A stretch of 33,159 nucleotides of DNA from a virus (taxonomy: Duplodnaviria; Caudoviricetes). A program made the translations under genes and the position numbers. The notes below the pieces were generated by a model. It saw nothing but the letters and a program-made list of their open reading frames with translations, did not search any database and was not told the origin of the DNA. The DNA lies in IMG/VR virus record IMGVR_UViG_3300032320_000349, positions 1 to 33,159 of that record. One strand, given 5' to 3'. Shown one piece after another: positions 1-33,159 of this stretch. The first letter of the stretch is position 1. Each line of letters begins with the position of its first letter.

Positions 1-1
1 C

Positions 2-205
2 TTCAAAGGAAAAATCTGGTCATCTGAAAAAGGTGACAGAGAATATACAGGTGCTAATAAGCACAACAAACACATACATATTTCCATCAAGGATACTTGT
101 GGAAACGACACATCACCATGGTTTCCATGGCTAGGTGAGCCGACTCTAATAAATAAAGTAAAGGCTAAGGTTCCTAAACCTTTACCTAAGAAGGAGAATA
201 AATGA
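2..205 (+). CDS. Endolysin C-terminal part (5'-truncated), probable Zn peptidase
   Basis: Frame 2 reads FKGKIWSSEKGDREYTGANKHNKHIHISIKD...PWFPWLG...KENK*. It has an HxxHxH motif and an ATGA overlap with the holin. Confidence 0.6.
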   Translation, partial: FKGKIWSSEKGDREYTGANKHNKHIHISIKDTCGNDTSPWFPWLGEPTLINKVKAKVPKPLPKKENK

Positions 206-408
206 AAAATCTATTCAACATCAGCAAGAAGGACATCGCAGCAATCAAGTCCTATCTTCGTGCTCTACTAGCAGCAGGTATCACTATGGGCATTGCTCTA
301 TTGACAGACCTACGTCCAGAGTACGCAGTACTAATCGGCGCATTGGCTGCTCCATTGGCTAAATGGGCAGATAAGAACGAAAAGGAATACGGAGTAGGCT
401 CCGAATAA
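202..408 (+). CDS. Holin-like membrane protein
   Basis: 68 aa with two hydrophobic segments (YLRALLAAGITMGIALL; YAVLIGALAAPLAKW) and a charged C-terminus. AAGGAG RBS; follows the lysin. Confidence 0.7.
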   Translation: MKNLFNISKKDIAAIKSYLRALLAAGITMGIALLTDLRPEYAVLIGALAAPLAKWADKNEKEYGVGSE

Positions 409-448
409 TACCGATTTAAGGGGTCTAGTCGCCCCGTAGACAGCAGAT

Positions 449-490
449 AACCCCCGTCCTGGTTTTCCCCATACCAGAGCGGGGGTTTTT
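449..490 (+). terminator. Intrinsic terminator between convergent arms
   Basis: AACCCCCG(449-456)...CGGGGGTT(480-487) stem with an inner CTGG/CCAG helix, followed by a T-tract. Confidence 0.8.
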
Positions 491-508
491 CTGTTTTCTA
501 GGTGGTTC

Positions 509-886
509 CTAGAAACCTTTTATTCCGTTTAGTATATCCTCAATCTTAATTAGATAGCCTTTAGATGGGTTAGGTGGGATGTTGCAGGCTATAGCCCTGC
601 CCCTAATAGTAACAATAGTCTTGAGAGTTTCAGTAGGTACCATCACTACTGCCCCTTCTAATACGAATGCCCAGTACTCAGCCTTTGTAGTTGATAGCCC
701 TGATGGGTACCACTCTTCTTTGTTGTGTGACCAGCAAACTGTTTCAATATAAACATTGCCAGTATCTTTCCATTTTAAATCTGTCTTGACTTCAATAGTT
801 TTTCCGCCAGTAAGAAGTTCCTTTACTAACTTCTCACCATCCTGACCAACCGATAGGTCTATATCAAAGTCAGATAGTTTACTCAT
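509..886 (-). CDS. PD-(D/E)XK restriction-fold protein
   Basis: Start refined to MSKLSD (ATGA overlap with the upstream gene). GxxGE...IEVKTD...TGNVYIE motif. Confidence 0.55.
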   Translation of the reverse strand: MSKLSDFDIDLSVGQDGEKLVKELLTGGKTIEVKTDLKWKDTGNVYIETVCWSHNKEEWYPSGLSTTKAEYWAFVLEGAVVMVPTETLKTIVTIRGRAIACNIPPNPSKGYLIKIEDILNGIKGF

Positions 887-1368
887 TCTATTGCCCCAAA
901 CTCCGTTACTGGTACACGCCAACCGTTTATACTCTCATCCCTATAAACAGGTATTGCGTACTTTAATGGAGCAATTGAACCATATACTTCTACTTGAGTA
1001 TAGTATTCCTCATCAAGAATTTTAGTTCCTACAATAATTTTATTTAAATCTTTATCCCAAAAGGGAATGGCATTACGGGTTCTTATTGTTCGAACTTCAG
1101 TTATACGCCCAACATCTGGTAAATCTTTTCTTCTTGGGTGTAGTTCATTTGGATACCAAGGTACTGACCAAGTTTCATTAAACAATTTTGCAGCAGCCCA
1201 CTCAGATATGTTAGCCCTAACATTGGCTAACAATTCATGTTCTAGTTTTCCAGCAGATTTACCTTGTGCATAATTAGGTTTGTCAATTGAACCAAATTTT
1301 GTAAGCCATCGTTCTGTTGCAAGCATGGTGCATACACGTACTTCTTCTTTACTTAGATTAACTATCAC
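883..1368 (-). CDS. Hypothetical protein, possible degenerate PD-(D/E)XK fold
   Basis: Probable GTG start at 1368 overlapping the WhiB stop (alternative start 1380). SEWAAAK...PDVG...EVRT pattern. Confidence 0.45.
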   Translation of the reverse strand: MIVNLSKEEVRVCTMLATERWLTKFGSIDKPNYAQGKSAGKLEHELLANVRANISEWAAAKLFNETWSVPWYPNELHPRRKDLPDVGRITEVRTIRTRNAIPFWDKDLNKIIVGTKILDEEYYTQVEVYGSIAPLKYAIPVYRDESINGWRVPVTEFGAIE

Positions 1369-1640
1369 GCTATATCCCATGCGCTATAGATAGGTTCTGA
1401 AACAATACCTAACTTCTTACGCAAGCGTTGCCTCTCTCTAGGTGTAGTACCTGCCCAGTATCCCATAACACTGTGCCGCAATGAATAGTCTAAACACTGA
1501 TTGCGTACTTCGCAACCTGCGCAAATCTTATGTAATAAATTTTTCTCTCTATATCCTGGCTCGTCATCCTCGTTAAACCATAACTCTGTGTCTGTTCCTG
1601 CACATGCTGGTGTTGATTCCCATCGAGGGTAGTCTGACAT
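1365..1640 (-). CDS. whiB: WhiB-family Fe-S transcription factor
   Basis: C...WF...CxxC-x5-C, GYWAG turn (variant of G[VI]WGG), then TTPRER and a basic tail. Confidence 0.92.
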   Translation of the reverse strand: MSDYPRWESTPACAGTDTELWFNEDDEPGYREKNLLHKICAGCEVRNQCLDYSLRHSVMGYWAGTTPRERQRLRKKLGIVSEPIYSAWDIA

Positions 1641-1802
1641 TTATCCTCCTGTTGAGTAAAAGCCTGAACCTTTAAATTGTATTGCTGGTGCAGACCATAT
1701 ACGCACCATTAAATTACCGCAAGTCCCACATGCTGGTGGTATTGGTTCGTTAATCTCAATTACTTCTGTGCAGCAATCACATTTAAAATCATATAGTGGC
1801 AT
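1641..1802 (-). CDS. FmdB-like Zn-ribbon protein
   Basis: MPLYDFKCDCC...CGTCG..M.RIWSAPAIQFKGSGFYST. TAATG coupling to the upstream gene. Confidence 0.85.
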   Translation of the reverse strand: MPLYDFKCDCCTEVIEINEPIPPACGTCGNLMVRIWSAPAIQFKGSGFYSTGG

Positions 1803-2029
1803 TATAGATTCAACTCCTTCTTTACTTCTTCCCATGGAATAGGTTGTTCTACTTTCCATTCACCTCTGGCTATTTTAATTGCCATCTCACAAGAGCATAC
1901 GGCTACTGCTACCTGAGAACAATCTAATTGCTGATGTGCTAGTTCTATATCTTTTGCAATCATTTCTCTGGCATCTGTATACCCATCAAGGTATGACTCT
2001 TGTTTTAATATCCGTAATGTCTTTTCCAT
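1802..2029 (-). CDS. Hypothetical protein
   Basis: 75-aa ORF that exactly fills the gap between tightly packed neighbours. Confidence 0.6.
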   Translation of the reverse strand: MEKTLRILKQESYLDGYTDAREMIAKDIELAHQQLDCSQVAVAVCSCEMAIKIARGEWKVEQPIPWEEVKKELNL

Positions 2030-2275
2030 TTACTCGCAGTCCTCTTCGTTTGTATCATCTGGATATGGAAGGCTTACCATAGAGCCACAACTTGCACACT
2101 CACCATCAAGAAAATAAAAACATATCTCTTTGTTTTCGTCAAATGCTACGAGTGCAATGAATACCTCACAGCCACAGACACAGGTGTTACCTAACTTTTG
2201 CCCCCGTAAATCCATAGACTTGCTATAGTCTTTTGGGTGTAGTAAATCCCTTATGTCCTTATCACTCTGAGTCAT
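2030..2275 (-). CDS. Small Cys-rich (Zn-binding) protein
   Basis: CVCG...ECASCGS motifs; start refined to MTQSDK. Confidence 0.6.
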   Translation of the reverse strand: MTQSDKDIRDLLHPKDYSKSMDLRGQKLGNTCVCGCEVFIALVAFDENKEICFYFLDGECASCGSMVSLPYPDDTNEEDCE

Positions 2276-2906
2276 CTGGCTTATCAATCTCTACTCTGTC
2301 TTCTTCTATAGAAGGACGATAGCCACCAAGATTTCTAATTAAAGAACTAATAGCACGCTGTACTTTCTTTCGTGCTCCTTCTGGAGTGGAACCAATCTCC
2401 TGCGCAATCACATCCCACTCGCAGTTCTCCATTGAAAACCTAACTTTTAAAATTTTTTGTTTAGCCTCTGCTAACTGATAGTATGCTGATGCTATATCTG
2501 ACCTAAGAACTAGCCAGTTATTACCATCTGTTGTCTCACCTTTACCAAACTTAAAGTTAAGGTCTTTAATTTTAGATGGAATCTCATATGATTCAGAGAT
2601 GATTGAAGGAAGAAATGCTTCTATAACTGTTGCGTCATAGTAATATAAATCAAGGAACTCATAGCCAACTACCTTTGCTTTTTCTTTTTCACAAAAAGTA
2701 ATCGCTGCATTTCTAAGCGACTTGGCTATAAGTTTATCTTTATCCTTTTGCTCAAGGTCTGACCACTCTTTGTATTTAGATGGATGAGTAACAAACCACA
2801 TCCAAAGTATCTGAGATATATCCTGTGTCTCTACCATAGGGTATTTTTTATGGTACTCGGAAGCAATGTTAGCAACAACAGACTCATACTCAGTTATATA
2901 ATCCAT
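2262..2906 (-). CDS. Phage sigma-70-like factor (regions 2 and 4)
   Basis: N-terminal region-2-like segment (DISQILWMWF...SLRNAA) and a C-terminal HTH (LAEAKQKILKVRF...WDVIAQEIGSTPEGARKKVQRAISSL). Confidence 0.75.
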   Translation of the reverse strand: MDYITEYESVVANIASEYHKKYPMVETQDISQILWMWFVTHPSKYKEWSDLEQKDKDKLIAKSLRNAAITFCEKEKAKVVGYEFLDLYYYDATVIEAFLPSIISESYEIPSKIKDLNFKFGKGETTDGNNWLVLRSDIASAYYQLAEAKQKILKVRFSMENCEWDVIAQEIGSTPEGARKKVQRAISSLIRNLGGYRPSIEEDRVEIDKPDDSE

Positions 2907-2907
2907 T

Positions 2908-3198
2908 TTATTCCTTGTTAGGAATGCCTTCCCACTGTCCGCGTTGTACCAATAGTCCGATTATTGCATAGTTAGCCAGGTCTACTAGGGTATCTTCTAC
3001 TGTTTCATAGTTGGGCGTGTCGCCCTTATCTACCAGATGATTCAGTCTGGCTAACTTGTCATGCATACGCACACGCAGCCCATTCATTGCCCCGCCTGGG
3101 GCATGGGCTATGTTTAACGGACCGTAGTCAGCATGCTTCTTAAATAGAATTGTTAGTAATTCATCTGTTATTTGTTCTGCGTCTGTATTATTTTTCAT
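2908..3198 (-). CDS. DUF1599/Nmad1-like (MazG-superfamily) nucleotide-modification-associated protein
   Basis: KKHADYG...RMHDKLARL...EDTLVDLANYAII signature. Confidence 0.75.
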   Translation of the reverse strand: MKNNTDAEQITDELLTILFKKHADYGPLNIAHAPGGAMNGLRVRMHDKLARLNHLVDKGDTPNYETVEDTLVDLANYAIIGLLVQRGQWEGIPNKE

Positions 3199-3484
3199 TG
3201 AGGATTCCCTTAACTCCACTGTCGAACTCGTGCATTGCACTGGCTACTATAACTTCATCTAATATTTCTTTGGCATTACCTTGTGTTGTAGATAAAATTA
3301 ATCCTGCAAGCATAGTCAGCATATCTGCTGCTACCTCTGGATTATCTAGAATCTTATCATGCACATCTCTCATTGCATTTAATACATCTAATGCTGTGTC
3401 ACCTACAATAGGCAACCCTACAATTTTAGGATTGTTTTTAATGTACTCCCAAATATCACTAGATACATTTTCTGATTCGCTCAT
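3188..3484 (-). CDS. Hypothetical acidic helical protein
   Basis: 98-aa ORF within the replication operon, overlapping both neighbours. Confidence 0.6.
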   Translation of the reverse strand: MSESENVSSDIWEYIKNNPKIVGLPIVGDTALDVLNAMRDVHDKILDNPEVAADMLTMLAGLILSTTQGNAKEILDEVIVASAMHEFDSGVKGILNEK

Positions 3485-4082
3485 TTATAAACTCCGCTCC
3501 TTGTTCTAACACAATGCTATTTACATCGTGACCTTCTGGCATCTGAATAATGTTTACATTACCCAACTCTCTACTTACCTTCTTACCAAACTCTAAGCCT
3601 GGTGCATCACCATCTGCAAGGATAATTACTGTTTCAAAATCATCTAGTATCTTTGCATAGTATGGCTTCCAATTGTTGGCACCTGGAATGCCAACTGCTG
3701 GATGTCCTGTCTTAGCAACTACAGTCATACAATCTATTTCACCTTCGGTGACACAGATATAATCATTGGCTGTTAGTACTGCTTGTGCATTGTACATACT
3801 CGTCTTTGCACCTGGCATACCCATATACTTAGGGTCTTCTCCGTGCATACTACGGAATCTAATATCTACTATTCCAGATGGTGTTACATATGGAATTGCA
3901 AGTCTACCTTTGTATTGTTCATGACCTGGAAGAGCGTCCTTGACTACTCCGAGATGAAACGGTTGCACTTCTGCGACCGATAAGCCGCGTGTTATTAGAT
4001 ACTCCGTTGCCATGTGTATGTTTTTTGTATACTCTTGTGTTGCCTGTAGGAGAAATTGCCTCTGCGAATTGGACAGCCTCAC
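3459..4082 (-). CDS. DNA primase, Toprim part
   Basis: YLITRG, RLAIP, KY, ICVTEGEID and DGDAPG motifs. AAGGAGGT lies 7 nt before the GTG. Confidence 0.9.
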   Translation of the reverse strand: MRLSNSQRQFLLQATQEYTKNIHMATEYLITRGLSVAEVQPFHLGVVKDALPGHEQYKGRLAIPYVTPSGIVDIRFRSMHGEDPKYMGMPGAKTSMYNAQAVLTANDYICVTEGEIDCMTVVAKTGHPAVGIPGANNWKPYYAKILDDFETVIILADGDAPGLEFGKKVSRELGNVNIIQMPEGHDVNSIVLEQGAEFINERIRKCI

Positions 4083-4296
4083 GATAGTTACCTCCTTCCT
4101 TATACATAATTAAATCGTACACATCTCCACTTACTCCACAACCATGACACTTAAATCGCTGGTCATCAAAATTAATACCAGCAGACGCATGTCCATCATC
4201 ATGGAACGGGCACTTTATCTTGCGCCAGCCGTGCCCAACTGATGGCAGGCTGGCTCCTAAATACTCTAGGTAAGCAGCAATACTGTGCTTATCCAT
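3919..4296 (-). CDS. DNA primase, CHC2 zinc-finger part
   Basis: CPFHDD..AS...FKCHGCGVSGDVYDL motif. Confidence 0.88.
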   Translation of the reverse strand: MDKHSIAAYLEYLGASLPSVGHGWRKIKCPFHDDGHASAGINFDDQRFKCHGCGVSGDVYDLIMYKEGGNYREAVQFAEAISPTGNTRVYKKHTHGNGVSNNTRLIGRRSATVSSRSSQGRSSRS

Positions 4297-4343
4297 AGCA
4301 ACAATCCTTGAATCTCTTGTTGTAATAATAAAAGGAGTTGCAT
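4266..4343 (-). CDS. Putative 25-aa hydrophobic peptide
   Basis: MQLLLLLQQEIQGLLLWISTVLLLT*. The ATG lies 1 nt after the resolvase stop. Absent from the ORF track. Confidence 0.4.
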   Translation of the reverse strand: MQLLLLLQQEIQGLLLWISTVLLLT

Positions 4344-4344
4344 T

Positions 4345-4689
4345 TCAATCCACATTCATTATCTCCTTTATTAGTTTAAGCCATACTGATGCAGGCATAG
4401 TGCAGTACCATTCATCTACATTTGATTTGCCTTTGCGTTTGTGTAGAACGGTACCTGTCCATGCACTGTCATTTTTCATTTCAACTTCTAATTCTTTTAC
4501 CCAAGCGCTGAGGTCTAAACGCACATGGTCTTTGACTTCAATTGTTACACCGTTGACTCCGCTGATATCACCTTTGTCTAACTGTGCACCTGCAATTCTG
4601 CGGTCTGCATACTGATAGCCGTTTGCTTTGAGCCACTTGACTACATCTGCTTCTGCTTTACTGCCTTTACGCTTGGCTGGATTACTCAC
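4345..4689 (-). CDS. Holliday junction resolvase-like PD-(D/E)XK nuclease
   Basis: KRKGSKAE...DKGDI...IEVKD motif, between helicase and primase. Confidence 0.75.
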   Translation of the reverse strand: MSNPAKRKGSKAEADVVKWLKANGYQYADRRIAGAQLDKGDISGVNGVTIEVKDHVRLDLSAWVKELEVEMKNDSAWTGTVLHKRKGKSNVDEWYCTMPASVWLKLIKEIMNVD

Positions 4690-5498
4690 ATCATACCTTC
4701 CTGAGCATATCTAATTGGAACATCATCTAAGTACATAGAATCTGGATTAAATGAAAGACTAACATAGTTACTACCTGTTTGGTCTGCACGCCCGTATCTA
4801 TTTTTAACTGGCGCCACACATAGATATGTGTCATCGCCTTGTTTCATCTGTCCAATTGTCAATACCATTGCTGGTATCTGATTGACTAATCCCTGAATCG
4901 CTGACCGTGGCTGGCACGGAAAGCCTTCAAAGCCTTCTTTAGTATGGTGTAATACTAATACTGCTGCATTAGTATCTCGTGCTAAATACTTTAGTTCTTT
5001 CATGGCTGCACGCATACCCTGAAATTCCTCATGTCCATCCATTGCTATATCCATTAAGTTGTCTACAACAATAAGGGTTGGACTTCTACCCCATACAGTT
5101 TCAAAGGCTGAGACTTCATCATCTAAGTCTTTAAGTGTAGGTGTAGATTCGAATGACCAGAATAAATGATTATTTAATTGTAATAATTCGTGTGCTTTAT
5201 CTGGGTCACGCTTGAGCAATTGTTCTGCTGCTGTCTGTGTCATGTGACCAGACATTGCAACTAAACGCATTGCCATTGTGTGTGCATTTGTATCTGCACT
5301 GAAGTAAAGCGTTGGGTGTTTTGTTCTGGCTGCAATTGCTAAAGCAACTGATGACTTACCTGCACCTGGGGTGCCTGCAATAACTGTCACCTCTGCTCTG
5401 CGTAATATAATTCCAGCCCGTTCAAAAGCCGCAAAAGCGGGTGGCAATGGTTCGCCACCCACTTCTGCTTTACTAATTGAGCGTCTTAAAGTTTTCAC
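4686..5498 (-). CDS. DnaB/RecA-like SF4 helicase (ATPase domain only)
   Basis: Walker A GTPGAGKS, Walker B LIVVD, LHH and C-terminal VKNRYG. Confidence 0.88.
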   Translation of the reverse strand: MKTLRRSISKAEVGGEPLPPAFAAFERAGIILRRAEVTVIAGTPGAGKSSVALAIAARTKHPTLYFSADTNAHTMAMRLVAMSGHMTQTAAEQLLKRDPDKAHELLQLNNHLFWSFESTPTLKDLDDEVSAFETVWGRSPTLIVVDNLMDIAMDGHEEFQGMRAAMKELKYLARDTNAAVLVLHHTKEGFEGFPCQPRSAIQGLVNQIPAMVLTIGQMKQGDDTYLCVAPVKNRYGRADQTGSNYVSLSFNPDSMYLDDVPIRYAQEGMM

Positions 5499-5944
5499 TT
5501 AACCTGCTCTGGCACGAAGGTATTCCACTCCATGTCTTTCATTTGAATGTATTGGTTCTTACACTTATCGAATGCACCCTTTGGTGCTGGGCAGAAGTAT
5601 CCCTTGTATGGTTTTCCATCCTTACCCATTCCTTGAATGGCTGTCATCTTTCCATGAGGACAATTGCGTCCGCCAACTGTTGGTTGTGCATACTCTTGTG
5701 CAGGAATTGTTGTTCCCGTTTCGATTACAGTTCCACCAAGAGATGCAGCAACTGATTGTGTTGTTACTGCTGGTGCTGATGCGCCACGAATAGCGCGTTC
5801 TAGTTCTGTTGTTGCAGATACAATTGCATCTAATGCATTTGCAACTGTGTGGTCTAGTTCTGTTCCATCTTCTGCACGGACTGTTACTAAACTACCTGCT
5901 GCTGTCTTAACTGTGATACTGATTGGTGCTTCTGAGTGTGGCAT
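5495..5944 (-). CDS. Phage protein with C-terminal Zn-binding module
   Basis: Start MPHSEAP; CPHG.M...GKPYKGYFCP...C; lies between exonuclease and helicase. Confidence 0.6.
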   Translation of the reverse strand: MPHSEAPISITVKTAAGSLVTVRAEDGTELDHTVANALDAIVSATTELERAIRGASAPAVTTQSVAASLGGTVIETGTTIPAQEYAQPTVGGRNCPHGKMTAIQGMGKDGKPYKGYFCPAPKGAFDKCKNQYIQMKDMEWNTFVPEQVK

Positions 5945-5951
5945 ATTTTTC

Positions 5952-6719
5952 CTATTCGAATGGAGTAGCAAGACCTTTCTGGTCTCGCCATTTTCTTACT
6001 TTCATTGCAAACTCTACACCTTTCCAGCCTTCTTTGATATCTACAAAGACTAACTTGCAGTTACCTGTTCCTGCTGGCAGATGTATGATGATTGCTTTTT
6101 CTTTATTGATATCGCCCCATGTTCCACGGGTTGCGGTATCAGGGAAATACGGCAACCCGTTGGCATAGATTGCCAACTGCATTGCAATGTTATGAGGATG
6201 GTCTATCCGACCTGTCTTCAAATCTGCAATGAACCGTTCTCCCTTGTACTCAACAACTCTATCTGGAGTCCCTGCTATCTTATACTTGTCTAAGACAGAG
6301 AACTGTTCGATGAATAGTTTGCTGAGAACACTAGTTACTTGACCATATGCTTGGATGTCTGGCATATATTGTTCTGGTACTGGACCTAACTCTTGTCCTA
6401 AATCTAATCGTTCTGTAAATGCATGGATAGCAGTACCAATATTGGCTGCTTTACTTGCACCTGCTACTTCCATTGCTTCTTCAATGTAACCATTGACTGC
6501 TAACTTATCGTCACCTGCTGCACTGATTGCTAATAATAAATCAGGGCGTGTTGTTAATCCCATTGCAGCCATTCGCATTTTCCATGCAACTAATGCAGAT
6601 GCATCATCAAGACTGTTGGCTATTGTTGTTGCACGTGTATATGCAACTGGTGTTTTACTTTTTGGTGGCACAACCATTGGTCTGCCGTATCTATCTCTAT
6701 CAATACTTACTGCTGTCAT
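5952..6719 (-). CDS. Cas4/RecB-like PD-(D/E)XK exonuclease
   Basis: GTAIH, IAGTPDR, IADLKTG and MQLAIYA motifs. Confidence 0.85.
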   Translation of the reverse strand: MTAVSIDRDRYGRPMVVPPKSKTPVAYTRATTIANSLDDASALVAWKMRMAAMGLTTRPDLLLAISAAGDDKLAVNGYIEEAMEVAGASKAANIGTAIHAFTERLDLGQELGPVPEQYMPDIQAYGQVTSVLSKLFIEQFSVLDKYKIAGTPDRVVEYKGERFIADLKTGRIDHPHNIAMQLAIYANGLPYFPDTATRGTWGDINKEKAIIIHLPAGTGNCKLVFVDIKEGWKGVEFAMKVRKWRDQKGLATPFE

Positions 6720-6740
6720 AGCATTCCTGTCTCCTGTTAG

Positions 6741-6787
6741 TGAAGCAGGCTAAGAATAAGGAGACCACAAAATCCTAGCCTGCTTCA
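6741..6787 (-). promoter_or_regulatory. 5'-leader hairpin with anti-Shine-Dalgarno loop
   Basis: Perfect 12-bp stem (6741-6752/6776-6787). The loop on the minus strand contains GGUCUCCUUAU. Confidence 0.55.
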
Positions 6788-6795
6788 GTGTTAAC

Positions 6796-6804
6796 AGTAT
6801 AGCA
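6796..6804 (-). promoter_or_regulatory. Extended -10 promoter (TGcTATACT) for the replication operon
   Basis: The minus strand reads TGC-TATACT. The predicted start (~6789) is at the base of the leader hairpin. Confidence 0.5.
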
Positions 6805-6930
6805 GACCCCTCAATGTCTGCACTGTTAGTGCCCCGTGTTCGCAAGTAGCGGGGCAACCCACTTAGGTGACTGTATAAATAGAAATCCAGAAAGATTTAT
6901 ACAGTTGCGAGCCTCTCCGTCCCGAGAGAA

Positions 6931-7356
6931 TTACTCCGCGATTATGTCACTTACTTCTACATCATCAACCCAGATTTCTCCATCAACTGATTGGAGTTCT
7001 ACATTGATATCATCACGAATCATATCTTCTACTTCGTCTTTGCTAGCAGCCTCAATGCCTGAGACATTGACATAAATACGCACTGTTGCAGACCAGGTAC
7101 GCTTAAGTTCATCTGCTCCAATAACACGGAGCATGTCATTAATTTCTTCAACAGATGTAGTAATTTCCTGGTCTCCAGGTGAGTACTGACTATTAAAGAA
7201 TTCATATACTGTTCCGCGTATGTCAATTACTTGACGACTAGATTGTTGACTGCGTTCTTTTGCAGTTGTACAATCTTGAATGAAACGCTGTACTTCTGTT
7301 TCTGTATATGTAATTACTTCATTTGTTTCTGGGTTTGTGATACTGATTGTATTCAC
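6931..7356 (-). CDS. Hypothetical acidic early protein
   Basis: GTG start with AAGGAGAC RBS and a GTGA overlap. Confidence 0.65.
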   Translation of the reverse strand: MNTISITNPETNEVITYTETEVQRFIQDCTTAKERSQQSSRQVIDIRGTVYEFFNSQYSPGDQEITTSVEEINDMLRVIGADELKRTWSATVRIYVNVSGIEAASKDEVEDMIRDDINVELQSVDGEIWVDDVEVSDIIAE

Positions 7357-7631
7357 TGTTCGTCTCCTTCTGAATATAGCCATGCTTCTAGGTGGTGTCC
7401 TTTCACTATGGCGTGGGCTGGCGCGGAACTCTGCCCACGCCACTCAACACCATGTGGTAGTTGAATTAGTTTATCATACTCTTCTTCATCGTACGCATAG
7501 ATGGCATCTATACATGGTTGTACCATGCTAAGTGGTACTGGTGGGTAATGATTACTAGTTAGATGGATAGCCATCTGTTGTTGGATATTGATTGTTGCTT
7601 CAGTTAAATCTCTTGCCATGTTGTATCCCAT
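7353..7631 (-). CDS. Hypothetical phage protein (HLTSNHYPP motif)
   Basis: Coupled to both neighbours; His-rich motifs HLxxNHYPP and HHLEAW. Confidence 0.65.
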   Translation of the reverse strand: MGYNMARDLTEATINIQQQMAIHLTSNHYPPVPLSMVQPCIDAIYAYDEEEYDKLIQLPHGVEWRGQSSAPAHAIVKGHHLEAWLYSEGDEQ

Positions 7632-8611
7632 TATGCACTCAACAATTCTAACGCACGCAATTTGATTCCATCATTGCGTCCTGCGATAGTAGCAATGGAT
7701 GCATCTCGAACTGAGTGGTGGTCAGCATATTCAACTACTGCTTGCCATAATCCGAACTCAGTATTGCGTATGTTTTCTTGTGTTGGTGATTCAGTAAAGA
7801 TAGACATTGCTTTATGACGAGCATTGTTTGCTCGTGCTCTTGCATTCTTTTCACCCTTACTGAGTAGTTCAATAGGTGAGTTCTCGATGTGTGCAGGTAG
7901 TGCCCATACTCTCTTGAAGTAAGCAATAGCCTTTGCTCTATCTGCCTCACGCTGTAAGTAATGGTTAGCCATATCGCTATACATCTCAACACTTGTGTAT
8001 GTCAGGTCAAGTAAGTTTTGCATCTCACTAATTGACAACTGAGCATTGGATGTATGACGCAAGGTATATGTGTGTGCTTTATTCTTAGCCCTAAAGATAC
8101 GATTGATTTGATTACTGCACCATAGACGCTCAATGATAGGGCGTATGCTTACAGAACCAGAACCATCGTGACTTGTTTGTGCTAGCAAGAATGCTGCATG
8201 TGGGTCACCCATAATTTCCATTTCTCTTGGCAATGCCATAAGCATCCAGACTTTTGCACCGTTGTCGTACTCACCTGCTGCTGTGTACCGTGCTTCGCCT
8301 GAATCAATAAGCGTGTCAAGAGAACCAAAGACTTCCTGATTCTGAAAGACTTTGTAGTTCTTACCTACTACACCAATGACTTGGTTGTTGTTGTTATCTT
8401 TGTTGACTCGCAGTACTGCTCGTTTGTTTTCAATTGGATAGTAATCCGTTACTGTTTCGTATGGATTTACTTCGTTGCTAACATACGATTGCATCTCTGT
8501 TAATTGAACTGTCCAGTCTAAGCCCGCTTGTTGGATAACTTCGCGGGCACTGGTTGCCTCAACTGCTGTGCCTGCTTTAATCCAGGCTGATTTGTTTTTA
8601 GTTGTTGTCAT
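7631..8611 (-). CDS. DUF932 / phage-plasmid TIGR03299-like protein
   Basis: AGLDWTV, GVVG..Y..FQN, SHDGSGS, R..CSN, RHT and GLWQAVVEYADH motifs. Confidence 0.85.
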   Translation of the reverse strand: MTTTKNKSAWIKAGTAVEATSAREVIQQAGLDWTVQLTEMQSYVSNEVNPYETVTDYYPIENKRAVLRVNKDNNNNQVIGVVGKNYKVFQNQEVFGSLDTLIDSGEARYTAAGEYDNGAKVWMLMALPREMEIMGDPHAAFLLAQTSHDGSGSVSIRPIIERLWCSNQINRIFRAKNKAHTYTLRHTSNAQLSISEMQNLLDLTYTSVEMYSDMANHYLQREADRAKAIAYFKRVWALPAHIENSPIELLSKGEKNARARANNARHKAMSIFTESPTQENIRNTEFGLWQAVVEYADHHSVRDASIATIAGRNDGIKLRALELLSA

Positions 8612-8613
8612 AA

Positions 8614-9114
8614 TTAGATTCCAATCTCTGCTTTAACTTTGTCATGCAGTTCATTGCGCATGTTTTCGAATGCGCCTGCAGGCCAGCCTGCTTGATACAC
8701 ACGGTCAAGTAACTTAGCCAGTGAGTAGGACGGATTAGATTGATATGCCACACCAAGATACTTATTTGCTTCAGTGCTATCTCCGATTGAATAATAAAGA
8801 GATGAAATAATAGAAGCAATAGGTGCAGCATATTCAATAGGAGTTAGTTTGGCTACGAATGCAGCCCAACTACCTACGAATTGAATGTCTCTTTCTTTTG
8901 GCATGCCTAGTACTAGGTCACGCACTTGTACTTCATTGTTAATTGCAACAGTAACCTGTGCAATTTCTTGTGATGTAGGTTCAATGCCATCTACGAAGCG
9001 GTCAATCTGGTCGTAGATACTAAGGGCAATGGACTTGTTTTGGTCTGGGTCATTGACATCATACTCATTTTCAAAGAGTGCTATTTGTGTTAGCACATCT
9101 GCTTTGTCTGTCAT
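8614..9114 (-). CDS. DUF4192-like actinobacterial protein (C-terminal domain)
   Basis: VRDLVLG...AAPIASI..LYYSIGD..EA...L..A....PSYSLAKLL....AGWP; AAGGAGAC RBS. Confidence 0.55.
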   Translation of the reverse strand: MTDKADVLTQIALFENEYDVNDPDQNKSIALSIYDQIDRFVDGIEPTSQEIAQVTVAINNEVQVRDLVLGMPKERDIQFVGSWAAFVAKLTPIEYAAPIASIISSLYYSIGDSTEANKYLGVAYQSNPSYSLAKLLDRVYQAGWPAGAFENMRNELHDKVKAEIGI

Positions 9115-9125
9115 TGTTTGTCTCC

Positions 9126-9548
9126 TTATAGGTACTTGGCTACTGAGTTGTATGTAGAAGTAGATACTACTTCTTCATCTGTCATCTTGAGAATACGGAT
9201 AGCATTCCCAATCTCTTCCTTTTTATCACGGTACTCATGAAGGTTGATTCTTTCATAGTTTCTTTCTGGTTCTACAGGAAGATTGAATTGTTCTACTTTA
9301 ATATCGTAATCAATATTAAGTGTATTGTTCCATGAACGATAGTTAGTTCTAATGTTTTCTGCTTTGCTAAAATTAGCAATTGCATAATCTGTTATCTCTT
9401 TACGCCATTGTTCATAGGATTCATTGAATTTCTTTTCGTTTACTTCTTGTGAAGTATAGTCAAGTTCCAACTTGTTTAGTGCTTGCTCAAGTGCAGCAAT
9501 AATTTTTGCTGTTGGTATCTTGACATTGATTGGTTTACTTTTTGCCAT
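9126..9548 (-). CDS. Hypothetical early protein
   Basis: 140 aa; AAGGAG RBS preceded by a pseudoknot. Confidence 0.7.
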   Translation of the reverse strand: MAKSKPINVKIPTAKIIAALEQALNKLELDYTSQEVNEKKFNESYEQWRKEITDYAIANFSKAENIRTNYRSWNNTLNIDYDIKVEQFNLPVEPERNYERINLHEYRDKKEEIGNAIRILKMTDEEVVSTSTYNSVAKYL

Positions 9549-9572
9549 GCTTTCTCCTTTAGTTGTAGTTAA

Positions 9573-9601
9573 TGAGCAGTTTTACCTCATGCTCAGGAGG
9601 T
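9573..9601 (-). promoter_or_regulatory. Compact H-type RNA pseudoknot in a 5' UTR
   Basis: Minus strand ACCUC-C-UGAGCA-U-GAGGU-AAAAC-UGCUCA: S1 5 bp and S2 6 bp, all Watson-Crick. Confidence 0.6.
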
Positions 9602-9731
9602 TTCGCCACTTATTTATACTGGCTGTACGGTCGCCAGTTTGACATGAACTACACTGCATCTCGGTCGTAATCTTACGCTGGTTCACCATGTCACATCTAC
9701 CTAGGGGACCTACGGAACACAAGGTAGAAAC

Positions 9732-10145
9732 TTAATACCATCCATGATTGCGCCAATGTGCCCAAGCAATTGATGGTTTCTTATAGCGATGCTCGATATA
9801 CTCCAGCCCCCGCTCAATTTGACGCGGGGCTGGGGTTCCAGGTTTTGTATTAAGAACCTGTGCTATACCGTATGCACTGGAGTCGGGGTTATCTGCATAG
9901 TGATTCCATGCCGACTCCTTACCCCACAATTTCAAGAGGGCTCGGTATTCCGATGTGTTCCATTGGAATCGTTCCTCTACTAATAACTTGGCGTACGCTT
10001 TGGATAATTTCTTTGTCCACTTGGCGTCTGGGTTCTCGCACTTCACCTTGTCTGCCATTGCTAATGCATAGGCTGGACTGTTGGGTAGTAAGAGAGACCA
10101 GAAGGTTAGTGACCAACTCATAACAAGCGCGAATATTTTCTTCAT
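9732..10145 (-). CDS. Secreted lytic transglycosylase (SLT/lysozyme-like)
   Basis: Signal-peptide-like N-terminus; LWGKESAWN..A.NP.SSAYGIAQ...QIERGLEYIEHRY...GWY. Confidence 0.85.
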   Translation of the reverse strand: MKKIFALVMSWSLTFWSLLLPNSPAYALAMADKVKCENPDAKWTKKLSKAYAKLLVEERFQWNTSEYRALLKLWGKESAWNHYADNPDSSAYGIAQVLNTKPGTPAPRQIERGLEYIEHRYKKPSIAWAHWRNHGWY

Positions 10146-10243
10146 TTAAAGACTCCTCTGTAGACGAGATAGAAAATACAAACGAAGAGAGTCCAGGTCT
10201 GTATTGGTGTGAGATACGGCTCGATGTTGCCATTAATCTTCAT
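10142..10243 (-). CDS. 33-aa membrane peptide
   Basis: MKINGNIEPYLTPIQTWTLFVCIFYLVYRGVFK*; ATGA-coupled to the SLT. Absent from the ORF track. Confidence 0.55.
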   Translation of the reverse strand: MKINGNIEPYLTPIQTWTLFVCIFYLVYRGVFK

Positions 10244-10373
10244 CACCCCACATCCTATCTGGTTCTCCTGAATCATCACTGCATTCTTCGCAGTTGCCTC
10301 TATCTATTCCGTGTTCGCAATCATCTGATTCTATATCCATTGCTACATCATCATCAACTCGTGGTTCACTCAT
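10233..10373 (-). CDS. 46-aa highly acidic protein
   Basis: MSEPRVDDDVAMDIESDDCEHGIDRGNCEECSDDSGEPDRMWGDED*; ATGA overlap with the upstream gene. Confidence 0.6.
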   Translation of the reverse strand: MSEPRVDDDVAMDIESDDCEHGIDRGNCEECSDDSGEPDRMWGDED

Positions 10374-10486
10374 ACTTCTATCTCCTTTGTATCTGGATTC
10401 CAGTAGCCATACTTGGCTCCCATTCCACAGTCACATACATATACACCAGGTATATCTGTGCACTCCCACTTATGTCCGTGTGTCAT
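10370..10486 (-). CDS. 38-aa His/Cys protein
   Basis: MTHGHKWECTDIPGVYVCDCG...EIEV*; AGGAG RBS and ATGA overlaps. Confidence 0.55.
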   Translation of the reverse strand: MTHGHKWECTDIPGVYVCDCGMGAKYGYWNPDTKEIEV

Positions 10487-10614
10487 ACTGTTGCTCCTAT
10501 CTTTGCCCATGCACATGCAGCACAATAGTTTCTTGGGGCAAGGTCTGTTACCTTGACCATAATTTCTGTTTCGCAAGCATGACAGTATCTTAATTCATAT
10601 TTTATTTCAGCCAT
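10483..10614 (-). CDS. 43-aa Zn-ribbon protein
   Basis: MAEIKYELRYCHAC...NYCAACAWAKIGATV*; GGAGG RBS. Confidence 0.6.
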   Translation of the reverse strand: MAEIKYELRYCHACETEIMVKVTDLAPRNYCAACAWAKIGATV

Positions 10615-10835
10615 GTTTCCTCCCGCATTCGGTCGTAGTCTGAGTCTGAATCCATGTATCTATCCCAGCACTCTGGATGGGTGCCACTAATTATTTGCTC
10701 TCGCAGTTCTGTTGTCAAGGATTTGAAGGCATCTTGTGCCAAGCCTCCGCGTAGATATGCATATAGTTCTTGTTCATCTACCCCTACAACACCGTTCTGT
10801 CCACACCATACACACTTTTTAGTTGCGTATATCAC
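10602..10835 (-). CDS. Small Zn-binding phage protein
   Basis: CVWCG...QDAF..L....REQIISGTHPECW motif. Confidence 0.7.
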   Translation of the reverse strand: MIYATKKCVWCGQNGVVGVDEQELYAYLRGGLAQDAFKSLTTELREQIISGTHPECWDRYMDSDSDYDRMREETWLK

Positions 10836-10983
10836 GGGCTATCCTTTCCATATTCAACTTGCGTCTTAGGTTTATATTGTCTCTATGTAGTTCAGCGTTC
10901 TGGCGCACTGCTAGTACTATGACTGTGATGCTGGTGCTCATAGCAATTATGATTGCTAGAATATCTAGTGTTCCTATATACAT
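10819..10983 (-). CDS. 54-aa single-TM plus coiled-coil protein
   Basis: MYIGTLDILAIIIAMSTSITVIVLAVRQNAELHRDNINLRRKL...RN*; GAAAGG RBS. Confidence 0.6.
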   Translation of the reverse strand: MYIGTLDILAIIIAMSTSITVIVLAVRQNAELHRDNINLRRKLNMERIARDIRN

Positions 10984-11123
10984 TGGTCTACCTTTCTGGT
11001 CTGTTCTTCAAAGTAAATTGCAAAACAATCTGAGCATAGTTCAACTGGCATTTGAAAGTAATTACTCAACGCTATTTCTCTTTGGCGCAATTGTGTATAG
11101 CATTTATTACATCTTGCTTTCAT
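10974..11123 (-). CDS. 49-aa Zn-ribbon protein
   Basis: MKARCNKC...LCSDCF...QCI*; AGGAGAC RBS. Confidence 0.6.
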   Translation of the reverse strand: MKARCNKCYTQLRQREIALSNYFQMPVELCSDCFAIYFEEQTRKVDQCI

Positions 11124-11187
11124 TAGTGTTGGTCTCCTAACTATGGTTCGAGTCGTAGTTCTCTGTCCTTGTACGGTTGGGCTTGTG

Positions 11188-11229
11188 AAAAAAAGTAAGG
11201 CAGGTGAGAGCCGAAGCCCCCACCTGCCT
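11188..11229 (-). terminator. Intrinsic terminator with cUUCGg tetraloop
   Basis: Minus strand AGGCAGGUGGGGGC-UUCG-GCUCUCACCUGCCU, then UAC and U7. Confidence 0.85.
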
Positions 11230-11234
11230 ATCTT

Positions 11235-11600
11235 TTATGCTTCTACTGGTTTATCTGTGTGAAGTTTTTTGATAACTATTTGATTCCAAGGTGCTCTGCG
11301 TTGAGAGTTATCCACACCCTGGCGAGTATCAAAGCGTGTATTACCTTCAGCAATCACCTTGATTACTTTGGTAATACCTGTTTCATCTGTAGGTAGTTCG
11401 AGCAACATCTGCTTTACATCATCATCGAATGCTACGAACGGCGTAGTCCAGACACATTTGCCATCTGAATTGCGACGAGAGAGATTACCTTTGATGAAGT
11501 TTTGTCCATCACGAGTTGTTGAACTTACTACCTTGATGTTCTTAAGTGTACCTTTGACAACCACTAGGTTATCAACTTCATTGATGTTTACTGTATCCAT
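11235..11600 (-). CDS. OB-fold / SSB-like protein
   Basis: Start MDTVNINE with AAGGAGAC. Beta-rich pattern N.VVVKGTL...PFVAF...IKVIAEG...QIVI. Confidence 0.5.
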   Translation of the reverse strand: MDTVNINEVDNLVVVKGTLKNIKVVSSTTRDGQNFIKGNLSRRNSDGKCVWTTPFVAFDDDVKQMLLELPTDETGITKVIKVIAEGNTRFDTRQGVDNSQRRAPWNQIVIKKLHTDKPVEA

Positions 11601-11665
11601 TACTGTCTCCTTTATATAGTTTAGTTTACTTTCAGCAACCCGTTGGGCACAGGTGCCCACGGGTA

Positions 11666-12118
11666 TTATGCGCAATTTGGACAAACTACTGCTTTGTTTT
11701 TAAGCAGGTAGCATTCAGTACATACTTCGTAGAATGAACTGAACTCCAAGTCCTCGTCCTCCACTGTAAGGTCGAAGATGTGTTTGCCAAGGAACCAGGA
11801 TTGAGTGAACCTATCTGCTAGGGAATTGGCAGATGGTTTGAACTCCTCTCTGAGTTCCCTGATTGAACCGTCCATTTGGATGGCTGGTCGGGGCAGGTAA
11901 GTTACTGAACTTACCCAATCGTGACCAGATGGTTCAGGCTCAACCTTGAGGAGAGGTTGATATAACTTGCGATACCTGTAGTCATCGTTGCGGTCATCAA
12001 CCATTTGATGCGCAATATCTGAAGCCCTTGCTTCTGCCAAGTCTTGGCATTCGGAGCAAAGGCTATCTGATAACATACAGTCATAGCATTGGGAAGTGAC
12101 GGAGATGCTGTCGGACAT
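11666..12118 (-). CDS. First early gene, Cys-cluster protein
   Basis: CxxC-x6-CxxC at the N-terminus and CxxC-x9-CxxC at the C-terminus; GAAAGG RBS. Confidence 0.65.
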   Translation of the reverse strand: MSDSISVTSQCYDCMLSDSLCSECQDLAEARASDIAHQMVDDRNDDYRYRKLYQPLLKVEPEPSGHDWVSSVTYLPRPAIQMDGSIRELREEFKPSANSLADRFTQSWFLGKHIFDLTVEDEDLEFSSFYEVCTECYLLKNKAVVCPNCA

Positions 12119-12119
12119 A

Positions 12120-12643
12120 GTTACCTTTCTGTAGCCAGTATCTCTGACTACACTTCCTACAAGGTCACGCTTGTCCAGTCCAGCACCAGCAATGGCAATC
12201 TATCAGCCAGCCAACTGGACTTGACTAGCGTGATAGGTTTTTGTATTTAACTGGGGCGCGAAACTGTTTATTTATAATGAGCGCCGAGACTGCTAACAGT
12301 AACAGGCGCTACTAAACAGTACAGAAGCAGCGCCAGCAAACAGTATTGGGGTCTAAATGACCCCAGACTGTTTAATCTGTACTCGTATACAGTAGTGTAT
12401 CTACCAGAAAAATATTCCCGTACAAAGAACAGCCTATGCCCCAGTACTGTTCTGACCTGCACTTTTAGCATAGGCAAAAAATTTTTGCCAGAAAAGTGTC
12501 CGTTTTGGCTGTTTGGACAGGTTAATACTATATAGGGACTATTTATTATTCTGATAGAAGCAAGTTCTTCAGGAACTTGCGTTACAGACTGTATCTACTG
12601 TCTGTTTCTAACTGACTGTAACTATTGAAAACGGGACACTTAT
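12120..12643. promoter_or_regulatory. Divergent control region (probable promoters, origin or packaging/terminus site)
   Basis: Strand switch with no credible ORF; several inverted repeats and AACAGTA repeats. Confidence 0.55.
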
Positions 12644-14533
12644 ATGACTTTTCAAAAGGGGTCCACAAACCCTAGAACTGCCAAGATGGCTGAGGCAAAG
12701 GCTAAGGTAATAGCCCTTGTTGCCGAAGGGCACAGTGTCCATAAGGCTATGGAACTCAATGGCAATAAGCCAGATACCGTCCGTATCTGGATGCTACGGG
12801 ATAAGAAATTTGCGGCGGACCTCGCAGAGGCGAAAGAAGAAGCAAAGAGCAATTCCATCAAAGCCCTTGGCATAGCCAAGGAGGATATCTCCTTTGCTCA
12901 GTTCTCAGAAATCTTTATGGGGCAAAAAGCCTTCCCGCACCACCTCGACTGGATTGACCTGATTGAGGGTAGGGAGCCTTCTTGGCTCCACCCATCCATG
13001 ATTTATGACAAGAACGACCCAAGCCGTTTCTTAATTAACGTACCCCCTGAGCACGCTAAATCCACGGTCATCACCGTGAACTACCCGACTTATCGCATCG
13101 CTCTCAATCCTAACGTCCGCATCATTGTGGTCAGTAAGACGTTGCTCAAAGCACGCGAGTTCGTGTACGCAATCAAGCAAAGGCTCTCCCACCCGCGCTG
13201 GCTAAAGATGCAAACTGCATTTGGTCCAGAAGGGGGTTGGAAACAAGACGCAGATACTTGGCGAGTTGACACCGTTTACCTTGGGAGTGATGCGAGAAAC
13301 TCTAGCGAAAAAGACCCAACCATTCAGGCACTAGGTATGGGCGGTCAGATTTACGGTGCACGTGCTGACCTGATTATCTTGGACGACTGCATTACTACTG
13401 CTAACGCCCATGAGTATGAGAAGCAGATTGACTGGCTTCAAAAAGAAGTAATTACCCGTCTGGGTAAAAACGGCAAGTTGATGATTGTGGGGACTCGAAT
13501 TGCAGCCGTTGATTTCTACCGCGAACTTCGTGAGCCGAAGTATTGGTCGTCTGGTAAGAGCCCTTTCACTTATATGGGTATGCCTGCCGTACTTGAATAC
13601 GCGGACAAACCAGAGAACTGGAAAACTCTCTGGGAGAAAAGCGATGTTCCTTGGGATGGCGATGACGATACTCCTGATGAGGACGGTCTATATCCGAAGT
13701 GGGATGGCAAGGCGCTCCACAGGCGCAGAGGTGAAGTAACCCCATCTACATGGGCTTTGGTCTATCAACAGGAGGATGTCGAAGAAGATTCCATCTTCCC
13801 TCCCGTCTTGGTGCAAGCAAGCACTGAACGTAGACGTAAGCGTGGACCATTGCGCCAAGGCGCGGTGGGACATCCGACTCAGGTAGAAGGCTACACAATT
13901 ATTGGGTTTGACCCCGCGATGGGTGCAGGACATGCAGCCTTTGTTCCGATTACCTATAACAGGGCTGACGGAAAAATTTACGTTTTAGACTGCATCAATA
14001 TGAGCGAACCTACTCCTCAAAAGATTCGTGCAATGATTGAGGAACTTGTAGAAAAGTACCGTCCTCAAGAACTGCGTGTGGAGATTAACGCTCACCAGAA
14101 GGCGTACTCTCTGGATGAGGATTTACGACAATGGCTTGGAGCATACGGCGTTCGCCTTGAGGCTCACCACACAAACAAGAACAAGTGGGACACTTCCTTT
14201 GGTGTGGCATCTATGTCAACACTATTCGGAACTATGTACAACGAGAAGTTCCAAGAGAACAACCAAATAGAACTCCCATCTGCGGATGGGTCTGAGGGAC
14301 TTAAAGCCCTTACTCAGCAATTGATTACTTGGAAGCCAGACACCAGAGGTAAGACCGACTGCGTGATGGCACTCTGGTTTGCCGTGCTGAGAGCACGTGA
14401 GTTCATGCAGCAGACAAGTTTCATGAACCACTACACCAACAACCGTTGGTCAACAAGAGCACAAAGAGAAAAACGAGTAATCATTAATTTAGATGAAGCC
14501 TTTGCTGAGCAATGGGCTGAGAACTACGGATAA
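12644..14533 (+). CDS. terL: Terminase large subunit with N-terminal HTH extension
   Basis: Walker A-like NVPPEHAKST, GARADLIILDD, VGTR, YQQ, nuclease IGFDPA and C-terminal DCVMALW. Confidence 0.93.
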   Translation: MTFQKGSTNPRTAKMAEAKAKVIALVAEGHSVHKAMELNGNKPDTVRIWMLRDKKFAADLAEAKEEAKSNSIKALGIAKEDISFAQFSEIFMGQKAFPHHLDWIDLIEGREPSWLHPSMIYDKNDPSRFLINVPPEHAKSTVITVNYPTYRIALNPNVRIIVVSKTLLKAREFVYAIKQRLSHPRWLKMQTAFGPEGGWKQDADTWRVDTVYLGSDARNSSEKDPTIQALGMGGQIYGARADLIILDDCITTANAHEYEKQIDWLQKEVITRLGKNGKLMIVGTRIAAVDFYRELREPKYWSSGKSPFTYMGMPAVLEYADKPENWKTLWEKSDVPWDGDDDTPDEDGLYPKWDGKALHRRRGEVTPSTWALVYQQEDVEEDSIFPPVLVQASTERRRKRGPLRQGAVGHPTQVEGYTIIGFDPAMGAGHAAFVPITYNRADGKIYVLDCINMSEPTPQKIRAMIEELVEKYRPQELRVEINAHQKAYSLDEDLRQWLGAYGVRLEAHHTNKNKWDTSFGVASMSTLFGTMYNEKFQENNQIELPSADGSEGLKALTQQLITWKPDTRGKTDCVMALWFAVLRAREFMQQTSFMNHYTNNRWSTRAQREKRVIINLDEAFAEQWAENYG

Positions 14534-14542
14534 GGAATTAAC

Positions 14543-14905
14543 ATGGCTAATCCAGTTAAGGTAATCAAGGGCGCTGTTAAGGCTGCTGAAAAAATGAAGA
14601 AGAAGCCAAATAAAATTATTGGCAAAGTTACTAAGCATTACCGTGAAGGTGGACGTGCCATTGGTGGACCTGACGTAAAAGTCGGTGGGAAAAAAGTATC
14701 TGTCACTGAATACATGACAGGAAACAAGGTTAAAGGAAAAGCCCGTAAGGTTATTGACAACGCTCAACGCGTTGAGACCGAGGCTTTGGGAGTATCCCGT
14801 AGAAAGTCCCTACCTAAGTACTCACCAAAAGAATTTAGAATTATAAAATCACGTACAGCAAAACCATCTACTCCTAAAGTCCCAGCCAAGAAGAAGGGTA
14901 AGTAA
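14543..14905 (+). CDS. Lys-rich basic protein A
   Basis: MANPVKVIKG...KKKGK*; about 35 of 120 residues are K/R. Confidence 0.75.
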   Translation: MANPVKVIKGAVKAAEKMKKKPNKIIGKVTKHYREGGRAIGGPDVKVGGKKVSVTEYMTGNKVKGKARKVIDNAQRVETEALGVSRRKSLPKYSPKEFRIIKSRTAKPSTPKVPAKKKGK

Positions 14906-15454
14906 ATGCCTAACGTAGTTAAAATTGGTGGCGGAGTACTAGGCGCCCTAAAGAAGCAGATTAAAGATGCTAAGCCACTTTCAAAGGCTGAAGCAAAAGC
15001 GAACAAGCGTGGACTTAAGGCTGCTAACAAGCCAGTGTCAAAGAACAATCGCAATGTTGGTGGACCAACTTTAAAAGGTATTATAAAGAATGCAAAGCCT
15101 GCTCGTCCTAACCGTGAGCGTGGTGGAAGTCTGAGCACTTTGCGTAAGCAAGGAAAGACAACAGCAACTGCTCCAGCAGTAAAGTCATCACCTAAAAGTG
15201 GACTAGAAAATCGCGGAGCAAAACCAACTTCTAGAGAACGCATCAATCGTGCCCGTGATTTACAGTGGGACAAAATGGAAAAAAATTACGATGCATCTTT
15301 ACCAGCGGTTGGTTTACGTGGTGGACCAGCAGCGAAAGCCCAAGGTCCTAAAGGAAAAAATGCTCGTGCTCGTGCAGCAATTGAAAAAGAAGCAAGCAAG
15401 AAAATGCCAATTAAAATTAACTCTCAGCGGAATCTTAAGAAGAAGGGTAAGTAA
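14906..15454 (+). CDS. Lys-rich basic protein B
   Basis: MPNVVKIGGG...KKKGK*; abuts its neighbours. Confidence 0.75.
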   Translation: MPNVVKIGGGVLGALKKQIKDAKPLSKAEAKANKRGLKAANKPVSKNNRNVGGPTLKGIIKNAKPARPNRERGGSLSTLRKQGKTTATAPAVKSSPKSGLENRGAKPTSRERINRARDLQWDKMEKNYDASLPAVGLRGGPAAKAQGPKGKNARARAAIEKEASKKMPIKINSQRNLKKKGK

Positions 15455-16029
15455 TGGCTAACCCAGTTAAGATTATTAAGGGAGCAGCGAAGGCTGTTAG
15501 CAAGGCTAAAGGCGCCCGCGCAGAAAAGGACGCAAAGATTGTTGCATCTTCTCCACACTTGAAGAAGACGCCTAACATGACAATCAAGCAGGCTAAGGCT
15601 ATGAAGCAAGGAACTAAACAACTTGCTAGAGCAACTAAAAAAATTTCAAGCCGTAGTAACCGAAGAAAAGAAGACAATCTAACTGTTGGTGAATTTAACG
15701 CATTCCTTACAAAGATTGGTATGGACAAGCCAACCACTTTCCCTAGCAGTGGAAAGATGCGAGCATTAGATACACCGCCTCTTGGTGGAAAAATTAACGC
15801 TCCAGCGAATATGACTTTAAAGCAAGTTGCTCGTGGTTCTTATCTTGAAGAAAAAGAAAAAGCAAAAGCCTATGCTGCTGCATATCGTCAAGCAAAGCGC
15901 GAGACAAAAGGTATGAAGAAGGCTATGGAATCTAAGACAACTCGTACCGTAAAGAAGGTTGCTAAGGGAACCGCTGCTGCTGGTGCAGCAGGTGGTGCAT
16001 ACGCAGCATCTAAGAAAAAGAAGAAGTAA
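15454..16029 (+). CDS. Lys-rich basic protein C
   Basis: MANPVKIIKG...KKKKK*; TAATG coupling. Confidence 0.75.
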   Translation: MANPVKIIKGAAKAVSKAKGARAEKDAKIVASSPHLKKTPNMTIKQAKAMKQGTKQLARATKKISSRSNRRKEDNLTVGEFNAFLTKIGMDKPTTFPSSGKMRALDTPPLGGKINAPANMTLKQVARGSYLEEKEKAKAYAAAYRQAKRETKGMKKAMESKTTRTVKKVAKGTAAAGAAGGAYAASKKKKK

Positions 16030-16253
16030 TGGCAAATCCAGCGAAGATTGTTAAGGCAGTATCTAAGGCAGCAAAGAAGAAGCCTGCTAAGAAAAAGCCT
16101 TTGACTAATAAGCAGAAGACATATCAGATTGCTGCGGCAAATGAAAAACTTCGTAAGCGTGCTGCCTCACCAGAGGTGAGAGATTACTGGATTGCCGAAG
16201 CACGCCGTCTCATGAAAGAGAACCTAGAGAAGAAGGGTAAGAGCAATGGCTAA
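16029..16253 (+). CDS. Lys-rich basic protein D
   Basis: MANPAKIVKA...KKGKSNG*. Confidence 0.75.
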   Translation: MANPAKIVKAVSKAAKKKPAKKKPLTNKQKTYQIAAANEKLRKRAASPEVRDYWIAEARRLMKENLEKKGKSNG

Positions 16254-16476
16254 GACAACAAAGATTGCACCATCTAAAAAACTTGTAAAGCCAAAGGCTA
16301 TTACTAAGGGTCCTGCTAAGGCTGCATTAAATGTTATTGACTTTATGGTTCCTAAAACTAAAACAGATGTGGCACTTACTGTATTTCCATATGCGAAGGT
16401 TGCACGTTCAGTTGGGGGCATCGTAGGCAAGGGTGCTAAGAGGGTATCCAAGTTATACAGAAACATGGGTAGATAA
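16246..16476 (+). CDS. Lys-rich basic protein E
   Basis: MAKTTKIAPSKK...; coupled to D and F. Confidence 0.7.
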   Translation: MAKTTKIAPSKKLVKPKAITKGPAKAALNVIDFMVPKTKTDVALTVFPYAKVARSVGGIVGKGAKRVSKLYRNMGR

Positions 16477-17204
16477 TGGCTGTATCCTCAATTGCCAAGA
16501 TTATTGCAAAGAATTTAGCCAAGAAGAAACAACTTCAGTCTGCTTCAAAAAAGATTACAAGCAAGGACGTTAAAGAAGTTTATAGCGAGGCTAAGAAAAA
16601 CCCTGGCGGACCTCGTAAGGTACCTACACTATCTAAGCCACGCTCTCCACGTACTGGTCCAGTTATTCGCAAGACATCAACTGGTGGCATCAAAGTAACT
16701 ACTCTTGGTGGTAGAAAAGGTAAGAAGCCAGATACAAGCATTAAGAAGTCTTATCAAAGCACCCGTGTTACTCCAGAAGATGTTGTAAGAAAACGTATTC
16801 AAGAAAAGAACGCACGCGTTCGTAATCTTCTAACACCAATTAAGCCACGTGGTACACGCTCTGGCGGTAAAAGTATTCAAGGCGCTAAGCCAAACCCACG
16901 CACAATCACAATTGGTAAGCCAAGTCCAGCACGTGAGCGCAATAAACTTGTAAGTCCAGGTGACAGAAAGATGGATGAGAGCCGTAAGTTAGGAATCTCT
17001 AACGCATACTCTAGTTCACGCTTTAATCAGCCAACAATTTCCTCTCGCACTCGTCCTAAAGTTGAAAGAGAAGAGCAACGCTTAAGCAAAGCGGACTACG
17101 AATCACAACGTATTGCTGATGAAAGAGTCAAGCAGGCGCTTAAAGATATTAAAAAGGCAGAGAAAAAGAAAGCGTTAGAAAAACGCCCTAAGAAAGGCAA
17201 GTAA
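16476..17204 (+). CDS. Lys/Arg-rich basic protein F
   Basis: MAVSSIAKIIAK...PKKGK*; abuts the portal start. Confidence 0.75.
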   Translation: MAVSSIAKIIAKNLAKKKQLQSASKKITSKDVKEVYSEAKKNPGGPRKVPTLSKPRSPRTGPVIRKTSTGGIKVTTLGGRKGKKPDTSIKKSYQSTRVTPEDVVRKRIQEKNARVRNLLTPIKPRGTRSGGKSIQGAKPNPRTITIGKPSPARERNKLVSPGDRKMDESRKLGISNAYSSSRFNQPTISSRTRPKVEREEQRLSKADYESQRIADERVKQALKDIKKAEKKKALEKRPKKGK

Positions 17205-18947
17205 TTGCTATCAATTAAACAGATTTCAGCACGGGTTGAGTCCCTCAAGTTCCGCGCCTCTGAGCGTGATAGACGTCAACAAGACGTACTTGCCGTACGT
17301 ACAGGAAAAATCTCTAATGTTTACCCAGAATTCTTTCCAGAAGGCGTAGATGCAAACGTAGTTGCTAACTTTGTTGACATTGTTGCTAAAGACTTGTCTG
17401 AAGTTATGGCACCGCTACCTGCAGTTAACTGTTCTGCAGCCAATCAGACAAACGACCGTGCTCGTTCCTTTGCTGATAAGCGCACACGCATCGCTTCTAA
17501 CTACTTTGTTAATTCAGATTTGCAAGTTCAGATGTACACAGGCGCAGACTGGTACATTACATATGGTTTCGTCCCTTTCATTATTGAATTAGACGAAGAA
17601 GCAGGGCTACCACGTATACGAGTAGAAAATCCAATTGGGGCTTACCCAGAGTTTGACCGCTACGGACGTTGTATTGCCTTCGCTAAACGCTACCTCATGA
17701 CATTGGCTGAATTGGTTGCACAATTCCCAGAGTATGAGTACGAGTTGCTCGGTTCAGATAGATACGAACAAGACCTTAATGCACATATTGAGGTAATTCG
17801 TTACTACGATAAAGAGCAATCAACTATTTATGTACCAACAAGAAACAATCTGATACTTTCTCAGGCTGCTAATCCAATTGGTAAGATGATGGTTGTAGTA
17901 GCGGTTCGTCCATCTGTAGATGGCGAAGCCCGTGGACAGTTTGATGATGTACTAGGTATTCAGTTGCTTCGTAATAGGTTCGCATTACTTGCGATGGAAG
18001 CAGCAGAGAAGTCAGTACAGGCACCAATCGTTGTCCCAGGTGATGTTCAAGACTTCCAACTTGGTGGCGATGCAATCATTCGCACCAACACTCCTGGAGG
18101 TGTACGCCGTGTAGAACTAACTCTACCTCAAGGCGCATTCCAAGAGCAGGCAGTTCTTCAATCAGAATTACGTACTGGAACACGTTATCCAGAATCACGT
18201 ACTGGAAACATTGATGCATCAATTGTTACTGGACAGGGCGTTCAAGCGCTTATGGGTGGCTTTGATACACAAGTTAAGTCAGCACAGGCAATCTTTGCCT
18301 CTGCCTTAAAAGATGTTATTAGCGTCTGCTTCCAGATTGATGAAGCACTATATAACTTTACAAAGACAATTCGTGGCGTAGACGCTGGTTCTCCATACTC
18401 ACTTGAGTATCTACCAAGCAAGGACATTAAGGGTGATTACTCTGCAGATGTCCGTTATGGAATGTTGGCTGGTCTTAATCCAGCACAGGGACTTATCTTT
18501 ATGCTTCAGGCTTTGGGTGGCAAACTTATTAGCCGTGATATGGCTATGCGTGAACTTCCATTTGGAATTAACGTAACCAAGGAACAAGAAAAGATTGAAG
18601 TAGAAGAAATGAGAAACACTCTCGTTACATCTCTTCAGTCCAGTGCACAAGCAATTCCTGAAATGATTACTCAGGGCGGGGACCCAACGGACATCGTTAA
18701 GAAGATTGCAGCAGTCATTAGAATGCGCCAAAAGGGCATAACTATTGAAGATGCAATTACAGATGTCTTTGCTCCAGAATTACCTCCTGCTGGTGCACCT
18801 ACGGTTGAGCAACCGTCCCCTGCTCCCGCTGCGCCAGTAGGAGGCGCTATTGCTCCTGGTGGACCACAAGATGTAACAACACTACTGAACAGTTTAAATA
18901 TGGGCGGAGCGGCAAACGCTAGCGCAAGAACTTCATCGCGTATCTAA
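17205..18947 (+). CDS. Portal protein
   Basis: 580 aa downstream of terL with portal-like features (VVANFVD, YG.VP...RIRVENP, G.FD.V..IQ, TGQGVQAL) and a Pro-rich tail; TTG start. Confidence 0.82.
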   Translation: MLSIKQISARVESLKFRASERDRRQQDVLAVRTGKISNVYPEFFPEGVDANVVANFVDIVAKDLSEVMAPLPAVNCSAANQTNDRARSFADKRTRIASNYFVNSDLQVQMYTGADWYITYGFVPFIIELDEEAGLPRIRVENPIGAYPEFDRYGRCIAFAKRYLMTLAELVAQFPEYEYELLGSDRYEQDLNAHIEVIRYYDKEQSTIYVPTRNNLILSQAANPIGKMMVVVAVRPSVDGEARGQFDDVLGIQLLRNRFALLAMEAAEKSVQAPIVVPGDVQDFQLGGDAIIRTNTPGGVRRVELTLPQGAFQEQAVLQSELRTGTRYPESRTGNIDASIVTGQGVQALMGGFDTQVKSAQAIFASALKDVISVCFQIDEALYNFTKTIRGVDAGSPYSLEYLPSKDIKGDYSADVRYGMLAGLNPAQGLIFMLQALGGKLISRDMAMRELPFGINVTKEQEKIEVEEMRNTLVTSLQSSAQAIPEMITQGGDPTDIVKKIAAVIRMRQKGITIEDAITDVFAPELPPAGAPTVEQPSPAPAAPVGGAIAPGGPQDVTTLLNSLNMGGAANASARTSSRI

Positions 18948-18961
18948 TTAAAGGAGGGGAC

Positions 18962-19534
18962 ATGACAACACTCGCTGCCATTCAAGGCAATGGCTGGGCT
19001 GTTATCGGATGCGATTCTCGTTCATCTGATGAGTCAGGTCGCCCTATCAATATGGCTACCTACAAGATTATTGAAAACAACGGAATCTTGATTGCAGGTT
19101 CAGGGGCTGGACGTGGTTCAAACCTTTTGCAGTTTGGGTGGAAAGCACCTAAGCCAACTGCTGCAGAGAATCTAGATAAGTACATTACGCAGAAATTTAT
19201 ACCAGCAATGCGTAAGTTATTTATAGATGCTGGTTATGACATGAAAGAGGATGGGGATGCTGCGGAACATGATTCATCGTTTCTTGTTGTGGTGCGGGGA
19301 ATTATCTATCCTATCTTTGAAGATTATTCTTGGGACCGTGATAGTCGTGGTATCTACTACTCTGGCAGTGGTGGTGACATTGCCCTTGGCGCTATGGAGG
19401 CAATGGAAGTGGACACTCCTGGTCTCACTCCACAGGATGCGCAATCAATAATCCATAAAGCAATTTCAATTTCTTGCAAGTGGGATATTTTTACAGCAGA
19501 ACCAATAGTTATTAAAACTCAATATGCAAAATAA
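18962..19534 (+). CDS. HslV/proteasome beta-type Ntn-hydrolase protease
   Basis: M-Thr1-Thr, D17-S-R19, K34, AGSG, SGSG and D-I-F-T motifs; AAGGAGG RBS. Confidence 0.85.
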   Translation: MTTLAAIQGNGWAVIGCDSRSSDESGRPINMATYKIIENNGILIAGSGAGRGSNLLQFGWKAPKPTAAENLDKYITQKFIPAMRKLFIDAGYDMKEDGDAAEHDSSFLVVVRGIIYPIFEDYSWDRDSRGIYYSGSGGDIALGAMEAMEVDTPGLTPQDAQSIIHKAISISCKWDIFTAEPIVIKTQYAK

Positions 19535-19784
19535 GTTTAAACAAATTATGGAAGACGCCATGAAGGCTCTCCAAGAAGTAGACGAGGATGGGGAAAACTT
19601 CATCTGTGTTAACTGGGTACTTATTACCGAGTGGGCAGACTACGAAGGAACTCGTTACCTACATACAGAGGTAAGTGACGAAATGACCCCATGGAATGCG
19701 TACGGAATGATTCGTATGGCAGAGAAATACAATAGTGAAGTTCTTGGAACTGAAAGTATTGAACAAGAGGAAGAGGATGAATAA
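19524..19784 (+). CDS. Acidic hypothetical protein
   Basis: 86 aa, coupled to neighbours; W.L..EW...PW..YGM pattern. Confidence 0.65.
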   Translation: MQNKFKQIMEDAMKALQEVDEDGENFICVNWVLITEWADYEGTRYLHTEVSDEMTPWNAYGMIRMAEKYNSEVLGTESIEQEEEDE

Positions 19785-20191
19785 TGGCTCAACGCGGAGG
19801 ATATCGTGCGCCGTCTAACCCAGCAGCAGTTTCAGGTCCTGGCGCTCTTTCTAAGCGTACTGACGGGGGACCAACACAGGCTGCAACCTACATCCCAGGA
19901 CTTCCATACGGACAAGGACAAGAAACTTACGGAAATCAAGTAAGTGCACCTATGGCTGGCAATCCATTCCCTCAACAGGAAATGCCAACAGAGTTATTTG
20001 CACCAACTATGCGTCCTAATGAACCAATTACATCTGGTGTAGATATTGGTCCAGGTGCTGGCTCACAGGCAATGGGACAACTTCCTAATTCACAGCCATC
20101 TATTCTTTCTATCATCCGTAATATTGCACAGTATGACCCAACAGGGGATTCAGAATTACTTTATCGGACACTTGAAGATAGCGGGTACTAA
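19784..20191 (+). CDS. Gly/Pro-rich probable virion protein
   Basis: TAATG-coupled to the giant protein. Confidence 0.6.
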   Translation: MAQRGGYRAPSNPAAVSGPGALSKRTDGGPTQAATYIPGLPYGQGQETYGNQVSAPMAGNPFPQQEMPTELFAPTMRPNEPITSGVDIGPGAGSQAMGQLPNSQPSILSIIRNIAQYDPTGDSELLYRTLEDSGY

Positions 20192-23100
20192 TGGCTGAAG
20201 TACCTTTAAATCCAGTTGTTGGAGAGGTCAGCCCTAATCTTTACAAGGCAGCCATTGCTGCCAACTTGCCTGCTGACCAACGTAAAATTATTGAACAAAT
20301 GTCTTACACCTACAAGTCTGCCCAAAAACTTTTAAAGTTAAGTGAAGAAGAATCACGTAAAGAATTCTTAGGTCTTGACCCAAACGTTCAAAAAGATATC
20401 AATCTTTTATTTCCTGGGCAAAAGCGCTTCTTGCCAGAACAAAGTTTAGTTGGAAAGATTACTCAAAGAATTGGTGGAGCGGTAACTAAAGCCGCTGGAC
20501 TTTACTTCAGCCCTATTATTGCTGGCTTTAAGGCTGCTGATATTTACGGCAAAACATTTAATACACCAGGAACTTTGGGTAAGCAGTTATCACAGGGAAA
20601 ACCATTTAGTAAGAAAGTAGTTTCTGACGCTTTCAATGGTAAGAACTCTTGGGACTGGGACCGCGTAGCAGAGTATGAACAGAAGTATGGTAAGGCTAAG
20701 ACAACCCTTGCTCGCGGACTAGCAGAGGGTCGTACTCCAGGTGAGTCAATTGCTCTCTACGAAAACGGTGTAGATGGGGATATGACTGAAGCCCTCATTA
20801 TGATGGGTGATGACCCTAAAAAGTTTTACGAAATGCTTAACGACATTAAACAGGGTTCTCAGTTTAGCCCAGGTCGTGAAACAGTAGAATCATTCCTTGC
20901 TGCAGACGAAAAGGTAGATAAGAACTACTGGGCATATAAACTTTTAAAGAAGGTCGGAATTGACCTTGCAACCGAAAAAGGCTTGCAAACAGCAAAGAAG
21001 ATTGTTTCAACACCACTTGATGCAACCTATCAAATAATTATTGACCCGCTTACATATGCAGGTGTAGGTCCAATTATTAAGGGAGCCACTGGAGCATACG
21101 GCGGAGTAAAGGCTAGTTTGCCAGAAGCAATGGTTCGCTTTGGTGGAATTAAATCTCGGGGGCAAAAACTTGCAGACCAGTTCTCATTCCTTGCAGAAAA
21201 GCAGGGATTAGATGCTGGAATGGACTGGGTTTTCAAACAAGATGATGTTGTTAAACTATGGGACGGAACTCTTGGTCCAGTTATTAAGCAATATGCTGAT
21301 GCTGGTACAGACGTAGAGCGTGGATTAATCTATCGCCGTATTCGTTCAAACTTTCCAGAATGGGCTGAGTCTGGTGTAATTAAGCAACTGGCTAAGTACA
21401 AAGCATTTGATGCAGCCTCTGCTAAGAAGTTCTTTACAGACCACGATGACGCTGGCTTAATTATGTCTGGTCGCGTAGATGGTATATCTGGAAGACGAAA
21501 CGCTATTCCAGTAGCAAAACGCTACCGCACACTTACATCTGCTGTTAATAGAACGGCAAAGAGTGTCTTTGACCCATCTCCATCTACAGCAACAACTGAA
21601 GACATTATTGTCTCTGGTGAAAAACGCCTTAAGACAACAATGGATATATTAAAGAAAGTTGCTGACAAACAAGAAGGTTTAGTAAACCCTAACTTCAAAG
21701 AGATATTTGAATTAGATGCTGATGCCACTAAGGTTCAGAAAGCATTACAAAAGATTCAGGTACTAGGAAAGCGCTCCCCAGGTCGCATTCTCTACGGAGA
21801 AGATGCAGTAAAGACTATGGATGATGTACGAAACCTAGCCAATATTGTTATGCCAGAGCATATTGCCGATGGCTTTGCGGAAGCCTTTGTGCGTGAAGAT
21901 GCAGAGAATCAGTTGACAATGATTCGCAATCTTTATGCTGCCGTCATGATGAAGGCTGGCGCACATGGCACTGTCAATGGCAATAAGTTTATAGAAGATG
22001 TCTTGAACGCTACCTTCAATGAGAAGGCTGGTATGTTCTCAACTGTTCGTAGCGAAATTGATACAGACTTTGCTGGATTACTGCATAAGGCTGGAGTTCG
22101 TTATGAGAACGACATCCCATTCCAAGCATCACGTGGTATTGTTCAGCCATCACAGGTTGCAAAGAGCATTGCTCCACTACCATTTGATGAGATTTATCAG
22201 GTAGCCGCTGCGTCTAAACTTGAGAATGCTGATAGTAAATTTAGTGTTCTACTCTCTCTATTTGGTGGTATTACACGTAATAGAGCAGTTAAATTGTTTA
22301 CAGATTTCTGGTCTAACCATACGCTATTCCCACGTTTAGGTGTTCGTAGCGCTATAGATGAGATGTTCTTTGCTTACTTTGCACAGCCTACATATATGTT
22401 GCGTGAGTTCGCCTTTGGTGGACGCGGTGCTAGAAAAGCATCAGAGGCAATTACTGGTTCTAAATCAACACAGGGTATGTATAAGCGTGGTTGGTATAAA
22501 TTAGCACCAGGATTAGACCCTACTAAAAAGATTTCTGGCGAAGAACGCCGTGCCATACTAGAGCAAATTGCTAAAGATATGAGCACTAAACTCAAGCGAG
22601 AAGTAACAGTAGCAGAAGTTCATCACAGAGTAGTTGTTGAAGAAACAGTAAAGCGTGTTCAAGAAATCTACGGAGATAGCCTAGCACCACAAGCATGGAA
22701 AGATTTAAAGAAGGCTATGGTTCATAGCCCTACATTCCTTGATTCTATGGTTAACTCCATAGGTGCTAAATCTAATCTTAATGGACGAATTGATTCAGAG
22801 TATATTGACCAAGCCTTTATATCTACAAATCTAACTGCTGCATTAAGAGAACTAGGTTTAGAACAAGGTTCAAGATATACAGAACTAGATGTTACTAAAG
22901 CATCAAAGCGTGCAGTTACTATTGCTCACTTTGATAACTGGTCTATTCGTTTTCCTTATAACTCAGAGAAGATTGCTGAAGGGGTTGTAATTAACCCAGT
23001 CAATGAGTTCTTCCGTAATGGTGCGCTTAAGACCAATCAAGACTTTTTGCGTGCTAGAGATGGTATCTTGCGTGATGCTGGAGTTGAAAGAGTACCTAAT

Positions 23101-25470
23101 GGGTATGAAGGTGAATACATTACATCTAATCCAGATGTATTAAAGAACTTCTTATCTATGTTTAGCAGCACTGTTTACTACCGTCAACAGGGTATTCCAG
23201 AGCATGAGATTGCACGTATTCACGTGGAAGCAATGCTCATTGACATGAAGAATACTTTCCATGGTGGACCAAAGGCTTTCAATCAGAAACTCTTTGACCT
23301 TGTTAAATCTAAGCGTATGGCTATGGTAGGCAGAGCAAAGACAAATGATGTTAATGTTCCTAATGCTTGGTCTAAAGCAGCAGCAAACATCACATTTAAA
23401 GAGTTTGAAGATGCAACTATTGACAATCTTCCATCTGTAAACATACTAACTCGTATCAGAAATATCGGTCCTGAAAAAGATATGCGAGTATTCGAAGAGG
23501 TTACAGGTCTACCACGACTATATGAGAAGTGGCAGAACTGGACTATGGATGTTATGGATGCACAGGTAACTGGTATCTATCGTCAGCCTGCTGTTCATAT
23601 TTTCTACAGCAAGTTTATGAAAGATTTTAAGCCATACGAAAAGAAGTTTGCAGACCGTTACTATGCTCAGGCTAAGTTGGATAATCCTACTATTCCAGAG
23701 AAAGTACTACGAGCCCGTGCTAATGCACACGCAGAAAAGCAAGTAACCGAGATGGCACTGCGTCATGCAGCAGAGACGGTTATCGAATACGTAGATAACC
23801 CATCAGTAAGAACAAACCTTGCTGTATCTGTTCGCTCAGTTGGTCGCTTCTATCGTGCAACAGAAGACTTCTATCGCCGTGTATATCGTCTATACACAAA
23901 GAAACCTTTGCAGACGTTATACAGAATGCGCCTTCTACACACAGGTCTAGAAGCATCTGGTGACGTATACACAGATGAGCGTGGCGACCAGTACGTTATG
24001 TTCCCTACTGACACTATTATTAACAACGCAATAGAGCCAGTGCTAAGGACTCTTACTGGTAAGCCACAACTTCAGATACCTTCATTTGATAATTTAACTC
24101 TTAAGTTAAGACTGATTAACCCATCATTCTCACCAGATGCTGGTCAGCCAGCATTGGCTGGACCTATTGGTTCTCTATCAGTTCTTGCAATCAAGGGTTT
24201 ACTGCGTGAACTACCTAAAGTTCTTCCAGATTCTGTTGAGAAGAAGGTAGCACCTAGACTAACTGAGTTTGCAGAGAAGTTTGACAGTATTGCTCTAGGT
24301 CAATTCGGAGACAGAGTTACTTTAAGAACTGCTCTTATGCCTATGTTTGGCGATAGTATTCTAAGTACATTATCTCCAGTTGAGATGGACCGTCAGAAGA
24401 CTACCGCAGCACTTCAGGTTATTGCTTGGCAACAGGCATTTGGAAACGCACTTCCATCTAATGCAACCGTTGAAGAAAAGGTAGCATACTTAAAGAAGTA
24501 CAAACTATCTGTTCATGGAACAATTATTGCACGCAATATGCTGGGACAGATATCTCCAGGACAGCCAACACTTAAAGACCAGAAGGGTCTACCAGCCTTT
24601 ATTAAGAAGACTGGTATCTCTTCATGGAAGGGTGAGTTCTGGGATATATATAACGGAATATTAAAGAGCCAAGGCGATGAAATTGGCGATGCTTTTGATA
24701 TGGCAGTTGCTGTGTTTACTGGAAAGAATCCAGGAAAGTTAGCCTATGTTATCCCACGCAACACGAAAGAGTTCAGAGTCTTTATTAGCAAGACTGATGA
24801 ACTAAAGAAGTGGGCTACAGATAACAAGATATTCCTTGATAACTACAAAGAAGTTGGTTATCTATTTGCTCCTAACTCTGGAGAATATAACCCAGATGTA
24901 TATGCGTGGATGGAATCAGAGGGTCTCATTGACCAGCCTGGTCTTGAGGAATATCTAGACAGCGTACGCGTAGCAGAAGACCGTCAGTTGTACTTCCAAA
25001 TTGAAGATGACTTAAACGAAGACTTAAAGAAACTTGCTACATATACTGACCGCAGAATTGCTATTGATACAGCAGAGAAGCAACGTCAAGCGTTGCTGCT
25101 ATCTAATCCATTATTGGATGCTGAAATTGGTGGCTCTGGCGAAAGCCGTGGCGATTTAAAGGTTATGTTCAAGGCGTTAGGTGAAGCAGTAGCCAGCCCT
25201 AATACTCCTATTGACAAGAACACACGTTCAGCAATGAGCCTTGCAGTAAGTCAAATGTCTGGGTTTATATCTCTTGCTGAGGATAAGTCCCTTAAGCGTA
25301 GGTTTGATTTCTCAACAATGAAGGCTACAGAAAAGGCTCGTATCCAAGAAGTACTAACCGAACTATCAAAGGTTAGCCCAGCAGTAAAAGAGGCAAACAG
25401 AATTATTTTCACTGGACTACTCAATCAATATTCAAGAGAAACAATCTCTGCAGGAACTGGAGGTAAGTAA
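20191..25470 (+). CDS. Giant (1759 aa) probable internal virion/ejection protein
   Basis: Size, helical composition and late-operon position; lacks tape-measure-type repeats. Confidence 0.55.
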   Translation: MAEVPLNPVVGEVSPNLYKAAIAANLPADQRKIIEQMSYTYKSAQKLLKLSEEESRKEFLGLDPNVQKDINLLFPGQKRFLPEQSLVGKITQRIGGAVTKAAGLYFSPIIAGFKAADIYGKTFNTPGTLGKQLSQGKPFSKKVVSDAFNGKNSWDWDRVAEYEQKYGKAKTTLARGLAEGRTPGESIALYENGVDGDMTEALIMMGDDPKKFYEMLNDIKQGSQFSPGRETVESFLAADEKVDKNYWAYKLLKKVGIDLATEKGLQTAKKIVSTPLDATYQIIIDPLTYAGVGPIIKGATGAYGGVKASLPEAMVRFGGIKSRGQKLADQFSFLAEKQGLDAGMDWVFKQDDVVKLWDGTLGPVIKQYADAGTDVERGLIYRRIRSNFPEWAESGVIKQLAKYKAFDAASAKKFFTDHDDAGLIMSGRVDGISGRRNAIPVAKRYRTLTSAVNRTAKSVFDPSPSTATTEDIIVSGEKRLKTTMDILKKVADKQEGLVNPNFKEIFELDADATKVQKALQKIQVLGKRSPGRILYGEDAVKTMDDVRNLANIVMPEHIADGFAEAFVREDAENQLTMIRNLYAAVMMKAGAHGTVNGNKFIEDVLNATFNEKAGMFSTVRSEIDTDFAGLLHKAGVRYENDIPFQASRGIVQPSQVAKSIAPLPFDEIYQVAAASKLENADSKFSVLLSLFGGITRNRAVKLFTDFWSNHTLFPRLGVRSAIDEMFFAYFAQPTYMLREFAFGGRGARKASEAITGSKSTQGMYKRGWYKLAPGLDPTKKISGEERRAILEQIAKDMSTKLKREVTVAEVHHRVVVEETVKRVQEIYGDSLAPQAWKDLKKAMVHSPTFLDSMVNSIGAKSNLNGRIDSEYIDQAFISTNLTAALRELGLEQGSRYTELDVTKASKRAVTIAHFDNWSIRFPYNSEKIAEGVVINPVNEFFRNGALKTNQDFLRARDGILRDAGVERVPNGYEGEYITSNPDVLKNFLSMFSSTVYYRQQGIPEHEIARIHVEAMLIDMKNTFHGGPKAFNQKLFDLVKSKRMAMVGRAKTNDVNVPNAWSKAAANITFKEFEDATIDNLPSVNILTRIRNIGPEKDMRVFEEVTGLPRLYEKWQNWTMDVMDAQVTGIYRQPAVHIFYSKFMKDFKPYEKKFADRYYAQAKLDNPTIPEKVLRARANAHAEKQVTEMALRHAAETVIEYVDNPSVRTNLAVSVRSVGRFYRATEDFYRRVYRLYTKKPLQTLYRMRLLHTGLEASGDVYTDERGDQYVMFPTDTIINNAIEPVLRTLTGKPQLQIPSFDNLTLKLRLINPSFSPDAGQPALAGPIGSLSVLAIKGLLRELPKVLPDSVEKKVAPRLTEFAEKFDSIALGQFGDRVTLRTALMPMFGDSILSTLSPVEMDRQKTTAALQVIAWQQAFGNALPSNATVEEKVAYLKKYKLSVHGTIIARNMLGQISPGQPTLKDQKGLPAFIKKTGISSWKGEFWDIYNGILKSQGDEIGDAFDMAVAVFTGKNPGKLAYVIPRNTKEFRVFISKTDELKKWATDNKIFLDNYKEVGYLFAPNSGEYNPDVYAWMESEGLIDQPGLEEYLDSVRVAEDRQLYFQIEDDLNEDLKKLATYTDRRIAIDTAEKQRQALLLSNPLLDAEIGGSGESRGDLKVMFKALGEAVASPNTPIDKNTRSAMSLAVSQMSGFISLAEDKSLKRRFDFSTMKATEKARIQEVLTELSKVSPAVKEANRIIFTGLLNQYSRETISAGTGGK

Positions 25471-26687
25471 TGGTTGACCCAATTTTAGGTAATCCTAATC
25501 TTGTTAATCCAGATTACAAAGCACTTGCTGCTAAATTCGGCGGTCCTAATGCAACTATTCAACCTGGCTTTGATGAGTATGGAAACAGAATCCTTACATC
25601 ACCAGAGGGCAAGGGTGCTGCTTATCAACGGTTCCTATATGTTCAGCCAAACGGAAAAGACTGGTCAGAAGCAAATCAAGACCAGATAGTACGTGAGATT
25701 AAGAAAGAATTTAAGGGTCGCTCAGAAGAACTTCGCGCTCTCCTTTATCAAAAAGGATTCATGAGTGAGAAGGACTACATTACAAAGAGTGAGTCTGGTC
25801 TTAGCGGTGCTATCAAAGACGCAGCAAACAGCCACAGCATTGAAATGGTTGAACGTTATACCATTGATGGACGTACAGATTTAACAGCATTTGGTACTTG
25901 GCTAACAAGCAAGACTAGTTATGTATCTGGCGGTCCTTCAATTACTGCTCAGGAAATCACCAAGACTGATGCTGCTCAAATGCTTGACTCCTTTGTGACA
26001 GATATGCTCGGACGTGAATCAACTGTTGCTGAGAAGAAAGAGTTCTACAATCGTGTAATTAAAGAACAGAAGACTGCTCGCATCAAGACTACAACTAGTG
26101 GTGGAGTATCCAAGTCTTCAGGTTCTCTTCTTAATGAAGATGACTATGCACGCATTATGAGCGATGTAGTTATGCCATCTGTTCGTGGCACAGCCCTCGA
26201 GGATGTAGCAAAGGGTAATGGAAAGATTGCACAAAACATCTCAGAACTTAAGGCTTATGCTACAAACTTTGGCGTTCGCCTTAGCACACAGGATGCACTA
26301 GAGAAGGTTATGTCTGGCATGAAGCCAGGCGGAACACTGACAACTGGAAGCCTAGAGGCTCAGAAGCAATCTATTAAAACAATGTCTAAGGCTATGTACT
26401 CAAACTTAGCACAGTCTATTGACGATGGTATGGATATCAAGAGCATTGCAAATCAATATGCATACTACAAGGGACAGATTCTTGAGATGCCAGATAATGC
26501 TATTGACCCATTTGACCCAGATGTTCAGGCTGCACTACGCAATGATGGAAAGCCAGGAGTTATGAGTTTCACAGATTTCCAAAAGCGATTAAAGAAAGAC
26601 CCACGTTGGGCTACTACAAAGAATGCACGAGAAGAAGCATCTGGCTATGCCAATGAGATTCTCAAGTCATTCGGATTGATGGCATAA
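25470..26687 (+). CDS. Probable internal virion protein
   Basis: 405 aa, helical, TAATG-coupled. Confidence 0.5.
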   Translation: MVDPILGNPNLVNPDYKALAAKFGGPNATIQPGFDEYGNRILTSPEGKGAAYQRFLYVQPNGKDWSEANQDQIVREIKKEFKGRSEELRALLYQKGFMSEKDYITKSESGLSGAIKDAANSHSIEMVERYTIDGRTDLTAFGTWLTSKTSYVSGGPSITAQEITKTDAAQMLDSFVTDMLGRESTVAEKKEFYNRVIKEQKTARIKTTTSGGVSKSSGSLLNEDDYARIMSDVVMPSVRGTALEDVAKGNGKIAQNISELKAYATNFGVRLSTQDALEKVMSGMKPGGTLTTGSLEAQKQSIKTMSKAMYSNLAQSIDDGMDIKSIANQYAYYKGQILEMPDNAIDPFDPDVQAALRNDGKPGVMSFTDFQKRLKKDPRWATTKNAREEASGYANEILKSFGLMA

Positions 26688-28051
26688 TGGCTGGAGCATT
26701 TGATAGAGATACATTAAGTTTCAGCAAAGCAGATGAGCAGGCAAAGGCTGCTGGTTCACGTGCTGCTGCAGTAGAGGGCAAAGCACAGGCTAAGACTCAA
26801 ACTGACTACACAAAGACACTTGCTAAGACTAAGAGCACAATTGATTCTGATATAGCCAATGCTAAGAAGACGCTAGACCTTGCAAATAAAAAGGGAACAG
26901 CAGACCAGAAGGCTGCAGCAAAAGATTTCTATGACACATTAGTTGGCTTAAAGCCAATGCTAGATAAACTTGGCACAGAAGCATCTAACGTTTATAAAGG
27001 CGACAAAAGCATCCTAGAAAGCGACACAGCCTTTAAGGCTCAGGGTCGCACTGGTGTATCTTCAACTGGAAAGTACTACGTAGACGGCAAAGAAGTGTCT
27101 GCTCAGGAATACAAATCCAGTGCAGGTGGAACTGATATGACTGGTGGGATGGACGAGGACACACCTTTGTCACCTACCAGTGGAGCAACACCAGCACAAG
27201 TACAGGCAGATGCTGAGCGTAGAGATGCATTCGCATTACTAAAAGATATTTTTGCACAGTACGGTCTAGAAGATTTAGCCTCAACTATTGAGGGCTACAT
27301 GAAAGATGACATTGGTGTAAACCAAGCAACACTTCTACTTAAGCAGACACCTGCATACCAGACACGTTTTGCTGGAAATCAGATGCGTCTTAAGGCTGGA
27401 CTAAACGTACTATCAGAGGCTGAGTACCTAGCACTAGAGAACTCTTACTCGGAGACTCTCAGAGCATACGGTCAGGCTGGATACTTTGGCACAGACCGTG
27501 TTGCCCGTCAGGCTAAATTGGCTGCAGCAATTGGTGCTGATATTTCAGCAGTTGAATTTAAAGACAGAATTAGTACTGTCGTAGATAGAGTTGATAATGC
27601 TGACCCAGCAGTTAAATCTACTCTCCGTTCTTTCTATAACATTACAGATGAAGACTTAGTTGGATACTTCTTGAATCCTAAAGAGAATCTTCCACGTCTT
27701 AAAGAGAAGGTTACATCTGCTGAAATCGGCGCAACAGCCTTTGCACAGGGACTCGGTTCCAATGTGGCATCAGCAGAAGAACTTGCTAAGTATGGAGTAG
27801 ACCTAGAGACAGCACGTAAGGGATATGCAACTATTGCAGACATCCTACCTACTGCAACAAAACTAGGAGATATCTACAAAGAAGAAGGAATTAATTACAC
27901 ACAAACAATGGCAGAAGAAGAGACCTTCAAGGGTCTCGCCTCTGCGCAGCGTAAGCGCCAGCGTCTAGCAGAGAAAGAGATTGCTTCCTTCTCTGGTCAG
28001 TCTGGTGTAACACGTGGCTCATTAAGCACAGGAACATCTGGCTTAATCTAA
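26687..28051 (+). CDS. Probable internal virion protein
   Basis: 454 aa, Ala-rich and helical with a Gly/Ser C-terminus; coupled. Confidence 0.5.
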   Translation: MAGAFDRDTLSFSKADEQAKAAGSRAAAVEGKAQAKTQTDYTKTLAKTKSTIDSDIANAKKTLDLANKKGTADQKAAAKDFYDTLVGLKPMLDKLGTEASNVYKGDKSILESDTAFKAQGRTGVSSTGKYYVDGKEVSAQEYKSSAGGTDMTGGMDEDTPLSPTSGATPAQVQADAERRDAFALLKDIFAQYGLEDLASTIEGYMKDDIGVNQATLLLKQTPAYQTRFAGNQMRLKAGLNVLSEAEYLALENSYSETLRAYGQAGYFGTDRVARQAKLAAAIGADISAVEFKDRISTVVDRVDNADPAVKSTLRSFYNITDEDLVGYFLNPKENLPRLKEKVTSAEIGATAFAQGLGSNVASAEELAKYGVDLETARKGYATIADILPTATKLGDIYKEEGINYTQTMAEEETFKGLASAQRKRQRLAEKEIASFSGQSGVTRGSLSTGTSGLI

Positions 28052-28059
28052 TAAGAATC

Positions 28060-28142
28060 CTGAGCGGACCAACCAGCCCCGCCAGCGTATAAGACTGGTA
28101 GCAAGAGCCAGCCCGATTCCCCGATTGGATACTGAGGCTTGC
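28060..28142 (+). promoter_or_regulatory. Structured leader (pseudoknot plus hairpin) of the scaffold gene
   Basis: CTGaGCGG/CCGCCAG stem whose loop ACCAG pairs with CTGGT(28095-28099), then a GCAAG..CTTGC hairpin at 28101-28142. Confidence 0.45.
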
Positions 28143-28175
28143 GACTAACAACGAATAGAAGGGTGGACAGTTGCT

Positions 28176-28652
28176 ATGAGCAACAACTACTGGGATGAAG
28201 AAGACGAAGACGACCTAGATACAGAAACCTCTGTAGGCGATGGCGGTGACTTGTTAAAGAAGTTACGTAAAGCCAAGCGTGCTGACGAGAAGCGTATCAA
28301 AGAACTCACAGAGCAACTTGAGGGTTTATCCAAGGTGCAGCGTGAGCGTACTGTCAAAGAAGTCCTAGAAAAGAAGGGCGTCAATGCTAAGGCAGCGCGA
28401 CTTATTATGAAGGATTTGGAAGATGTTAACGAAGAGTCAGTTGCAAACTGGCTCGATGATAACGCTGACTTATTCGGACTAAAAGTTGAAGAGCCAGTAA
28501 ATGAAGAGCAGCAACTTAATCGAGCAACCTTAAGGCAGCAAGATGTTGTAACTCAAAATGCTATGACCCCTGAACGAGCAGATGAATTAACAATGAGATT
28601 AGAAAACGCTCAGAGCGCAGAAGAACTCATTGACTTCCTTCGCTCACAATAA
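28176..28652 (+). CDS. Capsid scaffolding protein
   Basis: Acidic N-terminus, coiled coil and C-terminal AQSAEELIDFLRSQ helix; directly upstream of the MCP. Confidence 0.75.
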   Translation: MSNNYWDEEDEDDLDTETSVGDGGDLLKKLRKAKRADEKRIKELTEQLEGLSKVQRERTVKEVLEKKGVNAKAARLIMKDLEDVNEESVANWLDDNADLFGLKVEEPVNEEQQLNRATLRQQDVVTQNAMTPERADELTMRLENAQSAEELIDFLRSQ

Positions 28653-28686
28653 CATTCATAGTTCCTAGTCACTTGGAGGTGACAAC

Positions 28687-29640
28687 ATGGCTAATGCCTA
28701 TACATCCACAGGTTCCTCCACTCTCGGAGGTACAGTTGGTGCGGCTGGTCTAGTTCAAAAGGCTTATGACCGCCTTTTGGAGTTTGCTCTCCGTTCTGAA
28801 CCACTTATTCGTTCAGTCGCAGACAAGCGTCCAGCACGCCAATCAATCCCAGGTTCAACAGTAGTTCTACAGAAGTACGTTGACCTATCAATTGCAACAA
28901 CTGCATTAACAGAAGATGCTGACCCAGATTCAGTAGCACTATCAACACCAACATCTGTAACCATTACTCTTAACGAGTACGGTAACTCAGTGTTGGTAAC
29001 ACGTGCGCTTGAACTCTTCAGCCTTGCTGATGTAGACCCAGCAATTGCTAACATCATTGCATTCAACCTTGCAGATTCTATTGACGCTGTAGCAATGGCA
29101 ACATTGCGTGGCGGTACAAACGTAATCTACTCAGGTTCAACAGCAACATCAACAGCAACAGTTACTGCTGCTGCAACACTATCATCTGCTAACATCCGCA
29201 AGGCAGTTGCAAAACTCCGTGCTAACAAGGCAGTTGCTCGCAAGGGCTCACTCTACTGGGCTGGTATCCACCCAGAAGTTTCACACGACCTTCGCGCCGA
29301 AACAGGCTCAGCAGGTTGGTTGCTTCCTAACCAATACGGTTCTGCACAAGACCGCATCTGGGCAGGAGAGATTGGAACATACGAAGGTGCATACTTCGTA
29401 GAGTCTCCACGTCTTTACAATGCAACAGACGGTGCTTCATCTGCTCGCGTATACCGCACTATTCTTGCTGGACAGCAAGCAATGGCAGAAGCAGTTGCTG
29501 AAGAACCACACACAGTCATCGGACCAGTAGTTGACAAGTTGATGCGTCATCGCCCAATGGGTTGGTACGGCGTACTCGGCTTTGCTCGCTACCGCGAAGA
29601 GGCTCTATACCGAATCGAATCAGGTTCATCAATCGCTTAA
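28687..29640 (+). CDS. Major capsid protein (HK97 fold, N4-gp56-like)
   Basis: 317 aa; LTEDADP, TITLNEYGN, IHPEV..DL, GEIG...G..F.ESP and GWYGVLG motifs; GGAGGT RBS and strongly biased codons. Confidence 0.92.
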   Translation: MANAYTSTGSSTLGGTVGAAGLVQKAYDRLLEFALRSEPLIRSVADKRPARQSIPGSTVVLQKYVDLSIATTALTEDADPDSVALSTPTSVTITLNEYGNSVLVTRALELFSLADVDPAIANIIAFNLADSIDAVAMATLRGGTNVIYSGSTATSTATVTAAATLSSANIRKAVAKLRANKAVARKGSLYWAGIHPEVSHDLRAETGSAGWLLPNQYGSAQDRIWAGEIGTYEGAYFVESPRLYNATDGASSARVYRTILAGQQAMAEAVAEEPHTVIGPVVDKLMRHRPMGWYGVLGFARYREEALYRIESGSSIA

Positions 29641-29650
29641 TTGATTGACG

Positions 29651-29678
29651 GATAGGCAGGGAGCAATCCCTGTCTATC
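29651..29678 (+). terminator. Post-capsid hairpin (terminator or stabiliser, no U-tract)
   Basis: GATAGGCAGGGA-GCAA-TCCCTGTCTATC: 12-bp stem with a GNRA loop. Confidence 0.7.
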
Positions 29679-29701
29679 AGTAAGTCCATTGAGGAGGACG
29701 C

Positions 29702-29971
29702 ATGACAGAGTATGTTTTTAAAACACCAACAGTCCGTGAAGGACCAGCAGGTGGACATCGCTTGTTCTACTTCTACAAGTTGGACAGAGGTATAACAATA
29801 GTTAAACACAATGGAACATATCATCAAGCCAGATATCTTCTAGATGAAGACTTGGCTGATTACGAAGAAGTCTACCTAGGCGGTAGAAACCACATAGTAA
29901 GTGAAGCAACTAAGGCAGCACTTATTGCTGGCAATGTTGGGATTACAGAAGCAAACTTTACAGCGCAGTAG
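29702..29971 (+). CDS. Hypothetical virion-associated protein
   Basis: GAGGAGG RBS; follows the MCP. Confidence 0.65.
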   Translation: MTEYVFKTPTVREGPAGGHRLFYFYKLDRGITIVKHNGTYHQARYLLDEDLADYEEVYLGGRNHIVSEATKAALIAGNVGITEANFTAQ

Positions 29972-29978
29972 GGGATAT

Positions 29979-30284
29979 ATGAAACACTGGGAAGCGCATC
30001 CAACCTATGTTGAGGGTTGTTTTGGATGTAAAGGTTTAAGTCTTCAGATGAACTCTGGAGATGCTAAGCGGGACGTTCCAGATAAAAAATGGAATGCTGA
30101 ATTGGCTGCATATCGAGATGCTAGAGCACAAGGTATACAACCAGCAGGTACAACTATGCGCCATGTTGAAGAGGCGCATAAAGCATCAGAGACTTTGGGC
30201 AGAGCCTATGATGCAGACACTATGCCTAAAGCAAGAGATATCAATTCCAAGACAGCCGAAGTAATGAAAGAACTGGGAGTATAA
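29979..30284 (+). CDS. Hypothetical protein with HxxxH...CxxC motif
   Basis: Start refined to MKHWEAHP (GGGGA RBS); CFGCK and GIQP.GT motifs. Confidence 0.65.
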   Translation: MKHWEAHPTYVEGCFGCKGLSLQMNSGDAKRDVPDKKWNAELAAYRDARAQGIQPAGTTMRHVEEAHKASETLGRAYDADTMPKARDINSKTAEVMKELGV

Positions 30285-30434
30285 ATGTCATCCAAGAATG
30301 AGAAGTACAAGTCTAAGACAGCAATGAAGAAGCACGAAAAGTCTGAAGGCAAAAAAGAGATGATGATGGAATACGGCAAGATTAAAAAAACAGCAAAGCG
30401 CGGAATGCTTAAGAAGATGGGAAAGAAAAAGTAA
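30285..30434 (+). CDS. 49-aa Lys/Met-rich basic protein
   Basis: MSSKNEKYKSKTAMKKHEKSEGKKE...KKMGKKK*. Absent from the ORF track. Confidence 0.65.
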   Translation: MSSKNEKYKSKTAMKKHEKSEGKKEMMMEYGKIKKTAKRGMLKKMGKKK

Positions 30435-30679
30435 TGGCACAAAAAGGAATGAAACCATCAGTAATGATTAAGCAGCGCGTTGGTGCTAAGCCAAAGGCTC
30501 CTAAAACAAACATGCCAAAGATTGGCAAAGTAAAGTCTGAGAAGACTCCAATGCCTAAGAAGATGACACCTGAACAGATTCAGGCAATGAATCAAAAGCG
30601 TGCTCTGGATAAACTTATGAAGAAGCGTATGGATACAGTTAAGAAGACTGGCGTATATCCTAACTATAGAACTAACTAA
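30434..30679 (+). CDS. Lys/Met-rich basic protein
   Basis: 81 aa; TAATG-coupled. Confidence 0.65.
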   Translation: MAQKGMKPSVMIKQRVGAKPKAPKTNMPKIGKVKSEKTPMPKKMTPEQIQAMNQKRALDKLMKKRMDTVKKTGVYPNYRTN

Positions 30680-30689
30680 GGAGTGACAT

Positions 30690-30854
30690 ATGAAAAAGAA
30701 AGCACATCCTGGATTCAAAGCAGTTGCTGCTGGAATCGCCAAGAAGCAGGGAATCTCGAAAGAGAGAGCCAGTGCAATTGTTGCATCAGCAGCACGCAAA
30801 GCATCTCCTGCTGCTAAAAAGAAGAACCCACGTTTAAAAAAGGTCAAAGGATAA
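30690..30854 (+). CDS. 54-aa basic protein
   Basis: MKKKAHPGFKAVAAGIAKKQGISKERASAIVASAARKASPAAKKKNPRLKKVKG*; AAGGAG RBS. Absent from the ORF track. Confidence 0.7.
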   Translation: MKKKAHPGFKAVAAGIAKKQGISKERASAIVASAARKASPAAKKKNPRLKKVKG

Positions 30855-31111
30855 TGACTGACCCTAGATTAAAACGAGCGGGAGTATCTGGCTTTAATAA
30901 GCCAAAGCGTACTCCTAACCATCCTAAGAAGTCACATATTGTTGTGGCTAAAGAAGGTAGCAAGATTAAGACAATTCGTTTTGGTCAGCAAGGTGTTGTT
31001 GGAGATAGAAAACCAACAGCACGTCAGGCTTCATTTAAAGCACGTCACGCAAAGAACATTGCCAAAGGCAAGATGAGTGCAGCGTATTGGGCAGATAAAG
31101 TTAAGTGGTAA
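30854..31111 (+). CDS. Basic phage protein
   Basis: KPKRTP.HP.KSH.V...K.IRFGQQG...SFKARH...SAAYWA...W. Confidence 0.7.
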   Translation: MTDPRLKRAGVSGFNKPKRTPNHPKKSHIVVAKEGSKIKTIRFGQQGVVGDRKPTARQASFKARHAKNIAKGKMSAAYWADKVKW

Positions 31112-31125
31112 GAAAGTAGGGGACA

Positions 31126-31803
31126 ATGCAAGAAACAGTATCTATCGCTTGGTGCGATAACGGTATGGTTGATGGAAAGTTTATGCAGGGAGTTACAGAT
31201 GTACTCCTTAAGTCAGGTATAAAGTTTGAATCAACTATCCGTAGTTCTGGTAATCAGATTGCTAGGCAACGTGAGTACGTTATTAGATATTGGTACGAAA
31301 AGAACAAATCGGACTGGCTGCTCTGGGTAGACTCAGATGTAGTAATCAGTCCAGAAAACTTCTTAAGACTGTGGAACAAGAAGGATGCCAAGAAGCATCC
31401 TATTGTTACTGGCGTTTACTTTACAACTAAAAACCCAGAGGAACCTTTAATGGTTCCTACACCAACAGTATTTCAGTTTGCAGAAAAAGACGGGATTATA
31501 GGTATCTCTCCTATACATCCTTTGCCTAAAGATAAGTTTATAAAAGTCAGCGCTGCTGGTATGGGGTTTGTCCTTATGCACAGAGGCGTTGTAGAAAAGA
31601 TAGTCGAAAATGTTCCTGACGTAGCAATGTTTGCAGAGGCTGGAACTGAAAAGACTTTCATTGGTGAAGATATATATTTCTTTGCGCTATGCGATAAGGC
31701 TGGCGTAGAGGTCTGGTGTGACACGGGAGCAACCGTGCCACATATGAAACGGTTCTCATTTGATGAACATTATTACAATGCAATGACTAAAGGGAGAGAA
31801 TAA
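31126..31803 (+). CDS. Glycosyltransferase (GT-A / GT2-like)
   Basis: WLLWVDSD (DxD), AAGMGFVLMHR, GEDIYF and D.G..VPH motifs. Confidence 0.82.
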   Translation: MQETVSIAWCDNGMVDGKFMQGVTDVLLKSGIKFESTIRSSGNQIARQREYVIRYWYEKNKSDWLLWVDSDVVISPENFLRLWNKKDAKKHPIVTGVYFTTKNPEEPLMVPTPTVFQFAEKDGIIGISPIHPLPKDKFIKVSAAGMGFVLMHRGVVEKIVENVPDVAMFAEAGTEKTFIGEDIYFFALCDKAGVEVWCDTGATVPHMKRFSFDEHYYNAMTKGRE

Positions 31804-32069
31804 TGGCTGGTACTGCTGGTAGTACGTTATGTGCCGAACTTAATCGTCTGGCTAATGGCGGAACATATCCTGCAAGAACTGCATTCCTTGATGAACAGGG
31901 TGCTGCAAACAAGTGGGCTGGTACTACAGGTAAGGGCATCATTGGTGCACTTAACTACAAAGTCAGTTCATCTCGCCAGCCATCAGCCTTTAAAGACTTG
32001 AATGGTGTTTGCAATGAACTTGCTGGAACTACTGGCAAATCTGCGGTTGACGCATTAAGGACTCTATAA
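31803..32069 (+). CDS. Small virion protein with internal repeat
   Basis: Two copies of N..AGTTGK....AL. Confidence 0.6.
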   Translation: MAGTAGSTLCAELNRLANGGTYPARTAFLDEQGAANKWAGTTGKGIIGALNYKVSSSRQPSAFKDLNGVCNELAGTTGKSAVDALRTL

Positions 32070-32986
32070 TGACTACCCTATCTAATATGATTGATGAAGT
32101 TCTCATTAATCTATCTGGTTATACATTTCAGCAAGACCGAACAACCTATCTGTCTTCTGCGGTAACAACAACTACTTCTTCCTCTGCGTCTCCGTTAATC
32201 CTTAGCCTAGGTTCTACTGACTCCTTGGGCAAGGGTATTGTTGAGATTGACGAAGAGTTACTATGGGTAGATTCATATGACCGTGTTGCTAACACAGCAA
32301 CAGTTGCTCCTTACGGACGTGGCTATTTAGGCACAACAGCAGCAACTCACACAGCAGATAGCAAGGTAACTATTGCTCCTACATTCCCACGCTTTGTAGT
32401 AAAGCGTGCTATTAATGATACTGTCCGAGCAATCGGAGCCAGCATCTTTGCCGTTAAGCAGACTACATTTACATACAATGCTGCAGTAACTACATACGAA
32501 TTAGATAACTTAAACATACAAAATATTATTACAATGCACTGGCAAGAAGTAGGACCATCTAAAGAATGGATTCGCGTCAAGCGATTTGACTTTGATGCGT
32601 TCCCAGATGTTACTACTTGGGGTGCGGGAGCACAGACAGTAACTATTGGTGATTACATTACACCTGGCAGAACAGTCAAAGTTACCTATGCAACAGCCCC
32701 AGCAGCGTTTAGCGCTAACACTGATGTCTTTACAACAGTGACTGGACTACCAGAGTCTTGCAAAGATGTAGTAGTTCTTGGCTCTATCTATCGCCTACTC
32801 TCATTCCTTGACCCAGCACGTGCTGCTCAGGTTAGCCCACAGGCTGATGAGACAGATAGCAAGCGTCCATACGGTGCATCACAGACAGCAACAAAACAGA
32901 TTTACGCTTTGTTTACTCAGCGTTTAGCAGAAGAAACTTTATCGCAACAACAACAGTATCCACCCCGCGCTCATTACGGTAGATAA
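32069..32986 (+). CDS. Probable head-tail adaptor / tail tubular protein
   Basis: MTTL..MIDEV N-terminus, AIND, and a C-terminal LPE...DVVVLG..YRLL helix typical of adaptors. Confidence 0.55.
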   Translation: MTTLSNMIDEVLINLSGYTFQQDRTTYLSSAVTTTTSSSASPLILSLGSTDSLGKGIVEIDEELLWVDSYDRVANTATVAPYGRGYLGTTAATHTADSKVTIAPTFPRFVVKRAINDTVRAIGASIFAVKQTTFTYNAAVTTYELDNLNIQNIITMHWQEVGPSKEWIRVKRFDFDAFPDVTTWGAGAQTVTIGDYITPGRTVKVTYATAPAAFSANTDVFTTVTGLPESCKDVVVLGSIYRLLSFLDPARAAQVSPQADETDSKRPYGASQTATKQIYALFTQRLAEETLSQQQQYPPRAHYGR

Positions 32987-32995
32987 GGAACCTGA

Positions 32996-33159
32996 ATGAC
33001 AACTAGAAAATACTCCTCACGCTCTCAGCAAACAACGCTGACTGGCGCACTTACCTCATCAGGTACATCTGCCACTGTTGTGTCAGGTACAGCACTCCTT
33101 GGTGGTGTAACAATCTCCGCTGGTGAAACCTTTACAGTAGTAATTGACCCAGATACAGC
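32996..33159 (+). CDS. Tail/fibre protein N-terminus (3'-truncated)
   Basis: MTTRKYSSRSQQTTLTGALTSSGTSATVVSG...; Thr/Ser/Gly-rich and runs off the window. Confidence 0.55.
   Translation, partial: MTTRKYSSRSQQTTLTGALTSSGTSATVVSGTALLGGVTISAGETFTVVIDPDT

Follow-up and report, generated by a model that had tools for sequence, protein, structure and literature searches.

A hairpin that heads the replication genes of a virus, here termed hairpin B, was observed to be a conserved RNA structure of the minus strand. The promoter motif, the stem, the strand, the loop and a coupled change of the loop and the early-gene ribosome-binding sites (RBSs) across clades are all borne out in the comparisons described below. 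Judging from these sequences, the loop probably pairs in trans with a tag shared by early RBSs and thereby blocks their translation.

The whole stretch of DNA that was analysed, hereafter the window, is a virus record of 33,159 bases with 43% GC, from which some late genes may be missing. On its minus strand, small unknown genes occupy 12.1-6.9 kb and are followed, after 6.9 kb, by genes for an exonuclease, a helicase, a resolvase, a primase, a sigma factor and WhiB; the plus strand carries terminase, portal and capsid genes (PHROG scan). The labels early, middle and late are assigned from gene content only. WhiB marks actinophages, and the contig is hence read as that of an actinophage. The window terminase is 60% identical to records OX376640 and OX376641, and cultured 'Ca. 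Planktophila' phages are of the same size class, with the same GC and marker genes, in the available part of their description (PMC10202952). A long conserved hairpin lies where the two gene blocks converge (449-487, plus strand; also in genomes G002, G003, G004, G006 and G008); it is terminator-like on both sides, and its C-rich loop might complement GGGG-type late RBSs.

A hairpin with an anti-RBS loop at the head of the replication block

The following features lie at the start of the replication block.

5952..6719, minus strand: Cas4-like exonuclease, first gene of the replication block (PHROG 466, E 7.7e-62; hits annotated as Cas4-family)
6796..6804, minus strand: extended −10 motif TGCTATACT, from the sequence; predicted transcription start at about 6789-6787
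6741..6787, minus strand: hairpin B, 15-bp stem with one G-U pair and a 17-nt U-rich loop, from the fold and from covariation in relatives
6758..6765, minus strand: loop seed GUCUCCUU, complement of AAGGAGAC, covarying with early RBSs
6729..6735, minus strand: own AGGAGAC, 5 nt past the stem, with the exonuclease start 9 nt further

The initial annotation had placed an extended −10 directly before a perfect 12-bp hairpin whose loop matches the RBS of its own downstream gene. The −10 was found where it had been claimed (6804-6796), and so was the matching AGGAGAC, which begins 5 nt past the stem at 6735-6729. The hairpin is likewise present with a longer stem, in which the 12 Watson-Crick pairs are joined by a G-U and two more pairs to give 15 bp (6787-6773 with 6755-6741), and the 11 nt given as the loop turned out to be only the 3′ part of a 17-nt loop (6772-6756). 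Folding of 6700-6810 alone gave z = −2.16 (7 of 200 shuffles). The seed resembles the 16S anti-SD, so that any SD pairs partly with it.

No terminator was found 3′ of hairpin B, and a free sRNA in excess over its targets is for this reason putative only. A strong intrinsic terminator lies inside the early block, on the minus strand at 11198-11229, 3′ of the gene starting at 11600. An Rfam search of the whole window up to E 1 returned one sub-threshold match away from the hairpin and none near it, and the same search of eight related loci returned no match. Among 12 RNA runs screened, none had half of the search words; four of them were examined, as contigs only, and no contig spanned 6716-6817.

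Predicted target RBSs in the window

Four early RBSs on the minus strand are the predicted targets of the loop.

7362..7369, minus strand: predicted target RBS of the gene starting at 7356, 8-nt match, duplex −15.0 kcal/mol
9120..9129, minus strand: predicted target RBS of the gene starting at 9114, 10-nt match, duplex −17.0 kcal/mol
11130..11138, minus strand: predicted target RBS of the gene starting at 11123, 9-nt match, duplex −16.5 kcal/mol
11605..11612, minus strand: predicted target RBS of the gene starting at 11600, 8-nt match, duplex −13.2 kcal/mol

These matches had been proposed before. Those at 7356, 9114 and 11600 are exact and of the proposed lengths (8, 10 and 8 nt), and that at 11123 is present and extends over 9 nt instead of the 8 given. 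The own site of the hairpin B leader forms a weaker duplex (−12.0) than any of the tagged early sites, whose four values range from −13.2 to −17.0. Mean duplex energies were −11.6 for 15 early starts, −7.7 for 15 middle starts and −8.2 for 26 late starts. Six of the 15 early genes reach −12 kcal/mol and the remaining nine are weaker, so that about half of the early genes are tagged; one late gene (29702) scores −15.5.

The number of AGGAGAC words in the window is unremarkable (6 against a mean of 3.7; 14 of 100 shuffles reach 6). All five minus-strand copies lie at gene starts. No copy precedes a plus-strand gene, consistent with the earlier remark that the late genes go without it, and the sole plus-strand copy is the loop itself. 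Unlike the count or the fold alone, the placement of AGGAGAC, together with conservation and covariation in relatives, goes beyond chance.

Conservation and folded strand of hairpin B

Related loci were collected by exonuclease searches of IMG/VR, metagenomes and GTDB, some contigs recurring between scans; one locus, in a GTDB bin of an unrelated genus, was left out for host assignment. Among the 238 placed loci, 231 had sufficient upstream DNA, and hairpin B with TCTCC in its loop was observed in 127 of these. It is lacking in the other 104, five near-complete genomes included, and is therefore dispensable. Neither a motif scan nor model R1 detected a second anti-RBS hairpin in the hairpin-less genomes; distant forms could escape R1, since it missed two distant phages described below, G001 and E7.

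Among the 50 distinct hairpins, stem length ranges from 10 to 18 bp and loop length from 12 to 20 nt. The motif TGnTAnnnT stands 4-13 nt 5′ of the stem in all 50, against a background of 1.9% per 26-nt window. The detector demanded TCTCC, so the constancy of these five bases is by construction; the upstream listings inspected contained no hairpin with another loop at the same place, except in G002 (UUCUCC). Two-sided changes were seen at 12 of 12 stem pairs in 49 aligned copies, in which one clade is off by one column, and none of 500 shuffles reached the covariation score. The seed persists despite complete turnover of the stem and shifts along with unlinked RBSs in several lineages; what is conserved is a stem that presents an unpaired seed.

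At stem positions 2-9, the oppositions comprise 373 Watson-Crick, 23 G-U, 1 C-A and 3 G-A. The excess of G-U over C-A (23 against 1) indicates that the minus strand is the folded strand. It bears on the possibility that the tag is a protein-binding site, with the hairpin acting either as a decoy in plus-strand RNA, as had been suggested initially, or as a DNA operator reversed behind the promoter. The start-associated sequences (SAS) of cluster K phages, to which we return below, persist without a loop, so such tags can have a second reader, and the available text on the SAS leaves RNA or protein open (PMC3203893). However, both the G-U bias and the minus-strand promoter motif (50 of 50 hairpins) disfavour the plus-strand decoy, a DNA operator would not need a covarying stem, and hairpin-less lineages lose the tag. 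We consider a protein site improbable and pairing between the minus-strand loop and early RBSs the better reading.

Coupled change of the loop and early RBSs

We counted as sites every AGGAGA ahead of an ORF start (ORFs of at least 30 aa) up to 5.6 kb upstream; a variant of the count based on a gene caller gave the same pattern. In loci with GUCUCC loops (G loops), C follows AGGAGA in 141 of 199 distinct early sites. With AUCUCC loops (A loops), the following base is T in 53 of 59 early sites and C in one. C follows in just 4 of 51 early sites of hairpin-less loci, and in 9 of 42 sites of the genes downstream in G-loop loci. On the late strand, AGGAGA starts with C were found in 0 of 9 cases in four hairpin genomes versus 4 of 11 in five hairpin-less genomes, a count in which G004 and G010 are covered to base 39,500 only. 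At the next positions, the top RBS triplet fits the loop for the UUG, CUG and UAG loops and ranks second for CUA; the fit at +2/+3 is poor elsewhere, as GUG and UCG loops fail and four triplets tie for first place in the UGG class, to which the window belongs.

These site counts are related by descent and not independent. On a tree of 41 of the 138 exonucleases, AGGAGAC sites occur in 25 of 25 G-loop rows, in 0 of 8 A-loop rows (support 97) and in 0 of 7 hairpin-less rows, which form two separate lineages. In the UAG-loop clade (support 99), CTA ranks first among the triplets in 13 of 17 rows, and it does so in 0 of the 24 rows outside this clade. The tree corresponds to about four to five independent events in the family. 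The seed is hence complementary to unlinked RBSs that change in a compensatory manner, which is the covariation across relatives that had been asked for when the hairpin was first noted.

The same layout in distant phages

G001 is a GC-rich record with a different exonuclease. The loop region of its hairpin complements AACAAGGAGAAACC, which stands in exact copies ahead of two early genes, and its own downstream RBS lacks two of the bases. In a relative of G001, L302, which model R1 found weakly (E 0.025), the loop and the early RBSs have shifted jointly to ACAGGAGA and the downstream RBS is mismatched. A G001 hairpin with a C-run loop that directly follows element A, a pseudoknot described below, matched no RBS.

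The cultured Planktophila phage E7 (LanE43-AprE7, OX376640) contains GACAGGAG 11 times. Ten copies precede ATG codons, seven of them on the strand opposite to the hairpin and the replication block; the eleventh, in reverse complement, is the loop of an 18-bp hairpin that heads the replication block. Any pairing with the seven opposite-strand copies would therefore be in trans. E7 has a matching own RBS too. A TGn −10 is absent ahead of its hairpin, where we saw only TAnnnT hexamers within an AT-rich stretch. A very AT-rich, palindromic stretch with TA repeats lies just 5′ of the hairpin (OX376640, L398:31540-31625) and is possibly an origin or a promoter region.

In Streptomyces phage WRightOn (L399, minus strand near 37,884), eight early RBSs have GGGAGAGA, and the loop of a hairpin that follows them contains CUCUCUCC. 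As this loop, complementary to the GGGAGAGA tag, comes from a single cultured genome, it is a candidate only. A generic scan for RBS/loop pairs missed the positives Anaya, G001 and L302, and its lack of hits in Streptomyces phage Joe and Dulem virus 32 consequently means little.

Early RBSs that shift with the loop between clades and in distant phages give good support to the trans-acting leader RNA proposed in the initial annotation.

Pairing of the loop with its own leader

The same annotation had also offered a switch in cis, and we compared the loop with its own RBS accordingly. The own site always offers 7-8 bp a few bases past the stem. Of the G-loop leaders, 37 of 43 keep GGAGAC, and in 39 of 43 the own site is 8-15 nt before the start, often with a nearer second SD-like word. 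A-loop leaders have an own RBS with the matching T in 0 of 24 cases. A cis pseudoknot in the window would require fraying, because its 5-nt linker must span 15 bp and a rough estimate from the A-form rise needs 6.

If control were in cis only, the loop would form a pseudoknot with its own RBS, or a hairpin with it after loss of the 5′ arm, and so set exonuclease translation. The constant 7-8 bp, a fold of −10.7 kcal/mol for the loop and own RBS without the 5′ arm, and the matching own RBS of E7 agree with such a switch. It leaves unexplained, however, why distant early RBSs covary in the A-loop clade and the own RBS does not (53 of 59 versus 0 of 24), and why E7 has its matches on the opposite strand. 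With the own RBS unchanged in A-loop leaders, the downstream RBS departing in G001 and L302 and the linker at its limit, we regard a switch in cis alone as very improbable. Given the GGAGAC kept by G-loop leaders, some cis or auto pairing is possible in addition to pairing in trans.

The kept own site also bears on what pairing with early RBSs would do. Instead of being repressed, early mRNAs could titrate the loop off its own RBS and so turn the replication genes on, or could be stabilised by the pairing against a 5′ exonuclease. Either outcome fits all of the covariation, and the retention and spacing of GGAGAC in G-loop leaders and the weaker duplex of the own site in the window also speak for this reading. 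Against this, a covered SD normally means repression, as the accessible text on 6C states (PMC6486639), the cis pseudoknot is strained, and the downstream RBS is mismatched in G001 and L302. Such outcomes seem to us unlikely, and repression of early translation in trans remains the reading we prefer.

Neighbouring structured elements

Three further elements lie 5′ of hairpin B.

6793..6825, minus strand: hairpin C, an inverted repeat whose 3′ arm contains the −10 motif; absent in the A-loop clade
6829..6864, minus strand: element A, a covarying pseudoknot 5′ of the promoter and a separate module; of 35 matches to its pattern, 29 are distinct variants with both helices fully paired
6870..6905, minus strand: hairpin D, 11 bp; would join TCGCA at 6910-6906 and element A in a putative three-way junction

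Element A also stands ahead of several different early genes and was seen in L013 and L081-L199; about 170 stretches match its pattern, some by chance. Its two downstream helices covary, and the closing helix, of only 4-5 bp, was left out of the count. It has no Rfam match, and this, with its topology, speaks against readings as an HDV-like or hammerhead ribozyme or a riboswitch. Flaviviral xrRNAs are described, in the portion of the report available, as three-way junctions with an L3-to-3′ pseudoknot that block RNase J1 in vitro (PMC5760640). Element A with hairpin D would share this outline, as a resemblance only; element A is possibly an RNase J roadblock. We also considered whether the loop of hairpin D targets early start codons in hairpin-less loci; its 7-11 nt matches are scattered and mostly off starts, and the idea was set aside.

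A second pseudoknot-like motif, with the core CTGAG..AAACTGCTCA and a covarying 4-bp helix (20 variants), lies on the minus strand at about 9575-9602 and occurs also in L058, L146 and L262; it sits ahead of A-rich linkers and RBSs, and sometimes ahead of the exonuclease. It falls in a 180-nt intergenic stretch (9548-9732, minus strand) with further shared motifs, which is partly repeated 5′ of the exonuclease in L262 and has the appearance of a structured RNA module that is mobile. A 9-bp direct repeat (6831-6823 and 6742-6734) flanks the promoter and hairpins C and B, and a deletion between its copies gives the layout of the main hairpin-less clade.

In hairpin-less loci, the corresponding position ahead of the RBS is occupied by other structured modules, namely element A and the second pseudoknot. 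This would be expected if hairpin B were merely a 5′ stabiliser or a terminator, its loop match being a by-product of inverted duplication and of RBS homogenisation by recombination. The seed is retained, however, even where the stem has been replaced entirely, and in several lineages it changes together with unlinked RBSs, which makes this account hardly credible.

Proposed mechanism and relation to known systems

In the mechanism that we propose, the extended −10 would start an RNA at the foot of the hairpin B stem, which would shield the RNA 5′ end and hold the seed unpaired. As it accumulates, this RNA would form 8-10 bp with AAGGAGAC-type RBSs in competition with the 30S subunit, so that early synthesis would drop while the replication transcript becomes more abundant. 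The tag is absent from the RBSs of most replication and late genes, which would therefore be spared. The RNA that acts could be the whole mRNA leader or a processed fragment.

In Firmicutes, the pyrimidine-rich loops of RsaE/RoxS and RNAIII pair with the purine-rich RBSs of many mRNAs. Repression by a loop on RBSs without a chaperone is described for the 6C sRNA of Actinobacteria in the accessible text of that study (PMC6486639). The 6C/B11 sRNA of Mycobacterium resembles the phage leader, as far as that text goes, in opposing an unpaired pyrimidine-rich loop to the purine-rich RBSs of many mRNAs, without a chaperone and in an actinobacterial cell. It is, however, a host-encoded free sRNA with C-run loops, whereas the window has a phage mRNA leader with one UCUCC loop, its own genes as predicted targets, a seed that differs between lineages and no Rfam family match up to E 1 near the hairpin.

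The c4 antisense RNA of phages P1 and P7 is likewise a phage RNA whose loops pair in trans around an RBS and block translation, according to the available part of a review (PMC12197685). Loop-to-RBS antisense control is thus already known from 6C and c4. But c4 controls one antirepressor mRNA for immunity; here at least four dispersed early genes share the predicted target, there is no Rfam C4 match, and the PHROG scan found no antirepressor among the 54 window proteins. In its proposed outcome the leader would resemble T4 RegB as given in the accessible text (PMC3014915), with early mRNAs losing activity through a common SD motif while the programme advances. RegB, however, is a protein and cleaves GGAG, whereas base pairing would provide the recognition here; the PHROG scan identified no such nuclease. 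The phage antisense RNAs in the part of the review available act on single loci or host genes (PMC12197685). Among the titles and abstract openings covered, which include few subscription papers, none described a phage leader directed against a lineage-specific tag that many genes of the same phage carry.

Start-associated sequences of cluster K phages

SAS are 13-bp sequences at the RBSs of non-structural genes, and a single inverted copy occurs in Anaya, Adephagia, Angelica and CrimD; in the sections available, their function is given as unknown (PMC3203893). SAS are also reported in cluster EF Microbacterium phages, in the part of that paper at hand (PMC7302621). The window tag is likewise a phage-specific RBS tag. 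It is confined to non-structural genes and to one orientation, and has just one inverted copy, at a place where no gene begins. It differs in that the 13-bp consensus GGGATAGGAGCCC does not occur, the upstream regions of the window having AAGGAGAC instead, and in its length of 7-10 nt against 13. Extended SAS, 17-bp inverted repeats 5′ of about half of the tags, are a feature of cluster K. The available text of the SAS papers describes neither a function nor a hairpin.

In Anaya, the inverted SAS, which matches at 12 of 13 positions, was observed at record position 59,870. It forms the apical loop of a long hairpin that lies between genes on the coding strand and is preceded by a TAGACT hexamer. 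The hairpin region matches 150 records; of 11 examined, five keep the loop through stem changes, two have it degenerate and four lack it. In Amohnition the normal SAS is kept but the loop does not match it, and searches over the full length of TM4, Pixie and AnnaSerena, which all have SAS, showed no inverted copy in a loop. SAS thus persist without a matching loop (TM4, Pixie, Amohnition), so the loop is not needed for them and the link to cluster K is a lead. The surrounding Anaya stretch (L379:31690-31900, record about 59,700-59,900) is a conserved cluster K unit composed of a terminator, the TAGACT hexamer, an A/C-rich linker and two long hairpins; units of this type are annotated as a hypothetical gene in some cluster K records.

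If the proposed mechanism is true, hairpin B would serve phages of bacteria that abound in lakes as a stage switch made of RNA alone, where the known shut-off of early phage translation through a shared SD uses a protein (T4 RegB). The hairpin loop would supply the cluster K SAS with a defined candidate reader ('RNA or protein') that can be mutated, and cultured phage-host pairs exist. More tentatively, many actinophages may run a barcode regulon, in which early RBSs carry a lineage-specific tag, the leader of the next stage carries the anti-tag in a loop, and early translation is turned off without a protein; this would be the function of the cluster K SAS, open since 2011. Cultured phages in which such a regulon could be examined directly are Anaya and Angelica, both grown on M. 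smegmatis, and Planktophila phage E7.
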